Shown in pieces: positions 1 through 64,000 of a stretch of 64,000 nt of DNA. The notes beneath the pieces were generated by a model. It was not told where the DNA came from, made no database searches, and saw nothing but the letters and a program-made list of their open reading frames with translations. The stretch comes from Acidobacteriota bacterium (lineage in GTDB: Bacteria > Acidobacteriota > UBA6911 > RPQK01 > JAJDTT01): NCBI GenBank assembly GCA_965209055.1, contig OZ242374.1:4416001-4480000 (forward strand), read 5' to 3'. Position 1 is the first letter of the stretch, and each line of letters begins with the position of its first letter. The position numbers were made by a program, and so were the translations under genes.

Positions 1-575
1 AGAGTAAAAGCCGGACGGGCATCGGCCACCTCGGTCAACGGCGGATAGTAGACCGTCTCGTTGCCGCAGATATGGTCGTGGTGATTCAGTGCCCGGGTCC
101 GGAGGGAGGCGATGTCTCCCGCCTGCAGGCGCGCAAACGTTTTGGAAGCGCCGAATTCAAGAGCGATGGGAGCGCGTTGAACCTGAACCACATTCTCCAT
201 CAGTTGCGGAGCTTCGGTCCGGACGAACGCCAGCAGGGCCTCCTCCTGATCTCCGTCCGCCCGCTCGTCCACCACGATCAGAGACCGGGAGGAACGGTCC
301 ACGGCATGAGGATCACCCAGGGTGGACGCGGACTTCACGATGGCAAGCACGCTGAGTCCCCGAAGCGAAACGCCGTTCCAACTCCCATGGCGCACCCGCC
401 ACGCGAGCATGGCTTCTTTCCCCGTCAGATTGACTTCCGCGTTGGCGAAACAGGGCCCGGTGTAAACGTCCGTCGTCCGCACCTCCAGGTAATCTCCCGA
501 GATGGTGGCGTCGGCGGCCACCAGAGGCGTCATGACCACGGCCAAGGTCAAGCAAGCAACGATTCCTGATCTCAT
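1..575 (-). CDS. DUF1326-like secreted protein (partial; runs off the window start)
   Basis: Not in the ORF track; translated by hand from ATG 575: MRSGIVACLTLAVVMTPLVAADATISGDYLEVRTTDVYTGPCFANAEVNLTGKEAMLAW...HDHICGNETVYYPPL. Signal peptide, purine-rich RBS upstream, open frame to the window edge. Confidence 0.75.
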   Translation of the reverse strand, partial: MRSGIVACLTLAVVMTPLVAADATISGDYLEVRTTDVYTGPCFANAEVNLTGKEAMLAWRVRHGSWNGVSLRGLSVLAIVKSASTLGDPHAVDRSSRSLIVVDERADGDQEEALLAFVRTEAPQLMENVVQVQRAPIALEFGASKTFARLQAGDIASLRTRALNHHDHICGNETVYYPPLTEVADARPAFT

Positions 576-722
576 ATCTGACCCCCTCTGTTATTGAGTC
601 CTTATCCTAACAGATGCACCCGTCGGACAATCCTGACCGTCCAACCCGAACCGGGAGCGACAGATTGTGCGCAACCCACCGATTGCAAATCGAACCTGGT
701 CGGCACTCTTATCGAGCCACGA

Positions 723-938
723 CTACAAGGGATCGTGGCAACCCCTGTCCGATTGGCACTTCTCCTCGTTCGCCAGGTCCCCGTCGGGTCCCAGGCAGGT
801 CATGGTGTCGTTGCACCAGAAGAAAGCGTCATTGCTTGGAGGCACCGTGAGGTCCGGCGCCGCCTCGACGTACATTCCCTTCCACCGCAAACGTCTGCAA
901 AGTTGAAACTTGATCTGCTCCACGTCCAACATGATCAA
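723..938 (-). CDS. small Cys-rich hypothetical protein (71 aa, 5 Cys)
   Basis: ATGA overlap with the stop of the FAD-subunit gene; GGAGGAG RBS just upstream; C14, WC42, C48, GPDG, C61, C67. Confidence 0.7.
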   Translation of the reverse strand: MIMLDVEQIKFQLCRRLRWKGMYVEAAPDLTVPPSNDAFFWCNDTMTCLGPDGDLANEEKCQSDRGCHDPL

Positions 939-1924
939 CTCTCCTCCATCCCGGCTGCCCGGAGCACGGCCCGTTTGACGGCCACTCGAGCCAGTTGGAT
1001 CTTGTACTTGTTCCGGCTCAGCGCCCGCGCGCCTTCCACGGCGGCGTCACCGGCACTTTCCGCCGATTCCCGGCTGACGGCTTTGCCTTGAAGAGCCATG
1101 CCGGCCTTCTCGGAGACCCACGGCACCGGAGCGACATGTCCCAATACGACGCGGGCTTGACCGACGCCGCCGCCGTTTTCGGTCAGCGAAACGGACGCCG
1201 CGGCCAGCGGCCAGTCCAGCGCCTCCTTCTCCCGAACTTCGTAGGTGGCGTTCCGCGTTCCCGAGGCCGCCGGAACCACGATCCGGGTCAGGATCTCGTT
1301 GGGGGACAGGACGTTCTCCCGCTCACTCTGGGACCCGGGAGTCTGGAAAAAATCCTCGAGGGCGATTTCCCGGGCGCCGGAGACTCCCTGGATCGTCACC
1401 TTGGCTCCGAGTGCGATCAGAGCGGGAGCCAGGCTCGAAGCATTGACGAATTGCGCCGGACCGTCGTTGCCCAAAATGGCGTGGTAGCGATTGTCTCCGT
1501 CCGCGACCATGGACTTGCCGTTCATTTGCGCCAGCAGTCCGAAACCCCGGCGAAAATACCAGCAGCGGGGCCGTTGACAGAGGTCGCCGCCGACCGTGCC
1601 GGCAGCCTGGATCTGCGCACTGCGAATACCGTCCAGAGCCTGAATCAGCGCCGGATAGTGGGTCTGCACCGAATCCTGGGCGGCCAGTTCGTCCAGGGTC
1701 GCGACGGCGCCGATACTGAGTCCGGCGTCCGAGTCGTAACTCACCCCTTGGAGATCTTCAATGGATTTGATGTTCACGAGACGCCCGGGGGTCACGACGT
1801 AGTCCTTCATCAGACTCAGGAGATCGGTTCCGCCGGCCAGCACGGCCGACTCTCCTTCGTTGCTCCCCAAGAGGCGAACGGCGTCCTGGATCGAGGTTGG
1901 GTTGGCATATTCGAAGGCTCGCAT
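935..1924 (-). CDS. xanthine dehydrogenase/aldehyde oxidoreductase family FAD-binding subunit (PaoB/YagS-like)
   Basis: LAGGTDLL FAD motif, GTVGGDLCQRPRCWYFR, NRYHAILG, GARALSRNKYK. Confidence 0.93.
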   Translation of the reverse strand: MRAFEYANPTSIQDAVRLLGSNEGESAVLAGGTDLLSLMKDYVVTPGRLVNIKSIEDLQGVSYDSDAGLSIGAVATLDELAAQDSVQTHYPALIQALDGIRSAQIQAAGTVGGDLCQRPRCWYFRRGFGLLAQMNGKSMVADGDNRYHAILGNDGPAQFVNASSLAPALIALGAKVTIQGVSGAREIALEDFFQTPGSQSERENVLSPNEILTRIVVPAASGTRNATYEVREKEALDWPLAAASVSLTENGGGVGQARVVLGHVAPVPWVSEKAGMALQGKAVSRESAESAGDAAVEGARALSRNKYKIQLARVAVKRAVLRAAGMEES

Positions 1925-4056
1925 CAGGCAGCTCCTCCTTTCTCAAGGGCTTCCAATACGCGATTGGGGGTCACGGGCATGTACGGCACGCGCACGCCGA
2001 TGGCGTTGGCCACGGCATTCGCTATCGCCGCGCCGGTGGAGATCACCGGAGGCTCACCCAATCCGATCACGCCCCGCTTGTCGTACTCGGGTCCCGTCAT
2101 CATGTGCACGACCAACTCGCCGATGTCCCCGATCCCGGGCAGTTTGTAGAACTCCATGTCCGGGTTCAACATCTTGCCGCTCACCGGATCCAGGACCTTC
2201 TCCTCGCACAAGGCGTAGGCGATTCCCATGATCAAGGAACCATAGACCTGGCTCTCGGAGAGCTTCATGTCGATGATCAGGCCGCAGTCCTGAACCGCCA
2301 CCACCTTGTTGATCTTGACGATCCCCGTCTCCACGTCCACGGAGACGTCCGCCATCTGAATCCCGCCCACGCCGCTGTCGCTCAGCTTGCCGGGACCGGG
2401 ATTCTTTCCGGTCGCGCTCATGGGGCTGGGACCGATGCGGGCCGCCGCCTGCCTCCAGGAGAGGCTGCGGGCCGGATTGCCCTTGACCTGCACCCGCCCG
2501 TCGACGGCCTCCAGTTGATCGGCCGAAGCGTCCAGGGACGGAGCCACCCGTTCCAGCAACTGTTCCAACGCGTTGACCGCCGCCCGGCGGGTCGAAGAGG
2601 TCACGCCTCCGACGGTGGTGCTTCCTCCCGATCCTCCCGAGGCGGGAAAACGGCTATCGCCGATCTTCACGCTCACGGCATCGAGGGGGAGGTCCAGGGT
2701 CTCGGCCAGGATCATTGCGACGACCGTGATGGTGCCCGTGCCCAGGTCCTGACTCCCCAATCGTGCTTCCACGTTTCCGTCGGGAAAGATCACGACTTCG
2801 CAGTTGCTCTGATGAGCCCTTCCACCCCAGGTGTGGAGGCCCAGCCCGAGACCCCGCTTGACGGGGCCGCGTCCACTGTCTCCCCGGGGGTGCCAGTTGC
2901 GCCGCCAATCCATGAGGGCGGCCCCCACTCTCAACTCCTCGGCATAGGTGTCGGCTCGAGGTCCCGTAATGGAGACGTTCTTGAGAAACAGATCCAGGGG
3001 ATCCATCTTCAATTCGGCCGCCAGATCCTCCAGGGCGCCCATGGTCAGGAAGCAGGCCTGGGGATGGTTGGGCGCTCGCCAAGCTCGCGCCGTGGCCTTG
3101 TTGATGACGATGGAATGGTGCGTCTGCTTCCGGTTGGGAACCTGAAAAACGTAAGGGACCGGCGGACTGCCGCGCGAACCGGAGATCCCGCCGGAACCCC
3201 ACGTTTCCGAGTTCCAAGCCGTGATCGTACCGTCGGATTTGGCGCCGACCTCGATTTTGGCGTAAGCCGAGGGGCGGTCTCCCGCAACGGCCAACTCCGC
3301 GTCCCGCTCCAGGAAGAGCTTGACGGCGGCGTTCTCCTGGCGGGCCAGCTCGGCGCACTCGATACCCCAGCGATCGGCGCTGAACTTGCTCCCGAATCCT
3401 CCGCCCATGTAGGGAGTGATCACCCGCACGTTGGCGGTCGGCAGGCCCAGCTTGTCGGCAAACTGGCCGGGCAGGCCCGAAACCGCCTGGGTGGAGCACC
3501 AGGCATTGAGCTTGTCTTCGCCTTCCCACTCGCAGACCTGGCCGTGAGACTCCATGCAGCAATGGGTGATGGCGGCAATGCCGTAGTACCCCTTGCTCCG
3601 GACGTCCGCCGAAGCCATGGCGCCGGCCGGATCTCCTTCGGTCTCCTCCCTGGCGACCTCCTGGTCCGGAGCGCTGGCCCGGTCCTCTTCCGTGACGAAA
3701 TGGGAAAGAACTTCGTAGTCGACCTTGATGGCCCGAACTCCGTCCTCAGCCGCCTCTTCGGTCTCGGCGGCGACGGTCGCGATTTCGTCCAACTCCCACT
3801 TGATCTCGGTGCCGACCCCCTGAATCACCCGGACGGCCTTGACACCCGGTACGGCTTCGGCGGCCGAAGTGTCCAGGCCGGTGATTCGAGCGTGGGCATG
3901 AGGACAGCGGAGGATTCTCGCGAACAGCATCCCGGAGCGGTTGACGTCGTAGGAGTACTTGGCCACTCCCGTCACCTTGAGAGGCCCATCCAGACGGGAG
4001 ACACTTTTGCCGATGTACCTCCTCTTGGAAGCTTCCGGCCATGAGTAATCAGCCAT
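1924..4056 (-). CDS. xanthine dehydrogenase family molybdopterin-binding subunit (PaoC/YagR-like)
   Basis: R-x-DG-xx-KVTG-x-A-x-Y N-terminus, MGGGFGSK, WRAP, QDLGTG, SGGSTT, catalytic GxGEP (IGLGEPP). Confidence 0.95.
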   Translation of the reverse strand: MADYSWPEASKRRYIGKSVSRLDGPLKVTGVAKYSYDVNRSGMLFARILRCPHAHARITGLDTSAAEAVPGVKAVRVIQGVGTEIKWELDEIATVAAETEEAAEDGVRAIKVDYEVLSHFVTEEDRASAPDQEVAREETEGDPAGAMASADVRSKGYYGIAAITHCCMESHGQVCEWEGEDKLNAWCSTQAVSGLPGQFADKLGLPTANVRVITPYMGGGFGSKFSADRWGIECAELARQENAAVKLFLERDAELAVAGDRPSAYAKIEVGAKSDGTITAWNSETWGSGGISGSRGSPPVPYVFQVPNRKQTHHSIVINKATARAWRAPNHPQACFLTMGALEDLAAELKMDPLDLFLKNVSITGPRADTYAEELRVGAALMDWRRNWHPRGDSGRGPVKRGLGLGLHTWGGRAHQSNCEVVIFPDGNVEARLGSQDLGTGTITVVAMILAETLDLPLDAVSVKIGDSRFPASGGSGGSTTVGGVTSSTRRAAVNALEQLLERVAPSLDASADQLEAVDGRVQVKGNPARSLSWRQAAARIGPSPMSATGKNPGPGKLSDSGVGGIQMADVSVDVETGIVKINKVVAVQDCGLIIDMKLSESQVYGSLIMGIAYALCEEKVLDPVSGKMLNPDMEFYKLPGIGDIGELVVHMMTGPEYDKRGVIGLGEPPVISTGAAIANAVANAIGVRVPYMPVTPNRVLEALEKGGAA

Positions 4057-4684
4057 TGGTCCCTCCTTTCAGGGCCCCTGCCGCCTGCATCACGGCCGGG
4101 CGAATTCCGGCGTAGGTTCCGCAGCGGCAGAGGTTGCCCCCCAGACCGGTGTTGATCTGGTCCAGAGTGGGATTGGGGTTCCGGTCCAGGAACGCCTTGC
4201 ACGCGATGACGAATCCTGGCGTGCAGAATCCGCACTGTTGGGCATCGTGATCCACGAAAGCCTCCTGAACAGGATGCATTCGGTCCGGGGTCCCCAGCCC
4301 CTCGACGGTGGTGATGTCCTTTCCCTGAGCCTCGATGGCCAGCGTGGAACAAGAATAGACCGGTTGATCGTCCACCAGGACCGTACAGGAACCGCAGGTC
4401 CCGCGATCGCAGACTTTTTTCGCCCCGGTCAGGTCCAAATGGTTGCGAAGCGCATCCAGCAGGGTCGTCCTGGGTTCCAATTCCACCCGGTGTTTCCGTC
4501 CGTTCACCTTGAGCTTCATGCTCATGGCTCCCGGACCCTCGACCCCATGGCCCGACATCGCCGAAGGAGCGCCGCTGATCCGCTGCAGCAACCCCGTGGT
4601 TACGGCGCCGGCGGCGCCTCCTCTCAAGAAGGCACGCCGCGAAACGTTCGCGGTCACGTGTTCTTCTTTTCCATTTTTGCTCAT
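4049..4684 (-). CDS. 2x[2Fe-2S] subunit with Tat signal (PaoA/YagT-like)
   Basis: SRRAFLRG twin-arginine motif; CDRGTCGSC and QCGFCTPG...CRCG cluster motifs; ATG 4684 preceded by GAAGGAGG. Confidence 0.93.
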   Translation of the reverse strand: MSKNGKEEHVTANVSRRAFLRGGAAGAVTTGLLQRISGAPSAMSGHGVEGPGAMSMKLKVNGRKHRVELEPRTTLLDALRNHLDLTGAKKVCDRGTCGSCTVLVDDQPVYSCSTLAIEAQGKDITTVEGLGTPDRMHPVQEAFVDHDAQQCGFCTPGFVIACKAFLDRNPNPTLDQINTGLGGNLCRCGTYAGIRPAVMQAAGALKGGTNG

Positions 4685-4731
4685 GTGGCCTCCTTCACAA
4701 CATTGTCGCTGTTGGCAGGTGTTTCCCACCC

Positions 4732-4761
4732 ACTATAGAGCCTGTTTCGATTACCTTGCAA
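4732..4761 (-). promoter_or_regulatory. putative sigma70 promoter of the molybdoenzyme operon
   Basis: Minus strand TTGCAA-N18-TATAGT, about 48 nt upstream of ATG 4684. Confidence 0.5.
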
Positions 4762-4885
4762 GCCTTCGGCGGCGGCAAAATCTGCCCGCCGCACGAACCG
4801 GGACGCACTGCCTCCCGGAGGCGCAATGGAAACGCAAAAAGTCTGGACGATCCCGAAAGGAAAAGGCGGATGCAGCTGACCAGCC

Positions 4886-4978
4886 TTACTTGGAGTGGGA
4901 GTTCTTACGGATCTGGTGACGGCGCTTCCGGCGAAGCTTTCCGCGCCGCTTTTTCTTTTTCTTAAGTACGCTACCCAT
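4886..4978 (-). CDS. 30-aa basic protein, AURKAIP1/COX24 (bS22/mS38-like) family
   Basis: MGSVLKKKKKRRGKLRRKRRHQIRKNSHSK; the MGSVxKK start and Lys/Arg richness resemble actinobacterial bS22. Confidence 0.7.
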   Translation of the reverse strand: MGSVLKKKKKRRGKLRRKRRHQIRKNSHSK

Positions 4979-5242
4979 GATGTCTTGGAACCGCGTGATG
5001 ATACCAGAAGAGCAACCGGCTCCACAAGATCGGACCGGTCGCACGGGTTTCCCGGCCCTGGTCAATTTGGGAAGAACGGGAACAACCAAGGTTCGCTGCA
5101 GCCGGAACCGGACTTGAGAGGTCTGCTAAGATGAACCTCCGGCCGCCGCCTTGGACTGCTGCGTCGAGCCGCATGGCGGCGGCGCCTCGATTCAAACTCC
5201 GCGGGGAAGGCGCACGAGCGGCCGAGCGCGGGAAACGAACCC

Positions 5243-5740
5243 ATGACCAGACGGAGTGGAGCATCGCAGGCCGATTCCGGCGATGCCGAGGTGGTCCTCT
5301 ACACCGACGGCGCCTGCAGCGGAAATCCCGGTCCCGGAGGTTGGGCGTTCGTCCTGGAGCACCGCGCCTCGGGCAAGACACTGGAAGACAGCGGCTCGGA
5401 ACGGCAGACGACCAACAATCGAATGGAGCTTCAGGCAGTGATTCAGGGTCTCTCCAAGTTGACCCGGCGCGCTCGCGTCCACGTGGTGACCGACAGTTCC
5501 TACGTCGAGCAGGGAGCCACGGATTGGATCCACAAATGGAAGGCCCGCGGTTGGAAGAAGAGAACCTCCGGAAAGGGGCCGGTCAAGAACCAGGATCTCT
5601 GGGAGCAACTGGACCGGGTTCGGAACAGGCACGACGTGAGCTTCGAGCGCGTTCGTGGACATGCAGGACACCCCATGAACGAGCGTTGCGACGAGCTGGC
5701 AGTGGCGGCGTACCAGCACCTCAAGGAGAGCCGGTGGTAA
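5243..5740 (+). CDS. rnhA: ribonuclease HI
   Basis: YTDGACSGNPGPGGW, TTNNRMEL, TDSSYV, VKNQDLW, VRGHAGHPMNERCDELA. Confidence 0.97.
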   Translation: MTRRSGASQADSGDAEVVLYTDGACSGNPGPGGWAFVLEHRASGKTLEDSGSERQTTNNRMELQAVIQGLSKLTRRARVHVVTDSSYVEQGATDWIHKWKARGWKKRTSGKGPVKNQDLWEQLDRVRNRHDVSFERVRGHAGHPMNERCDELAVAAYQHLKESRW

Positions 5741-5832
5741 ATGGGAGCGCTGCGGTCCGCACCTCGACAGGTTCGTAGTGCGGCTGTTCCGGTCTGAAGG
5801 CAATCAGGCCCTCGGCCCAAACCACTTCCCCC

Positions 5833-7038
5833 TCAAAGAGATCTGAGGAAGGCCAGCAGCGCGCCGCGTTCCTCCGCGGTCAGGGCTTCGAAAAGGGTTC
5901 GGCTGGACTCGGCCTCGACGCGATGCCTCAGAATCGCCGCTTCAATGGTGGCCGCGGACCCGTCGTGCAGATACGGAGCGCGATGCGAGACGCCCCAAAG
6001 AGCTGGCGTCCGGATCTCCGCTGGACCGGCATCTCCATCCTGAATCCCATCTCCGGTCCCGACGTCGTGGAGCAGAAAGTCCCCAAATGGTCTGAAAGTC
6101 TTGTTGCTGAGGGCTTCGAACGGGCTGGAGCCGGTCTGCAGAGTCGGAACGTGACAGGCGGAACAACGAACTTCCTCGAACAGTTCCTCCCCCCGCCGTG
6201 TCGTGTCGTTTTCCGTACCTCCGGGCGGCGGTCCCAGCAGGCGCATGAAATTCGCGAAGTTGTCGATTCCTCGCAGCCCCGTGGACAGTTCCGGCCCATC
6301 TTCAGGGTCGGCGACGGGGTCGATGAGTTCCAACGGCTCGCAGTCTCCGGCAGGACACATCTCGTCGGGGAACAGGTCGCTGGTGATCCCCATTTCGTTG
6401 CGGTAGGCCTCTGCTCCGAAGGTGAACAGGGAGGACTGCTGCGCCTTCCAACCGAAACGCCCGGCGCGCGTCTCTCCGGAGTCCCGGTCCACCACCCAGT
6501 GGACCCGCCCGCTGATTCCGTCGCCATCCTCGTCTTCCGGATCTTCCAGGGCCGCCAGAACCTCGTCCGGAACCGCTTCCACAAGACCGCCTCCGAACAA
6601 GGGGATCGGCTGCCGCCTGGCCACCACGTTGGCGCCTTCCGGGATCGCGGCCTGAATCGAATGGTCGGGAATGGAGAAGAGATGGATCAACGATCCGCCC
6701 GGCGGATCCTGAAAGGTTCCGTCGGCGTCCAGAGTTCCGGCCCGGACCTCGGTGATGGTGCTGATCCCCCCAATGGCGGGAGTAACGTGGCATTCGGCGC
6801 ATGAGCGGCCGTTGTACAGAGGCCCCAGTCCTTCATCGGCGTCCTCCACTTCCAGAAAGTCTTCGAGTCCCAGGCGGAAAAGTTCGAATTCCGCCCCATC
6901 GATTCCCTGGATGGGTTCGCCGAACTCGGTGCCCCGCACAACGGTTCCTTGCCCGGCCCCCGGACCGGACATCGCAGCAAGGGCCAGCGCCGTCGCCAGT
7001 ATGCCCCCCCCCTTCACCATCCGGCACCCTTTCCACAT
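5833..7038 (-). CDS. di-heme oxidoreductase (DHOR) family c-type cytochrome, exported
   Basis: GLGPLYNGRSCAECH and CSACH heme motifs; GISGR, GRFGWKA, RTPALWG, YLHDG; signal peptide. Start set at ATG 7038 (GGAAGGA RBS); 7020 is possible. Confidence 0.88.
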   Translation of the reverse strand: MWKGCRMVKGGGILATALALAAMSGPGAGQGTVVRGTEFGEPIQGIDGAEFELFRLGLEDFLEVEDADEGLGPLYNGRSCAECHVTPAIGGISTITEVRAGTLDADGTFQDPPGGSLIHLFSIPDHSIQAAIPEGANVVARRQPIPLFGGGLVEAVPDEVLAALEDPEDEDGDGISGRVHWVVDRDSGETRAGRFGWKAQQSSLFTFGAEAYRNEMGITSDLFPDEMCPAGDCEPLELIDPVADPEDGPELSTGLRGIDNFANFMRLLGPPPGGTENDTTRRGEELFEEVRCSACHVPTLQTGSSPFEALSNKTFRPFGDFLLHDVGTGDGIQDGDAGPAEIRTPALWGVSHRAPYLHDGSAATIEAAILRHRVEAESSRTLFEALTAEERGALLAFLRSL

Positions 7039-7057
7039 GGCGTTCCTTCCGCGGCCC

Positions 7058-7441
7058 TTATTCCACAATGATGGTTCCCCGCATCATGGTGTGGCCGGCG
7101 CCACAAGGCCGCGAGCATTCGAACGGATATTTCCCCGCCTTCCGGGATCGGAAACGGATCTTGATCTTTCCCTGACCCCGCCCCGGAATGGTGACGTCGA
7201 TGCCGGCCTTGGGGATGCGAAAGCCATGAAACGTGTCCTGACTGCTCAACTCGATCTCCAGCAGCGTTCCCCGCTTGACCCGAATCCTGGAGGGAATGAA
7301 GTGAAACCTCTCCGCCGAGACCCGAACCTTCCGGACCTTCGCGTCATCTTTCCGCTCCGCGGTTGAAACGGGGGACGCGGGACCGGCTCCCGGACCGAGC
7401 AGGAGCAGGACGAATGTCAGCAGGATCAGCGGGATCTTCAC
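7058..7441 (-). CDS. secreted stand-alone cupredoxin with complete CuA motif
   Basis: DTFHGF plus CSRPCGAGHTMM (H...CxxxCxxxHxxM); signal peptide from GTG 7441 with AGGAGG RBS. Confidence 0.88.
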   Translation of the reverse strand: MKIPLILLTFVLLLLGPGAGPASPVSTAERKDDAKVRKVRVSAERFHFIPSRIRVKRGTLLEIELSSQDTFHGFRIPKAGIDVTIPGRGQGKIKIRFRSRKAGKYPFECSRPCGAGHTMMRGTIIVE

Positions 7442-7452
7442 GGCCGTTCCTC

Positions 7453-8895
7453 CTAAAACCACCAGCCGATACCCAGGTTCCACCGGTTTCGGGGCCGCAC
7501 GACCCGGCTGGCGTTCCTCATGAAGTTGTAATCGGCTTTCAGGACCACATCCGGATGAGGAAAGTAGGACAGGCCCAGTATATGTGCCGACCGGTCGAAC
7601 TGGCTCAGGGGAAAGAACCCTTGAGGCATCCGGTACTGAGTGTCGAAGTTCTCGTAACGGTAAAACCCGACCAGATCATGGCTGGAACCGGACGGCACCA
7701 GACTGCTGGATCCCTCCAGGTAGAATCCCCGCATTCCCCGGGCAATGTTCGGGTTGATTCCGGCGCTGCGGCGAATCGCCGCATTGACTTCGGAAGCCTG
7801 TCCCAAATGGGTCACGGCAAATTGCCCTCGAGCTTCAAAGCGATCGAACCGGACCCTGCCGTCGAATTCGAAGATCCGCAATCGGGCGTCCAGATCCCGG
7901 AGGTGGAATCCCGTCTCTCCGGTCCAGAAGCTGGCGCCCAGATTCATTCCCGGAAGGGGTCCATAGTCGACTCGCCCGACCCAGGCCAGATTGCGCGCGT
8001 TCTCCAAGAACGATTTCTGCCTCCCCTCCCGGAATCCCTCTTCCGCCGAGAAGAGGGAGCCGTCCAGGGAACTCATGACATAGGTCTTGTAGGAAAGGCC
8101 GCCACCCAAGTCTCCCACCAGGCCTCCGCCGGCGGCGAACCAGGTGGTGGGGAGGATGACCTCATCCACGAAGGGACGCTCCACCCCGTGAAACGCCGTG
8201 GGTTCGTGTCTTTCGTTGATGATTCCCACCGGGGTCAACAGAACTCCGGCCCGAAAGTTGAATCGCGGGTCGATGAGAAAGTCCAGGAAGGCCTGTTCCA
8301 GTTCCAACTCGCCGGTGGGAGCGCCGCCCTCGATCAGACCGTGCTCGAGTTCCAACTCCGACCAGAACCGGATCCGATCTCCGAACATGTGGCCCAGGTT
8401 CAGAACGAAGCGGTGAAAATCGAGGGTCGTCGGGTTCAGGCCGTCGTGGTTGACATGCATCTCCATGTACCCGGACATGGGCATGCTGCCGTCGAAGAAT
8501 CCCGCTGAAGCGTCGATCGCCTCAGGCGCCGCCACCACCTCGGCCACCACCATCGCCTCCTCCACAGGCGATGGTTCCTCTGCCGCCACGGCCGGTTCCG
8601 GACCCGGCTCTTCGACCCGGGCCGCGTCTCCGCGTATGGTCTTGAGCTCGGCGGCCAAGGTCCGAAGCTGAGTTTTCACGTCCTCGTCCAGCGTGCCCTC
8701 CAGGGCGGCGGCCAGGAGTGCGATCAGCCGCTCCAGATTGGATTCCATCCGGTCGAGACGGTCTTCCAGGGACTCCCGCGAGGGATCGCCTTCCGCCGCG
8801 CGGATCTCGCCCCCGACAGAAACGGCGACCAGCAGGAGGACGGGGACGGATCGAATGGCAATTGCCGCCGCCGTAGCGAGGCGAGAGTATTTCAT
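7453..8895 (-). CDS. outer-membrane beta-barrel porin-like protein with N-terminal coiled coil
   Basis: Signal peptide, coiled-coil/acidic linker, HRFVL...SELELEH...GELELEQA...GIINERHEP metal-ligand-rich motifs, C-terminal WNLGIGWWF beta-signal. Confidence 0.82.
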   Translation of the reverse strand: MKYSRLATAAAIAIRSVPVLLLVAVSVGGEIRAAEGDPSRESLEDRLDRMESNLERLIALLAAALEGTLDEDVKTQLRTLAAELKTIRGDAARVEEPGPEPAVAAEEPSPVEEAMVVAEVVAAPEAIDASAGFFDGSMPMSGYMEMHVNHDGLNPTTLDFHRFVLNLGHMFGDRIRFWSELELEHGLIEGGAPTGELELEQAFLDFLIDPRFNFRAGVLLTPVGIINERHEPTAFHGVERPFVDEVILPTTWFAAGGGLVGDLGGGLSYKTYVMSSLDGSLFSAEEGFREGRQKSFLENARNLAWVGRVDYGPLPGMNLGASFWTGETGFHLRDLDARLRIFEFDGRVRFDRFEARGQFAVTHLGQASEVNAAIRRSAGINPNIARGMRGFYLEGSSSLVPSGSSHDLVGFYRYENFDTQYRMPQGFFPLSQFDRSAHILGLSYFPHPDVVLKADYNFMRNASRVVRPRNRWNLGIGWWF

Positions 8896-8899
8896 GGTG

Positions 8900-8937
8900 C
8901 TAAACTTAAGTTTAGTCTTGTCTAAACTTCAGGTCAA
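8900..8937 (-). promoter_or_regulatory. sigma70 promoter overlapped by DtxR/MntR-like inverted repeats
   Basis: Minus strand TTGACC(8937-8932)-N17-TAAACT(8914-8909); inverted repeat AAGTTTAG-N6-CTAAACTT (8908-8929); perfect palindrome CTAAACTTAAGTTTAG (8900-8915). Confidence 0.75.
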
Positions 8938-9007
8938 CACGTGGGGTGCCGAGTTGCAGTCAAGGAGCGGATCGAGGCCCGGCTGCCGGCGATCGCTGCG
9001 GTGCGGG

Positions 9008-11434
9008 TCAGCTTCCGGGCTCGGTTTCGGAAGCGATCCGATCGTAGATCCGGCGGGCGTGGTCATAGGCCTTGCGTGCCGCGCCCTTCTCCGAATCGCG
9101 GATCTTGCCCTGCTTCATCTTCCAGCATTGATCCACGGCCTGACGGCACCATTCGGCGCTCTTGCGGGAAGCCCGCACCGGCTTGTCTCCCACCAGGACG
9201 AAGATGGGATTGGTATGGGAGCTGGCAAGAACCCGCAGAGCGACCCAACTGGACCGGGTGAGCTCATGATCGAACTCGATCTCGTTCCAGTCGCCATCAG
9301 CCGTCACGACCCGGGTTGCCACGGGCTGACCGTTCACCACCAGTTCCAGGGGCACCTCACGGCTGGTTCCCCTGCGGGCCCGTTCCAGATGCCAATAGGG
9401 AGGCTGAGTCAAGCCCCGGGAGGCAATCAACGCGCCCACGTCATCCTGCCTTTCCGGAAGGTAGGCGGCGACCCGGGCCCGGACCTTCACCCGGCCGGGT
9501 GCGGCCAGCCTGAGTTCACTTCCCTCCGTACCCAGTTCCCGGTCCTGCACCCGAAACCCGATGATGTGCGATCTGCCGTCCGAGACGTAGCTCCGCCCGG
9601 CGCGGATCTGATCCATGTAGCGGTCGAAATCCAACTCCCCTTCCAGCTTCGCGTAGCTGCGAGACATCCCGATTCGGTCATCGTAAATGCAGGGAAAGTC
9701 GGTCTCTCCACTGATGCGGGTCCGAAACCCGGAGTTCAGGGTGTGGTACCAGATGTTGAACTCCCAGGGCAGCGGCGTGTCTCCGGCGGAAATGAAGTCC
9801 ACCGCGTCGTGGGTGACCGACACGATGTACTCATTGGCGCCGATTCCGTCGAACTTGGCCATCACGTAGTTGGGCAGCTCGGTGGTGAATTCCATCGGCT
9901 CCAGGCCCCATCCCGAATGGGAGTAGCCGACGACGGCCCCCTGACCCTGTCCCCACTGCAGGACAGGAAGGGTCCAGCTCGGCCATTGCTGGACCCGGGT
10001 CGTCCCGGGGTAGTCGTCTTCCCGCAGGCGCAGAAGACAGAGATGGCCCGCGTGCGAGGAGGGAAAACCGGAAACCTCCACGTCGTAACGCATCAGGTTG
10101 TTCCGGTTGGAGAGGGAATGCACCCGGCCCTCGAAGAACTCCTTCTGGTGATACCAACACGGTCCCCAGGTCAAGACGCAGGCGATGTTCAAATCTTCGC
10201 CCAGGGCCTGGCGCCACATGTGAAGCGGCTGGACCCCTTCGTCGGGGCTCTCGTAGTGGCTGCACCCGGCGGCATGGACATGGTGGTCGGCGCTGTACCA
10301 GCCCAGGGCCGCCAAATGCGTCCAGCGCTGCAGCCGGAAATCGATCTCCTGCTCTTCGACCCCGGAACGAACGCGGACTCTCCGGTTCTGAACCAGGTAT
10401 TCCGGACCGCGGGTGACGCGAATCTCGTATTCGCCCGCCGGCAGGAAGACATGCTCCCCGTCGGCACGGTAGACCTGAGGGTGGAAGAAAAAATCGGGAT
10501 ATTCTCCGCGGGAGAGCCGCCGCGACGGCAATGGGTAGACCCCCACCAGGCGGCCGACGGGGCCGGGAGTATTGCCGATGCCCCGGGTCCGGTCCCAGGG
10601 ACGCCTCAACGCCAGAGCCAACCGGTAGTCCGAGGGCAGCCGGTTCAGTTCCGGATCCTCGATCACCCGTTCGATGCCGTCGGTGATGACGAACGACGCC
10701 ATGGTGGGAGAACCGTCGTGATCCTTGACCCGGAGCCGGACCTTAACCGCAGGGCGGCAATCGAAGAGGATGTCCACGCTGTTGCGAAAGCCCAGGTCCT
10801 GGGTCCCCTGCCCCACGTGGAATCCGATCTTGGCTTCGCGCAGCCCCTGTTCCCGAGCGTAGATCTGGACGATGGCGTACTCCAGCTTCAGACCCGATAG
10901 GCGGCTGTGCAAGGGACGGCGGCCATAGATGGCCAACTCCAGGAAACGATTGGCCACGTCTCCGTCCGAGAGCACGTTCTCCGGCTTGACCCGCTTGGCT
11001 CCGGTCGACTTGTGAAACAGCGGCAGCGCATTGGGGCTCTCGGCGTGGAGCTGGGCGTTGACGGCCGCGTCGTTTTCTATCTTGACCAGAAAGCTGGACC
11101 ATCCTCCCTGGACCAGGAGGGGAGCCGCCGGTCCGCGAATCACCTTGACCCGGGCCTCGGGGTTGATGGACACCATGGCGAGGCAATACGGATCCAGAAC
11201 GGTCTGGATTTCACGGACCACGGCATCGGAAGGCGCCTGATCCCTCAGGGCCTGGATCCGCTCCCAGTCCCGGCTCTCCAAGCGGCTGCCCAGGAACGAA
11301 AGGGCTTCCCCAAGGCGGACGACCTGAGCCATCAGCGGCTGAGGCTCGACTTCGTCTACCAATGGCAACGCCTGTCCGGGGAGTAGCGAAAGGAAAGAGG
11401 CGGAGAGGACGATCAGCGCCATGGCCTGTTTCAC
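9008..11434 (-). CDS. CehA/McbA family secreted metallohydrolase (PHP-like)
   Basis: Signal peptide, GWYSADHHVHAAGCSHY, YSHSGWG, SGETDFPC, GRSYVSDG. Confidence 0.8.
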   Translation of the reverse strand: MKQAMALIVLSASFLSLLPGQALPLVDEVEPQPLMAQVVRLGEALSFLGSRLESRDWERIQALRDQAPSDAVVREIQTVLDPYCLAMVSINPEARVKVIRGPAAPLLVQGGWSSFLVKIENDAAVNAQLHAESPNALPLFHKSTGAKRVKPENVLSDGDVANRFLELAIYGRRPLHSRLSGLKLEYAIVQIYAREQGLREAKIGFHVGQGTQDLGFRNSVDILFDCRPAVKVRLRVKDHDGSPTMASFVITDGIERVIEDPELNRLPSDYRLALALRRPWDRTRGIGNTPGPVGRLVGVYPLPSRRLSRGEYPDFFFHPQVYRADGEHVFLPAGEYEIRVTRGPEYLVQNRRVRVRSGVEEQEIDFRLQRWTHLAALGWYSADHHVHAAGCSHYESPDEGVQPLHMWRQALGEDLNIACVLTWGPCWYHQKEFFEGRVHSLSNRNNLMRYDVEVSGFPSSHAGHLCLLRLREDDYPGTTRVQQWPSWTLPVLQWGQGQGAVVGYSHSGWGLEPMEFTTELPNYVMAKFDGIGANEYIVSVTHDAVDFISAGDTPLPWEFNIWYHTLNSGFRTRISGETDFPCIYDDRIGMSRSYAKLEGELDFDRYMDQIRAGRSYVSDGRSHIIGFRVQDRELGTEGSELRLAAPGRVKVRARVAAYLPERQDDVGALIASRGLTQPPYWHLERARRGTSREVPLELVVNGQPVATRVVTADGDWNEIEFDHELTRSSWVALRVLASSHTNPIFVLVGDKPVRASRKSAEWCRQAVDQCWKMKQGKIRDSEKGAARKAYDHARRIYDRIASETEPGS

Positions 11435-11627
11435 GGTGGGCCTCCTTTGGTTGAGGATTGCGGTGTCAGGCTACCACAGGCGGCAGGAATGACTCCCGGC
11501 CGTTTCTTGAAATGCCCCTCGGCGGCCGATATTCTTCTGGCGGAACGGCCGGCGGCACCATGCCGCGGGACACGGCGGCAACCGCCGTCCAAGATCCGTC
11601 CAACGCCAGCGAAAGGAGCAACGAGTC

Positions 11628-12521
11628 ATGCCCGATGCAGACCGGCCAGGCGAAGCCAAAAAATTCTACAGGGATATTCCCGCAACCAATAAGCCCTTCT
11701 TTCTGAAGGGATCCAATTCTCTGGACTGGGGAATGCAGAACCGCCTTTCCCGGATCTTCAACCCGGCTTCGGGGCGCACCGTCATGCTGGCCATCGACCA
11801 TGGCTACTTCATGGGTCCCACCACCGGCCTGGAACGGATCGACGTTCGCATCGTCCCCATCCTGGACTACTGCGACGCCCTGATGCTGACCCGGGGAATC
11901 CTTCGCACCACCATCCCCTCCAGCTTCGGCCGTGGGACCGTGCTCCGGGCCAGCGGCGGCCCCAGCATCCTCAAGGAGCTTTCCGACGAGCAACTCGCCC
12001 TGGACATCGAGGACGGTCTCCGGGCCAACGCCGCGGCCCTTGCGGTCCAGGTCTTCATCGGAGGGGAGTACGAGAGCCAATCGGTCCTGAACATGACCCG
12101 GCTCGTCGATCTGGGGAACCGCTATGGAATGCCGGTTCTGGCGGTGACGGCAGTGGGCCACGAGATGGAGCGGAATGCCAAGTATTTCCGGCTCGCCTGC
12201 AGGATGTGCGCGGAGCTGGGGGCTCATATCGTCAAGAGCTACTACATTCCCGACGGTTTCGAGACTGTGACCTCCTCCTGCCCCGTTCCCATGGTCATGG
12301 CCGGCGGCAAGAAGCTGCCGGAGCTGGATGCCCTCACCATGGCCTACAACGCGGTGCAGCAGGGAGCGTCAGGCGTGGATATGGGCCGCAACATCTTCCA
12401 GAGCGACACTCCCATCGCCATGATCCAGGCGATCCGCCAAGTGGTCCACAACCAGTTGAAGCCGAGCCACGCCTACGAGCTGTACCAGGACATGAGAGCC
12501 GAGAGCCTGGCCTCGACCTGA
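11628..12521 (+). CDS. lsrF: LsrF thiolase / class I aldolase (DhnA family)
   Basis: FFLKG[12 protein letters not shown], [47 protein letters not shown]. Confidence 0.9.
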
Positions 12522-12635
12522 TTATCGGCCGCCGCCGGGACACGCCCGTTCTCCGCCAGGTTCGGCTTCGACGATCCGATTCCGGCCTGCGGCCGGTGCG
12601 GGCGGGACGGCCCAAAAAACCACGGAACACCGCAA

Positions 12636-14744
12636 ATGAACAGCCGTTGGTCCGACCGGGAGGCCGAGCGGTTCGTCGACCGTTACGCCCGCCGGTGGGG
12701 CCGTGACCTGGCGCTGAGAACCTATACGTCACGCCTCCTGGGAGGGGAGCCCTCTCTCGTCCTTCACGGAGGCGGCAACACCTCGGTCAAGACCGAAATC
12801 ACGAACCTGCTGCAAGACCGGGTCTCCGCCCTCATGGTGAAGGCCTCCGGACACGACCTCGCCCGGATCGAGCCCGAGGGACACACGGGACTGGACCTGA
12901 GCCACCTGATCCGCCTCCGGAATCTGGAGCGGCTCGACGACCGGCAGATGGTGGACGAGTTCATGACCCACCGGCTGGACCCCAGGTCCCGGGTCCCTTC
13001 CATCGAGACCCTGGTGCACGCCTTCCTTCCTTCCAGGTTCGTCGATCACTGTCACGCCGACGCCATTCTGGCGTTGACCAATCAACCCGACGGAGAAGCG
13101 CTGGTCCAGGAAGCTCTCGGCGGCCATGTCCTGATCCTGGACTACTTCGAACCGGGGTTCTCTCTGGCCAAGGCATCGGCCGCCGCGTTTCACCATCATC
13201 CGAACCGGACGGGCATGGTCTGGATGCGGCACGGGCTGCTCACCTGGGGGGAAACGGCCCGGGAGTCTTACGAGGCCACGATCGACCTGGTGAGCCGAGC
13301 CGAAGCCTTCCTGTCACGGAAGGCTTCCCGGTCCCTCACTTTGCGGGTCCACACCTCCCCGGAGACGGCGCAGTCCGCGTGGAACCGCGCGGCGCCGATC
13401 CTGAGAGGTCTTCTGGCGCGGCCGTCGGGGAACCCCGACCAGCCTTGGCAGCGTGTTGTCCTGCTTCCTCTCCTGTCGCGGGAGACGCTGGACCTGGTGG
13501 ACTCCCATGAAGGAAGGTCTCTTGCCGTCACCCCTCCCCTGACGGCCGACCACCTGATCCGAATCAGGAATCTTCCGCTCTGGATCGACCCGCCGGAAAG
13601 CGACGATTCCCAGGTCTGGAGGAAACATGTTCGGAAGGCCCTGAGCGACTACTCCCAGGGCTACCGGGACTTCGTGCAACGCAACCGGATTCCGGGTGCG
13701 GAGACCGGGGCCCCCGGCGACCTGTCGCCTCGCCTCATCCTGATGCCCGGAATCGGAGCCGCCTGTGCCGGCCCCGACGCCGAGGCGGCGGCAATCGCAC
13801 GGGACATTGCCCGGCAGACCTTCATGGTCAAGGCCCGGATTGCCCGCATGGGAGGAACCTACCGGGGACTTGAAGAGTCTCACCTCTACCAGATGGAGCA
13901 CCGCGGGATCCAACAGGCCAAGCTGGCCGGCATTGAGAAACCTTTGCGCAGCCACGTGGCCGTGGTGACGGGCGCGGCGGGAGCCATCGGCTCGGGCATC
14001 AGCCGCGGCCTCCTGAAGGAGGGCTGCCACGTGGCCGTGACCGATCTCCCCGGCGACCGGCTGGAGGGTCTGGCCGCGGAGTTGAACGGCAGGTTCCCCA
14101 ACCGCGTGACGGCCGTCCCGATGGACGTCACCAGTCCTCGGTCCGTCGGCGAAGCCTTCGACTCCATTGTTTTGGAGTGGGGAGGCGTCGACCTCGTCGT
14201 GATCAATGCCGGCGTCGCTCTCGCCGGGTCCCTCGCCGAGATGGACAGCGGGGAGTTTCGCAAATCGGAGAGAGTCAACGTCGAGGGGACGCTCCACCTT
14301 CTCTCCAGAGCCGCCCGGCACTTTCGCCTCCAGGGCACCGGCGGAGACGTGGTCCTGGTCTCCACCAAGAACGTCTTCGCTCCCGGCGCGGGATTCGGCG
14401 CCTACAGCGCCACCAAGGCCGCCTCCCACCAATTGGCTCGCATCGCCAGCCTGGAGCTGGCCGAGATGGGGGTTCGGGTCAACATGGTCGCTCCCGACGC
14501 CGTTTTCTCCGATGGAGCCCGGAGATCGGGCCTGTGGGAACAGGTCGGACCCGACCGGATGCGGGCCCGGGGACTCGACCGGGAAGGACTGGAGGAATAC
14601 TACCGGGAGCGGAACCTCCTGAAGGCCCGGATCACGGCGGAACACGTGGCCCGCGCGGTCCTCTTCTTTGCTTCCCGCCAGACCCCCACCACTGGAGCGA
14701 CCCTGCCGGTGGACGGAGGATTGCCCGACGCCACTCCCAGGTGA
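12636..14744 (+). CDS. bifunctional class II aldolase / short-chain dehydrogenase (RhaEW-like)
   Basis: LVLHGGGNTSVK, PSIETLVHA, HCHAD, then SDR motifs TGAAGAIG, NAG, YSATK. Confidence 0.9.
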   Translation: MNSRWSDREAERFVDRYARRWGRDLALRTYTSRLLGGEPSLVLHGGGNTSVKTEITNLLQDRVSALMVKASGHDLARIEPEGHTGLDLSHLIRLRNLERLDDRQMVDEFMTHRLDPRSRVPSIETLVHAFLPSRFVDHCHADAILALTNQPDGEALVQEALGGHVLILDYFEPGFSLAKASAAAFHHHPNRTGMVWMRHGLLTWGETARESYEATIDLVSRAEAFLSRKASRSLTLRVHTSPETAQSAWNRAAPILRGLLARPSGNPDQPWQRVVLLPLLSRETLDLVDSHEGRSLAVTPPLTADHLIRIRNLPLWIDPPESDDSQVWRKHVRKALSDYSQGYRDFVQRNRIPGAETGAPGDLSPRLILMPGIGAACAGPDAEAAAIARDIARQTFMVKARIARMGGTYRGLEESHLYQMEHRGIQQAKLAGIEKPLRSHVAVVTGAAGAIGSGISRGLLKEGCHVAVTDLPGDRLEGLAAELNGRFPNRVTAVPMDVTSPRSVGEAFDSIVLEWGGVDLVVINAGVALAGSLAEMDSGEFRKSERVNVEGTLHLLSRAARHFRLQGTGGDVVLVSTKNVFAPGAGFGAYSATKAASHQLARIASLELAEMGVRVNMVAPDAVFSDGARRSGLWEQVGPDRMRARGLDREGLEEYYRERNLLKARITAEHVARAVLFFASRQTPTTGATLPVDGGLPDATPR

Positions 14745-14752
14745 TCCCCGGC

Positions 14753-16588
14753 TCACGCATCGAGTCCGGAGAAATCCGGAACCTGAGACACCTCCTCGGC
14801 CTGTGGCTCCAGAGGCAGCGGGCCGCGGGAACGGCTCAAACGGGCCCGAAGCTCGCTGCTGGCTTCCAGATCCGGACCCTCTCCGGCGGACCGGAGCACC
14901 ACGCCATACTCGGCACGCGCCTTTTCGAGGCTCACCTTCCCTTGCCGGACGTCTTCCAGCACGGCCTCGGGGTCCCGGCGCAGGGGATCGCCGTAGCCTC
15001 CGCCTCCGGCCTGGACCAGATGGTAGACATCCCCCTCCTTCATGCGAAGCAGGAACTTGGAAGGCAACGCTCTGGCTTCGCCGGCCGGATTGAGCGTGTT
15101 GCGGGTGGGTGTCCCCGGCCGTCCCCCCTGGTTGCCCCAGGGAAGGAAGCGGGTCCGGTCCGACCGGACCTGCAGCGTCGCTTCCGCAGCCAGCAGCTGA
15201 TACTCGCGGACCATCCCCAGTCCGCCCCGATACCGGCCCGCCCCCCCGGAGTCGGTCACGAATCCATAACGCCGGATCAGGATCGGCTGATCGGCCTCGA
15301 TGGTTTCGACCGGAGTGTTGGCCATGTTGGTGATGGGGGCGGTGACCCCGTCGGCGCCGTCGGCTGAGGGACCGCCGCCTCGAGGCCCGTCATTGTTGAA
15401 TTCGAGATAGACGAACGGCTTCCCGTCCGGGTAGTAACCCCCGATGCTGACGCCCACGTCGCCCCCGCCCCAGGCCGCCGGCACGCGATGGGGCAGCGCC
15501 TTCGCGAAAGCGCCGAAAACGGCGTGGCCGACGCGGAATCCTCCGAGGCCGCGCGCCGCCACCGCCCCGGGGTGGCGCGGATTCACGAAACATCCTTCCG
15601 GCGCCACCACGTGAATCGGTCTGAAAAATCCGGCGTTCGCGTTGATGCCGGGGTCCGTCAAGCACTTGAAGACCGCGTAGACGGTGGACCGGGTGAAGGC
15701 GAAGTTGGGATTGATGGAGCCTCGGGCCTGAGGTGAGGTGCCGGTGAAATCCACCACCATCTCATCGCCTTCCACGGTGATTCGAACCCGTATGGCGATC
15801 GGCTCGGGATCCAGCCCGTCGGTATCGATGTAGTCCTGAAATTCCCAGGAACCGTCGGGCAGCTCCCGGATCTCGGCTCGAGTCAGGCGCTCGGTGTGAT
15901 CGACAATGCCGGCCATGTGCCCCAGAAGCGGATCGAAGCCATACTCCCGGGCCAAGCGGAGCAATTCCTTCTCCCCCTGCGCCAAGGCGGAAATCTGAGA
16001 CCGGAGATCTCCCAGCACCTTGTCCGGCACCCGGACGTTCCGCGCCACGATGCGCCAGACGGAGCGGTTGAGAGAACCGCCCTCGAACAGCTTCAACGGA
16101 GGCAGCCTCAGGCCTTCCTGGTAGATCTCCGTGTTGTCACAGGCGTTCCCTCCGGCCACCCGCCCCCCGATGTCGGTGTGGTGAGCGATCACGCAAACCC
16201 ACGCCAGGAGCCGGTTCTCCAGAAAGACCGGCTTGAAGAGGAAGATGTCGGGGAGATGGCTGGCCCCGTCGTAGGGATCGTTGTTGGCGAAGATGTCTCC
16301 GGGTTGAACGTCGTTTCCGAATTGGCGGCGCACCGCATCCAGGGCCGGTTGCATGGCGCCCATATGGAATGGGAGCGTCAAGCCCTGGGCGACTTGTTGC
16401 CCTTGGGGGTCGAAGATGGCGGTGGAGAAATCCATACCGTCCTTGACCACGGACGACGACGCCGTTCGCACCACCGTCACGGCCATGGTATCGGCGGCGC
16501 TGTAGAGATAATTTTTGACGATCTCCCGGGTCCACGGGTCCGGGGACGTTCCTCGTGCCGATTTCGCACCTGTGCCACTCACCACCAA
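14753..16588 (-). CDS. hydantoinase B / oxoprolinase family protein
   Basis: DFSTAIFD, NDPYDGASHLPD, HHTDIGG, EIYQEGL, GGGGYGDP; TTG start 3 nt after the hydantoinase A stop. Confidence 0.92.
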   Translation of the reverse strand: MVVSGTGAKSARGTSPDPWTREIVKNYLYSAADTMAVTVVRTASSSVVKDGMDFSTAIFDPQGQQVAQGLTLPFHMGAMQPALDAVRRQFGNDVQPGDIFANNDPYDGASHLPDIFLFKPVFLENRLLAWVCVIAHHTDIGGRVAGGNACDNTEIYQEGLRLPPLKLFEGGSLNRSVWRIVARNVRVPDKVLGDLRSQISALAQGEKELLRLAREYGFDPLLGHMAGIVDHTERLTRAEIRELPDGSWEFQDYIDTDGLDPEPIAIRVRITVEGDEMVVDFTGTSPQARGSINPNFAFTRSTVYAVFKCLTDPGINANAGFFRPIHVVAPEGCFVNPRHPGAVAARGLGGFRVGHAVFGAFAKALPHRVPAAWGGGDVGVSIGGYYPDGKPFVYLEFNNDGPRGGGPSADGADGVTAPITNMANTPVETIEADQPILIRRYGFVTDSGGAGRYRGGLGMVREYQLLAAEATLQVRSDRTRFLPWGNQGGRPGTPTRNTLNPAGEARALPSKFLLRMKEGDVYHLVQAGGGGYGDPLRRDPEAVLEDVRQGKVSLEKARAEYGVVLRSAGEGPDLEASSELRARLSRSRGPLPLEPQAEEVSQVPDFSGLDA

Positions 16589-16591
16589 CTG

Positions 16592-18712
16592 TCAAGCCTC
16601 CTTTTCCAGGACGATGTTCAGCCGCTGGTCGAGGCGGGCGCTCCAGCCGCCGGGGACCAGAGTCGTGGAGTCGTATTCCTCGATCAGCGCAGGCCCGCGG
16701 AGGTCCTTCCCTTCCAACTCCGATCTGCCCAGAACCGGAGCTTCGACCCATTCCGATTGCGACGGCCCCTGATAGATCCGCCGGGACCGCACCTTTGGAC
16801 GAAAACCGTCATTGGACAGTGAAAGGGTCTCGGGGACTCGAGTCCCCTCGTCCAGACCGCGGGCCCGGACCCGGAGATTGACGAGTTCCAGTTCGGAGTC
16901 GAGACGATATCCGTAGTTGGCCTCATGCTCCCGGTGAAAGGCGGCCTCCAACGCTTCCAGACCGTCCCGATCCAGGTTCGCACTCTCGAACCCCACTCTC
17001 AAATGCGAGGTCTGCCCCTTGTACTTCAGGTCCGCCTCGGCGGCCAATTGCTGCCGCCCGGCGGCGAACCCTTCCTGCGCCAGGAGGCCGCGGGCCTGTT
17101 CCCTCAGGCGGTCCAGAGTCCGGTTCATGGACGCGAGCCCCAATTCGGAGAGGGACTTCACCTGAGCCTGCACCAAGTGGTGCTCCACGTCCGAGAAGAG
17201 GAGGCCGAAGCAACTGAACACCCCGGGAGACGGAGGGACGATGATCCGGGTCATCTGCAACAACCGCGCCAGACCCGCGGCGTGAAGGGGACCGCCCCCT
17301 CCGAACGCCATGAGCGTAAACCGGCGAGGGTCGCGGCCCCGTTCGCTGGAGACGGCGGCGACGGCCCGGGCCATGTTGGAATTGGCCACCTGATGGACGC
17401 CCCAGGCCGCTTCGACGGCGGAGACTCCGAGCGGAGCCGCCAGCCGGCGCTCCACAACCGCCCGGGCTTGGTCCGCGAAGACCGGAAAATCCCCTCCCAG
17501 CAGGTAGCGGCCGTTAAGAAATCCCAAGACCAGGTTGGCGTCGGTGACCGTGGGCAGATCGCCGCCCTGGCCATAGCAAGCCGGACCGGGAACCGCGCCC
17601 GCGCTGTCGGGCCCGCAGCAGAGCGCCCCGCCTTTGTCCAACCGGGCCACACTGCCGCCGCCGGCGCTCACTTCCGCCAGGTCGATGGAAGGAACCCTCA
17701 GGATATAGCCGGAGCCCTTCAGCAATCGATGCCCGGAACTCATTCCCCCGCCCACTTCGTACTCTCGGGACAGCAGGAGGTTTCCCTCCTCGATGATGGA
17801 GGACTTGGCGGTCGTGCCCCCCATATCCAGGGTCAGGACGTTGGGAAGATCCAGCCTCGCCGCCAGATGATGGGCGCCCACCACGCCGGCCGCGGGTCCC
17901 GACTCGACGCAATGGACGGGCGCCTCGGCAGCCATCCGGACGGACGCCCTGCCGCCGTTGGATTGCATCACCGTCAGGGGGACGCCCACACCCAGGTCTC
18001 GCAGCCCCTCATCCAGGCGCCCCAGGTAGCGGGCCACGATGGGGCGGATGTAGGAGTTGATCACCGTGGTGCTGGTTCGCTCGTACTCGCCGGTTTCGGC
18101 CAGAAGCCGGCTGGAGAGAGACAGGCTGAGTCCGGGAATCCGCTCCTCCAGAATCTCACCGATCCGGATTTCGTGGCGTGGATTGGCGTAGGAGTGAAGG
18201 AGGCAGACCGCCACCGAGCGAATCCCCTCATCCAGCAGCACTTGGGCGGCTTTCTCCACGTCCGATTCCACCAGAGGAATCAGAACCTCGCCCCGGTAGT
18301 CCACCCGCTCCCGGACCTCCAGCCGCAGACGCCGTTCCACCAGCGGGGGAGGCTTGCGGTAGTAGAGATCGTACAGGCGCGGCATCCTGAGACGGGAGAT
18401 CTCCAGAACGTCCCGGAATCCGTCGGTCGTGATCAACGCCGTCTTCACCCCCCGGCCCTCCAGGATGGCGTTTGTGGCCAGGGTGAAGGCGTGGCTCACT
18501 TCGGAGAGACGGCCGGCCGTCAGCTCCAGATCCCGCAGACCCGTGCCGACCGCGTCCAGCACGGCCCGGCTGTAATCGTCGGGCGTGCTCACGATCTTCT
18601 TGACGTGGACGCCTCCCTGCTCCGAGAGGAATACGACATCGGTGAAGGTCCCCCCGATGTCCACTCCCACCCGAAACCAGGGCCTGTCGGATCCGGTGTT
18701 GTGGTCTGGCAT
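16592..18712 (-). CDS. hydantoinase A / oxoprolinase family protein (ATP-binding)
   Basis: GVDIGGTFTD, EYERTSTT, ESGPAAG, DMGGTT, GAVPGPACYG, EEYDSTT. Confidence 0.93.
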   Translation of the reverse strand: MPDHNTGSDRPWFRVGVDIGGTFTDVVFLSEQGGVHVKKIVSTPDDYSRAVLDAVGTGLRDLELTAGRLSEVSHAFTLATNAILEGRGVKTALITTDGFRDVLEISRLRMPRLYDLYYRKPPPLVERRLRLEVRERVDYRGEVLIPLVESDVEKAAQVLLDEGIRSVAVCLLHSYANPRHEIRIGEILEERIPGLSLSLSSRLLAETGEYERTSTTVINSYIRPIVARYLGRLDEGLRDLGVGVPLTVMQSNGGRASVRMAAEAPVHCVESGPAAGVVGAHHLAARLDLPNVLTLDMGGTTAKSSIIEEGNLLLSREYEVGGGMSSGHRLLKGSGYILRVPSIDLAEVSAGGGSVARLDKGGALCCGPDSAGAVPGPACYGQGGDLPTVTDANLVLGFLNGRYLLGGDFPVFADQARAVVERRLAAPLGVSAVEAAWGVHQVANSNMARAVAAVSSERGRDPRRFTLMAFGGGGPLHAAGLARLLQMTRIIVPPSPGVFSCFGLLFSDVEHHLVQAQVKSLSELGLASMNRTLDRLREQARGLLAQEGFAAGRQQLAAEADLKYKGQTSHLRVGFESANLDRDGLEALEAAFHREHEANYGYRLDSELELVNLRVRARGLDEGTRVPETLSLSNDGFRPKVRSRRIYQGPSQSEWVEAPVLGRSELEGKDLRGPALIEEYDSTTLVPGGWSARLDQRLNIVLEKEA

Positions 18713-18734
18713 TTTTCGCTGCGGGCCGGACTAG

Positions 18735-18894
18735 GGAGCCTGCGCGGCAGAAATCAATCTACTGCGAAAGCGTAGAATCGGTCCATATTTCCCCGATTTC
18801 TCGGCGAATAGAACGACTATGCACCTCCAAATCGTGAAAATCTGGTCTCGATTCTCCACTTTCTCGCTACGATCATTTCTGCCGCGCAGACTCC
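18735..18894. mobile_element. MITE-like non-autonomous element (160 bp)
   Basis: 20-bp TIRs GGAG(C/T)CTGCGCGGCAGAAAT with one mismatch (18735-18754 and 18875-18894), flanked by TAG direct repeats; AT-richer interior with no credible ORF. Confidence 0.72.
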
Positions 18895-20420
18895 TAGCGC
18901 GTCCAGGCGAACCAGCGGGACAGGACCCGCCGCGCGCGGGGCGTGAGCCGGGTCCGGTTGAAGGCGTCTCCCACCTGTTTGATGGCCTCGGCCTGCGTCG
19001 GATACGGATGGATCACCTGGGAGATGGTCTTGAGGCCCAGGCCGCCGACCATGGCCAGCGTGATCTCGTTGATCATCTCACCGGCATGACGGGCGACCAC
19101 GGTGGCGCCGAGAATCTTGTCGGTTCCCTTCTCCACCAGGACGCTCACCATGCCACCTTCCTCCCCGTCGGTGATCGCCCGGTCCACGTCGGCAAAATCA
19201 CGCACGAAATGATCATAGGGAATCCCCTGCCGGGATGCCTCCCTGCAGTTCAGGCCCACGTGAGCCACCTCCGGATCCGTGTAGGTACACCAGGGGATGG
19301 TGAGGGCGCTGGCCTTTTTCCGTCCCATGAAGAGTGCATTCTGGATGACGATCCGAGCCAGGGCGTCGGCGGCATGAGTGAACTTGTATTGGGAGCAGAC
19401 GTCTCCGGCCGCGTAGATCCGTTTGTTGCTGGTCTGGAGTTGATCGTTCACCACGACGCCGCGGCGCCGGTCGAAATCGACGCCGGCCGCCTCCAGGCCC
19501 AGCCCCTCCACGTTGGGCGCCCGCCCGGCGGCCACCAGCACTTCGTCCACGGCGACCTGCCGTGTCTGACCGTTGCACTCGAGATGAACCCGTTTCTCGC
19601 CCGCCCGGCTCTCCACTCGAAACACTTTCGAATCGAGGAAGAGTCGGATCCCGTCGCGGCGAAATGCGTCCTGGACCCTTCGGCCGGCATCCTCGTCTTC
19701 CCGGTCCAGGATCTGAGGATGGCACTGGAAAACGGAGACCTGGGATCCGAAGCGGCCGAACGCCTGCGCCATCTCGCATCCGATGGGGCCCCCGCCGATG
19801 ACGCCCAACCGCGGGGGCAGCTCCGTCAATGAAAACAGCGTCTCGTTGGTGAGATAGCCGGATTCCGCCAAGCCCTCGATGGGTGGCGCCGCCGCCCGTC
19901 CTCCGGTAGCCACGACGGCTCGCGCGAAGCGCAATGTGTGCCCGCCCACCTGAACCGCGTCCCGGCTCACGAAACGGGCCTCTCCCAGAAAGACGTCCAC
20001 GCCCAGCTTCCGGAAGCGCTGGGCCGAGTCGTGGGCGGAGATCCCGGTGCGCAGCCGGCGCATGCGCTCCATGACCGAGGCGAAATCCACTTTCTCCCCG
20101 ACTGAAACGTCGACCCCGAACGCGCCGGCTTCACGGGCATCGGCTACGGCCCGCGAGGACCGGATGAGAGCCTTGGAGGGAACGCATCCCACGTTGAGAC
20201 AGTCGCCTCCCAAGAGGTGCTTCTCGATCAGGGCGCAACGTGCGCCGAGGCCGGTGGCTCCGGCCGCCGAAACCAGCCCCGCGGTTCCGCCTCCGATGGC
20301 CACCAGGTTGTAGCGGCCCGCCGGCTCGGGGTTGGTCCAATCCCCCGGATGGACCCGGGAGACCAGGAGCCGGTTGTGGGAATCCATGGGCAATAATTCA
20401 ACGGATCTCGATTCAGGCAT
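18894..20420 (-). CDS. class I pyridine nucleotide-disulfide oxidoreductase (MerA-like/LpdA-like, no C-terminal Cys pair)
   Basis: GGGTAG, GGDCLNVGCVPSK, GGGPIGCE, IYAAGD, HPYPTQAE. Confidence 0.9.
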   Translation of the reverse strand: MPESRSVELLPMDSHNRLLVSRVHPGDWTNPEPAGRYNLVAIGGGTAGLVSAAGATGLGARCALIEKHLLGGDCLNVGCVPSKALIRSSRAVADAREAGAFGVDVSVGEKVDFASVMERMRRLRTGISAHDSAQRFRKLGVDVFLGEARFVSRDAVQVGGHTLRFARAVVATGGRAAAPPIEGLAESGYLTNETLFSLTELPPRLGVIGGGPIGCEMAQAFGRFGSQVSVFQCHPQILDREDEDAGRRVQDAFRRDGIRLFLDSKVFRVESRAGEKRVHLECNGQTRQVAVDEVLVAAGRAPNVEGLGLEAAGVDFDRRRGVVVNDQLQTSNKRIYAAGDVCSQYKFTHAADALARIVIQNALFMGRKKASALTIPWCTYTDPEVAHVGLNCREASRQGIPYDHFVRDFADVDRAITDGEEGGMVSVLVEKGTDKILGATVVARHAGEMINEITLAMVGGLGLKTISQVIHPYPTQAEAIKQVGDAFNRTRLTPRARRVLSRWFAWTR

Positions 20421-20483
20421 GGAGCATTTCCAATGTTTCGGAACGTAATGGTTTCACTTCGTCCCCCCGGTTAGCGCGAGCAG

Positions 20484-21194
20484 CTACGACACCCTCTTGT
20501 CCAAGGCCCGGCGAGCCAGCCGGGTCACTTGAACGGTTACGGCCACCGCCGCCAGAAAGCCGACAACATAGAACACCGTTTCCGCCGGCGTCCGGGTTCG
20601 TCCTTCCTGGCCCAACATCGCGAGATCGCCCGCCAGGGAACCGATATAGACATAGAGTATGGTCCCGGGAAGCATGCCCAGCCAGGATGCCAGGACGTAG
20701 TGACGAACCTTGACCTGAGTGATCCCGAACGCGTAGTTGAGCAGATTGAAGGGAAACACGGGCGAGAGCCGCGTCAATCCGACGATCTTCCATCCCTCGC
20801 CGGCGACCGCTTCGTCGACGGCGGCGAAACGGGGATAGCCTCGCATCTTTTCGGCCACCCAATCGCGGGCCAGGTGGCGGCCGATCAGGAAGGACGCCGT
20901 CGCGCCCAGGGTCGAAGAAGCGGAGACCAGAACTGTCCCCCAGCCGAGCCCGAAGACGAAACCGGCCCCCAGAGTGAGTATGAACCCCGGCAGAAAAAGG
21001 ACCGTCGCCGCCACGTAGGCCAGGAGAAAGGCCACCGGGCCCCAGGGACCCAGCTCGGATACGGTCTGTAGAACCTGCCTGAGAAACGGCCCGATATCGT
21101 TCCGGATCATCAGAAGTACGACAACGACCAGCGCAGCCAGAAGCAATTTCCACAACCGGTTTCGTTTCCCCGGCGCTGAACTCTGTTGAGCCAC
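20484..21194 (-). CDS. TVP38/TMEM64 (DedA superfamily) membrane protein
   Basis: LTLGAGFVFG, RLSPVFPFNLLNY, GMLPGTILYVYIG; GTG 21194 with GGAGGGG RBS, 2 nt after the fdhD stop. Confidence 0.88.
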   Translation of the reverse strand: MAQQSSAPGKRNRLWKLLLAALVVVVLLMIRNDIGPFLRQVLQTVSELGPWGPVAFLLAYVAATVLFLPGFILTLGAGFVFGLGWGTVLVSASSTLGATASFLIGRHLARDWVAEKMRGYPRFAAVDEAVAGEGWKIVGLTRLSPVFPFNLLNYAFGITQVKVRHYVLASWLGMLPGTILYVYIGSLAGDLAMLGQEGRTRTPAETVFYVVGFLAAVAVTVQVTRLARRALDKRVS

Positions 21195-21196
21195 CT

Positions 21197-22123
21197 TTAC
21201 CCCTCCGCAACGACCGGAGCGGATTTCCAAGCGATCCGCCCGGCATGTGCATAGACGTTGAATCGGCCTGGACGCACGAAGCCCACCAACGTCATCCCGA
21301 AGTCGCGGGCGAGCGCCACCGCCAGGCTCGAGGGCGCACTCACCGCCACCACCATGGCGATTCCGGCCATGACCGCTTTCTGAAGGATCTCGAAGCTGGT
21401 TCGTCCGCTGACCATCATCAGACGGTCTTCCAGCGGCAGCCTTCCTCTGAGAACCTCCCGGCCGATCAGCTTGTCGACGGCATTGTGCCGGCCCACGTCC
21501 TCCCGCAACGAGAGAAGGTCGCCGCCGCCATCGAACAATCCGGCCGCGTGCAGGCCTCCCGTCTGCCGGAACACCTTCTGCCCGGCCCTCAACGCCGGAC
21601 CCAGCCCCTCGATCACCCGGCTGTCCACTCTGGGCCGGTCCGCCAGGATCTTCCGGGACGGGTGGACCCGCAGCGTCTGGAGCGATGCCTTTCCGCAGAC
21701 GCCGCAACTGGAGGTGGTGTAGAAGTGCCTGTCAAGCCGCGTGTCGTCGAAATCGACCCCCGGCCGCAGGTCGACCCGGACCCCGTTGTGGAGATCGCCC
21801 TCCGAATTCCTGGAAGGAAAGACCCCCTCGATGTCCTGAGACCGGAGGACGATTCCCTCCGTGTAGAGGAATCCGGCCGCCAACTCGCGGTCGTGCCCCG
21901 GCGTGCGCATGGTGATGGAAAGGGTCTTCTCCACGCGTTTCTCCCGGGAGGTGTATCCCAGGAGAATCTCCAGGGGCTCCTCGACCGCCAACAGGTCCGA
22001 CTCGATCCGCGCCGTGCCCTTCTCGACCTTCCGGACCTGGACGAACCGGACTCGGGCAGGCTGGGTTTCAGGGCTGTCCGCAAGCTGTAAGTCGGGAGTT
22101 CGGTTCGGGTCATCCGTCTGCAT
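21197..22123 (-). CDS. fdhD: formate dehydrogenase accessory sulfurtransferase FdhD
   Basis: AVEEPL, TMRTPGHD, SSCGVCG, TGGLHAA, REDVGRHNAVDK, SAPSSLA. Confidence 0.95.
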   Translation of the reverse strand: MQTDDPNRTPDLQLADSPETQPARVRFVQVRKVEKGTARIESDLLAVEEPLEILLGYTSREKRVEKTLSITMRTPGHDRELAAGFLYTEGIVLRSQDIEGVFPSRNSEGDLHNGVRVDLRPGVDFDDTRLDRHFYTTSSCGVCGKASLQTLRVHPSRKILADRPRVDSRVIEGLGPALRAGQKVFRQTGGLHAAGLFDGGGDLLSLREDVGRHNAVDKLIGREVLRGRLPLEDRLMMVSGRTSFEILQKAVMAGIAMVVAVSAPSSLAVALARDFGMTLVGFVRPGRFNVYAHAGRIAWKSAPVVAEG

Positions 22124-22271
22124 GTTTCGCCCAGCGTCGCACACTCGGCCGGTCACACGGTCGCCTTTATCATAACAACCCCCGGCTTTGGAGAGCAGAC
22201 GCATGACGAAACCGGCCCGCATCGGAGACGAACGGGCCATGAGTGCCCACCCGGACTGTTAGACTCGGCGG

Positions 22272-22649
22272 ATGGCGGTGCGCCTGGACAAGTGGCTGCA
22301 GGTGGCCCGGGTCTTCAAGACCCGGAGCCAAGCCACTCGGGCCTGCGTTGCGGGAAGGGTCCGAGTGGGAGGCGCCGTGGCCAAGGCCCACCGGAAGGTG
22401 TCGGTGGAGGATCGCATCGAGGTGCGCCTGAAGGGCCGGACCCGCGTCCTGCGGGTCAAGGAAATCCAGGGCAGACCGGTTCCCAAGGCCCAGGCCCGCA
22501 CCCTGTACGAAGATCTGAGCGTGGAGCCGCTCCGGAGCCCCGCCGACCCTTTCGGAGGGATGCCGCCCGCGCCACGAAGCGTCAAGGGCCGTCCGACCAA
22601 GCGGGATCGAAGGCGGATCGACCGCTGGCGGCGTGACACTCCTGCTTGA
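22272..22649 (+). CDS. hslR: S4-domain ribosome-associated heat shock protein Hsp15
   Basis: VRLDKWLQVARVFKTRSQA, LYED, GRPTKRDRR. Confidence 0.9.
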   Translation: MAVRLDKWLQVARVFKTRSQATRACVAGRVRVGGAVAKAHRKVSVEDRIEVRLKGRTRVLRVKEIQGRPVPKAQARTLYEDLSVEPLRSPADPFGGMPPAPRSVKGRPTKRDRRRIDRWRRDTPA

Positions 22650-22651
22650 GT

Positions 22652-23281
22652 TCAGCCAGCCTGGTAGACAAGAAGGTCTTCCCGTTCGAGTTCGTCCGAC
22701 TGCGAAACCCTGAGCCGCGCGGCGTCCAGGTCCATGCTGGCGATGAAGGGAAGATTGCGGTATCGATCCTGGTAGTCCAGACCGTACCCGATCAGGAATG
22801 CGCCACTGGCCTGAAATCCCACGTAACGGATGGGGACCTCCACCAGTCGAAGATCCGGCCGGTCCAGGAGAGTGCAGATCTCAATGGACGCCGGGTTCCT
22901 CCGAGTCAGAAGTCCGAGAAGGGAGTGGGCGGTCAGACCCGTATCGATGATGTCCTCCACCAGCAACACATGCCGTCCGGTGATCTCCTCCTGCAGGTCC
23001 TTGAGGAGCCGGACCCGGCCCTGGTCCCGCCGGGGATGGTAGCGGCTGACGGAGATGAAATCGAGACTGACCGGTGTGGCCATGCTCCGGATCAGATCGC
23101 AGGTGAAGACCAAAGCCCCCTTCAGGATTCCCACGACCATGAGGTCCCGGCCCCGGTAGTCCCGTTCGATCCGAAACGCCAGTTCCACGACCCGTTTCAG
23201 AATCGTGGCCTCGTCGTACACGATCTCATCGACGACGGAATGGAAGGGCTTCTTCACCGTTGGGGAGAGAATCTCGCTCAT
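22652..23281 (-). CDS. hpt: hypoxanthine phosphoribosyltransferase
   Basis: GILKGA, PRPP motif VEDIIDTGLT, GYGLDY..RNLP. Confidence 0.92.
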   Translation of the reverse strand: MSEILSPTVKKPFHSVVDEIVYDEATILKRVVELAFRIERDYRGRDLMVVGILKGALVFTCDLIRSMATPVSLDFISVSRYHPRRDQGRVRLLKDLQEEITGRHVLLVEDIIDTGLTAHSLLGLLTRRNPASIEICTLLDRPDLRLVEVPIRYVGFQASGAFLIGYGLDYQDRYRNLPFIASMDLDAARLRVSQSDELEREDLLVYQAG

Positions 23282-23622
23282 GCCAGAGTTCCGAACTTGA
23301 AGAGAAGCTTCCGATAGTCCCGCCCGTAGAGAACCTTCAGCTTCAGGTCGGGATAGAGCTGGCGCATCCGCCGTATTTTCCGATTCTTCGGAGTCACCAG
23401 GCTCTGTTTCATGGTGGTCAATTCCACAAAGAGCTCAAACTGCGGCAGGTAGAAATCGGGCGTGAAACTCCGGATCACCCGGCCCTCGGCATCGTGGTCC
23501 AAGGGAAAACAGACCGGCTCGTAACGCCACTCGACCCGGTAGAAGTCCAGAAACCGGGCGAAGTTGGCCTCACTCTCGTGAGCGAAGTGCGACTGTGCTG
23601 GAGGACGGCCTGCCTTGACCAT
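23278..23622 (-). CDS. hypothetical protein with PD-(D/E)xK nuclease-like motifs, coupled to hpt
   Basis: FAHESE...WRYEP...FTPDFYLP...FVELTT; ATGA overlap with the hpt start. Confidence 0.78.
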   Translation of the reverse strand: MVKAGRPPAQSHFAHESEANFARFLDFYRVEWRYEPVCFPLDHDAEGRVIRSFTPDFYLPQFELFVELTTMKQSLVTPKNRKIRRMRQLYPDLKLKVLYGRDYRKLLFKFGTLA

Positions 23623-23668
23623 GCTGGCCGCTTGTTTCTATCAGAACGCTCTGACGGATCGTGGTGTC

Positions 23669-26600
23669 TCAGTGTCCGGAGGAGGGCGGAACCGAGGAAA
23701 GAAAGGTGCGGCCGTTGCCGAACAGCTCCTGGGCGACCACTCGGCCCGGGCTCGATTCCAGGACCACGAATCCGCCCAGGAGGCCCCGGGTCGGGGGAAC
23801 CAGGTTCTGGATCAGGTCGGAGAATCTGGCCTTGGGCTGCATGGCGATCCCGCCGGCCTCACCCTGCAGGACTCCCTGCGAGTCGTACACCTGGAGGCTC
23901 ACATCCGTGGCGACATCGCCCGGATTGAAGACCGCGATCCCGGTGAAGATCGGCGGCAACGTATCTCCGGTCCTGCGCTCGCCATTGGCCACCTGGCTGA
24001 AGACCGCCCGTCTCAGGGGTTCGGTCTGCAGTGTCAGGGCGGCCGCGTATTCCCCGCCGACGGGGTCTCCGAAAATGACGTCGCCGATCAATCCCGGATG
24101 TGTGCTGTCCACCGCTACGGAACCGACCAGGATCGATTGCGGCGGCGCCTCCAGGCCGAAGACCTCCGACGCGTTCCCCTGGAAGCTCTCCCGGGGTGCA
24201 AGTCGGAGCCGGTAGGGCCGGCCCAACTGCATCCCGTCCGATTGAAAAGCCACCAGCCGGACGTCCGTTTCCTCTTCCCCGGAGTTGATCAGCTTGATGC
24301 TGGTGAAGTACCCGCCGGCGTCTCCGGTCCCTTCCCCGCTCGCCAACTGGGCCGAGTAGAGACTTCGCGCCGTTCCGGTTTCGGTGGCGTTGAGCCCCAG
24401 GACCGTGTCCCCCAACTCGATCAATTCGAATCCCACCACCCCGGGACCTTGCGTGACCTCGACCCGGACGTGACCATGGGAGACGCCCCCCAGCGGGCCG
24501 AAGAGCTCCGTAATCGATCCTGCCAGCCGGCTCTGGCCGGCGAGATTGAAGATTTCCGGACCCGCCAGTGAAACTCCGTCCGATCCGAACAGGGTCAGGC
24601 GCACGGTGGACCGCTGATCTGCGGGATTCGCCAGGGCCAGCGTTGTCCGCGCCGCCTGATCGCTGTCTTCGGAAGGAAATGCGCCCGGACCTTCGAAGAT
24701 CCGGGTGAAATACAGCAGGCGCGAACCGGAGGAGAACGCCACCGCTCCATCCATCTTGGTGGATGGCCCCGTGAGGCCGTTGCCGTAGAGGAAGAAACCG
24801 GCCAACTCGGGCGTCGATGATCGTATCCGCATCCAGCCCTCGCGCCGGGCGCTCAATTGGGCCTCGAAAAACTCCCGGCCCAGTTGCGCCAACTGCTGAC
24901 CGGCCCCCACCCGGCGGACGCTGGGATTCAAGGGGAAGAGTGGATCACCCTGATCCGAAAACACCTCCACCGCCATGACGGCGTCGGTCCTGGAGTCGTT
25001 GGTGACGGCGAAACCGCTGAAATCGTTGGTGTCCCCCCGATAGAAGGGAAAGAGCAGTTCCCGGCCCGGAGCGGTGAAGAGGACCTGCCGGCCGGACAGA
25101 TCGAAGTCGTTCTGCGGGAAAACCTGGTACAGGCCCGAAGGCCCGAACTGGTAGGCCACCGGTTCCTCGCTGAAGTCGACAGATCGCGCGGCGGCGCGGG
25201 AACCGGGAGTGATGCCCACAATGGCCTGAATATCATCCGGGTCCGGGAGGACGTCCACCTGCCCGTAGTCCAGCAGGATGTCTCCGTTGGAAAACAGGGT
25301 CACCGAAAAATCGTTCTCGGGCCGTCTAACCCCCAGGGAGAACTCGGGAACCCCGTCCCAAATGAAGCTCAATGCCCCCTCTCCGAGCTCGGCCCGGATC
25401 TCACCGCCGGCCTCGGGGTCCAGATCGCTGAAGAAGAGGGCGATGCGGGGAGGACCGTCAAGGAAGCGCCTTTCGCTTCGGGGGACTCCGGGCTGCCCGT
25501 CGCCGATTCCGAACGTCAGGTTCCCATCGCTGTTGACCACCACCTCGGTGTAGGTGGTGCCATAGAACGGAAACGAGAATCCTTCCGGAAATTCGAAAAT
25601 CATCTCACCGTCGTCTTCGAGGAGCGAGAGTTGATTCACTTCTTCGTTGGTCTGCAGATCGATTCCGGAGACGACCTCACCCGCGGCGACCTCCACGACC
25701 ACCTTCTCCGCCGGATCATCCTCCGACGTCCCCGATTCGCCGGCGCCGTTGTAGAAATCCTTGGGGAATCCGGTGAAACGGACATCGTAAGGGCCCACCG
25801 AGCTGCCCTCGGTAAAACTGGGATCCAGGGGTTCGACGAAGACCACATAGGTCCCGGGCGGCAGGCCGGGCAACTGATAGGAGCCGTCATCGGTAACCAG
25901 GAAATCGGAGACCACCCCCACCTGCCCACCCTTGACTTCCGTCAGCTTGCCTGCCGCATCGAGTTCCACCGCCGCCGCCACCACGTTGGCGCCGAGAACG
26001 GGGGCTCCGGTCCGCCTCAGCACCCGTCCCCGGATGGTGCCGGTATTGGCAGCAAAAGACTCCTCCGGATACAGCCAGGAGATCCAGATCGCATCGTCCA
26101 GCAGCGGCTCGTTCGGTCCGAAGAACGATCCTATGGGGTACATCACCGGAACGAAGGCCACATCCCCGAGATCGTCGCTCTGGAACCATTCATAGCCCGC
26201 CTGGGTATGGTCCAATCCCAGGAGGTGGCCGATCTCGTGCATCGTTACACGGTAGAAATCGTCCGGCTGGGATGCCGGGTTTCTGCCGATTACGGTGTAC
26301 CCGAACTCGTACTCAAGGGCGTCTTCGTCGACAAATCGGATCGCGGCGAATCCCAGAATGTTCTCGCCGGCCCCCTCTCCGAAAACCAGGTTGCCGATCT
26401 CGCCGTCCTGGTCGAAGATGATGAGGTTCTCGGGGCGGCGGCTTCCCGCATATTCGGTGAAGTTGGAACCATCGACGTTCTCCTCCAGAAACCGGGGCTC
26501 GGGATTCCGGACCTGGAGCGTCGAGGTCTCCACGTCCTCCCACACCTGAAAAGCCTCGTGGACCCGCCTCCCCAGATGAGCCCATCGAGTTTCGGAGAAC

Positions 26601-26779
26601 TCCTGATCGATCAGGTACAGGACCGGCTTGCCGGCATTCCACTTGAGGACTCGTCCGCCCCGGAGAACGTCGCGGGGTCCGCCGGCGAAGAGGGATGATC
26701 CCAGCGCGAGGATCAGCCCCGTGACGAGGAAGGCGCCGGCACCCGGAGCCGGGCGCGGGCCGGGTTCGCGGGTCGTCAT
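23669..26779 (-). CDS. large secreted matrixin-like (metzincin) metalloprotease with Ig-like, NIDO-like and repeated C-terminal beta domains
   Basis: HEIGHLLGLDH zinc motif, VMYP Met-turn, GTIRGRV...GSYQLPGLPPGTY, FSFPFYG...NSDGNLTF; ATG 26779 overlaps the upstream stop. Confidence 0.85.
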   Translation of the reverse strand: MTTREPGPRPAPGAGAFLVTGLILALGSSLFAGGPRDVLRGGRVLKWNAGKPVLYLIDQEFSETRWAHLGRRVHEAFQVWEDVETSTLQVRNPEPRFLEENVDGSNFTEYAGSRRPENLIIFDQDGEIGNLVFGEGAGENILGFAAIRFVDEDALEYEFGYTVIGRNPASQPDDFYRVTMHEIGHLLGLDHTQAGYEWFQSDDLGDVAFVPVMYPIGSFFGPNEPLLDDAIWISWLYPEESFAANTGTIRGRVLRRTGAPVLGANVVAAAVELDAAGKLTEVKGGQVGVVSDFLVTDDGSYQLPGLPPGTYVVFVEPLDPSFTEGSSVGPYDVRFTGFPKDFYNGAGESGTSEDDPAEKVVVEVAAGEVVSGIDLQTNEEVNQLSLLEDDGEMIFEFPEGFSFPFYGTTYTEVVVNSDGNLTFGIGDGQPGVPRSERRFLDGPPRIALFFSDLDPEAGGEIRAELGEGALSFIWDGVPEFSLGVRRPENDFSVTLFSNGDILLDYGQVDVLPDPDDIQAIVGITPGSRAAARSVDFSEEPVAYQFGPSGLYQVFPQNDFDLSGRQVLFTAPGRELLFPFYRGDTNDFSGFAVTNDSRTDAVMAVEVFSDQGDPLFPLNPSVRRVGAGQQLAQLGREFFEAQLSARREGWMRIRSSTPELAGFFLYGNGLTGPSTKMDGAVAFSSGSRLLYFTRIFEGPGAFPSEDSDQAARTTLALANPADQRSTVRLTLFGSDGVSLAGPEIFNLAGQSRLAGSITELFGPLGGVSHGHVRVEVTQGPGVVGFELIELGDTVLGLNATETGTARSLYSAQLASGEGTGDAGGYFTSIKLINSGEEETDVRLVAFQSDGMQLGRPYRLRLAPRESFQGNASEVFGLEAPPQSILVGSVAVDSTHPGLIGDVIFGDPVGGEYAAALTLQTEPLRRAVFSQVANGERRTGDTLPPIFTGIAVFNPGDVATDVSLQVYDSQGVLQGEAGGIAMQPKARFSDLIQNLVPPTRGLLGGFVVLESSPGRVVAQELFGNGRTFLSSVPPSSGH

Positions 26780-27468
26780 CTTGAGGTGGGCTCCAGCGCC
26801 ACCCAATAGCGATCGATTCTCCGAACCACCGACTCGAACCGATCCAGAGAGATCGGAGCTCCAGGCCGCAACGCCGCCTGTTCCCCGGCGCTGAGAGTCG
26901 AACCGCGAATCTGGCCGGAACTCGCCCGATGCAGGAGATTAGCGTTGCCCACCCGGTTCAATACGGCCTGTCCCCCGCGGCCGTCCTTGCCCACCCGGAA
27001 CATGCCCTGGGCCAGGCCCACGGGACTGGTGAGTCCCAATCGGCTGTCGGGATAGAGGAACAGGAGGATTTCCTGGCCGGAGGAGAACTCGGGCAGGCCG
27101 CGGATACCTCCGGCCGGGCCGCCGCTCAACTGCCGAAACCGGATGGACTCGTTGGCTTGGGCTCCCTTGATCCCCCGCAGGACCTCGAAGGTATAGGTCT
27201 TCATGGGAAGACCGGTGGACGGCTCCCGGCCCGGTTCCGCCTGAAGGCATCGTCCCCAGAAGATGCGGTCCGCGGCTCGGACCATTTCGAAGAGATTGAT
27301 GGGCTCCACGCTCGCGGCCCCGAGCCGCGAAAACCAAAGCAGGAGAATGGCGGCGATCCAACAGACCGAAAGAGCCAGCGATCGGACCCGCCTGGCGCGA
27401 ACCGACTCCGCAATCGGACCTGCCGCCACGATCTTGTCTCCGACTTCTCCGTTCCCTATGCTGGCCAT
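26776..27468 (-). CDS. secreted/membrane-anchored hypothetical protein, partner of the protease
   Basis: Hydrophobic N-terminal segment, EMVRAADRIFWG, GLPEF..GQEILLFL, SPVGLAQGMF; start uncertain. Confidence 0.7.
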   Translation of the reverse strand: MASIGNGEVGDKIVAAGPIAESVRARRVRSLALSVCWIAAILLLWFSRLGAASVEPINLFEMVRAADRIFWGRCLQAEPGREPSTGLPMKTYTFEVLRGIKGAQANESIRFRQLSGGPAGGIRGLPEFSSGQEILLFLYPDSRLGLTSPVGLAQGMFRVGKDGRGGQAVLNRVGNANLLHRASSGQIRGSTLSAGEQAALRPGAPISLDRFESVVRRIDRYWVALEPTSR

Positions 27469-27561
27469 GTCGCTTGTCCCGATTCCATATTGCTTCGGCT
27501 TTCCCAAAGCCCTGCACCTCTTCATACTGATGCATTCCGGGTAACGGAGTTTCAATCTCCC

Positions 27562-28818
27562 ATGACCGAATCCAGCCTTGAGGAGACGGCAGAGAAGATC
27601 TTCGGGTCCCAGGACCCGGCCGCAGTCGCCCATTGGGTCGATTACTGGAATCGGGGGCAGGAGCGGAATCTCGACCTGCTCCGCTCATTCGAGGAGGTGT
27701 TCCTTCTGGACCTGGGCAAACAGCGGGTCCTGGATGCCGGCTGCGGCGTCGGGAGCATGGGGGAAGTCCTCCGGGAGCGTTGCGGCCACTACGTCGGCGT
27801 GGACGTGAATCGTCACGTCCTCCGGTTTTCGACCCCCGCCGCCCGGAGGTCGTACGTTCAGGCCAGCGGCCTCGCGCTCCCTTTCGCGGAGCGGTCCTTC
27901 GATTGCATCTTCGCGTTCGACGTTCTGGAGCATCTGCCGGGGGGACTCCCGAACCAGATTCGTTTTCTGACGGAGCTGCGCCGGGTGCTCAAACCCATGG
28001 GCACGATTCTCTTCACGACTCCCAACTCCTGGTATCCCTACGACGCCCATTCCCGCAGCTACTTCGCGCACTATCTTCCGGTGCGGCTGGCCGACTGGAT
28101 TCATCGGCGCCGCCGTCCGTCGTTCCTGAAGGAGCACGGTTCGACCGCCAACATTCCCCTGCTCACCCCTCGCCGTCTCCGGGAGTGCATCGAGGACAGC
28201 GGCCTCGCTCTTCTGCACGAATTGCCCTGCTGCCTGGATCGAAGCCAAGTGTTTCGGCTGTCTCCGTTGAAATCCACCTTTGCCAATCTGGGGTTGGATT
28301 GGTATCCGCACGCCGAGTTCTGGGGAATTCTGTGCCGTCCCGTGTCCCGCTCCAGCCTCCGCTTGAAGCTCAGGACCCGCCTGGACAAGGTGGATGGGAA
28401 CTCATCGCAAGTTGTTTGGGAGGACTTCGCCTCCGGAATCGACTTTGAGCGGAAACCCTTTTCCCACCAACTGGACCGCGGGTGGTACGCCCGGGAGCAA
28501 GGGCCCCCGGCGTTCCGGTGGATCGCCCGGGAAGCCCTCTGCTACCTGCAGGTCAGGAGCCCCGTGTCGCGCCTGCGGATACGAGGTTTCAGCCTCCGGC
28601 AGAGTCGGCTTCAGATCTGGGTCAACGGAATTCGAGTCGGCGAACACCCGATGCCTCCAGTAATGGATTTCGATCTCGATTTTTTCCTGCCTTTTTCGCC
28701 ATCTGAGGACAGTATGGTAAAGGTTCTTCTCAAGTGCGAGCGGACCTATCGGGCGGAGCATCCGGACGACCGAAGAAACCTGGGAGCCGTGGTTCGGGCT
28801 CTGGAACTGCTGCCATGA
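27562..28818 (+). CDS. class I SAM-dependent methyltransferase with C-terminal beta domain
   Basis: VLDAGCGVG, LPFAERSFD, DVLEHL, RVLKPMG..TTPN; C-terminal GWY..E...FRW module. Start moved to ATG 27562. Confidence 0.85.
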   Translation: MTESSLEETAEKIFGSQDPAAVAHWVDYWNRGQERNLDLLRSFEEVFLLDLGKQRVLDAGCGVGSMGEVLRERCGHYVGVDVNRHVLRFSTPAARRSYVQASGLALPFAERSFDCIFAFDVLEHLPGGLPNQIRFLTELRRVLKPMGTILFTTPNSWYPYDAHSRSYFAHYLPVRLADWIHRRRRPSFLKEHGSTANIPLLTPRRLRECIEDSGLALLHELPCCLDRSQVFRLSPLKSTFANLGLDWYPHAEFWGILCRPVSRSSLRLKLRTRLDKVDGNSSQVVWEDFASGIDFERKPFSHQLDRGWYAREQGPPAFRWIAREALCYLQVRSPVSRLRIRGFSLRQSRLQIWVNGIRVGEHPMPPVMDFDLDFFLPFSPSEDSMVKVLLKCERTYRAEHPDDRRNLGAVVRALELLP

Positions 28819-31121
28819 TCGTCCGCTTCCTTCGGTGGCTCGTCCTGTTGCCCGCCCAGTTGGTTTTGGGCCTGCTTTTGGTCTTCACGGATCTGGCGCG
28901 CCTTCTGAGGTTGGGGACCACCAGGCATTCCGATCCGACGGACGCTCCCGCGAACTCCGCGCTTTGCTCCATCGTGGTGCTCAACCACGACGGAAGCGCG
29001 TTGTTGCAGGAGAGCCTTCCGGCCCTGCAACGGGCCGTGAGCTACACGGGACAACCCCACGAGGTCATCCTGGTGGACAACGGAAGCTCGGATGACAGTG
29101 TCTCCTGGGTCCGGAGTCGTCTGCCCGGAATCCGCATCCTGGAGTTGGACTCGAATCTGGGATTCGGCGAAGGCAACAATCGCGGAGTTGGACTGGCGCA
29201 GCACGGGATCGTGGTTCTCCTGAACAACGACATGATCGTCGGGGAGGATTTTCTGCCGCCCCTGCTGGAACCGTTCTCGGACGAGCAGGTCTTCGCCGTC
29301 TCCAGCCAGATCTGCTTTCCTCCGGAAAAGAGGCGGGAGGAAACGGGCAACACCCAGGCCCGGATGCGCCGAGGATTCCTCCACTTGGCCCACGAGCCGC
29401 TGAGGAAATCCCACGAAACCCGGAAAGCCCTACCGGTCTTTTGGGCAGGAGGCGGTTCTTCGGCTTTTCGTCGTTCTCGATTCCTTGAACTGGGGGGATT
29501 CTCCGGCATCTTCTCTCCCGCCTACCTGGAAGACACCGATCTGAGCTACCGGGCCTGGCGGCGGGGCTGGACCTCTCTCCTGGCTGCCGGGAGCCGTGTC
29601 CTCCATCGCCACCGGAGCACCAGCTCCCGGCTTTTCACGCCGGATTTCCTGAAGCGACTCGTGGGTGAGCGGAAACTGTGGTACCAGTGGAAGAACTTCC
29701 AACTCAGGACCCTCCTGCCTCACCTCCTGCTCTATCCCTGGCACCTGGGAAAGGAGCTGACGCCCGGAGAATATCTCCGGACCTTCAGTCGGCTTCCCGA
29801 GGTCCTGAAGCTTCGCTGGCGCGAACCGCGCCGGCGGCAATCGGACCGCGCTCTCATCGACCTTTGCCGCAGGCCGCTGACCTACGTGCATGGCAGGCCC
29901 GGGCGCGCCACGCCTTCCGAGACGTCCCCTGACCGGCTCAAGATACTCGTCGTCAGCGCCTATCTTCCCGTTCTGGGACGCCACGGTGGAGCCGGGCGCG
30001 TCTTCCAATTCCTCAGCCGCGCCTCACGGCGGCACCAGATTCATCTCCTGTCGTTTGTGGAGAGTGATGACGAGACCGAGAGTGTCCATCAGCTCCGCCG
30101 TCATTGCGCCAGCTTGGAGTTGGTCCCGCGGCGCGACTTCGAGTCCGTGTCTCTCTATCCTTACGAACCCTTCGAGGAGTTCAACTGCCCTGATTTCCGC
30201 CGGCGATTCGAAGCGATTCTGGAAGAGAGGGAGTTCGATCTGATTCACTACGAATGGCCCCAAATGGTCCAGTACGACGATCTGGTTCCGCTCTGGGTTC
30301 CCAGGCTCCTTACCGAGATGGAAGTCAACTATGCCGCCCACTACAGCCGTTACCGCCTGACTTCCAGTCCATTTTCCAGGATCAAGCTCCACTACGACAC
30401 GCTTCAGACGCTCTACCGGGAGGTCGAGATGTGCCGGCGCATGGATCGGGTCATCTGCGTTACTACCGTCGATCGGAGCTACCTGGAAGGATACCTGCCC
30501 CGGCCGAGACTGAGGGTGTTGCCGACGGGCGTCGACACCTCCTACTTCGTTCCCGGAAACGGCAAGGTCGAGGCCAACAGCATTCTCTACGTCGGCGCCT
30601 TTCGCCACGACCCGAACGTGGACGCCATGCAGTTTTTCGTAAACCAGGTTCTGCCGCTGCTGTTGGAGGAGCGCCGGGAGACGCACCTCTATATCGTGGG
30701 GTCATCACCAACGCCGGAGATCCGGGCCATGGACGATCACCCGGCCGTTACCGTCACCGGTTTCGTCCCGGACCTGAGGGAATACTATGCCCGTACCCAA
30801 GTCGTGGTGGTACCGGTTCGGACCGGCGTCGGGATTCGCGGCAAAGTATTGGAGGCATGGGCATGCGGCAAGGCAGTCGTGGGAACCTCCCTTGCCTTCC
30901 AGGGAATTGACGCCGTTCACGGACAGAACGCGCTGGTTGCCGAGACTCCCGAGGAATTCGCCATGTGGATCGCGGCCCTCATGAGGAACCCCGAGTTCAC
31001 GGCCCGGCTGGCGGAGTCAGGCCGCCGCACCGTGACGAAACACTACGATTGGGAAATATTGGCTGGAAATCTGGTGAATCTCTATGAGGAGACGGCGCGA
31101 TTCGACAAGAGTGTGAATTGA
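28815..31121 (+). CDS. GT2-GT4 fusion glycosyltransferase
   Basis: GT2 motifs LVDNGSSD, LLNND, YLEDTDL; GT4 motifs PTGVD, GIRGKVLEAWACG; ATGA overlap with the methyltransferase stop. Confidence 0.9.
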   Translation: MIVRFLRWLVLLPAQLVLGLLLVFTDLARLLRLGTTRHSDPTDAPANSALCSIVVLNHDGSALLQESLPALQRAVSYTGQPHEVILVDNGSSDDSVSWVRSRLPGIRILELDSNLGFGEGNNRGVGLAQHGIVVLLNNDMIVGEDFLPPLLEPFSDEQVFAVSSQICFPPEKRREETGNTQARMRRGFLHLAHEPLRKSHETRKALPVFWAGGGSSAFRRSRFLELGGFSGIFSPAYLEDTDLSYRAWRRGWTSLLAAGSRVLHRHRSTSSRLFTPDFLKRLVGERKLWYQWKNFQLRTLLPHLLLYPWHLGKELTPGEYLRTFSRLPEVLKLRWREPRRRQSDRALIDLCRRPLTYVHGRPGRATPSETSPDRLKILVVSAYLPVLGRHGGAGRVFQFLSRASRRHQIHLLSFVESDDETESVHQLRRHCASLELVPRRDFESVSLYPYEPFEEFNCPDFRRRFEAILEEREFDLIHYEWPQMVQYDDLVPLWVPRLLTEMEVNYAAHYSRYRLTSSPFSRIKLHYDTLQTLYREVEMCRRMDRVICVTTVDRSYLEGYLPRPRLRVLPTGVDTSYFVPGNGKVEANSILYVGAFRHDPNVDAMQFFVNQVLPLLLEERRETHLYIVGSSPTPEIRAMDDHPAVTVTGFVPDLREYYARTQVVVVPVRTGVGIRGKVLEAWACGKAVVGTSLAFQGIDAVHGQNALVAETPEEFAMWIAALMRNPEFTARLAESGRRTVTKHYDWEILAGNLVNLYEETARFDKSVN

Positions 31122-31147
31122 GAGCGAAGAGTGGTCGCCGAAGCAGG

Positions 31148-31168
31148 CGGCGGCGATATTCGCCGCCG
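31148..31168. terminator. GC-rich hairpin between convergent genes
   Basis: CGGCGGCGA-TAT-TCGCCGCCG, 9-bp stem; no clear U-tract. Confidence 0.35.
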
Positions 31169-31172
31169 GCGG

Positions 31173-31565
31173 TCAATTGAAGGGGTCGGGGGAGGAATGG
31201 AAATGAGTGAGTTTCCATTCTCCGTTCTCGCGCTGATAGATCTCGGTCCAACGGCCCGTCTCCCGCTGGAGCCGTCCCTGGGCGTGATACGCCATCAGAT
31301 ACTGGGAAGTGATCCACCCGACGTCGCCGCTGAATTCGATCTGGATATTGTCGGTTAGCAACGTTATGTCGTGGACCTGACTGAAGTATTGATGAAGCGT
31401 GTTCTCAAATGTCTTGAAATCGGAGAAGCGGGGAGGCGGAACCTTCTCAAATACCACCGCCTGCTCGGCATAGACGCCTCTCAACGTCAACATGTCCTTC
31501 TGTTGCCAGCCGCTGACATGTTGCCGGTGCATATTCAACAGTAATTCTCTCGGATTATTGCGCAT
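31173..31565 (-). CDS. NTF2-like / SnoaL-like protein
   Basis: 130 aa, GRWTEIY...GEWKLTHFHSS C-terminus; visibly lower GC than its neighbours. Confidence 0.8.
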   Translation of the reverse strand: MRNNPRELLLNMHRQHVSGWQQKDMLTLRGVYAEQAVVFEKVPPPRFSDFKTFENTLHQYFSQVHDITLLTDNIQIEFSGDVGWITSQYLMAYHAQGRLQRETGRWTEIYQRENGEWKLTHFHSSPDPFN

Positions 31566-31654
31566 AGACTAGCGGTAATCATACCATAAATGTCGATTTG
31601 TGCCTAGCGTGCCGCGGCCGGCGCGGCCACGGGTCCCAGGCCGATCTTGACTTC

Positions 31655-32761
31655 TCAGCCCATCGAGTCCGGGTCCGCCGCCAGTGCTTCCAGTACTTTT
31701 TCGGCCATGGCCCGGGTCCCGATGGACTCTTCTCCGGTTCGCGCCAGGTCGGCGGTCCGGTGTCCCTGGTGCAGGCACGTCTCCACCGCCGAATCGATCC
31801 GGCGGGCGATGTCATCCCGTCCCAGGGAATAACGGAACAGGAGCGCCGCACTGGAGATGGCGGCCAAGGGGTTCGCCCGGCCTCTTCCGGCAATGTCCGG
31901 CGCCGTGCCATGGACCGGCTCGTAAAGCCCCTTCCGGACCCCCTCCGCCGGAGCCCCCAGACTGGCGGAAGGCAGCAGGCCGATGGACCCGGCCAGCACC
32001 GCCGCCTCATCACTGAGGATGTCCCCGAACAGATTCGTGGAAAGAAGCACGTCGAAATGCCTGGGCCGCGAGATCAACTGCATGGAACAGTTGTCCACCA
32101 GCATGTGCTCCAAATCCACATCCGGGTAGTCGTTTGCGACCTCCTCCACCACCGTGCGCCAGAGCAGCGAGCTCTCCATGACGTTGGACTTGTCCACGCT
32201 GGTGACGAGGCGGCGCCGTTCCCGGGCCAGTTGAAAGGCGGCCCGGGCGATCCGTTCGATCTCGTAGTCGTGGTAGATCTCCATGTTGTAGGCGCACCGG
32301 ACGCCCGAACGCCGCTCGCTGCCCCGTGGCTCACCGAAATAGATCCCGCCCGTCAGTTCTCGAACGATCATGATGTCGACGTCTTCGATGATCGATTTCT
32401 TGAACGGCGAAGTATCCAGGAGAGACGGATGGGTCTTGACGGGCCGTAGATTGGTGAACAGCCCCAACTCCTTGCGCAGTCGAAGCAGAGCCTGTTCGGG
32501 ACGCATCGGGGCGGGATTGGAGTCGAACCGGGAATCTCCCGCCGCCCCGACCAGTACGGCATCCGCTTCCCTGCAGGCAGCGAGAACAAAATCGGGCAGA
32601 GGGTCCCCGTAGCGCTCCAGGGCGGTTCCTCCGGCCGGAAAGGTGCGAATATCCAGTTGCAGACCGTGGTTGCGTCCACACCACTCCAGGACGTCGACGG
32701 CCGCGGCGATCACCTCCGGACCGATGCCGTCCCCCGGCAGCACGGCGATCACGTGGGTCAT
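31655..32761 (-). CDS. leuB: 3-isopropylmalate dehydrogenase
   Basis: LPGDGIGPE, RELTGGIYFG, DKSNV, NLFGDILSDEA, YEPVHGTAPDIAG. Confidence 0.96.
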   Translation of the reverse strand: MTHVIAVLPGDGIGPEVIAAAVDVLEWCGRNHGLQLDIRTFPAGGTALERYGDPLPDFVLAACREADAVLVGAAGDSRFDSNPAPMRPEQALLRLRKELGLFTNLRPVKTHPSLLDTSPFKKSIIEDVDIMIVRELTGGIYFGEPRGSERRSGVRCAYNMEIYHDYEIERIARAAFQLARERRRLVTSVDKSNVMESSLLWRTVVEEVANDYPDVDLEHMLVDNCSMQLISRPRHFDVLLSTNLFGDILSDEAAVLAGSIGLLPSASLGAPAEGVRKGLYEPVHGTAPDIAGRGRANPLAAISSAALLFRYSLGRDDIARRIDSAVETCLHQGHRTADLARTGEESIGTRAMAEKVLEALAADPDSMG

Positions 32762-32941
32762 GAGTCATCCCCTCCCGGTGGTTCCCTCCGAACGGTGGGA
32801 GCCTACCACAGCCCCCGCGGCCAACGCCCCGGAAGCCCGACTCCCATCCGGCGGGCTGCTATACTGTGACGCCGCCGGCCGGATTTCCCGCTCCGGCCGG
32901 CATCGATCGGCAACAGCGACGCAGCCGGACAGGCCAGGATC

Positions 32942-33616
32942 ATGGCAGCCAAGACGACACCGGTGATCAGCCGTGCAATGGAAGATTACCTCAAGGCCAT
33001 CTACGAGTTGGCCGCCGGAGACTCGCTGGTCACGACCTCCAGGGTCGCCGCCGCCATGTCATGCCGGCCGGCCAGCGTGACCAACATGGTCCAGCGCCTT
33101 TCCGACCTGAAGCTGGTGGAATACCAGCGCTACAAGGGAGTCCGCCTGACTCCGGCCGGAACCCGGATCGCGCTCGAGATCATCCGGCACCACCGGCTGC
33201 TGGAACTGTACCTGTCCGAGGTCCTGGGCTACACCTGGGACAAGGTGCACGAGGAAGCGGATCTCCTGGAACACGTCATTTCCGAGGAGTTCGAAGAGAA
33301 GATCGACCAGGCGCTCGGATATCCCCGGAAGGATCCCCACGGCGATCCCATTCCAACCAAGAAAGGCGAGATCGATCTGGAACGGGTGGGAAGGCTCTGG
33401 GACATGGTCGCCGGCCAGGAGACCCGGGTGCGGAGGGTCAGCGACAAGGACCCCAATGTCCTGCGCCACCTGGCCTCCATCGGCATCTTCCCCGACGTCA
33501 AGCTGGACCTGGTGAGACGTGACCCTTTCAACGGACCCGTCTACGTCCGGGTCAATGGAGTCGAGCACGGACTCAGCGAGGAACTGGCCCGCCAGATCTT
33601 CGTCAGCCTGCCATGA
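32942..33616 (+). CDS. DtxR/MntR family metal-dependent repressor with FeoA domain
   Basis: EDYLKAIY, RHHRLLELYL, HEEADLLEH, DPHGDPIP, C-terminal FeoA/SH3-like domain. Confidence 0.93.
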   Translation: MAAKTTPVISRAMEDYLKAIYELAAGDSLVTTSRVAAAMSCRPASVTNMVQRLSDLKLVEYQRYKGVRLTPAGTRIALEIIRHHRLLELYLSEVLGYTWDKVHEEADLLEHVISEEFEEKIDQALGYPRKDPHGDPIPTKKGEIDLERVGRLWDMVAGQETRVRRVSDKDPNVLRHLASIGIFPDVKLDLVRRDPFNGPVYVRVNGVEHGLSEELARQIFVSLP

Positions 33617-35172
33617 GGGTGCCGCTCACTCCCCTGCGGTTTCTCTACCGCGCCAGGGACCAATTCGGTTCCAAAGCCGGCATCGTCGACGCCGGGCGAA
33701 GCTGGACCTACCGCGAGTTTTCCCGGCGCTGCCATCGCTTGGCCGCCATCCTCTCCTCCTGGCGGCTCCCCGCCGGCTCCCGGGTCGCTCTCCTCTCATA
33801 CAACCAGCACCCGCTCCTGGAAGCCTATTACGGAGTCCCCCTGGCCGGCTGCATCCTCCTCCCTCTGAACACCCGTCTCCGGGCCGCCGACTTCCGCCAC
33901 ATCCTCAACGACGCGGGGGCGCGGGTCCTCATCTTCCATCCTGACTTTCTCCCCGTCGTGGAGGAGATTCGCCGCGACCTCCACGGCGTTCGGCGTTTCC
34001 TGCTCCTGGAGCCCGGTCCGTCCCTCGACTGGGTCGAGCCCGGCTCCTACCGGCGCCTGATGGAAACCGGCGAGTGCGCGCCGGACCGGGACATTGCCGG
34101 AGTCGACGAAGAGGACGTCGCCGAGTTGTTCTACACCTCGGGCACGACGGCTCTTCCCAAGGGGGTCATGCTCACCCATCGCAACCTCTACCTTCATGCG
34201 CTGGAGGTGTCCCTGGCATTGGGTATCCGGGAAGAGGACACCCAACTGCACACCATCCCCCTGTTCCACGTGAACGGTTGGGGGACGCCCCAGTTCCTGA
34301 CCTGTCTGGGAGGACGGCACGTCCTCATGAAGCGCTTCCATCCCGGCGACGCGTACCGCCTGATCCAGGAACATGGCGTCACGTTCTTTTTCCTGGTGCC
34401 GACCATGGCCATTTCGCTCCTGAACCATTCCGAACGGGATCGGTTCGACACCTCTTCGGTCCGGTTGATCAACCTGGGGGGAGCAGCCGCCAATCCCCGG
34501 CTCGTGGAGCAATTGGAAGCGGCCTTCGACTGCCGGTGCGTCGCCGGCTATGGCCTCACGGAATGCTCTCCCGTGGTGACGCTCTCGTTTCCCAAGAGCC
34601 ATCTCGCGGTCCAGGGCGAGCGCCGCCTGGCCGTCCAGTCCATGACCGGCTACCCCATTCCCGGCGTGGAACTGGCGCTGCTGGACGGGCAGGGCCGTTC
34701 CCTTCCCTGGAACGGCAGCGATCTAGGGGAAATCGCCATCCGGGGCGACGGCGTCATGAAGGGCTATTGGGGACAGGCGGAGACGGAGGCGGCGGCCGGG
34801 AACTGGTTGCGGACCGGCGACCTGGCCACCATCGACCCGGACGGCTACGTTCAGATCGTCGATCGAAAGAAGGACATCATCGTCAGCGGCGGCGAGAACA
34901 TCTCCAGCCTGGAGGTGGAACGGGTGCTTCTGTCCCATCCCGGCGTCCTGGAATGCGCCGTGATACCGGTTTCCGACGATCACTGGGGAGAGATTCCCAA
35001 GGCGGTGGTCGTCCCCAGAACGCCGGACTGTGTCACCCCGAAGGAACTCGTCTCCTATTGCCGGCGCCGGCTGGCCTCCTTCAAGGTCCCCCGGATCGTC
35101 GAACTCGTGTCCGGCCTGCCCAAGGGAGGGACCGGCAAGATACTGAAGCGGGAACTCAGAAAGCGCGGCTGA
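33613..35172 (+). CDS. long-chain fatty acid-CoA ligase (ANL family)
   Basis: YTSGTTALPKG, GYGLTE, TGDL, DRKKDIIVSGGENISS, GKILK; ATGA overlap with the regulator gene. Confidence 0.92.
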   Translation: MRVPLTPLRFLYRARDQFGSKAGIVDAGRSWTYREFSRRCHRLAAILSSWRLPAGSRVALLSYNQHPLLEAYYGVPLAGCILLPLNTRLRAADFRHILNDAGARVLIFHPDFLPVVEEIRRDLHGVRRFLLLEPGPSLDWVEPGSYRRLMETGECAPDRDIAGVDEEDVAELFYTSGTTALPKGVMLTHRNLYLHALEVSLALGIREEDTQLHTIPLFHVNGWGTPQFLTCLGGRHVLMKRFHPGDAYRLIQEHGVTFFFLVPTMAISLLNHSERDRFDTSSVRLINLGGAAANPRLVEQLEAAFDCRCVAGYGLTECSPVVTLSFPKSHLAVQGERRLAVQSMTGYPIPGVELALLDGQGRSLPWNGSDLGEIAIRGDGVMKGYWGQAETEAAAGNWLRTGDLATIDPDGYVQIVDRKKDIIVSGGENISSLEVERVLLSHPGVLECAVIPVSDDHWGEIPKAVVVPRTPDCVTPKELVSYCRRRLASFKVPRIVELVSGLPKGGTGKILKRELRKRG

Positions 35173-35216
35173 AACCGCCGGTTCCGTGCTACGGAAGGTT
35201 CGAACGGACGGACCGG

Positions 35217-36140
35217 TCAGTCCGAATGGGCCAGATTCTCCAGATACTTCTCGGCGTCGATGGCCGCCCGGCAACCCGCCCCGGCGGCGGTGACCGCCTG
35301 GCGGTAGACGTGGTCGTGAATGTCACCGGCGGCGAAGACCCCCTCGACGCTGGTCCGGGAGCCGCCATGGACGGAGATGTAGCCGCCGTGGGTCTTCACT
35401 TTGTCTCGGAAAGCCTGGGAGTTGGGCGTGTGCCCGATGGCGACGAACACTCCTTCCATTGGGATCTGACTCTCCTCGCCGGTCTTCACGTTGCGGAGCC
35501 GGATCGCCTCGACCCGTTTCTTTCCCGGGTCCAGGATATCGGTCACGACCGTGTCCCAGATAAAATTGATCTTGGGATGGCTCAGGGCGCGGGCCGCCAT
35601 GATCTTGGAGGCCCTCAACTCGTCCCGACGGTGGATAACGGTGACGCTGGCGGCAAACTTGGTGAGGAAGAGAGACTCCTCCATGGCGCTGTCGCCCCCG
35701 CCGACGACGGCGACGCGCTGGTCCCTGAAGAAGAATCCGTCGCAGGTCGCGCAGGTGGAGACGCCGTACCCGATGAGCTGTTTCTCCGACTCCAGTCCCA
35801 TGAGCCGGGCCGACGCGCCCGAGGCGATGATCAAGGAGAGGGCCCGGTAGCTGGACGCTTCCGTCCGGACCGTGAAGGGATGGTTCAAATCCGCTTCGAC
35901 CACCGTCTCCATCCGGTATTCGGCCCCGAAGCGCTGGGCCTGTTCCTTCATTCTCTGGACCAGCTCCGGACCGTCGATCCCATCGGGAAAACCAGGGTAG
36001 TTCTCGACCAGGGTGGTCAGGGAGAGCTGTCCGCCCGGCTCGTGTCCTTCGAGGACGAGCGGATTCAGATTGGCCCTGGCGGCGTAAATGGCGGCCGTGG
36101 AACCGGCGCAGCCTGAACCCAGAATGATCACCTTGTACAC
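35217..36140 (-). CDS. trxB: thioredoxin reductase
   Basis: GGQL..TT.VENYPGF, CATCDG, GGGDSAMEE, FAAGD, YRQAVTAAG. Confidence 0.96.
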   Translation of the reverse strand: MYKVIILGSGCAGSTAAIYAARANLNPLVLEGHEPGGQLSLTTLVENYPGFPDGIDGPELVQRMKEQAQRFGAEYRMETVVEADLNHPFTVRTEASSYRALSLIIASGASARLMGLESEKQLIGYGVSTCATCDGFFFRDQRVAVVGGGDSAMEESLFLTKFAASVTVIHRRDELRASKIMAARALSHPKINFIWDTVVTDILDPGKKRVEAIRLRNVKTGEESQIPMEGVFVAIGHTPNSQAFRDKVKTHGGYISVHGGSRTSVEGVFAAGDIHDHVYRQAVTAAGAGCRAAIDAEKYLENLAHSD

Positions 36141-36332
36141 GGAATCGCCCCTCTCTCGTTTATCCGGCGAACTTGCCCATCTTCAGCCCCATACCCCTGC
36201 GCCCGTCCGCTGAAACGGGACACCTGCTTCAGCGCGGGGTACGATAAGGTAACGGATGGCGCCACGGCTTGGCAACGGACCGCCGGACCGGGAGCCCGGT
36301 TGCGCCGTGTCCGAGTCAGGGAGAATGAGTCG

Positions 36333-37424
36333 ATGCTCGATCAAGACTGGCTGATTCCACTCAGGACGGTCTGGCAGTCTCTGGTCCAACTGTCGTTGGA
36401 GCGAATCTTGTGGGCGCTCCTGATCGCCGTGGCCGGCCTGTTGTCGGCCCGCCTGGTGGACAAGTTGGTCAGCACGCTGCTCTACCGGTTGACGCGGCGG
36501 ACCAAGACCGAGCTGGACGATCTCATCATCGATCAACTCCACCGCCCCGTCATGCGGAGCACGGTTCTCATCGGCTTCTACGTTGCCCTCAAAGTGTCCG
36601 GCTTGCACGACCAGGTGGTGAATCTCCTGGCTCACTTGATCCAGACCCTGATCGTCCTGATCTGGCTGTTTGCCGCGATGCCCCTTGCCGGAATCGTCTT
36701 CCGCTGGATGAGCCAGCATGAAACCCGGTTTCGGGCCGTTCAACCGGCCAGCCTCCCCCTGTTTTCCATCGGAAGCAAGGTCGCGCTCGTCAGCGCCGCC
36801 GTCTACGTGGGCATGCTGACCTGGGAAATCGACATCGCGGCCTGGGTGGCTTCAGCCGGAATCATGGGCCTCGCCGTCGGTTTTGCCGCCCGGGACACCC
36901 TGGCCAACCTGTTTGCGGGCGTCTCCATTCTCGCCGACGCTCCCTACAAGATCGGCGACTACATCGTGCTCACCGACGGCAACAAACGGGGTATGGTGAC
37001 GCATATCGGACTCCGCAGCACCCGCATATTGACGCGTGACGACATCGAAATCACCATTCCCAACGCGGCCATCGCCAATTCGACGCTGGTCAACGAGAGC
37101 GGCGGACCCGCGATTCACCAGCGAGTCCGTCTCCGGCTCAACGTCGCCTATGGATCGGACGTGGACCAAGTGCGCGACCTGCTCCTGGCCGTGGCGCGGG
37201 AGGAACCCATGGTCCGGCCCGAACCCGCGCCGCGCGTGCGGTTCCGCCAGTTCGGAGATTCGGGACTGATTTTCGAGCTGCTCTGCTGGATTGCGGAAGC
37301 GGAGTTGCGGGGCAGGGCCATCGACGCCCTTCACACCCGGGCCTACAAGTCCCTGGGCGACGCGGGAATCGAAATTCCGTTTCCCCAGCAGGACATCCAT
37401 ATCCGGCAGGCGCCGAAAGGGTAG
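36333..37424 (+). CDS. MscS family mechanosensitive channel
   Basis: Several TM helices, GLAVGFAARDTLANL, IGLRSTRI, IPN, GIEIPFPQ. Confidence 0.92.
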   Translation: MLDQDWLIPLRTVWQSLVQLSLERILWALLIAVAGLLSARLVDKLVSTLLYRLTRRTKTELDDLIIDQLHRPVMRSTVLIGFYVALKVSGLHDQVVNLLAHLIQTLIVLIWLFAAMPLAGIVFRWMSQHETRFRAVQPASLPLFSIGSKVALVSAAVYVGMLTWEIDIAAWVASAGIMGLAVGFAARDTLANLFAGVSILADAPYKIGDYIVLTDGNKRGMVTHIGLRSTRILTRDDIEITIPNAAIANSTLVNESGGPAIHQRVRLRLNVAYGSDVDQVRDLLLAVAREEPMVRPEPAPRVRFRQFGDSGLIFELLCWIAEAELRGRAIDALHTRAYKSLGDAGIEIPFPQQDIHIRQAPKG

Positions 37425-37520
37425 CTGGAAAATCGGCGCCACCACCAGCGACCTGCTTCGGCGGGACGGAAGAGGGCGGCTACAAGGGCCCCTCCGAAGC
37501 AATATATCGCGCCCAGCGGG

Positions 37521-38564
37521 TCAGATCGCATCGAACTCGGCCAGTTTGACGGGCCGCCCCTCCCGGGCCGACCGGTCGGCCGCGAACACCACCTTGTGGC
37601 TCTCCCAAGCCTCGCGGACCCCGGTCAAAGGCATGGCGCGGCCCTCTCGAACGCTGTCCACGAAGGCCTGGAACTGGGGTTCGTACGGATGGTGGCTCAC
37701 GTCTCCCGAATCGATCAACTGGGTTTCCAGAGTGCTCCAGGCCTCCTTGCTCAACCCTTTTAATTTGGCACTGTAGATCCGGTTGTCCAGCAGGCTGCCT
37801 TCGCTCCCCACCAGGTGGATATGGAAGTAGTACGGCTGGAGGCAATCCACCACCGAGGCGACCTTGCCCAACCGGCCGTCCTCGAACTTGAGGAGGGTGA
37901 CGCTGGTAGTGTCGTACTCGTAGGGAGAGAAAATGGAGTTGGAGGATCGATTTCCGTGGGACACCACCTCCTCGACGCGGCCCCCCATGAACATCAGCAG
38001 TCCGTCCAAGGCGTGGCAGCCGGCCGTGAGCAGGCTGCTTCCCGCGTACCTCTTCTTGACGTTCCACTCGAACTGCCCATACCAAGGTCCGATGCCGTGA
38101 TAGTAGTCCACCTCCGCGTAGTGGATCCGGCCCAGGAGGCCTTCCGAAATACAGGACTGAATCATGGTGAAGTGCTCGCTGAAACGGCACTCGAAACAGA
38201 CACAGACCCCGACGCCGGCTTCTTCGACGGCCCGCTTCATGGCCGCAAGATCCTCGACCGTCAGACAGAGGGGTTTCTCGATGATGAGGTGCTTGCCGGC
38301 CCGGGCCGCCGCGATGGACTGCTCGGCGTGCAGATGATGCGGGGTGCAGATGTCCACGACGTCGATTTCAGGATCGGCCAACATCTCCTCGTAGCTGCCG
38401 TAGGCCTTCAGCGGGACGCCGTACGTGGCCTCCAGTTCCGACTCGTCCAGCCGGCGCCTGGAGGAGACGCCGCCGACACGCGCCCCCGAGACGGTCTTGA
38501 AGGTTTCGATGTGGGCTCCCGCGACCCAGCCCAGTCCCACGATTCCGACGTTCAATTCGCTCAT
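37521..38564 (-). CDS. Gfo/Idh/MocA family oxidoreductase
   Basis: [26 protein letters not shown]. Confidence 0.9.
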
Positions 38565-38732
38565 TTTCACTCCCTCCCGGTCTGATGGGATCGAACCCGC
38601 TCCGCTGACGGCCGGTCCCTGCAAGTCCTGAGCCCCAGGGCACAAGAGATTGGACGATATCTGCTATATTTGGTTCTCAAACAGGAAAAAACAACCGGAA
38701 AACGTTACAAAACACTCCCCGATAGCGGAACT

Positions 38733-39515
38733 GTGGAGACGCGGAAGTCCACCCTTCAGACGACGACACCGGGAATCGTCACCCGGTCCCGCCCACAATC
38801 CGCCATCCGCTCAGCCGGGATCGGCCTCCTGCCCGTCCTGGGCATCCTGGCCGGTCTGACCGCACTGGCACTCGCCGGCCTGTACGTCAACGACCGCTTC
38901 CAGACTCTGGAGGAGCGGATATCCGTGAATCGGGAGTACCTTCACGCCGAGCGGGAGGAATTGAAGCGTCTCAGTTCACGGTTGCTGGGCCTCAGCGGCG
39001 ACTCCCAACGATTGGAGGGGGAGCTGGAAAAGGAGGACCAGAAGCTGCGGAACGCCGTCAGGTCCAGCTTCCAGCAGGCTCGGAAGAGAATCGAGGAAAG
39101 CCGCGGGGACATCGAGAAGCTGAGCGGCGCCCTGGAGGCTCTCGCCGGCACCGTGGAACAACTGAACCAGAGCCATCTGGAGACCGCGGACCGGTCCCAG
39201 GCCCGGCACACGGAGACGGAGAAGAGTACGGAGTCCAACCGGGTGGCCGTTGAGAATCTCCGGTCCCGAGTGTCCCGGATCCAAGGACAATTGGGGTCCC
39301 ACCTGGAACGGCTGAACGGGCTGGGCAAGACCTTGGAGGGACTGGCCACCCAGGTACAGTCGGTCGAAGAAGCCGGCAAGAGTACCGTGGTTTCGCTGGA
39401 ATCCAACCTGCAGGCCCTGTCGGAACGGGTCAGCCTGGCCCTCAGCGACGTTCGGGCTCGCCTGGACGACCTGTCCGCCCGGTTGGACCGGCAGGGCGGC
39501 CAGGAGGCCTTTTAG
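38733..39515 (+). CDS. single-TM coiled-coil hypothetical protein
   Basis: One hydrophobic helix followed by long heptad-rich helices; start uncertain (38670 or GTG 38733). Confidence 0.7.
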   Translation: METRKSTLQTTTPGIVTRSRPQSAIRSAGIGLLPVLGILAGLTALALAGLYVNDRFQTLEERISVNREYLHAEREELKRLSSRLLGLSGDSQRLEGELEKEDQKLRNAVRSSFQQARKRIEESRGDIEKLSGALEALAGTVEQLNQSHLETADRSQARHTETEKSTESNRVAVENLRSRVSRIQGQLGSHLERLNGLGKTLEGLATQVQSVEEAGKSTVVSLESNLQALSERVSLALSDVRARLDDLSARLDRQGGQEAF

Positions 39516-39527
39516 CCCCTTTCCAGG

Positions 39528-40670
39528 TCAGTCGACCGTCACCCACTCCAAGTTCCGCGCGGAATCGAGAACCGCCTCCTGGGTTTTCTGGGTGGCCAGC
39601 GCCTCCCGGAAGCTGGGGTGGGTCCCCTCACCCGATTCCAACCCCTTCAAGAAATCGGCCAACGCGTTGATGAAGGTGTGCTCATAGCCGATCACGCAAC
39701 CCGGAACCCACCAATTCTTCATGTAGGGGTGCTCGAACGCCGTCACCATGATGGTGCGCCAACCCTGGAGGTGAGACGGGTCGTCGTGGTTGAAGTACTG
39801 CAACTGGTGCATGTTCTCCAGGTCGAAGTAGAGCGATCCCTTCTCTCCGTTGACCTCGAACGAGTTCTTGTTCTTTCGTCCGCGAGCGTAGCGGGTGGCC
39901 TCGAAGGTTCCGTTGGACCCGTTTGAAAAGCGGGCCATGAAGGTGCAGACGTCGTCGATCTCCACCGCCTTCCGCTCCGTCGGGCTTCCCTGCACCGGCC
40001 GCTCCTTGACGAAGATCTCCGTCATCCCGGACACCGATTCGATGGGGCCGTTGAGCCAGATCGCCGTGTCGATGCTGTGGCTCGCCAGATCGCCCGAGAC
40101 TCCTGCGCCGGCCACCTCCTTCTCCAGGCGCCAGAGCGTGGGACCGCCCAGCGGAACGTCCGCCGAAATGGTCCAGTCCTGCAGGTAGGTGGACCGGTAG
40201 TGGAAAATCCGTCCCAGCCGGCCTTCATCAATCATCTGACGGGCCAGGGAGATGGCCGGAACCCTGCGATAGTTGAACCAGACCATGTTGGCGACCCCCG
40301 CCGCCTCCACGGCCTCCGCCATCTGGACCGCCTCATCCACATCGATGGCCAGCGGTTTTTCGCACAGCACCATCTTGCCCCGGCTCGCGGCGGCCAGAGC
40401 GATCTCATGGTGGGTGTTGTTGGGGCTGCAGATGTCGATGACGTCGATGTCGTCCCGCTCCACCAGGCGCCGCCAGTCCGTCTCCGTCGATTCCCAGCCC
40501 CAATTGCGGGCGAAGGGCTCCAACTTGTCCGAATTCCGGGCCGCCACCGCCTTGAGCACGGGGGCATGGTCCAGCTCGAAGAATTGGCTGACCTTCCGGT
40601 AAGCGTTGGAGTGGGCCCGGCCCATGAAGCCGTAGCCGATCATCCCTACGTTCAGCGTCTTTTTTGCCAT
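39528..40670 (-). CDS. Gfo/Idh/MocA family oxidoreductase
   Basis: GMIGYGFMGRAHS, CEKPLA, FNYRR.PA, GDLASHSID. Confidence 0.92.
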   Translation of the reverse strand: MAKKTLNVGMIGYGFMGRAHSNAYRKVSQFFELDHAPVLKAVAARNSDKLEPFARNWGWESTETDWRRLVERDDIDVIDICSPNNTHHEIALAAASRGKMVLCEKPLAIDVDEAVQMAEAVEAAGVANMVWFNYRRVPAISLARQMIDEGRLGRIFHYRSTYLQDWTISADVPLGGPTLWRLEKEVAGAGVSGDLASHSIDTAIWLNGPIESVSGMTEIFVKERPVQGSPTERKAVEIDDVCTFMARFSNGSNGTFEATRYARGRKNKNSFEVNGEKGSLYFDLENMHQLQYFNHDDPSHLQGWRTIMVTAFEHPYMKNWWVPGCVIGYEHTFINALADFLKGLESGEGTHPSFREALATQKTQEAVLDSARNLEWVTVD

Positions 40671-40856
40671 GACCTCTCTCCGGGTCTGCCGAGGCCGGCT
40701 CCCTCGTCCCACCGATTTGACGAGCCGATTTCCTCAATCCGTCGTGTAGAGAGAGTACGCCCGCACCGATCCTGCCCGCAAGCCCGCCCGGGTGGCGGCA
40801 CGGGGCCGCCGGGTGGGATAATCGGGACCGTCCCCGGTCTGGGAGATCTGGCGAAC

Positions 40857-41699
40857 ATGCGCGTGGGAATGAATCTGCTCCTCTGGACCACCGAAGTCGG
40901 GCCGTCCCACCGGGACCTCCTCAGGCAAATTCGCGGCTGGGGGTTCGACGGCGTCGAGATTCCCATTTTTTCGCCCCACCCACAGCGTGCACGGGAACTC
41001 GGCCTGCTTCTGGACGACCTGGGATTGGAGCGAACGGCCGTCACCGTCGTTCCGCCGGACGCCAATCCCATACACCAGGATCCATCCGTGCGGGCCAACG
41101 CCCTGGAGTACCTGAAGTCGGTGGTGGAGGCCTGCCATCTGGCCGGGGTCCGTCTCCTCGCAGGCCCGCTTCACTCCCCCGTCGGTCTCCTGGCGGGGCG
41201 GAGCCGCACCCGGGAGGAGTGGCAATGGGCTTTGGAAATCCTGCAACAGACGGCGGATCTGGCTCGATCCAGCCGGATCACGCTGGCGCTGGAATTCCTG
41301 AACCGGTTCGAGTCCTATTTTCTGAACTGCGCAAAGGATACGGTCGAGTTCACCACTCAGGCCGGTCGGCCCAATCTGGGGATTCTGTACGACACCTACC
41401 ACGCCCACCTGGAGGAGAAGAACGTCTCCGCGGCGATTCGCAACTGTGCAGGCGCACTTCGGCACGTCCACGTCAGCGAGAACGACCGGGCGACTCCCGG
41501 AGAGGGTCAGGTCCGCTGGAGCGAGACCTTCGACACTCTCAAGGACGTCGGCTATTCGGGCTGGATGGTCATCGAGGCCTTCGGACAGGCGATGCCGGAA
41601 CTGGCCGCCGCGACCTGCATCTGGCGGCGCATGTTCCCGACCGAAGAGCACCTGGCGCGGAATGGCCTGGAATGGATCCGCTCCAACTGGGACTGCTAG
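40857..41699 (+). CDS. sugar phosphate isomerase/epimerase (D-tagatose/psicose 3-epimerase family)
   Basis: GFDGVEIP, EFLNRFE, DTYH, HVHVSENDR.TPG.G, IEAF. Confidence 0.9.
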   Translation: MRVGMNLLLWTTEVGPSHRDLLRQIRGWGFDGVEIPIFSPHPQRARELGLLLDDLGLERTAVTVVPPDANPIHQDPSVRANALEYLKSVVEACHLAGVRLLAGPLHSPVGLLAGRSRTREEWQWALEILQQTADLARSSRITLALEFLNRFESYFLNCAKDTVEFTTQAGRPNLGILYDTYHAHLEEKNVSAAIRNCAGALRHVHVSENDRATPGEGQVRWSETFDTLKDVGYSGWMVIEAFGQAMPELAAATCIWRRMFPTEEHLARNGLEWIRSNWDC

Positions 41700-41829
41700 C
41701 CCGCATTTCTCACCAGGCCGCTTTGCGTATGATGAAAAAGAGCGTGTGTTGGAGCATTTACGAGATTGTTTCCGAGTGTTCTCCGGGACACCCTGCGCTG
41801 GGCGCTCGCTCGCTGGTGAGAAATGCGGG
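41700..41829. mobile_element. MITE-like non-autonomous element (130 bp), possibly IS1380-derived
   Basis: Perfect 17-bp TIRs CCCGCATTTCTCACCAG flanked by CTAG direct repeats (41696-41699 and 41830-41833). Confidence 0.8.
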
Positions 41830-42588
41830 CTAGCCGTCCCGGAAACGATCGGCCGTGTCCTGCGGCTCGAATCCCAGGTCCCTCCGGGCGTTTTCCAGTG
41901 ACCGGTAGTTCCACTGGTTGTCGGACACCACATAGTAGATCCCGAACTTCAGGGCCCCGGGCGCATCGATGCAGCGGCGGATCATCTGGGCGATGTCCGC
42001 GTGACTGCACCAGACCGAGAAATCCCGAACCTCGTTGGGACGGTCGTTCCAATGGACGCGGCCGATGCGGAGACAGATCATGGACAGGCCCCACCGGTCG
42101 GAGAAGAAGCGGGCCAAGGTTTCACCGAACTGCTTGCTGCACCCGTAGAGGCCGTTGGCCCGGATCAACGAGGTGTCCAGCAAGTCCCAGTGGGTCACCT
42201 CTCCGTATCGTCCTTCGACCAGGGCATCGTAGGGCGCATGGCGCTCCCACTCGCTGACGGCGGCCCCGCTGCTGGCGAATATGACCCTTTCCACACCGGC
42301 CGCCCGGGCCGCTTCGAACACGTTGTAGGTGCCGACGATGTTGTGCGGAAGCACGTCCTCCCAGGTGGGGTCCCCCTGGGCCATGGCGGCCAGGTGGACG
42401 ACGGTTTCCACTCCCTCGAAGGCCGGCCGGATGGCATCCAGATCCGCAATGTCCGCCTGGAGGCAGGAGAGCCCCTCCACCGGGCGCCGATTCAATGCGC
42501 TCAGCTCGTACAAATCTCCCATCTCCCGCCGGCAGACCTGCCCGATGAGTCCGCTCATGCCCGTAATCAACACTTTCTTCTTGGCCAT
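41830..42588 (-). CDS. NAD-dependent epimerase/dehydratase (uronate dehydrogenase-like)
   Basis: TGMSGLIG, VHLAA, NIVGTYNVFEAA, YGCSK, LRIG. Confidence 0.88.
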   Translation of the reverse strand: MAKKKVLITGMSGLIGQVCRREMGDLYELSALNRRPVEGLSCLQADIADLDAIRPAFEGVETVVHLAAMAQGDPTWEDVLPHNIVGTYNVFEAARAAGVERVIFASSGAAVSEWERHAPYDALVEGRYGEVTHWDLLDTSLIRANGLYGCSKQFGETLARFFSDRWGLSMICLRIGRVHWNDRPNEVRDFSVWCSHADIAQMIRRCIDAPGALKFGIYYVVSDNQWNYRSLENARRDLGFEPQDTADRFRDG

Positions 42589-42726
42589 GCCGCGATTCTA
42601 CCGCAGCGACTCCCGACTTCGCCCCCCGGGTTCCGCGGCCGGTTTTCATTCCCACTGCCAGCCCCTATGATGGGCTCTCGTCTCAACGCCCAATTGAATC
42701 GGCATCCGGCGAACGGGAGCAAATGC

Positions 42727-43461
42727 ATGTTTCGAAACAAGATCCTCAAGAGAATCAAGAGCGGCGAGAAGGCCCTGGGCCTGTTCATGTCGGACCCTTC
42801 CGAAGAACTGGTGGAAATGGCCGGGCGGATGGGGCTGGACTTCGTCGGATTCGACGGCCAACACTCTCCCCTCACGCCGGAGCGCGTCGGCACCTTGTGC
42901 ACCATCGCCGACGGGTTCGACGTCACCCCCACCATGCGCGTTCCCGACGGAAACGAGAGCACGCTCCTGTCCTATCTCGACCGTGGAATTCGCGGCATCA
43001 CCGTCCCCAATATCCAAACCCGGGAAGAAGCCGAAAAACTGGTCAAATTCGCTTATTTCGCTCCGCTGGGCCTGCGCAGCTCCACCAGCTACCGCATGGT
43101 CATGAACCAGGAGGGGAAGGACCGCAACACCCTCTTCCAGGAAGTCAACGCCAACCTGATGATCGTCCCCCAACTGGAGAGCGTGACTTCAATCCGGAAT
43201 CTGGACGAGATCCTCAAGGTGGAGGGAATCGACTATTTCGGAGGGGGACCCGAAGACATGGCCCAGTCCATGGGCATTCCGGGCCGGCACGACGACCCCA
43301 GGGTGGCCGAGATCTACAAGGAGATGGAACGGAAGGTCCATGCCGCCGGAAAGTTCATGGCGGGAGACTACATGGAGTCGGTGAACGTCTTCTGGAACGT
43401 CAAGGGCGCCTTGGAGCAACTGCTTGAAAGCCACGGCCGTCGCTCCCGCATGACCTGGTAG
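42727..43461 (+). CDS. HpcH/HpaI aldolase family protein
   Basis: DGQH, MRVP, PLGLRS, QLES, GPED. Confidence 0.85.
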   Translation: MFRNKILKRIKSGEKALGLFMSDPSEELVEMAGRMGLDFVGFDGQHSPLTPERVGTLCTIADGFDVTPTMRVPDGNESTLLSYLDRGIRGITVPNIQTREEAEKLVKFAYFAPLGLRSSTSYRMVMNQEGKDRNTLFQEVNANLMIVPQLESVTSIRNLDEILKVEGIDYFGGGPEDMAQSMGIPGRHDDPRVAEIYKEMERKVHAAGKFMAGDYMESVNVFWNVKGALEQLLESHGRRSRMTW

Positions 43462-43475
43462 TCAAACCCCATCCC

Positions 43476-44429
43476 GTGAAGTACGTCCTGAATCTGCCCA
43501 TCGCAGGCCCCTTGGCGGTTCCCCGCAGCCTCTCGGCCCTGGCTCGATCCGCCGAAGCCCACGGAGTCGACGTCATCTCCTCCAGCGAACGCCTGGTCCT
43601 GCCCCGATCCGTCGAGACCCGCTACCCGTACGGCGCCACGGGCAAGTTTCCCGGGGGAACCGGCGGCCAAAAGTGCCTGGAGATGCTGACGACCCTGGCC
43701 TTCCTCTGCGGGCAGACGTCCCGGGTCCGCATCCTGACCTCGGTGCTGGTTCTGCCCTACCGGGACCCGATCCTGGCGGCCAAGATGCTGGCCACCCTGG
43801 ACGTCCTCTCCTGGGGCCGGCTCATCGTGGGCTGCGGCGTCGGCTGGATGCGGGAGGAGTTCGAAGCCCTGGACCTGCCGGTCCGATTCGAGGACCGGGG
43901 CCGCGCCTCGGACGAGTACCTGAGGGGCATGCAGGAACTCTGGTGCAGCGACAACCCCCGGTTCCAGGGCGACCACGTCCGTTTTTCCGGCATCGAATTC
44001 CATCCCAGGCCGGTGCAAAGGCCTCATCCACCCTTCTGGTTCGGTGGAGAGAGCCCCGCGGCCCTCCGGCGCGTCGCCCGCTTCGGAGCCGGGTGGATGC
44101 CCATCGCCGGAAACCCGCGCCATCCGCTGGACGACGACCGCCAACTCGCCCAAGCGATCGGAAGACTCCGTCGTTTGGTGGAGGCCGAAGGCCGGGATCC
44201 GGACAAGATTCACGTCCGGTTCGGCGGCGGGTGGAACGAGACCCCCCGCCGCGGCCCGGAAGGAAAAAGACTGGCCATGAGCGGTTCGGCCCAACAGGTG
44301 GCCGGGGACATCCGCCGCTACCAGGATCTGGGAGTCGACCACCTGGGAGTGGGTCTGCTGACCGATGACCTGTCCGAGAGCCTGGAACGGATCGAGCGCT
44401 TCATGACCAGTGTCGCGCCCTTGGTCTGA
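43476..44429 (+). CDS. luciferase-like monooxygenase (LLM) class, probable F420-dependent oxidoreductase
   Basis: YPY, TSVLVLPYR.P.LAAK, DVLS.GRL..G.G.GW..EEF, PRPVQRPHPP. Confidence 0.88.
   Translation: MKYVLNLPIAGPLAVPRSLSALARSAEAHGVDVISSSERLVLPRSVETRYPYGATGKFPGGTGGQKCLEMLTTLAFLCGQTSRVRILTSVLVLPYRDPILAAKMLATLDVLSWGRLIVGCGVGWMREEFEALDLPVRFEDRGRASDEYLRGMQELWCSDNPRFQGDHVRFSGIEFHPRPVQRPHPPFWFGGESPAALRRVARFGAGWMPIAGNPRHPLDDDRQLAQAIGRLRRLVEAEGRDPDKIHVRFGGGWNETPRRGPEGKRLAMSGSAQQVAGDIRRYQDLGVDHLGVGLLTDDLSESLERIERFMTSVAPLV
44384..44409 (+). repeat. 26-bp direct repeat, copy 1 (3' end of the LLM gene)
   Basis: GGAACGGATCGAGCGCTTCATGACCA, identical to 48920-48945. Confidence 0.85.
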
Positions 44430-44442
44430 GAGCTTGTGCGAG

Positions 44443-45702
44443 TCAAACTCTGAGGAAGATCTTCCGCCGATACATCCACCAGCAGACCAGCCAGAACGTG
44501 AGCCCCACCATCACCGACTCGAGGGCGGGCTCATTGGCGGCTCCCCAGAGCCGGAAGATGTTCTGCCCCAGGTGTGTCCGCAAGGTTGCCGCGGTCCAGT
44601 CGGGCAGGAGCATGCTCATCGAGTAGATGGCGATGGAGTTGGTTCCCACCACCACCAGCGGGAAGGTCCAGCGACGGATCCCGGCCACGTCGATCAGAGC
44701 GTAGAGCCCTCCCAGGATCAGGCAGCACCAGCCCGTCGAAAAGATTGCCCAGGAGGGTGTCCAGATCCGCTTGACGAGTGGACAGACACCTGTCCACTCG
44801 AGGATCAGTCCTACGGTCAGACCAATCATCCCGGCTGCCAGAATTGTTCCGAGCTTGGTTCGGGCCGAGCGGCGCGAACGCAGGAACCCGCCTACCATCA
44901 GGCCGAAGAGCATGGTGGCCAGTGAGGAAATGAAGTTGATGGTCGGATACCCTCCTCCGTCGTAGACGAACGGTTCCCGGCGCGGCATCCGGTTCAGCAG
45001 CCAGACGTCAACGGCATGACCGGCGTTGGCGTTCTTGTGCCAGGCTGGAGGCACTTCCGCCAGATGCCGCTGGGCCCACTCCGGTTGAACCCCCACCTCG
45101 GGCGAGCCGCTCGCAAGCTCGACGCCGGCTCCGGGATACAGGACGTACAACATCCACGTCAGGATCAGGACGAACACTGCCCCAAGGAACTGAATTCGAA
45201 GTCCTCGACGCCAGAACAAGAAGAGGAAGGTGTAGCCCAGCCCGATCTGGGTCAGGACATTCATCAGCGACCAATTGGTGCTGGAGAGGGAATCGGATAT
45301 CAGGAAGACGCCCAGCAGGATGAGGACGGCGGATCTCCAGAGGGCGTGGCGCAGCATCCTGCCGTAGGAGTGCCCCAGTCCGGACCGTTTGGCATAGGAG
45401 TAGGCCATGGACACTCCCACCATGAACATGAAGGAGGGCTGGATCAGATCCCAGTAGCCGCATCCGGTCCAGGGGACGTGGGAAAACTGGTAGTGAACCG
45501 TTTGCCAGAAGGAAGAGTCCGGGTTCGTCGCCAGATGATTCCCGGCCGTCTCCCTGAGACCGAAACCCTTGAAGGCGAGGGAGACCATGATCAGCCCGCG
45601 ATAGGTGTCGAGAGACAGCAACCTCCGTTGCTGCCGGTTGCCTTTCGCGGATTCGGATTCACCGTGGGATCCCACGAACGCCCCCCGTAGAGTCGACATC
45701 AA
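44443..45702 (-). CDS. HGSNAT/NagX-like (DUF5009) membrane acyltransferase
   Basis: RLLSLDTYRG, WDLIQPSFMFMVG, VKRIWTPSW, VGTNSI; multi-TM. Confidence 0.85.
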   Translation of the reverse strand: MMSTLRGAFVGSHGESESAKGNRQQRRLLSLDTYRGLIMVSLAFKGFGLRETAGNHLATNPDSSFWQTVHYQFSHVPWTGCGYWDLIQPSFMFMVGVSMAYSYAKRSGLGHSYGRMLRHALWRSAVLILLGVFLISDSLSSTNWSLMNVLTQIGLGYTFLFLFWRRGLRIQFLGAVFVLILTWMLYVLYPGAGVELASGSPEVGVQPEWAQRHLAEVPPAWHKNANAGHAVDVWLLNRMPRREPFVYDGGGYPTINFISSLATMLFGLMVGGFLRSRRSARTKLGTILAAGMIGLTVGLILEWTGVCPLVKRIWTPSWAIFSTGWCCLILGGLYALIDVAGIRRWTFPLVVVGTNSIAIYSMSMLLPDWTAATLRTHLGQNIFRLWGAANEPALESVMVGLTFWLVCWWMYRRKIFLRV

Positions 45703-45999
45703 CCATCTACGATGATCCGCATGCTGGCACCGTTCGCAGGGTGATTCAACCGGCCATGGATGGTCTTTCCGCTACTCGGTATCCCGGTGCAGAGCAACCG
45801 ATTCAGATATCTGCACACTCCCCCAAGGCCTCGTCATTGATCCAAGAGGGACCCCGGCCTCGCTGCTGGCCGGAACCTCGAGCTTGGGTCTGCGGTTCTC
45901 CGCCCCGCCTGTGAGCTCAATCGACTCCGATCCATAGAGTTCGTTCCGGGATTCGGCCCGGAGAGGTTCCCCTGCATCAATGAACCTGAGGAGCGAATA

Positions 46000-47520
46000 A
46001 TGATGCCAGCCGGCGCCCGCAGCAAACCGCATCCGATACGGCCAAGACCTCCGACAGTCCTCTTGGCTGCAATACTGGGAGTGAGCCTCTTTCCTACGAC
46101 TCTGGCACGGGAACTCCCGACATATAAGGTGCATGCCTTTCTCCCGCCGGATCTGTACCGGGAATCCGAAACTCCCGAGGAACTGAATCCTTCTGCGGTC
46201 AGCCGGATGCGAGATCAAATCCGAGAAGTCGATCCGGGGGTCACACAACTCGGCACCTTGCCTTCCTGGGTCTTCCCCCTCTTTGCGCACGCGGCTTTGG
46301 AGCCAGACTTCGGTCCACACCGCGATATCACTGGCCGTGATGTACCCGTGGCGCTGGCGCAGTGCATTCCGTCCCTCAAGAGTCCCGAATATCGCCGATT
46401 GATCGGAATTCGAAATCGAGTCTGGGCCACAATCATCAGGGAGTTCCCTGAAATCAATCACTGGATCGTGGGTCCGGAACCGATTTACTACAGGAAAGGT
46501 CTCTACTCTCCACTCGTTGACTGCAAAGGGAGAAACCTAAGGGGCTTCGATGTCATTGAGTTCATCGTCGACACCCTCGAAGAACTGCACCCGGCGATCA
46601 ATCAGGCCAATCCCTGCGCCAAGGTAATTGCCCATTTTTCGTATGTCCCCTTTGATGAAGACCCCGACATTGATCTTCCCCGCTTGATCCAAGTGGAGAT
46701 TCAGCGCCGGGGGAATGACCCCAAGGAATACTACGACCTGCTCGCGGAACAGGCGGCACCTCAGTTCGATTTCGTCCCCTGGGGAGGAGTCCTGTTGGAC
46801 CAATTTCCCGAAGGACGTTGTACGCTGGACTTTGCCCATTTCGGGAATGGACCTTCGATCCGCTCCGATCTGGTGCTGGTCAATCGGACCACCTCGGCAT
46901 TGCGTCCCTCCGTATTGTTTTTCGATCAGAAAAGAAATCCGGTGCCCCCCGACTCGTTGGTCGACGTGGCGGAAGGTTTGGAATTCCAGGACGGCGCCTT
47001 GAGGGTTCGGACGGAGTTGGCGCCCTTGGGAGAGACGAAAATTACGACGAATGGTCGAGGGGACCTGGTGACCGGTTCGGTGAGGATTGTCTCCGACGGT
47101 CCCGTCGGCGGGGTGCTGCGTTTCAATGTTTCGAACGTCGGCGTGTCCGGCGTAGGTATCAGTCGACCCGTCAATGACGCCCTGTTTCCGGTCCGGCGAC
47201 AAGAGGGCGGTGTCCGGACCGCCGCAGCCATCCACAACCTCAGTACGAAAAAGATTGAGTTGACCTGCCAATTGATGAAGGAGGGCATCATCCTGGAAGA
47301 AGTCGGGGTCTCTGTGGAAGCCAACGGACAGGTGGCCCAGTTCATCGACGAAATGTTCATCGAGACCGATACCTCGGACTTTGCGGGTTCGGTACGGTGT
47401 GCGGCTCCGTGGAGGGAGCTGTTCACCGGAATGGCGGTAGAGATGGATGCCAACAGTCGAATCTTCACCACACTGCCCATAGTGCCGGTCCGGCAATGGC
47501 CGCTGGAGAACCTCCATTAA
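46000..47520 (+). CDS. secreted hypothetical protein: GH-like N-terminal region plus repeated beta domain
   Basis: GAGGAG RBS, signal peptide, WIVGPEP and AINQANPCAKVI segments; the C-terminal domain resembles the protease C-terminal repeats; lower GC. Confidence 0.75.
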   Translation: MMPAGARSKPHPIRPRPPTVLLAAILGVSLFPTTLARELPTYKVHAFLPPDLYRESETPEELNPSAVSRMRDQIREVDPGVTQLGTLPSWVFPLFAHAALEPDFGPHRDITGRDVPVALAQCIPSLKSPEYRRLIGIRNRVWATIIREFPEINHWIVGPEPIYYRKGLYSPLVDCKGRNLRGFDVIEFIVDTLEELHPAINQANPCAKVIAHFSYVPFDEDPDIDLPRLIQVEIQRRGNDPKEYYDLLAEQAAPQFDFVPWGGVLLDQFPEGRCTLDFAHFGNGPSIRSDLVLVNRTTSALRPSVLFFDQKRNPVPPDSLVDVAEGLEFQDGALRVRTELAPLGETKITTNGRGDLVTGSVRIVSDGPVGGVLRFNVSNVGVSGVGISRPVNDALFPVRRQEGGVRTAAAIHNLSTKKIELTCQLMKEGIILEEVGVSVEANGQVAQFIDEMFIETDTSDFAGSVRCAAPWRELFTGMAVEMDANSRIFTTLPIVPVRQWPLENLH

Positions 47521-47587
47521 CCGAACTTGAAGGAAGTCCTCAAAAAAAGGGGCGCTGGCGCGAGAATCCGCAGCAGATCGGGAGATC

Positions 47588-47769
47588 TTACGGATGTCTT
47601 GGCTTGAGCATGCGGTAGCCGACCCGGCGCACGGTAGAGATGTAGGTTGGCCGGCCCGCTTCATCGCCGAGCTTGCGGCGGAGCCCGTCTCCAACGCCCT
47701 TGCGATCATCTCATCTCTCTTGTAGCCGGAGATGAAGATCACCGGCAGATCGGAATCTGCGAGCTTCAT
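47588..47769 (-). pseudogene. internally deleted OmpR-family response regulator remnant
   Basis: REC fragment DLPVIFISGY.RDE.IARALETG joined out of frame to the winged-helix C-terminus LRRKLGDEAGRPTYISTVRRVGYRM. Confidence 0.75.
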
Positions 47770-47804
47770 TAATGACGTCTTCGGACAATTATTCACAATA
47801 TTTT

Positions 47805-47826
47805 AAGCGGATAAGAAGCGGATAAG
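47805..47826 (+). repeat. 11-bp tandem repeat in an AT-rich intergenic region
   Basis: AAGCGGATAAG x2. Confidence 0.7.
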
Positions 47827-48473
47827 AGATAATTTTCATTGTTTACTCACTTAGTCGCTATGTTTCTAATCGGGGACATCTATACAATGCTACGGTTCAG
47901 GCTTCTGAGATTCGTAAGAACGACCCACGGCGGCAGAGGCTATTCAAATGGCAGTTTTCGATGCAGCACATCGAAGTATCCGCCAGCGTAGATCTTTAGC
48001 GGCGTCAAGCCGCGTCTCGAAACCAAACTTCGACACACCTCATGAAAGATTTCCAGGCCCGAATTCTGGGCGTCCATGTGAAGCTGGCGGGATTCTTTGT
48101 GCCCCCGGACCGGCTCCCATTGATTTCACCCCTTTCCGGCCGGTCGCGCAGGAAGAGTCTTCCAGGTGGAGGATCTCGTCAACGGATGGGCAAATGCCTG
48201 TCAGAGAACACGATAGGAGGATGTTTTCATTTTTCGGAAGAAGATGACAACGGCTGCCATCCCGTTATCAGAGGGTCTCCCTATGCACGGAGCGCTCAGA
48301 CCGGAGAGAGTTGCGAAGTCTCCAGTCGATACGTCGATACGTATCGGACTGTCACCATCGGGAGCGAAAGGTAGTCTGCACGGGTGCGACATTCCCAGCC
48401 TGCCGTCGAGGCGGGCACATCGTTTGCTTCGTCTCCTCAGATCGATAGGTTAGCGGGTCCGTACCCCCGGCGA

Positions 48474-48806
48474 ATGATGTTCCTCAAATACCTGCTCAGG
48501 CTGGGCGTGTGGATCGTCCTGATCCCATTGTGGATCTACGTGGGCTGGTCCCTTGTGAACGGGACGTTCCATTGGCGATACCTCGCCGGCGCCATCCTAC
48601 CGATCATCTTCTGGGCCGTGTACCGATGGGTCCATGAACAAAACGAGGCGGCGATAGACGAAGAGGAGCGCGAAGAGGAGCGTCTGAGGCGCTTCCGCCA
48701 GCACCGGGATCAATACGACCGGCGATATGGCGCCCAGTCTCGCAACCGGTGGAAGGAGCACCGGTGGAAGGCTGCCCACCCCGAGGCTAGAGAGCCGGAT
48801 GAGTAA
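48474..48806 (+). CDS. small 2-TM membrane protein with charged tail
   Basis: Two hydrophobic helices followed by an E/R-rich helix. Confidence 0.6.
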   Translation: MMFLKYLLRLGVWIVLIPLWIYVGWSLVNGTFHWRYLAGAILPIIFWAVYRWVHEQNEAAIDEEEREEERLRRFRQHRDQYDRRYGAQSRNRWKEHRWKAAHPEAREPDE

Positions 48807-48919
48807 GAGGAAGAACCAGCATCTCCACACGGTCGAGCGGTGTGCTGTCCGTGATCTGGAGACTGAACAAGGTCCGATTCCTCGTAGCTGATCGGGCCGA
48901 CCTTTTGCCGCAGTGGTCA

Positions 48920-48945
48920 GGAACGGATCGAGCGCTTCATGACCA
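48920..48945 (+). repeat. 26-bp direct repeat, copy 2 (orphan LLM gene 3' end)
   Basis: Identical to 44384-44409; similarity continues at codon level (TSVAPLV vs TTAAPLI). Confidence 0.85.
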
Positions 48946-48969
48946 CCGCGGCGCCGCTGATCCGGGCAC

Positions 48970-50190
48970 CTACACCGACGCGACGGTCTCCCGCCGGCAG
49001 ATTCCGGCCAGCAGCCGCATTCCCTCCTGAATGACCCGGGGAGGATCGTACCCGAAACAGAGCCTGGCGCAGTTGTGACCCGAATTTCCCCCGGGCGACA
49101 GGCGTATGCCGGGAAAGATGATAATACCCTCGCGCAGGGCCCGGTCGGCAACCGCCTGCATGTCGACTGCAGGAGCCAAAGTCAGCCAGATGAACAGGCC
49201 GCCCCGGGGACGTCTCCAGGAGGCTTCGATATCCGATCGCTCCCCGAATCCCTCTGCCAAGCCCGCCAGCATGGCGTCCCGCTTGCGCCTGAGAATCCCG
49301 TTGGCGGACCGGATGTGCTCCTCCAGGTGGGTCACGGCATAACGATGGATGGCCAGCGCCCCCAACTGGCTCACCCCCCCTCCACTCTTGATGGCCGAGA
49401 TCCGGTCCAGGAGAGGAGAAGGTCCGGCCAGGTAACCGAGGCGCACGCCCGGTCCGATGATCTTGGAGAAGGAACCGACGTACACCACCACCCCGTCGGT
49501 ATCGAGGGAGGCGATGGCCGGCACCGGCTCCCCCTCAAAACGAAGGTCCACGTAGCAATCGTCTTCCAGGATGGCGATCCCGTGCCGTTGGGCCGTCTCC
49601 AACAGGTGCTGCCGGCGCTCCAGGCTCATGACCCATCCCAGGGGATTCTGGAAAGTCGGAATCGTGTAGATGAGCTTGACCCGCTTCCCTTCGCTGCAAG
49701 CGCTTCGGATCGCTCTCTCCAGCGCATCGGGCAGGAATCCTTCCTGGTCGCAGGCCACCCCGCGGATATCGGCCCCGAATCGCCTCAGAATACCCAGAGT
49801 CCCCGGATAGGTGAACTCTTCGGTCAGGACCACCTCGCCCGGGTTCATCAGCGCTTCGATGATCATGTGATTGGGCTGGCTGGAACCGTCCCCGAGGATG
49901 ATGTCCTGCGGCGAAACCGAAAGACCCCGGTCCCGCGCCAGCTTCTCGGCGACGTACTCCCGCAAGGGTGGATATCCCGAAGGATGGGGGTATTTGGCCA
50001 GATCTCTCCCTTCCTCTTCGAGACCCACTCGAAGGCCTTCCGCCAACTCCGCCAGCGGCAGGGAGCCGGGATCGGGATAGGCCACGCCGAAATCGTAGGT
50101 TGCGGCCGGATGAGCCACCCGCGGCCCCGCCTGGCGGGGTATGGAGCGGGAATAAACGTCGTCCTGGGCGAACAAGCTTGGTTGCGACAT
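48970..50190 (-). CDS. PLP-dependent aminotransferase class I/II (no HTH domain)
   Basis: YTIPTFQNP.G, LEDDCY, GSFSKIIGPGVRLG, GGLFIW; start ATG 50190. Confidence 0.9.
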   Translation of the reverse strand: MSQPSLFAQDDVYSRSIPRQAGPRVAHPAATYDFGVAYPDPGSLPLAELAEGLRVGLEEEGRDLAKYPHPSGYPPLREYVAEKLARDRGLSVSPQDIILGDGSSQPNHMIIEALMNPGEVVLTEEFTYPGTLGILRRFGADIRGVACDQEGFLPDALERAIRSACSEGKRVKLIYTIPTFQNPLGWVMSLERRQHLLETAQRHGIAILEDDCYVDLRFEGEPVPAIASLDTDGVVVYVGSFSKIIGPGVRLGYLAGPSPLLDRISAIKSGGGVSQLGALAIHRYAVTHLEEHIRSANGILRRKRDAMLAGLAEGFGERSDIEASWRRPRGGLFIWLTLAPAVDMQAVADRALREGIIIFPGIRLSPGGNSGHNCARLCFGYDPPRVIQEGMRLLAGICRRETVASV

Positions 50191-50280
50191 GGTTGGATCC
50201 TCCCGGCGCCCGGGCCGAGTCCGCTTGCGGCATCTCCCCGGCTCTGCCATTCTGCCAGACCATCGACGATTGCCGATGAA

Positions 50281-52299
50281 ATGTCCAGCCGAAGGTCGAC
50301 ATTCCTCCCTTCCCTCGCGACCTTGGGCGCCCTCTGCTGCCAGCCGGCTCTCGACTCGGAAATGCCCGGGTCCTCGCCCTATCTGATCTCCGACGAAACC
50401 CCGCAGGGGGCCGCGATCGTCCTGGACCCGGAACGCCGGCCCCGCCGTTTCCGGGAGGCCCCGATGCTGGCCCGCCTGGTGGCCCAGGGCAAGCTGCCGC
50501 CGGTCGAGGAACGGCTGCCGGAGAATCCGCTGGTGCTCCAGCCCATCGAGGCCATCGGCCGGTACGGAGGAACCGTGCAATCCGGAATGATCGCCAAGGG
50601 TCTCAACGAAGAGATGAACCGGATCATGGGTATGGAGAAGTTCCTCTTCTACGACGCGTCCGGGACCCGAATCGTCCCCAGCGTGGCCGAGGACTGGCGC
50701 CAGAGCGAGGATGGCCGCCGCCTCCGGATTCACCTGCGGCGAGGCATGCGCTGGTCCGACGGCCATCCCTTCACCGCGGAGGACGTGCGCTTCTACTGGG
50801 AAGATCTCAACGCCCACCCCGACGTGTTCCCCTTCCCCGATCCGGACCTGGTGGTCAACGGCAAGCAGATGCGGTTCCGGGTCCTGGATCCGCACACGGT
50901 GCTCTTCCGATACGACGACCCGTATCACCGGCTCCTGGAGATCGTGGCCTCCGCCTTCGGCCGGTTCGGGGGAGGCGTCTTCGGAGAGTTCCTCTGGGGG
51001 CCCTACGCGCCGGCGCACTATCTCAAGCAGTTCCATCCCAGCTACGTGTCCCCGGAGGATCTCCGTCGCAAGGTGCGGGAATCACAGCAGGAGGACTGGG
51101 TCGGGCTGATGAAGCTCCGGAACAACTACGCCCTGAACGCCGAACTGCCCGTCCTGATGCCTTGGAGGACCGTACAGGCGCGGGACAGTTCCGCGTGGGT
51201 CCTGGAACGGAACCCTTATTTCTGGGAGGTGGACACGGAAGGCAACCAGCTTCCCTATATCGATCGCTGGGTCCTGACCAAGGCGACGGACCGCGAGGTC
51301 GTCAACCTGCGGGCCATCGCCGGCGAGTACGACTTTCAGTACCGGGATCTGGACCTTCAGAATCTGCCCGTCTTTCTGGAGCATGCCGGGGAGGAGAACT
51401 ACAACATCCATCTCGACCCCTCCTCCTCAAGGATGCTCTTCGGCTGCTACTTCAACCTGGGGTGGGAGGGAGACCCCGAGATCTCCAGGTTGCTTCGGAA
51501 CGCCGACTTCCGGCGCGCGCTCTCCCTGGGTCTCCGCCGATCCCAGTTCAGTGACGCCTTCTACTTCTCCTTGGCCCGCCCCGGCGCGGCCGGGCCCAAC
51601 TCGGCGCATCCCGAACACCCGGGCGAGAGCTACCTGACCCTCTGGTCCGCCTACGACCCGGACCGGGCCAATGCCATGCTGGACGGCCTGGGACTGGAGG
51701 AACGGGACAGCGAAGGATACCGGATGCGTAGCGACGGCCGCGGCCGATTGCGAATCCGGATTCCGGCGCCCTCCGATCGCCTGGTGATCCCCAAGTTCCA
51801 GATGTTGGAACAGCAGCTCGAAGAACTGGGCATCGCCGTGGACGTTCCCATCCTGGGACGGACCCTCTGGTGGGAGGAGATGCGGGCCAACCGCACCCAG
51901 ATCACCTGTTGGACCAATCCCACCCAGTCCGTCTGGGGGAGCCAGCCCATGTATGTCCTTCCCGTCGACCGGATTTCCCCCATCGGCCCTCTTTTCGGCC
52001 TCTGGTTTTCCAGCAACGGACGACTGGGGAAACGACCCGCCGACCCGCAGATTCTCCGGGCCCAGGATCTCTATCGGTTCGGCCGAACCCAACCTGACGT
52101 GGAAAGGACCCGGATCGGACGGGAGATCTGGGGGACCGCCATTCGTGAGCAGTGGATGATGAGCACCGTTGGCGGGGCTCCCGGCAGGGTGCGCCTCGTC
52201 CACCGGCGGCTGGGCAACGTCCCGGCCCGGCTCTGTACCCGGGACGATTGCCGCTACCCGTCCACGGGCCGCCTGGAGACCCTGTATTGGAAGGAGTAG
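50281..52299 (+). CDS. ABC transporter substrate-binding protein, family 5 (Dpp/Opp)
   Basis: Possible lipobox LGALC, EAPML...LPPVEERLP.NP, WSDG.PFTA.D, RNPYFW.VD..GNQLPYID. Confidence 0.9.
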   Translation: MSSRRSTFLPSLATLGALCCQPALDSEMPGSSPYLISDETPQGAAIVLDPERRPRRFREAPMLARLVAQGKLPPVEERLPENPLVLQPIEAIGRYGGTVQSGMIAKGLNEEMNRIMGMEKFLFYDASGTRIVPSVAEDWRQSEDGRRLRIHLRRGMRWSDGHPFTAEDVRFYWEDLNAHPDVFPFPDPDLVVNGKQMRFRVLDPHTVLFRYDDPYHRLLEIVASAFGRFGGGVFGEFLWGPYAPAHYLKQFHPSYVSPEDLRRKVRESQQEDWVGLMKLRNNYALNAELPVLMPWRTVQARDSSAWVLERNPYFWEVDTEGNQLPYIDRWVLTKATDREVVNLRAIAGEYDFQYRDLDLQNLPVFLEHAGEENYNIHLDPSSSRMLFGCYFNLGWEGDPEISRLLRNADFRRALSLGLRRSQFSDAFYFSLARPGAAGPNSAHPEHPGESYLTLWSAYDPDRANAMLDGLGLEERDSEGYRMRSDGRGRLRIRIPAPSDRLVIPKFQMLEQQLEELGIAVDVPILGRTLWWEEMRANRTQITCWTNPTQSVWGSQPMYVLPVDRISPIGPLFGLWFSSNGRLGKRPADPQILRAQDLYRFGRTQPDVERTRIGREIWGTAIREQWMMSTVGGAPGRVRLVHRRLGNVPARLCTRDDCRYPSTGRLETLYWKE

Positions 52300-52384
52300 T
52301 CATGCGTCCGGGAGCGGTCAACGCGTCTCATCCGGATCGTCTGCAAACCCCGTCCGGCGCCGCCCTCCGGCAGGCCGGCACCAG

Positions 52385-53386
52385 ATGACCGATATGGCTG
52401 CCTATCTGCGCCACCGCCTGCTCCAGGCGGCCCTCACGATCTGGGCCATCAGCATCATCTCATTCGTACTCATCGAGCTCCCGCCGGGGGATTTCGTCAC
52501 GGCCTACGTGGATCGCCGGGCCTCCCAGGGGATTCCCCTGCCCCCGGATGAGGTCCGGGTTCTGAGGGTCCGCTACGGCTTGGACCAACCGGCGGCGCAG
52601 CGCTATCTGATCTGGATGGGGCGGTTGCTCCGGGGCGATCTGGGCGTCTCCTGGATTCGGGGACAGCCGGTCTCGGAGATCATCTCCGATCGTCTCTGGC
52701 TCACCATGGCCGTGTCGCTGGCCGCCATCCTGTTCACCTGGGCGGTGGCTCTGCCGGTGGGAGTCTACTCGGCCATCCGCCAATACTCGGCGGGAGACTA
52801 CCTGTTCACCCTCCTCTGCTTCGCCGGCGTCGGGGTGCCCAACTTCCTGCTCGGCCTCCTGGTCATGTACCTGGGATTCGCCTGGTTCGATGCGGACGTG
52901 GGCGGGCTGCTCTCGGCCCAATACGTGGACGCTCCCTGGGACGCGGCCAAGCTCTGGGACCTGGTCAAACATCTGCCGCTGCCGGCCCTGGTCCTGGGAA
53001 TGGGGGGCACGGCCTACATGATTCGGATCCTGCGGGCCAATTTGCTGGATGAACTCTCCAAGCCGTACGTGCTCACGGCCAGGGCCAAGGGACTCTCCGA
53101 GATCCGGCTCCTCCTCAGATATCCCCTGCGCGTGGCCCTGAATCCGTTCGTCAGCACGGCCGGCTACCTGCTTCCCTACCTGGTGTCGGGCAGCATCATC
53201 GTCTCCATGGTCATGAGCCTTCCCACCGTGGCGCCGGTCCTGCTGTCGGCCCTCATGGACCAGGACCTCTATCTGGCCGGCACCCTGGTGCTCCTGCTGG
53301 GCGCCCTCACCGTGGCGGGAACCCTGATCTCCGATTTGCTCCTGCTCTGGATCGACCCCAGGATCCGGTTCCGGGGGAGGTCATGA
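52385..53386 (+). CDS. ABC transporter permease (DppB-like)
   Basis: LPPGD, GDLG.S, EAA loop TARAKGL, DPRIR. Confidence 0.92.
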   Translation: MTDMAAYLRHRLLQAALTIWAISIISFVLIELPPGDFVTAYVDRRASQGIPLPPDEVRVLRVRYGLDQPAAQRYLIWMGRLLRGDLGVSWIRGQPVSEIISDRLWLTMAVSLAAILFTWAVALPVGVYSAIRQYSAGDYLFTLLCFAGVGVPNFLLGLLVMYLGFAWFDADVGGLLSAQYVDAPWDAAKLWDLVKHLPLPALVLGMGGTAYMIRILRANLLDELSKPYVLTARAKGLSEIRLLLRYPLRVALNPFVSTAGYLLPYLVSGSIIVSMVMSLPTVAPVLLSALMDQDLYLAGTLVLLLGALTVAGTLISDLLLLWIDPRIRFRGRS

Positions 53387-54495
53387 ATCGGGAGCCGGAG
53401 GAGTTCGGGGCCCAACTCGAAACCGCGTCCGCCTGGCAACTGACCTGGAGACGGTTCCGCCGTCACAAGCTGGGCGTGGTCGCCCTGATCTTCCTGGGAT
53501 TCCTGTACCTGGTGGTCCTCCTGGCCGACTTCCTGGCCACCGCCGATCCGAACCGAATCGACGCCGGCCGGGCCTACCGTCCTCCCCAGCCCATCCACCT
53601 CCGGGACGAAGGCGGATTCAACCCCCATGTCCACGCGGTGTCCGGGGAGTGGGACCACCGCATTTTTCGAAGGCTCCACCGCACCGATCCGGAACGGAGG
53701 TATCCAGTCCGGCTTCTGGTCAGAGGTTACGAGTACGAGTTTCTGGGACTGTTTCCCACCGATCTGCACCTCATGGGCGTGGAAGGTGACGCCCACGCCC
53801 TCTCGATACTGGGCACGGACGGACTGGGACGCGATCTCTACTCCCGCCTGGTCCACGGCACCCGGACCTCCCTGACCATCGGCCTTGTGGGGGTCGTCCT
53901 GAGCCTGGTTCTGGGAGTCGTGCTGGGGGGGATCTCCGGGTTCTACGGAGGAACGGTCGACACGGTCATTCAGCGGATCATCGAGATCCTGCTCTCCATC
54001 CCAACCATTCCCCTGTGGCTGGGACTGGCCGCCGCCATGCCCCGGGATTGGGGCGTGCTTCGAGTCTATTTCATCCTGACCATGATCCTGTCCCTCATCG
54101 GATGGACCCGCCTGGGCCGGGAAGTTCGCGGCCGATTCCTGGTCCTGCGCCGGGAAGACTACGTCCTGGCCGCCGAACTGATGGGCGCCGGCCGCGCCTC
54201 CATCATCGGGCGCCACCTGGTGCCCGCCATCGCCAGCCACGTCATCGCCACCGCCACCCTGGCCCTTCCGGCCATGATCATCGCCGAAACCTCGCTGAGC
54301 TTCCTGGGACTGGGACTGCGTCCGCCGGCCATCAGTTGGGGAATTCTGCTTCAGGGAGCCCAACAGGTGCAGGTCCTGGCGCTGAGACCCTGGCTGCTGG
54401 CTCCCGCAGTTCCCGTCGTCGCAGCCATTCTGGCCTTCAACTTCGCGGGCGACGGCCTGCGTGACGCCGCGGATCCCTACGCGAGGAGAACGTGA
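53383..54495 (+). CDS. ABC transporter permease (DppC-like)
   Basis: LGTDGLGRD, ETSLSFLGLG, SWG, GDGLRDAADP. Confidence 0.92.
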   Translation: MNREPEEFGAQLETASAWQLTWRRFRRHKLGVVALIFLGFLYLVVLLADFLATADPNRIDAGRAYRPPQPIHLRDEGGFNPHVHAVSGEWDHRIFRRLHRTDPERRYPVRLLVRGYEYEFLGLFPTDLHLMGVEGDAHALSILGTDGLGRDLYSRLVHGTRTSLTIGLVGVVLSLVLGVVLGGISGFYGGTVDTVIQRIIEILLSIPTIPLWLGLAAAMPRDWGVLRVYFILTMILSLIGWTRLGREVRGRFLVLRREDYVLAAELMGAGRASIIGRHLVPAIASHVIATATLALPAMIIAETSLSFLGLGLRPPAISWGILLQGAQQVQVLALRPWLLAPAVPVVAAILAFNFAGDGLRDAADPYARRT

Positions 54496-55589
54496 CGCCC
54501 ATGTCTGAGGACTGGATCCTCTCGGTCAAGGACCTGAAGACCCACTTCTTTACCCGGGAAGGGGTCGTCCGTGCTGTGGACGGCGTCGGATTCGACCTGG
54601 CCCCCGGGCAGGTGTTGGGCATCGTGGGGGAAAGCGGCTGCGGCAAGAGCGTCACGGCCCTGTCCATCCTGGGCATCGTGGACCATCCGGGACGCATCGT
54701 GGAAGGCCGAATCCTGCTCCGTCCGGTCGAGGGGGGTCGTCCCGCGGATCTGGCAAGATTGCACCCCAGGGGACGCCGGATCCGATCGATCCGGGGCGGG
54801 GAGATCGCTCTCATCTTCCAGGAACCCATGACCTCGCTGAGTCCGGTGCACACCATCGGCCAGCAGATCTCGGAGACCATTCGGCTGCACCACCGGGTGG
54901 ACCGGCGGCGGTCCCGGGAACAGGCGGTGGAGATCCTGCGCTCGGTGGGCATGCCCGATCCCGAGGAGGGGACGAAGCTGTATCCCTTCCAGCTCAGCGG
55001 CGGACTGCGCCAGCGAGCCCTGATCGCCCAAGCCCTGGCGGGCGAACCCCGGGTCCTCATCGCCGACGAACCCACCACGGCCCTGGATGTGACCACTCAG
55101 GCCCAGATCCTGGACTTGCTGCGGGATCTCCAGAAGAAGAGAGGGATGGCCATCGTTCTCATCACCCACGACCTTGGGGTGATTGCGGAGATGGCCGACG
55201 AGGTCCTTGTGATGTACCTGGGAAAAGGGGTGGAGAGAGCACCCGTCGATAGCATCTTCCACTCGCCCGGACATCCTTATACCCGCGCCCTACTGAACTC
55301 CATGCCCGGTCTGGGCGCCGCCGCGAAGCAGGCGCTTCCCAGCATCTCCGGTGCCGTGCCGCCCGCTTTCCGGCGGCCCGCCGGGTGTTCGTTCCACCCT
55401 CGCTGCCCGGAATTCCTGGACGGGACCTGCAATCGAAGGGAACCGCAACCGGTGATGGTGAGCCCGGACCAAGAGGTGTTGTGCTTGCTCCGTGAGCCGG
55501 AAAAGCCGTCCCAAACGCGGCAAGATCGTCCGAAAACGGACACTTCGTCCCGAAAACGGACACTTCGACCCGATCGAAAAGGAGAGTAG
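54492..55589 (+). CDS. ABC transporter ATP-binding protein (DppD-like)
   Basis: GESGCGKS, LSGGLRQR, ADEPTTALD, GC.FHPRC. Confidence 0.93.
   Translation: MTPMSEDWILSVKDLKTHFFTREGVVRAVDGVGFDLAPGQVLGIVGESGCGKSVTALSILGIVDHPGRIVEGRILLRPVEGGRPADLARLHPRGRRIRSIRGGEIALIFQEPMTSLSPVHTIGQQISETIRLHHRVDRRRSREQAVEILRSVGMPDPEEGTKLYPFQLSGGLRQRALIAQALAGEPRVLIADEPTTALDVTTQAQILDLLRDLQKKRGMAIVLITHDLGVIAEMADEVLVMYLGKGVERAPVDSIFHSPGHPYTRALLNSMPGLGAAAKQALPSISGAVPPAFRRPAGCSFHPRCPEFLDGTCNRREPQPVMVSPDQEVLCLLREPEKPSQTRQDRPKTDTSSRKRTLRPDRKGE
55531..55570 (+). repeat. 20-bp tandem repeat in the 3' end of the DppD-like gene
   Basis: CGAAAACGGACACTTCG(T/A)CC x2. Confidence 0.8.
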
Positions 55590-55592
55590 AGA

Positions 55593-56624
55593 TTGAGACC
55601 CGGGATCCTCCTCGACGTCAGGAACCTGACCAAGCACTTCCCGGTCCGTTCCGGGCCCTTCCAGCGGCCGGACGGCACGGTTCAGGCCGTCACCGATGTC
55701 AGTTTCCAACTGAGCGAGGGGGAATCGCTGTCGCTGGTGGGAGAGTCCGGCTGCGGCAAGACCACGCTGGCCCGGACTCTCCTCCGGGGATACGAGGCGA
55801 CCGCCGGATCGGCCCGGTTCCGAACCGAAGAGGATCAAGTCGTCGATCTGCTGAAGCTGCCCCGCCGCCGGCTCAAACCCTTGCGGCGGCAACTGCAGAT
55901 GATCTTCCAGGACCCCTACTCCTCCCTGAATCCCAGGATGACGGTTCAGCAGATCATCGGCGAACCATTGTGCATTCACGCCGGAGAGCTGGGAATCCCC
56001 ACCCGGGCGGCCCGACGGGAACGGGTCCGCGAGCTGTTGTTGCAGGTGGGGCTGCGGCCCGAGGCGGCCCGGCGCTACCCCCACGCCTTCAGCGGAGGGG
56101 AGAGGCAGCGGATCGGCATCGCGCGAACTCTGGCCACCCGGCCCCGGTTGGTGGTGGCGGACGAACCGGTCTCGGCCCTGGACGTCTCCGTCCAGGCCCA
56201 GATCCTCAACCTGATGTTGGAACTGCAAAACCGGTACCGGATCGGCACGCTGCTCCTCACTCACAACCTGATGGTGGTCCGTCACGTCAGCGACCGGGTC
56301 GCCGTCATGTACCTGGGGAGGATCATGGAGACGGCGCCCACCGGGACTCTCTTCACGAGTCCCGGACACCCATATACGGCGGCCCTTCTCGATGCGATCC
56401 CCCGGCCCGATCCCCGGGTCCGGAACCGGTCCAGGATCAAACTGAGCGGCGAAGTTCCCAGCCCCCGGAACCCACCCTCCGGATGCCCCTTCCATCCCCG
56501 CTGCGTCCACGCCCGGGATCGATGCGGCAACGACCTGCCGGAGTTGGAGCAAATCGCCCCCGGGCACCAGGTCCGATGCCACCTCTGGCGGGAGTTGGAC
56601 TTGAATGGAGCGACGAATTGCTGA
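55593..56624 (+). CDS. ABC transporter ATP-binding protein (DppF-like)
   Basis: GESGCGKT, FSGGERQR, ADEPVSALD, GCPFHPRC; TTG start with AAGGAG RBS. Confidence 0.93.
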   Translation: MRPGILLDVRNLTKHFPVRSGPFQRPDGTVQAVTDVSFQLSEGESLSLVGESGCGKTTLARTLLRGYEATAGSARFRTEEDQVVDLLKLPRRRLKPLRRQLQMIFQDPYSSLNPRMTVQQIIGEPLCIHAGELGIPTRAARRERVRELLLQVGLRPEAARRYPHAFSGGERQRIGIARTLATRPRLVVADEPVSALDVSVQAQILNLMLELQNRYRIGTLLLTHNLMVVRHVSDRVAVMYLGRIMETAPTGTLFTSPGHPYTAALLDAIPRPDPRVRNRSRIKLSGEVPSPRNPPSGCPFHPRCVHARDRCGNDLPELEQIAPGHQVRCHLWRELDLNGATNC

Positions 56625-56752
56625 TCGTCATGGAGCGGCGGATTCCAGCCGCCGAACTTCAATGGAGCAATACCCAGAGAGGGAACCGGCGATGGACCCA
56701 CTTTCCAACCTGAGATTTGGAGCTTGAGATTTGGAGAGCCCAGGAAACTTTA

Positions 56753-56829
<77 letters not shown>

Positions 56830-56908
56830 ACCCGACAGACAGACGGAGTGTAGCAGAACCACCCTGGATATGAGAGCGAAACGGCCACGAAAGCAGGAGA
56901 ATCGGAGA

Positions 56909-56983
56909 CGTCCCCAACGGGATTTGAACCCGTGTTGCCGCCTTGAAAGGGCGGTGTCCTAGGCCAGGCTAGACGATGGGGAC
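56909..56983 (-). tRNA. tRNA-Glu(TTC), CCA not encoded
   Basis: GTCCCCATCGTCTAGCCTGGCCTAGGACACCGCCCTTTCAAGGCGGCAACACGGGTTCAAATCCCGTTGGGGACG. Confidence 0.96.
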
Positions 56984-57001
56984 GTCAGATATGAAGCGCG
57001 C

Positions 57002-57031
57002 ATTCTAGCAGCCGCTCCCGACGGCTGTCCA
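57002..57031 (-). promoter_or_regulatory. putative tRNA promoter
   Basis: Minus strand TGGACA-N18-TAGAAT with extended TG and a GC-rich discriminator (GCGCGC). Confidence 0.55.
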
Positions 57032-57170
57032 CCGGCCGGTCAGACCGGCCAGCCAGATCGTACGTGCTGAGAAAACCGGAACAAAACCTTGAGGTTGTCC
57101 TCTAGCCGGACCATGGGTGTGGCAAAAAAATTCCGCAATTTCCCCTTTGAGCGAACGTGTGAGTCACGAC

Positions 57171-57863
57171 ATGCACCATCGTTGGAAGCCGATAGAAGAC
57201 TATGAAACCCACGCGGATCTGGCTACAGCCGAACTCGGTGCATTGGCCCAAGTCAGGCGCGAGCAATTCGAGCGGCTGCGCAGTCAGGACTCATACCGCC
57301 GGTTCGAAGCACGATAGAAGCGCGAATGGGCCATCGAGACCGGGTTGATCGAGCGCCTTTACACGCTCGACCGCGGCATCACCCAAGTGCTCATCGAACG
57401 TGGGATCCACGCGGCATTGATTCCGCACGAAAGCGGGGCCAATCCTGACGCCATTGCGGCGATGATCAGAGATCACGAGGCAGCAATCGATGGCGTATTC
57501 GACTTCGTGAAGGGCACCCGCCCACGGTCCACAAGCTACATCAAGGAGCTGCACGCCCTGATGACTCGGCATCAGGCAACCGTGGATGGCATCGACTCCC
57601 TGGGCAGAAAGACATCGGTTCCGCTCATTCGCGGCGCCTGCGAGCGCCTGCCCAACAATCCGTTGCGGCCGGACGGCACGATCCATGTGTACTGCCCTCC
57701 GGAACAGGTCGATTCGGAAATCGGGCCGGTCACGGCCGTGACGGACAGCGTCTTCCTGATCAACTACAAGGAACGTCCAGATGAGGCCGCGGCCCGGTTC
57801 TCTACCTGGCTGGAAGACGCTATCGTACGCAGTCTAAAGCTGTGGCAGGAGACAGCACCGTAG
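57171..57863 (+). pseudogene. Fic-family protein pseudogene
   Basis: In-frame TAG at 57315-57317 splits ...FEAR*KREWAIETGLIERLY; IKELHAL, PNNP and YCPPEQV are Fic-like, but the HPFxDGNGR motif is absent (internal deletion inferred). Confidence 0.72.
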
Positions 57864-57912
57864 CGCCGGCGAGCCGTCGGCGATCACCGCCTGTGTCCGC
57901 CGTCATTGGGCG

Positions 57913-58095
57913 TCACTCCATTTGCTTGTCGACCAGCGGCGCGCCGCATTGGCGGCAATGCCACCGGCGCCGGGCGTTGAGAATGCCGCACTCCGGGCAG
58001 CGCCGGTACATGACGCGGGCGAACAGTTGAGTCAGAAGCGCGCACCCGACCAGGATCCCCACCACCACCAACACGCTCAGAATCGTCGCGGCCAT
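57913..58095 (-). CDS. small membrane protein with zinc ribbon
   Basis: TM helix then CPECG-x9-CRQCG; ATG 5 nt after the upstream stop. Confidence 0.7.
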   Translation of the reverse strand: MAATILSVLVVVGILVGCALLTQLFARVMYRRCPECGILNARRRWHCRQCGAPLVDKQME

Positions 58096-58100
58096 GGCGG

Positions 58101-59111
58101 TTACCGGAAGGAAGAGGCCGCCCGTGCCGCGGCGGAATCGGAACAACAGAAGCTGGCGGAGTGAATCGAAGGAAACGGACTGTCCCATCCCGCCCGCGAA
58201 AAGCAGTCTTGAGCCTGCTCCCGCAGCCACCGGGTGACGTTCGGATGAGGGAGCAGCCCCATTCTGTCGGCGCTGTAGTCCAATCCCTCCAAAACCTCAT
58301 CGTAGGGTCCGAATCCGAATACCCGGAACGGGACGACCAATACCCTTCCCTGCCGGCTCTGTTTCGACACGAAACCCCGGATCCGCTCCTCGGCCACCCT
58401 GCGCTTGTCTTCCCAGTCTTCTCTCAGGGTCTCGACGCGAATCTCCCGAAACGTGCCCAGGGCCTTCAGTCCCTGGGTCAGGCTCTCCATCCGGTCCTTC
58501 CAGTACCGGTCACGGGCATCGGACCCGACACCGTGTCCGATGACGAGCACCGATTCGGCCGCCGGAGATTCGCTCAATGCCCGGACGCGGTCCAACAGCA
58601 CATCCCCGGTGAGACGGGAGTCCAGCAGGCCCGCTGCGCTCAAGATGACTTGGGACTCCAGCTCGAGGGGAGGCGGAATCTCCGATCCCCTCAACAGCCG
58701 GACCGCATCGCGGATCATCATATTGGGATGGTGATGATGATCATGGTGCAGAAAAAAGGGGGGCGGCTGATCGCTCACACCCAGCAGATACTCAGTCTGC
58801 GACAGAAAGGACCGGCCGTCCATGAAGAGCCGGACTACGGCGATCTTCCGAACACCTTGCTCTTCAAGCTGCAGGATGCCCTCCCGCAAGGGCTCCCGTT
58901 GCGCCATTCCATAGGCCACCACCACCGGACAGGCCTTCTCCAGCGGCGCCACGGCCTCCTTGACGGCCCGGTTCCACTGCTCGTCGCCGCCGTGAGCCAT
59001 GATCAGCAGGCCGGAGTCACGGGCGCCGCCTGCCGGACCCTGCGACCAGACGGCACCAACTCCCATCAGCAGAACGCCAATCCACACCCATCGCCTCATG
59101 GCCACACCCAT
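58101..59111 (-). CDS. exported CbiX/SirB-like chelatase-fold protein with His-rich insert
   Basis: Signal peptide, MAHGG, VVRLF, HHDHHHH, GHG, LREDW, GLLPHPNV; start 59111 or 59099. Confidence 0.78.
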   Translation of the reverse strand: MGVAMRRWVWIGVLLMGVGAVWSQGPAGGARDSGLLIMAHGGDEQWNRAVKEAVAPLEKACPVVVAYGMAQREPLREGILQLEEQGVRKIAVVRLFMDGRSFLSQTEYLLGVSDQPPPFFLHHDHHHHPNMMIRDAVRLLRGSEIPPPLELESQVILSAAGLLDSRLTGDVLLDRVRALSESPAAESVLVIGHGVGSDARDRYWKDRMESLTQGLKALGTFREIRVETLREDWEDKRRVAEERIRGFVSKQSRQGRVLVVPFRVFGFGPYDEVLEGLDYSADRMGLLPHPNVTRWLREQAQDCFSRAGWDSPFPSIHSASFCCSDSAAARAASSFR

Positions 59112-59272
59112 CGTCCGCTCGAACTCCCTGCCGGTTGCGTTTCCGACCGGCAGCGCACTCTTCGAACCGTTTCGATTCCTGTTTTTCGCCGGGGCGCCAT
59201 GATGGAACAGAACCCGTCCGAGATCAACACTCGTGTACGTATTGGGGCACGATCTGCCGACCGCTGACTTCA

Positions 59273-59302
59273 TTGCCTGATATCAGGCTTCCTTGCTATA
59301 GT
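59273..59302 (+). promoter_or_regulatory. ferredoxin promoter overlapped by a 14-bp palindrome
   Basis: TTGCCT-N18-TATAGT with extended TG; GCCTGATATCAGGC at 59275-59288. Confidence 0.55.
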
Positions 59303-59338
59303 GGCGCCCTCAACGGGTCCAGCAGAAGGAGCACGAGA

Positions 59339-59704
59339 ATGACCTACATTGTGACCGAACGATGCGTCGACAACCGCTACACCGACTGTGTCGCCGACTG
59401 TCCAGTCGACTGCTTTTACGAGATCGAAGATCCGCACATGCTGATCATCAATCCGGACGAGTGTATCGACTGCGACGCCTGCGTCTCGTTGTGCCCGGTC
59501 AACGCCATCTACCCCGAGTCCGAGGTGCCGGAAGAGTACGACGAGTGGATCGACATGAACGACCCGGAACTCTGCACCGACGACAATCGGATTACCGACA
59601 CGGACGCGCCGCTGGACACGGCCATCACCATCGAAGAGGTGAAGAAAAGGGAGGAAGAGGATTTCGGCGAGGCACTGGAGGATCCATCCAGCGCCGCACA
59701 CTGA
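59339..59704 (+). CDS. fdxA: 7Fe-type ferredoxin (FdxA-like) with acidic tail
   Basis: MTYIVTERC-x7-C-x3-CP-xx-C...CIDCDACVSLCP; AAGGAG RBS. Confidence 0.88.
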   Translation: MTYIVTERCVDNRYTDCVADCPVDCFYEIEDPHMLIINPDECIDCDACVSLCPVNAIYPESEVPEEYDEWIDMNDPELCTDDNRITDTDAPLDTAITIEEVKKREEEDFGEALEDPSSAAH

Positions 59705-60073
59705 ATGCTTCCCCGGTCTGTTCGAGGGTCGATCCCGGCTTCCCGGACCGCCCGTTGTCCGAGGTCCCCCGGGATTGGCAGGAGGTCATTCGAAGAATTT
59801 CGGGAGCCGGTAAACAACCGCCCGCGCTCCCGGCCCCAAGTCGAATCCATTCCAGGCTCCGCGCGGCCGCAGGCCGAACTTCGCGGCGTCCGGCTCCGAG
59901 GCGGCAGTCGTATTGCCCCCCCTCTCCGCCATTCGAATTTCCTTTTGACCCCGCGGGACCCCAATCCCATCCCTGCGTCAGGTCCAATCTCGTCCGGAGG
60001 TGCAACGCTGAGGTCCGGTCGTAGTAGACTGGCCGGAAGGAGCGCGAACCGGCTGACAGGAGACAACTAAGCG

Positions 60074-60877
60074 ATGAAACGGAACAAGCTGAGAGAGGCT
60101 CTGAAGGCCGGAAGGCCCACGGTCGGGACCCACATCCACAGTTCCTGGCCGTCGGTGGTGGAGATCATCGGCCATACGGGAGTCTTCGACTACATCGAAT
60201 TCGTTGCGGAGTACGCTCCATTCGACCTCTTCTCCCTGGAAAACGTGTGCCGGGCGGCGGAGTTGCTGGGGCTTTCCTCCATGATCAAGCTGGACCAGGA
60301 ACCCCGGCGTTTTCTGGCTCAACGGTCCATCGGCGCCGGATTCGACAGTGTACTGTTCGCCGACTGCCGGAATCCGGATGACGTGCGGGAGTGCATCCGC
60401 GCGGTCAAGCCGGAAACTCCCGACGCCGGCGGCTACCACGGCGTCGGCGTGCGCCGGAGCAGCTACGTGCATGGTTCCGGACAATCGGATTACCCTCAGC
60501 AGTTGGACGACGTGGTGATCGCGTTCATGATCGAAAAGCGCACCGCGGTCGATGCTCTCGACGAGATCCTTGCCCTGGGAGGGGTGGACATGGTCCAGTG
60601 GGGTCCCGCCGACTACGCTCTGAGCATCGGCCGCCCCGGCGAGTTTCATGCGCCCGACGTCCGGGAAACGGAGCGGAGGGTGATCGCCACCTGCCTGGAA
60701 GCAGGGGTTCCGCCCCGTGCGGAGATCGAGAGCGTGGACCGGGCCAAGTACTACCTGGATCTGGGCGTTCGCCACTTCTGCATGGGGACCGACGTCATGA
60801 TTCTGTATCAGTTTCTGAGAGACCAGGGAGAGAAGCTCCAGGACGAGCTGGGCGAGATACTCGGGAAAGCGCCGTAA
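60074..60877 (+). CDS. HpcH/HpaI aldolase family protein
   Basis: NKLR..LK.G, MIEK, GPADY, MGTD. Confidence 0.85.
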   Translation: MKRNKLREALKAGRPTVGTHIHSSWPSVVEIIGHTGVFDYIEFVAEYAPFDLFSLENVCRAAELLGLSSMIKLDQEPRRFLAQRSIGAGFDSVLFADCRNPDDVRECIRAVKPETPDAGGYHGVGVRRSSYVHGSGQSDYPQQLDDVVIAFMIEKRTAVDALDEILALGGVDMVQWGPADYALSIGRPGEFHAPDVRETERRVIATCLEAGVPPRAEIESVDRAKYYLDLGVRHFCMGTDVMILYQFLRDQGEKLQDELGEILGKAP

Positions 60878-60945
60878 CCTCCCGGCGACGGCGCATCCGG
60901 ACGCGTGGTGATAGGCTGGCCGTTACAGACACACGGGAGGAGACA

Positions 60946-62022
60946 ATGCATCGATCCACATCCGTAACTCCAAGTCGCCGGTACTCTTGGGCCCTGACCA
61001 TCATTCTCCTCGCCGGACTGTGGGGCTGCGCCCCGGCCCCGCCGCCCCCCGCAGAGGAACCGGCCCCGCAGTGGCCCGAGTTGGCGGGCTACGAGTCCAT
61101 GGCCATCCCCGAGGACAACGCCATGACGGTGGCCAAGATCGAATTGGGGAAACAGCTCTACTACGACCCCCGGCTCAGCGGAGACGGCGTTCGGTCATGC
61201 TACGGCTGCCACCTGAAGGAAAATGGCCTGACCGACGGCAAGCCCGTCGCCATCGGGGCTTTCGACAAGACCCTGACCCGGTCCAGTCCGACTCTGTGGA
61301 ACATCGGATACCACTCCGAGCTCTACTGGGACGGACGCACCAAGGGGTTGGAAGCCCAGGTGAAGGGCGCCTGGCGCGGTGGCAACATGGGCGCCTCGGG
61401 CAAGGACGGCGCCCCCAGCATGGACGACGTCTGCGCCAAGCTGAACGAGATCCCCGGCTACAAGGAGCAGTTCCAGGCAATCTTCGGCGGCGAAGCCAAC
61501 CCCGACCGCGTCGCCCAGGCCGTGGCCTCGTTCATGCGGACCATCGTCGCCGTGGGCTCTCCCTGGGTCCGTTTCCGGGAAGGCGACGAGTCGGCGCTGA
61601 GTGAAGCGGCGCGGCGCGGATACACCATTTTCAGCGAAAAGGCCAAGTGCACCAACTGCCACGACGGCCTGCTCCTGACCGACCTCCAGTATCACAACGT
61701 GGGCATCGGCATGGACGCCGAGTCGCCTGACATCGGCCGCGCCAAGGTCTCCGGAGACGAGCAAGACACGGGCGCCTTCAAGACACCCACCTTGCTTGAC
61801 ATCGCTGAATCGGCGCCGTACTTCCACGACGGGAGCGCGGCCACCCTGGAAGAGGCCGTGGACGTGATGCTGGGCGGCGGCAAGCCGAACCAGTGGCTGG
61901 ACGAGGAGAACCTCCGGGATGCCAAGGAAGCTGAGTTGACCGAAGAGGAAGTGGCCGACCTCCTGGCCTTCCTGCGAGAGCTCGACGTCAACTACGACGT
62001 CAACCCGCCGGAGCTGCCTTGA
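60946..62022 (+). CDS. di-heme cytochrome c peroxidase (bCcP/MauG family) lipoprotein
   Basis: Lipobox LWGC, LGK.LYYDPRLS, CYGCH, WDGR, CTNCH, FKTPTL, APYFHDG; GGAGG RBS. Confidence 0.9.
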   Translation: MHRSTSVTPSRRYSWALTIILLAGLWGCAPAPPPPAEEPAPQWPELAGYESMAIPEDNAMTVAKIELGKQLYYDPRLSGDGVRSCYGCHLKENGLTDGKPVAIGAFDKTLTRSSPTLWNIGYHSELYWDGRTKGLEAQVKGAWRGGNMGASGKDGAPSMDDVCAKLNEIPGYKEQFQAIFGGEANPDRVAQAVASFMRTIVAVGSPWVRFREGDESALSEAARRGYTIFSEKAKCTNCHDGLLLTDLQYHNVGIGMDAESPDIGRAKVSGDEQDTGAFKTPTLLDIAESAPYFHDGSAATLEEAVDVMLGGGKPNQWLDEENLRDAKEAELTEEEVADLLAFLRELDVNYDVNPPELP

Positions 62023-62797
62023 CGGGAGGCGAGAGCAGGCAGTCGTCGTTCAGCGGAACGATGGGCGTGAAATCCCGGTGAGCGATCCACTCGGGCCGTT
62101 TGAACCTGCGGATGTGGTTGCTCACCTCGCAGAGGCTCAGATAGACGATGGTCCGGTTCCAGGGGCTGATGTTGGGCGGGCTGGCGTGGACCAGGTTTCC
62201 GTGGAACATGATCACGGATCCGGGCGGCCCCAGCGGAACCTCGATCCCTCCCTCATCGGCCAATCGGGTGATGGTCGCCCGATCCAGCGTCCAAAGCGGG
62301 TAGCTCGTGCTCTCCAGGTCGTGTCCCGCCTGCAGAACGCCCAGCTTGTGACTTCCCGGAATGAACATGAGGGGACCGTTGGCCGCGGTCACTTCGTCCA
62401 GGAAGACCGCGATGTTCATGGCGCGGGCCTCCGGCATGTGGTCGTCCCGTTTCCAGGTCCCGTAGTCCTGATGCCATTGCCAGACGTCGCCGTCGAAGGC
62501 GGCCTTGGCGTTGACCTTGTATTGGTGCATGTACACCGGACCGCCCAGGATCTGCATGACCGGCTCGATGAGCCGGGGATGGGCTCCCAGGAAGCGGAAC
62601 GGCTCGCTGTAGGTGTGGGCGGCAAAGGCCGTCCGGGCGGCGCCGCTGCTCTCCCGCCAGACTTCGGGCCGGTCCAGCTTGTAGATTCGCCGCGCCTCCT
62701 TCCGCAACGGCGCCACCTCCTCCACCTCGAACCGGCCGGGCAGAAAGAGGAACCCGTTCTTGCGGAAGGCCTCCAACTGTCGACGGGTGAGTCTCAT
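62000..62797 (-). CDS. phytanoyl-CoA dioxygenase family 2OG-Fe(II) enzyme (EctD/proline hydroxylase-like)
   Basis: WHQDYGTW (HxD), NGPL.FIPGSH, FHGNLVHAS.PN.SP..R. Confidence 0.88.
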   Translation of the reverse strand: MRLTRRQLEAFRKNGFLFLPGRFEVEEVAPLRKEARRIYKLDRPEVWRESSGAARTAFAAHTYSEPFRFLGAHPRLIEPVMQILGGPVYMHQYKVNAKAAFDGDVWQWHQDYGTWKRDDHMPEARAMNIAVFLDEVTAANGPLMFIPGSHKLGVLQAGHDLESTSYPLWTLDRATITRLADEGGIEVPLGPPGSVIMFHGNLVHASPPNISPWNRTIVYLSLCEVSNHIRRFKRPEWIAHRDFTPIVPLNDDCLLSPPVKAAPAG

Positions 62798-62928
62798 CGG
62801 AGTGAAATCTACCATAGATCCGGGGGAAGCGGCGCGGCCCGCCGCGGGCAGGGGAGGCGGGACTTGGCAGGTGCCGGCAACGGACCCGGCCATCCCGCCG
62901 TCACCACGGCCTGAGGACAGGAGGAGTC

Positions 62929-64000
62929 ATCTCCAAGCATCCCATCAGCGGCAATGTCCAAGGCATCCGGGCCTCTCAACGGCGGATGCTGGAGCGCACC
63001 TACCGCCGCCGCGTCCCTCCGCAGCAGGCGGTGACCCCCGAGCTGGCGCGGCATCTCACTTCCGCCTCCCACGACCTGGGCCGGGAAGTCGGGGTCCTGA
63101 TCGGCCGCGACGGCATCGTGCGCAACGTGATCGTCGGCAACGCCCGGGGACTCATGCTGCCCGACATCGGCCGTCTCCGCGGCGGGACCGGGCGATTCCG
63201 CGGTCTGCGGCTGCTCCACACGCGCCTCCGCGGTTCCGCCCTCAACCGCGACGACCTGAACGACCTGGTGCTGCTTCGCCTCGATCTGGTCGCCGTCATC
63301 GAGGTGTTGGACGGGGGGTGGCCGGGAAGGCTGGAAGCCGCCTACCTCGATCCCGCGTCCCTGGCCGGCAGCGGGAACGGGGATGTGCCGGCCGAACCCT
63401 TCCTGAGAATCCGATCCCGTTCGGTGCATGACCTGGAACTGGATTTCCAGGCCACGATCCAGGCGCTGGAGCGGGAGTTCGCCCGCCTGGCCCGGAGGAC
63501 CCGGGGACCGAAAGGCGCCGAGCGGGTCATGGTCGTCGGCCTCCGGCCCGAGGACGCCCATTTCGCCGAGACTTTGGAACTGGTCCGCTCCGCCGGCGTC
63601 ACCATCGCTGGACGCATGCGCCAACGGCGGCCCAGAATTCATCCGCGCACCGTATTGGGCAAGGGCAAGTTGGAGGAGTTGGTCCTGGAGAGCATGCGCT
63701 CGAACGCCACGGCGGCCGTCTTCGACATCGATCTGAAACCGGCGCAGGCACGGGCGTTCGAAGACCTGACCGGCCTCAAGGCAGTGGACCGCACCCAACT
63801 GATCCTGGACATCTTCGCCCAGCGAGCCCGCAGCGCCGACGGCAAGCTCCAGGTCGAACTGGCCCAACTGAAGTACTCCCTGCCCCGTCTGACCGAGAAG
63901 GACGAGGGCTTGTCCCGTCTCACGGGAGGCATCGGGGGCCGCGGACCGGGGGAAACGGTCATGGAGATCGGCCGGCGGCGGATTCGCACCCGAATCCGGC
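62929..64000 (+). CDS. hflX: GTPase HflX, long form (partial; runs off the window end)
   Basis: Not in the ORF track; translated by hand: ISGNVQGI..SQ...YRRRVP...TPELAR...VDRTQLILDIFAQRA.S.DGKLQVELAQL.Y.LPRL...GGRGPGET. Start probably ATC 62929; first in-frame ATG is 62986. Confidence 0.92.
   Translation, partial: MSKHPISGNVQGIRASQRRMLERTYRRRVPPQQAVTPELARHLTSASHDLGREVGVLIGRDGIVRNVIVGNARGLMLPDIGRLRGGTGRFRGLRLLHTRLRGSALNRDDLNDLVLLRLDLVAVIEVLDGGWPGRLEAAYLDPASLAGSGNGDVPAEPFLRIRSRSVHDLELDFQATIQALEREFARLARRTRGPKGAERVMVVGLRPEDAHFAETLELVRSAGVTIAGRMRQRRPRIHPRTVLGKGKLEELVLESMRSNATAAVFDIDLKPAQARAFEDLTGLKAVDRTQLILDIFAQRARSADGKLQVELAQLKYSLPRLTEKDEGLSRLTGGIGGRGPGETVMEIGRRRIRTRIR

Follow-up and report, generated by a model that had tools for sequence, protein, structure and literature searches.

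A conserved porin, CuA cupredoxin and DHOR gene module of Acidobacteriota with a putative metal-responsive operator

In Acidobacteriota, a porin, a free-standing CuA cupredoxin and a di-haem DHOR protein are encoded by a strictly conserved, self-contained three-gene module. We describe it from the minus strand of the window, by which we mean the whole 64,000-nucleotide stretch of DNA analysed here. Our data point to a module switched by a manganese-type sensor, and to an undescribed way of handling scarce metal; no printed description of the porin-CuA-DHOR triad was found. We see close to an even chance that it serves metal acquisition at the outer membrane and in the periplasm, with CuA and haem as its redox pair, and is induced by limitation of a metal that is most likely Mn and possibly Fe. 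Acidobacteria are among the dominant soil phyla, and TonB-independent passage of Mn or Fe(II) across the Gram-negative outer membrane is, to our knowledge, poorly understood. DHOR/DUF1111 proteins are common and we know of no proven reaction for them. CuA centres are familiar from respiratory oxidases and N2O reductase, where they are built in as the point at which electrons enter, and we are aware of no substrate chemistry at such sites.

Results

The open reading frame calls on the window gave three co-directional genes in the order porin-like, cupredoxin and DHOR. The features discussed below are, in window positions:

8932..8937, minus strand: -35-like hexamer TTGACC, from the promoter scan
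8909..8914, minus strand: -10-like hexamer TAAACT, from the promoter scan, after a 17-nt spacer and inside the operator
8900..8929, minus strand: operator read from the sequence, three 8-nt half-sites (inverted 8-6-8, then 8-0-8), core TTTAG-N6-CTAAA
7453..8895, minus strand: outer-membrane porin, 480 aa, ATG start, assigned by structure model, Foldseek and alignment
7058..7441, minus strand: exported stand-alone cupredoxin, 127 aa, assigned by Pfam and ligand alignment, start placed at GTG 7441
5833..7038, minus strand: compact DHOR (PF06537) di-haem protein, 401 aa, assigned by Pfam and motif alignment
32942..33616, plus strand: candidate regulator, three-domain DtxR-family protein, the only DtxR-family gene found in the genome

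The start of the cupredoxin gene was set at GTG 7441, with GGAGGA ahead of it, within a longest open reading frame of 7058-7483, and that of the DHOR gene at ATG 7038 within a longest frame of 5833-7068. Read base by base, the gaps are 11 nt between porin and cupredoxin (7442-7452) and 19 nt between cupredoxin and DHOR (7039-7057), in agreement with the tight spacing of 11 and about 19 nt given in the preliminary description. That description had also reported the absence of imelysin, oxidase subunit I and NosZ, and a profile scan of the eight neighbouring proteins of the window indeed found none of them. Imelysin (PF09375) was likewise found neither at the triad nor in 20 related loci, though another site in the genome does hold an imelysin-DHOR locus of the canonical type.

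The order porin, cupredoxin, DHOR is kept in all 20 loci examined from 19 relatives. With the porin as anchor, 77 of 80 loci from genomes have the complete triad. With the cupredoxin as anchor, 68 of 80 metagenome loci hold both partners and the other 12 hold one, on contigs without room for the other, so that there are no exceptions (80/80 wherever the contig allows). A phylum-wide sample added 14 further loci, all with the triad. The synteny on which the preliminary description had staked its proposal is thus that of a conserved, self-contained module. No flanking genes are conserved (each flanking family is seen in 8 loci at most), no further gene is co-conserved with the triad, and no Ftr1/EfeU permease accompanies it. 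Furthermore, comparison of the related loci revealed no inner-membrane permease, binding protein or chaperone belonging to the module, and uptake encoded by the triad would therefore be incomplete. The module was found in at least 566 metagenome stretches, and of 301 genomes sampled in the phylum, 27 carry the triad-type cupredoxin.

The first gene product has a signal peptide, a periplasmic coiled coil, a linker and a barrel starting at about residue 140; its C-terminal residues are WWF and its sequence contains no Cys. It was modelled as a 16-strand barrel (pLDDT 56.5, low confidence), Foldseek matched the model to general porins and OprP (2o4v) with E values of 7e-10 to 1e-7, and its Atlas neighbours are Porin_O_P clusters, which bears out the beta-barrel initially proposed. 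The porin of the window has no Pfam match at E 0.01, PF07396 included; PF07396 is precomputed on some porin relatives, and on that of locus L098 it scored 20.7 bits against a cut-off of 20.9. Among 8000 candidates scored, 3305 relatives were found at E <= 0.001. Over 81 sequences, identity reaches 95% or more at 94 of the 346 barrel residues, an internal loop (223-250) is conserved and the glutamates E180/E182/E184 and E196/E198/E200 are invariant. These occupy alternate positions of adjacent predicted strands and, judging from strand alternation rather than from coordinates, would face the barrel lumen. The invariant glutamate ladders suggest that the porin may be a cation channel. It lacks a plug domain, and distant porin-only relatives follow palindromes, which we take to be Fur-box-like, and in locus L100 also follow Fur and FeoB genes. 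Both observations are in line with the original proposal.

The second gene encodes a cupredoxin with an N-terminal hydrophobic segment, either a signal peptide or an anchor. It matches Cupredoxin_1 (PF13473; E 1.6e-9, 38.1 bits, cut-off 27) and COX2 (PF00116; 25.5 bits, cut-off 22), and its nearest solved relatives are structures of the CuA domain of the Thermus ba3 oxidase (E 7e-13 to 8e-11). Residues H72, C109, C113, H117 and M120 fall on the ligand positions of the Thermus CuA domain, and all 40 family members compared share them, so that the predicted full binuclear CuA ligand set is upheld by the alignment. Assignment as cytochrome c oxidase subunit II was rejected (CoxB, TIGR02866, 43.7 bits against 147.7), as was NosZ (21-40 bits against cut-offs of 625-700). 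Other stand-alone CuA-motif cupredoxins of the phylum likewise adjoin c-type cytochromes, and the phylum has a second, non-homologous module composed of a CuA cupredoxin, a mono-haem lipoprotein cytochrome c and a DUF5777 barrel.

The third gene product has a signal peptide; it contains two CxxCH motifs, and one of its loops, DxDGDGISGR, is acidic. It scored 165.2 bits against PF06537 (formerly DUF1111; cut-off 22), matching profile positions 212-499 only, and both motifs, C80/C83/H84 and C292/C295/H296, are kept without change in all 40 sequences compared, as expected from the earlier reading of the gene as a DHOR protein with two CxxCH motifs. Its solved relatives are exclusively di-haem peroxidases and MauG (YhjA, 9qdt, E 2.5e-6; BccP, 3o5c, E 1.2e-4), and the weak Foldseek rows obtained with a low-confidence model (pLDDT 58.9) are all CCP or MauG. 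As an equivalog of CCP, MauG or MbnH it was rejected, the best NCBIfam scores being 16.7-19.1 bits against cut-offs of 150-444; weak matches to the MbnH family (TIGR04039, E 5.4e-4; 6e1c, E 6.6e-3) lie far below the family cut-offs. The DHOR protein of the triad is a paralogue of the canonical DHOR protein of the same genome, which adjoins imelysin; the triad protein is the shorter of the two, and they share 31% identity. The preliminary description had paired a basic cupredoxin with an acidic DHOR protein. This holds in the window, with pI 11.15 and net charge +11 for the cupredoxin domain against pI 4.31 and -40 for the DHOR protein, and in most of the family (median pI 9.8 and 4.7, n=40 each), where a minority of the cupredoxins is not basic (lowest pI 5.25, net charge -3).

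The promoter scan returned two sites in 7 kb, with 0.7 expected by chance. The -10-like hexamer lies only 13 nt ahead of ATG 8895, which would imply a very short mRNA leader. The operator lies between the -35 and -10 hexamers, overlaps the latter and occurs once in the 6.08 Mb genome. The core TTTAG-N6-CTAAA was identified just 5' of the porin gene, once per locus, in 35 of 80 loci, an AT-rich 5-6-5 palindrome in the same place in 55 of 78 loci, and exact palindromes in only 16 of 40 metagenome loci. In a sister lineage the porin gene is preceded by TTTTGA-N4-TCAAAA in the same 5-6-5 frame, and a near-identical box lies 5' of an adjacent DtxR-family gene, the sole PF02742 match in all four genomes tested. 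The exact box is present exactly twice per genome, at the porin and the DtxR-family genes, in two of three genomes; a control pattern gave 0. These data support a tie between the operator and a metal-dependent DtxR-family repressor in the sister lineage. By analogy, the DtxR-family protein of the window would regulate the operon there. Within the taxonomic order to which the window belongs, examination of 30 loci found no box next to the DtxR-family gene. The regulator occurs in 38 of 41 genomes and the triad cupredoxin in 25 of 41, so that some genomes have the regulator and yielded no triad cupredoxin, and two Fur-family genes of the window genome are possible alternative binders of the operator. 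Of the claim that the operon is metal-repressed, the conserved operator at the promoter stands, and the repressor is presumed.

DtxR-type regulators differ in their metal sites, which in the available part of the source are Met10/Cys102/Glu105/His106 for iron and Asp8/Glu99/Glu102/His103 for manganese (PMC4805248). In the regulator of the window the corresponding residues are D15, D107, E110 and H111, D15 and D107 occupying the positions of DtxR M10 and C102. None of the 37 regulators compared with it has Met at the M10 position (Asp 29, Asn 7, one not aligned). At the C102 position, Cys is absent from the whole set of 37, where Asp or Glu is present instead. Because this ligand signature is of the manganese type, Mn is favoured over Fe. 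The best solved relatives, 5zr4, 8pvt, ScaR and SloR, all of which we take to be Mn sensors, rank ahead of IdeR and DtxR. The Mn assignment is based on the ligand residues together with these presumed properties of solved homologues, and members of the Mn-type DtxR branch can also respond to Fe. Ten Nramp-family matches examined in the window genome had no perfect AT-rich palindrome ahead of them, and hence no Mn importer is shown to share the box. The canonical imelysin-DHOR locus carries another palindrome, TGAAAT-N3-ATTTCA, in two copies, which suggests that the two loci obey separate signals.

Discussion

We propose that the three genes are one operon, induced on shortage of a divalent metal, most likely Mn and possibly Fe. 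As long as metal is abundant, a repressor of the DtxR/MntR type, loaded with metal, would occupy the palindrome overlapping the -10 hexamer. Upon derepression, a channel resembling the trimeric porins would admit the cation through its glutamate-ladder lumen, without TonB. The basic exported CuA cupredoxin may serve purely as a one-electron carrier and, together with the very acidic, compact di-haem enzyme, a member of the DHOR branch of the CCP/MauG superfamily, would form a periplasmic electron-transfer pair that alters the oxidation state of the incoming metal. The pair might oxidise M(II) as a trap, in the manner of EfeB and EfeO with iron, or it might convert M(III) complexes by reduction into M(II), which can be transported, and an importer of the inner membrane encoded elsewhere would then take up the metal. 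The data establish the gene content, the ligand sets, the strict synteny, the operator and, in the sister lineage, its link to the regulator. We infer cation selectivity, the identity of the metal, contact between CuA and haem, which way electrons would flow, and the regulator for the lineage of the window. Concerning the acquisition reading, a peroxidase needs no CuA site for metal oxidation, a point that counts against it, as does the lack of known substrate chemistry at CuA sites. Further points against it are the missing permease, binding protein and chaperone, the lack of boxes beside the DtxR-family gene in the order of the window, the presence of that gene in genomes that yielded no triad cupredoxin, the two Fur-family genes, the Nramp-family matches without a palindrome, the limited share of metagenome loci with exact palindromes, the minority of cupredoxins that are not basic, and the low confidence of both structure models.

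More doubtful is a broader form of this proposal, namely that the cupredoxin is the first natural stand-alone CuA protein to act as a soluble one-electron shuttle, that with the compact di-haem DHOR enzyme and a glutamate-ladder cation porin it belongs to a regulon of Mn limitation, that the triad serves redox-assisted, TonB-independent Mn acquisition (for example by reducing environmental Mn(III) complexes, or by trapping Mn(II) through oxidation), that it is widespread in Acidobacteriota, and that it is one of at least two to three unrelated modules of barrel, CuA and haem c there. If true, a CuA protein that is exported on its own and has a haem partner dedicated to it would represent a novel class of electron carrier in the periplasm. 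The porin is a concrete candidate for TonB-independent entry of Mn or Fe(II) through the outer membrane. In addition, the minimal three-gene context and the clear regulatory handle make the triad a cleaner test case for DHOR than the imelysin loci.

Regulation in response to limitation would also fit a metal-sparing peroxide defence, in which scarcity of Mn disables Mn-dependent antioxidant enzymes and a haem/copper peroxidase system is made. The CuA cupredoxin would pass respiratory electrons to the DHOR protein, H2O2 would be reduced and the porin would separately aid Mn entry. Azurin and pseudoazurin donate electrons to bacterial cytochrome c peroxidases, a small basic cupredoxin and an acidic di-haem protein suit such a donor-peroxidase pair, and all structural relatives of the DHOR protein, solved or weakly matched, are di-haem peroxidases or MauG. 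Nevertheless, we regard this explanation as unlikely: it leaves unexplained why a highly specialised porin should lead a strictly kept set of three genes, the CCP and MauG models of NCBIfam all score far under their cut-offs, and DHOR relatives are tied to metal loci and not to peroxide stress loci.

An equally low probability is given to an iron version, a TonB-independent Fe(II) route like the EfeUOB or imelysin-DHOR systems, in which the cupredoxin would replace the EfeO cupredoxin/imelysin partner and DHOR would act as ferroxidase or peroxidase. The literature, as far as it was available, ties DHOR/DUF1111 operons to iron (PMC3143127, bioRxiv 10.1101/072470), and the Fur-box-like palindromes of the porin-only relatives, with Fur and FeoB adjoining in L100, point the same way. 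However, the primary site of the linked regulator is of the Mn type and not of the Fe type in 37 of 37 cases, the imelysin-DHOR locus of the same genome has a different palindrome, and the basic surface of the cupredoxin is poorly suited to binding Fe(II) itself.

Far less probable is energy-conserving or extracellular electron transfer, where barrel, cupredoxin and c-type cytochrome would oxidise Fe(II)/Mn(II) or move electrons across the envelope. The model for this is Cyc2-rusticyanin-Cyc1 of acidophilic iron oxidisers, which has the same three types of parts, and the DUF5777 barrel module of the phylum is a further precedent, but the porin has no Cys and therefore no haem site, no oxidase genes are nearby and a metal-loaded repressor would presumably silence the operon when its fuel abounds. 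The least credible of all is that DHOR, acting like MauG or MbnH, turns the cupredoxin or the porin into a metal binder by oxidising one of its residues. The strict pairing of the cupredoxin and DHOR genes and the weak MbnH-family matches favour it; against it stand MbnH-type scores far under the family cut-offs and a complete, invariant CuA ligand set that needs no modification.

Comparison with known systems

Metal acquisition by the triad, as we favour it, invites comparison with several systems. DHOR/DUF1111 occurs in iron-linked imelysin operons, according to the available parts of PMC3143127 and bioRxiv 10.1101/072470. The imelysin-DHOR/DUF1111-DUF1513 operons of Proteobacteria (PA4370-4373 type), as depicted there, share with the triad an exported DHOR protein and an envelope locus that is under metal control and encodes no inner-membrane permease. 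In contrast, the triad has a CuA cupredoxin and a porin in place of imelysin and DUF1513, and its DHOR protein is shorter than the canonical copy, which keeps its imelysin neighbour.

EfeB is a DyP peroxidase, and FtrB is the periplasmic cupredoxin-type component of FtrABCD. EfeUOB and FtrABCD resemble the triad in combining a periplasmic cupredoxin-type domain with a periplasmic redox enzyme in divalent-metal uptake, and EfeO has a cupredoxin domain in the available part of PMC3143127. The triad differs from both in lacking an Ftr1/EfeU permease, in having an outer-membrane component and in a copper site of the binuclear CuA type rather than the EfeO/FtrB type; unlike in EfeUOB, its enzyme is a c-type di-haem protein and not a DyP peroxidase.

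MnoP of Bradyrhizobium is an outer-membrane Mn2+ channel induced by Mn limitation (PMC9334652, available part). By its description it resembles the putative role of the triad porin, as a divalent-metal channel of the outer membrane made under scarcity; for MnoP, in contrast to the triad porin, no redox partners are reported. OprP/OprO (PF07396) share the fold class and a barrel wall that bears a ladder of residues with the same charge. In the triad porin the ladder consists of glutamate and in OprP of arginine, so that the two mirror each other in charge, and the porin of the window has an N-terminal coiled coil and lacks a PF07396 match at E 0.01.

The CuA domains of ba3/aa3 oxidase subunit II and NosZ have the cupredoxin fold and the set of His and Cys-X3-Cys-X3-His-X2-Met in common with the triad cupredoxin, whereas the latter is a free-standing, exported protein of 127 aa without subunit I or a NosZ catalytic domain. 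Finally, the di-haem CCP, MauG and MbnH proteins share two c-type haems and a CCP/MauG-like scaffold with the DHOR protein, which differs in falling below the membership cut-offs and in its presumed partner, a CuA instead of a type-1 copper protein. The small cupredoxin is likely the redox partner of DHOR, and a CuA protein in place of a type-1 copper protein would, if true, be a new kind of partner.

Conservation of the triad

The open reading frames of the porin, the CuA-type cupredoxin and the DHOR di-haem protein fill positions 5833–8895 on the minus strand of the window (GC about 0.60–0.69), in a host genome (G000) assembled as a single contig of 6.08 Mb and listed at 7.4% contamination. 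The window spans 4,416,001–4,480,000 of this contig. Base-by-base reading of the junctions gave the same gene coordinates and intergenic gaps (11 nt and 19 nt) as the preliminary description. The features of the locus are as follows.

Features of the triad locus in the window
9008–11434, minus strand: gene for an 808-aa protein, its C-terminal domain a CehA/McbA-family metallohydrolase (277 bits), upstream of the triad by 112 nt
8937–8932, minus strand: −35-like hexamer TTGACC (promoter scan)
8914–8909, minus strand: −10-like hexamer TAAACT, 17 nt after the −35-like hexamer (promoter scan)
Between the −35-like and −10-like hexamers, overlapping the latter and reaching 8900, minus strand: putative operator of three 8-nt half-sites in inverted repeats (sequence reading)
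7455–7453, minus strand: porin stop codon TAG
7441, minus strand: cupredoxin start codon GTG, preceded by GGAGGA, 11 nt from the porin stop
7060–7058, minus strand: cupredoxin stop codon TAA
7038, minus strand: DHOR start codon ATG, 19 nt after the cupredoxin stop
5243–5740, plus strand: RNase HI gene, convergent, downstream of the triad

Farther out, the window carries genes for PaoA/PaoC-like subunits of a molybdenum aldehyde oxidoreductase (1924–4729, minus strand; Tat signal on the Fe-S subunit) and for an LsrF-type thiolase/aldolase (11628–12521, plus strand; 477 bits).

Strong matches to the cupredoxin (E ≤ 1e-27) were found in 25 of the 41 genomes of the window's order, and the order porin, cupredoxin, DHOR was kept in all 20 loci inspected there (19 genomes). 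Beyond the triad no gene family was common to these 20 loci; the window's flanking genes recur in its own genus only, and the CehA/McbA-family gene is tied to the triad within that genus alone. With the porin alignment as query, 142 relatives were found in species-representative genomes, and among the best 80 of these, which were kept, the cupredoxin and DHOR genes lie downstream of the porin in 77; no family encoded by the 409 flanking ORFs of this genome set occurs in more than eight loci. The remaining three are porin relatives with other downstream genes (L098:4926-7275 and L100:912-6089) or on a contig too short to tell (L104). In metagenomes, where the scan was anchored on the cupredoxin and gave at least 566 relatives, both partners accompany it in 68 of the best 80, and the other 12 show one partner on a contig without room for the other; no locus lacked a partner where the contig has room for it. 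Furthermore, a cupredoxin profile matched 57 of 301 phylum-sampled genomes at E ≤ 1e-18, in two tiers, of which the upper (best E ≤ 1.4e-38) comprises 27 genomes; the triad was present in all 14 further top-tier loci, none of them examined earlier. By the names of the relatives and the record titles, nearly all carriers are placed in Acidobacteriota. Several genome counts include genomes flagged as unpublished, namely G016 (loci L018, L046 and L145), G043 (L097) and G067, and the results are independent of them.

Single loci depart from the common pattern. Genome G009 holds two complete copies of the triad on separate contigs (L013 on C6, L014 on C4). At L017 (G024:C1:118000-135000), in a single-contig genome that is 98% complete, the matches to porin and to DHOR are both broken into two pieces that differ in frame, which could be decay or an assembly error. 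Three triad contigs are titled Candidatus Aminicenantes (L030, with a porin 97% identical to that of the window), Bifidobacteriaceae (L090) and Acidimicrobiia (L095); these titles are probably binning or labelling errors. Apparent fusions of porin with cupredoxin or of cupredoxin with DHOR (L021, L023) were rejected, the long ORFs being out-of-frame upstream extensions. A search for longer relatives in which the cupredoxin is fused to another protein gave none, which is weak evidence.

Operator and regulator

The −10-like hexamer lies only 13 nt ahead of the porin ATG, with no evident Shine-Dalgarno sequence (window 8893–8914); the porin mRNA would be nearly leaderless if the predicted promoter is real. 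As an exact match, the operator core TTTAG-N6-CTAAA has a single site in the 6.08 Mb genome, the one at the triad; a control pattern had two matches per strand. The same core occurs exactly once per locus (about 11 kb each) in 35 of the 80 loci of the genome set, always just upstream of the porin, and the genes upstream of the box vary between genera. With a generic palindrome finder, an AT-rich 5-6-5 palindrome was detected upstream of the porin in 55 of the 78 loci with upstream DNA, 35 with TTTAG and 13 with TTTTG arms; in the metagenome set it was detected in 16 of 40 loci.

In the lineage with TTTTG arms (records titled Vicinamibacterales, among others), a DtxR-family gene adjoins the triad in seven loci, and four of the 14 phylum-sample loci show the same arrangement, some of whose genomes may be common to both sets. 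The box is repeated upstream of the DtxR-family gene in L090, L095, L097, L101 and L102 and, in the phylum sample, in L260, L263 and L269. Two of these, L260 (genome G086) and L263 (G114), carry paired DtxR-family genes beside the triad, with the box between or beside them. In all four genomes of the lineage that were tested, the adjoining gene is the sole match to PF02742. Genomes G041 and G042 each contain exactly two exact copies of the box, one beside the porin gene and one beside the regulator gene, and the control pattern has no match in them; a search of genome G044 gave no exact copy. Thus, in this lineage box, regulator and triad are tied together.

The window's genome encodes one DtxR-family protein, inside the window (32942–33616, plus strand), 39% identical to the regulator of L090 and, by analogy with the sister lineage, the candidate regulator of the triad. 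Among 30 loci of the window's order the box was not seen beside a DtxR-family gene, and DtxR-family regulators are also present in genomes in which no triad cupredoxin was detected. The best solved relatives of the window's regulator are 5zr4, 8pvt, ScaR and SloR, all of which we take to be manganese sensors. In gapless register with DtxR, it has D15, D107, E110 and H111 at the positions of M10, C102, E105 and H106. As given in a passage of PMC4805248, Met10/Cys102/Glu105/His106 form the iron site of DtxR, and Asp8/Glu99/Glu102/His103 form the manganese site of MntR. In 37 further regulators the M10 position holds Asp in 29 and Asn in 7, with one not aligned and Met in none, and the C102 position holds Asp or Glu in all 37 and Cys in none. 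The genome also has two Fur-family genes, whose products could act at the operator instead. No perfect AT-rich palindrome was found upstream of 10 Nramp-family matches inspected in it, and a genome search gave no match to ZnuA/PF01297.

The three proteins

The window's porin has no Pfam match; PF07396 is annotated on some of its relatives, and its Atlas neighbours are Porin_O_P clusters. A model built from a 14-sequence alignment (pLDDT 56.5 overall, about 70–80 across much of the barrel) shows a barrel of 16 predicted strands preceded by a coiled coil, and its Foldseek matches are OmpU, OmpC, OprP, DcaP and other porins (E 7e-10 to 1.5e-7). Over 81 sequences, identity reaches at least 95% at 94 of the 346 barrel positions, 12 of them Glu, 6 Asp and 5 His, and the loop 223–250 is almost invariant. 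E180/E182/E184 and E196/E198/E200 are interleaved with Leu on two adjacent predicted strands, an alternation from which we infer that the glutamates would face the lumen. If so, the porin would be the charge mirror of OprP, which has an arginine ladder (title of 2o4v). We read the porin as a specialised, probably cation-selective channel.

The cupredoxin scores above the Pfam thresholds for Cupredoxin_1 and COX2 and far below the CoxB and NosZ equivalog cut-offs. Among solved structures it is closest to the soluble CuA domain of the Thermus ba3 oxidase and to that domain's engineered variants (E 7e-13 to 8e-11), with which the His of an HGF motif and a C-X3-C-X3-H-X2-M block align; H72, C109, C113, H117 and M120 are invariant among 40 aligned family members. 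A CuA-type cupredoxin is an electron carrier without known substrate chemistry of its own. The opposite charges of cupredoxin and DHOR, pointed out in the preliminary description, were borne out by computed pI and net charge (n = 40 each): the cupredoxin domain has a pI of 11.15 and a net charge of +11 (family median pI 9.8, range 5.25–11.5), and the DHOR a net charge of −40 (family range −12 to −40).

The DHOR (PF06537, formerly DUF1111) reaches 165 bits, the match being confined to profile positions 212–499. The genome encodes another DHOR, of full length, with which it shares 31% identity and relative to which about 60 residues of insertions are absent. Its structure model (pLDDT 58.9) gave weak fold matches, the best at E 3.8e-3. 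By sequence and these weak matches, the protein is placed in the di-haem peroxidase/MauG superfamily, outside those families themselves.

According to passages in PMC3143127 and bioRxiv 10.1101/072470, DHOR proteins are commonly found with imelysins; this association, which had been claimed at the outset, holds in the present genome, where the second DHOR adjoins an imelysin gene. The canonical locus (L112, G000:C1:4203000-4220000, outside the window) has the following content.

Gene content of the imelysin-DHOR locus
L112, minus strand: 530-aa unknown protein, imelysin (PF09375), full-length DHOR (366 bits), 251-aa unknown protein

Upstream of its first gene are two 15-bp palindromes, TGAAAT-N3-ATTTCA (L112:12424 and 12487), which are unlike the triad box, and such separate palindromes would fit separate signals for the genome's two DHOR systems. 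An Nramp-family gene lies about 10 kb from the imelysin-DHOR genes.

Related loci outside the triad

Of the porin relatives without cupredoxin and DHOR, L098 and L104 carry the record title Nitrospirota and L100 just "bacterium". Downstream of the porin gene, both L098 and L100 encode an FMN_bind protein and a small membrane protein of about 170–180 aa, which contains His and whose sequence looks to form four hydrophobic helices. A 19-bp palindrome precedes the porin gene in L100 and L104 and a related one in L098, all of which we take to be Fur-box-like; in L100 it lies between the porin gene and an FeoB gene that is itself preceded by a Fur gene. Hence, the porin family is found repeatedly under metal regulators and beside small exported redox proteins.

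The second-tier stand-alone cupredoxins, whose CuA spacing is intact at 15 of the 16 loci inspected, have no triad partners and fall into two contexts, a module with a DUF5777 barrel and a neighbourhood with a mono-haem cytochrome c. The module (L243, L244, L246, L257 and also L245) consists of a sensor histidine kinase, a sigma-54 response regulator, the CuA-motif cupredoxin, a lipoprotein-like protein of about 150 aa, seen in L243 and L246 to be a mono-haem cytochrome c with one CxxCH, and a DUF5777 membrane β-barrel. L243 and L245 encode an additional small His-rich cupredoxin-like lipoprotein. A search of the open-access literature gave no paper that mentions DUF5777. In the other context (L249, L250, L251 and L255) the cupredoxin gene is directly beside that of a 170–190-aa mono-haem cytochrome c (PF13442), and a calcineurin-like phosphoesterase is also present in two of the four loci. 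Together with the triad, these contexts show that free CuA-motif proteins are repeatedly paired with c-type haem proteins in this phylum, often alongside an outer-membrane barrel.

Interpretation

A metal-requiring repressor would switch the triad on under metal scarcity. Metal-loaded repression favours acquisition of the metal or compensation for its lack and disfavours the use of the metal as a fuel. Since a specialised, probably cation-selective channel stands here with an electron carrier and a haem enzyme of a peroxidase-like superfamily that has relatives in iron-linked loci, we read the triad as a metal module of the outer membrane and periplasm that is induced by limitation and would include a redox step. 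The metal favoured by the ligand set predicted for the regulator is manganese, iron being possible. The redox step of such a module would be either an oxidation that traps the metal, as proposed for EfeB/EfeO-type systems, or a reduction of M(III) complexes. The main rival explanation is that the triad provides a cupredoxin-fed peroxidase made when manganese-dependent defences fail.

The open-access literature searched gave no account of these three genes together. All three parts come from known superfamilies, and the unusual elements are a CuA protein that stands free and a porin with a glutamate ladder. In its logic the triad resembles EfeUOB, FtrABCD and the imelysin-DHOR loci.
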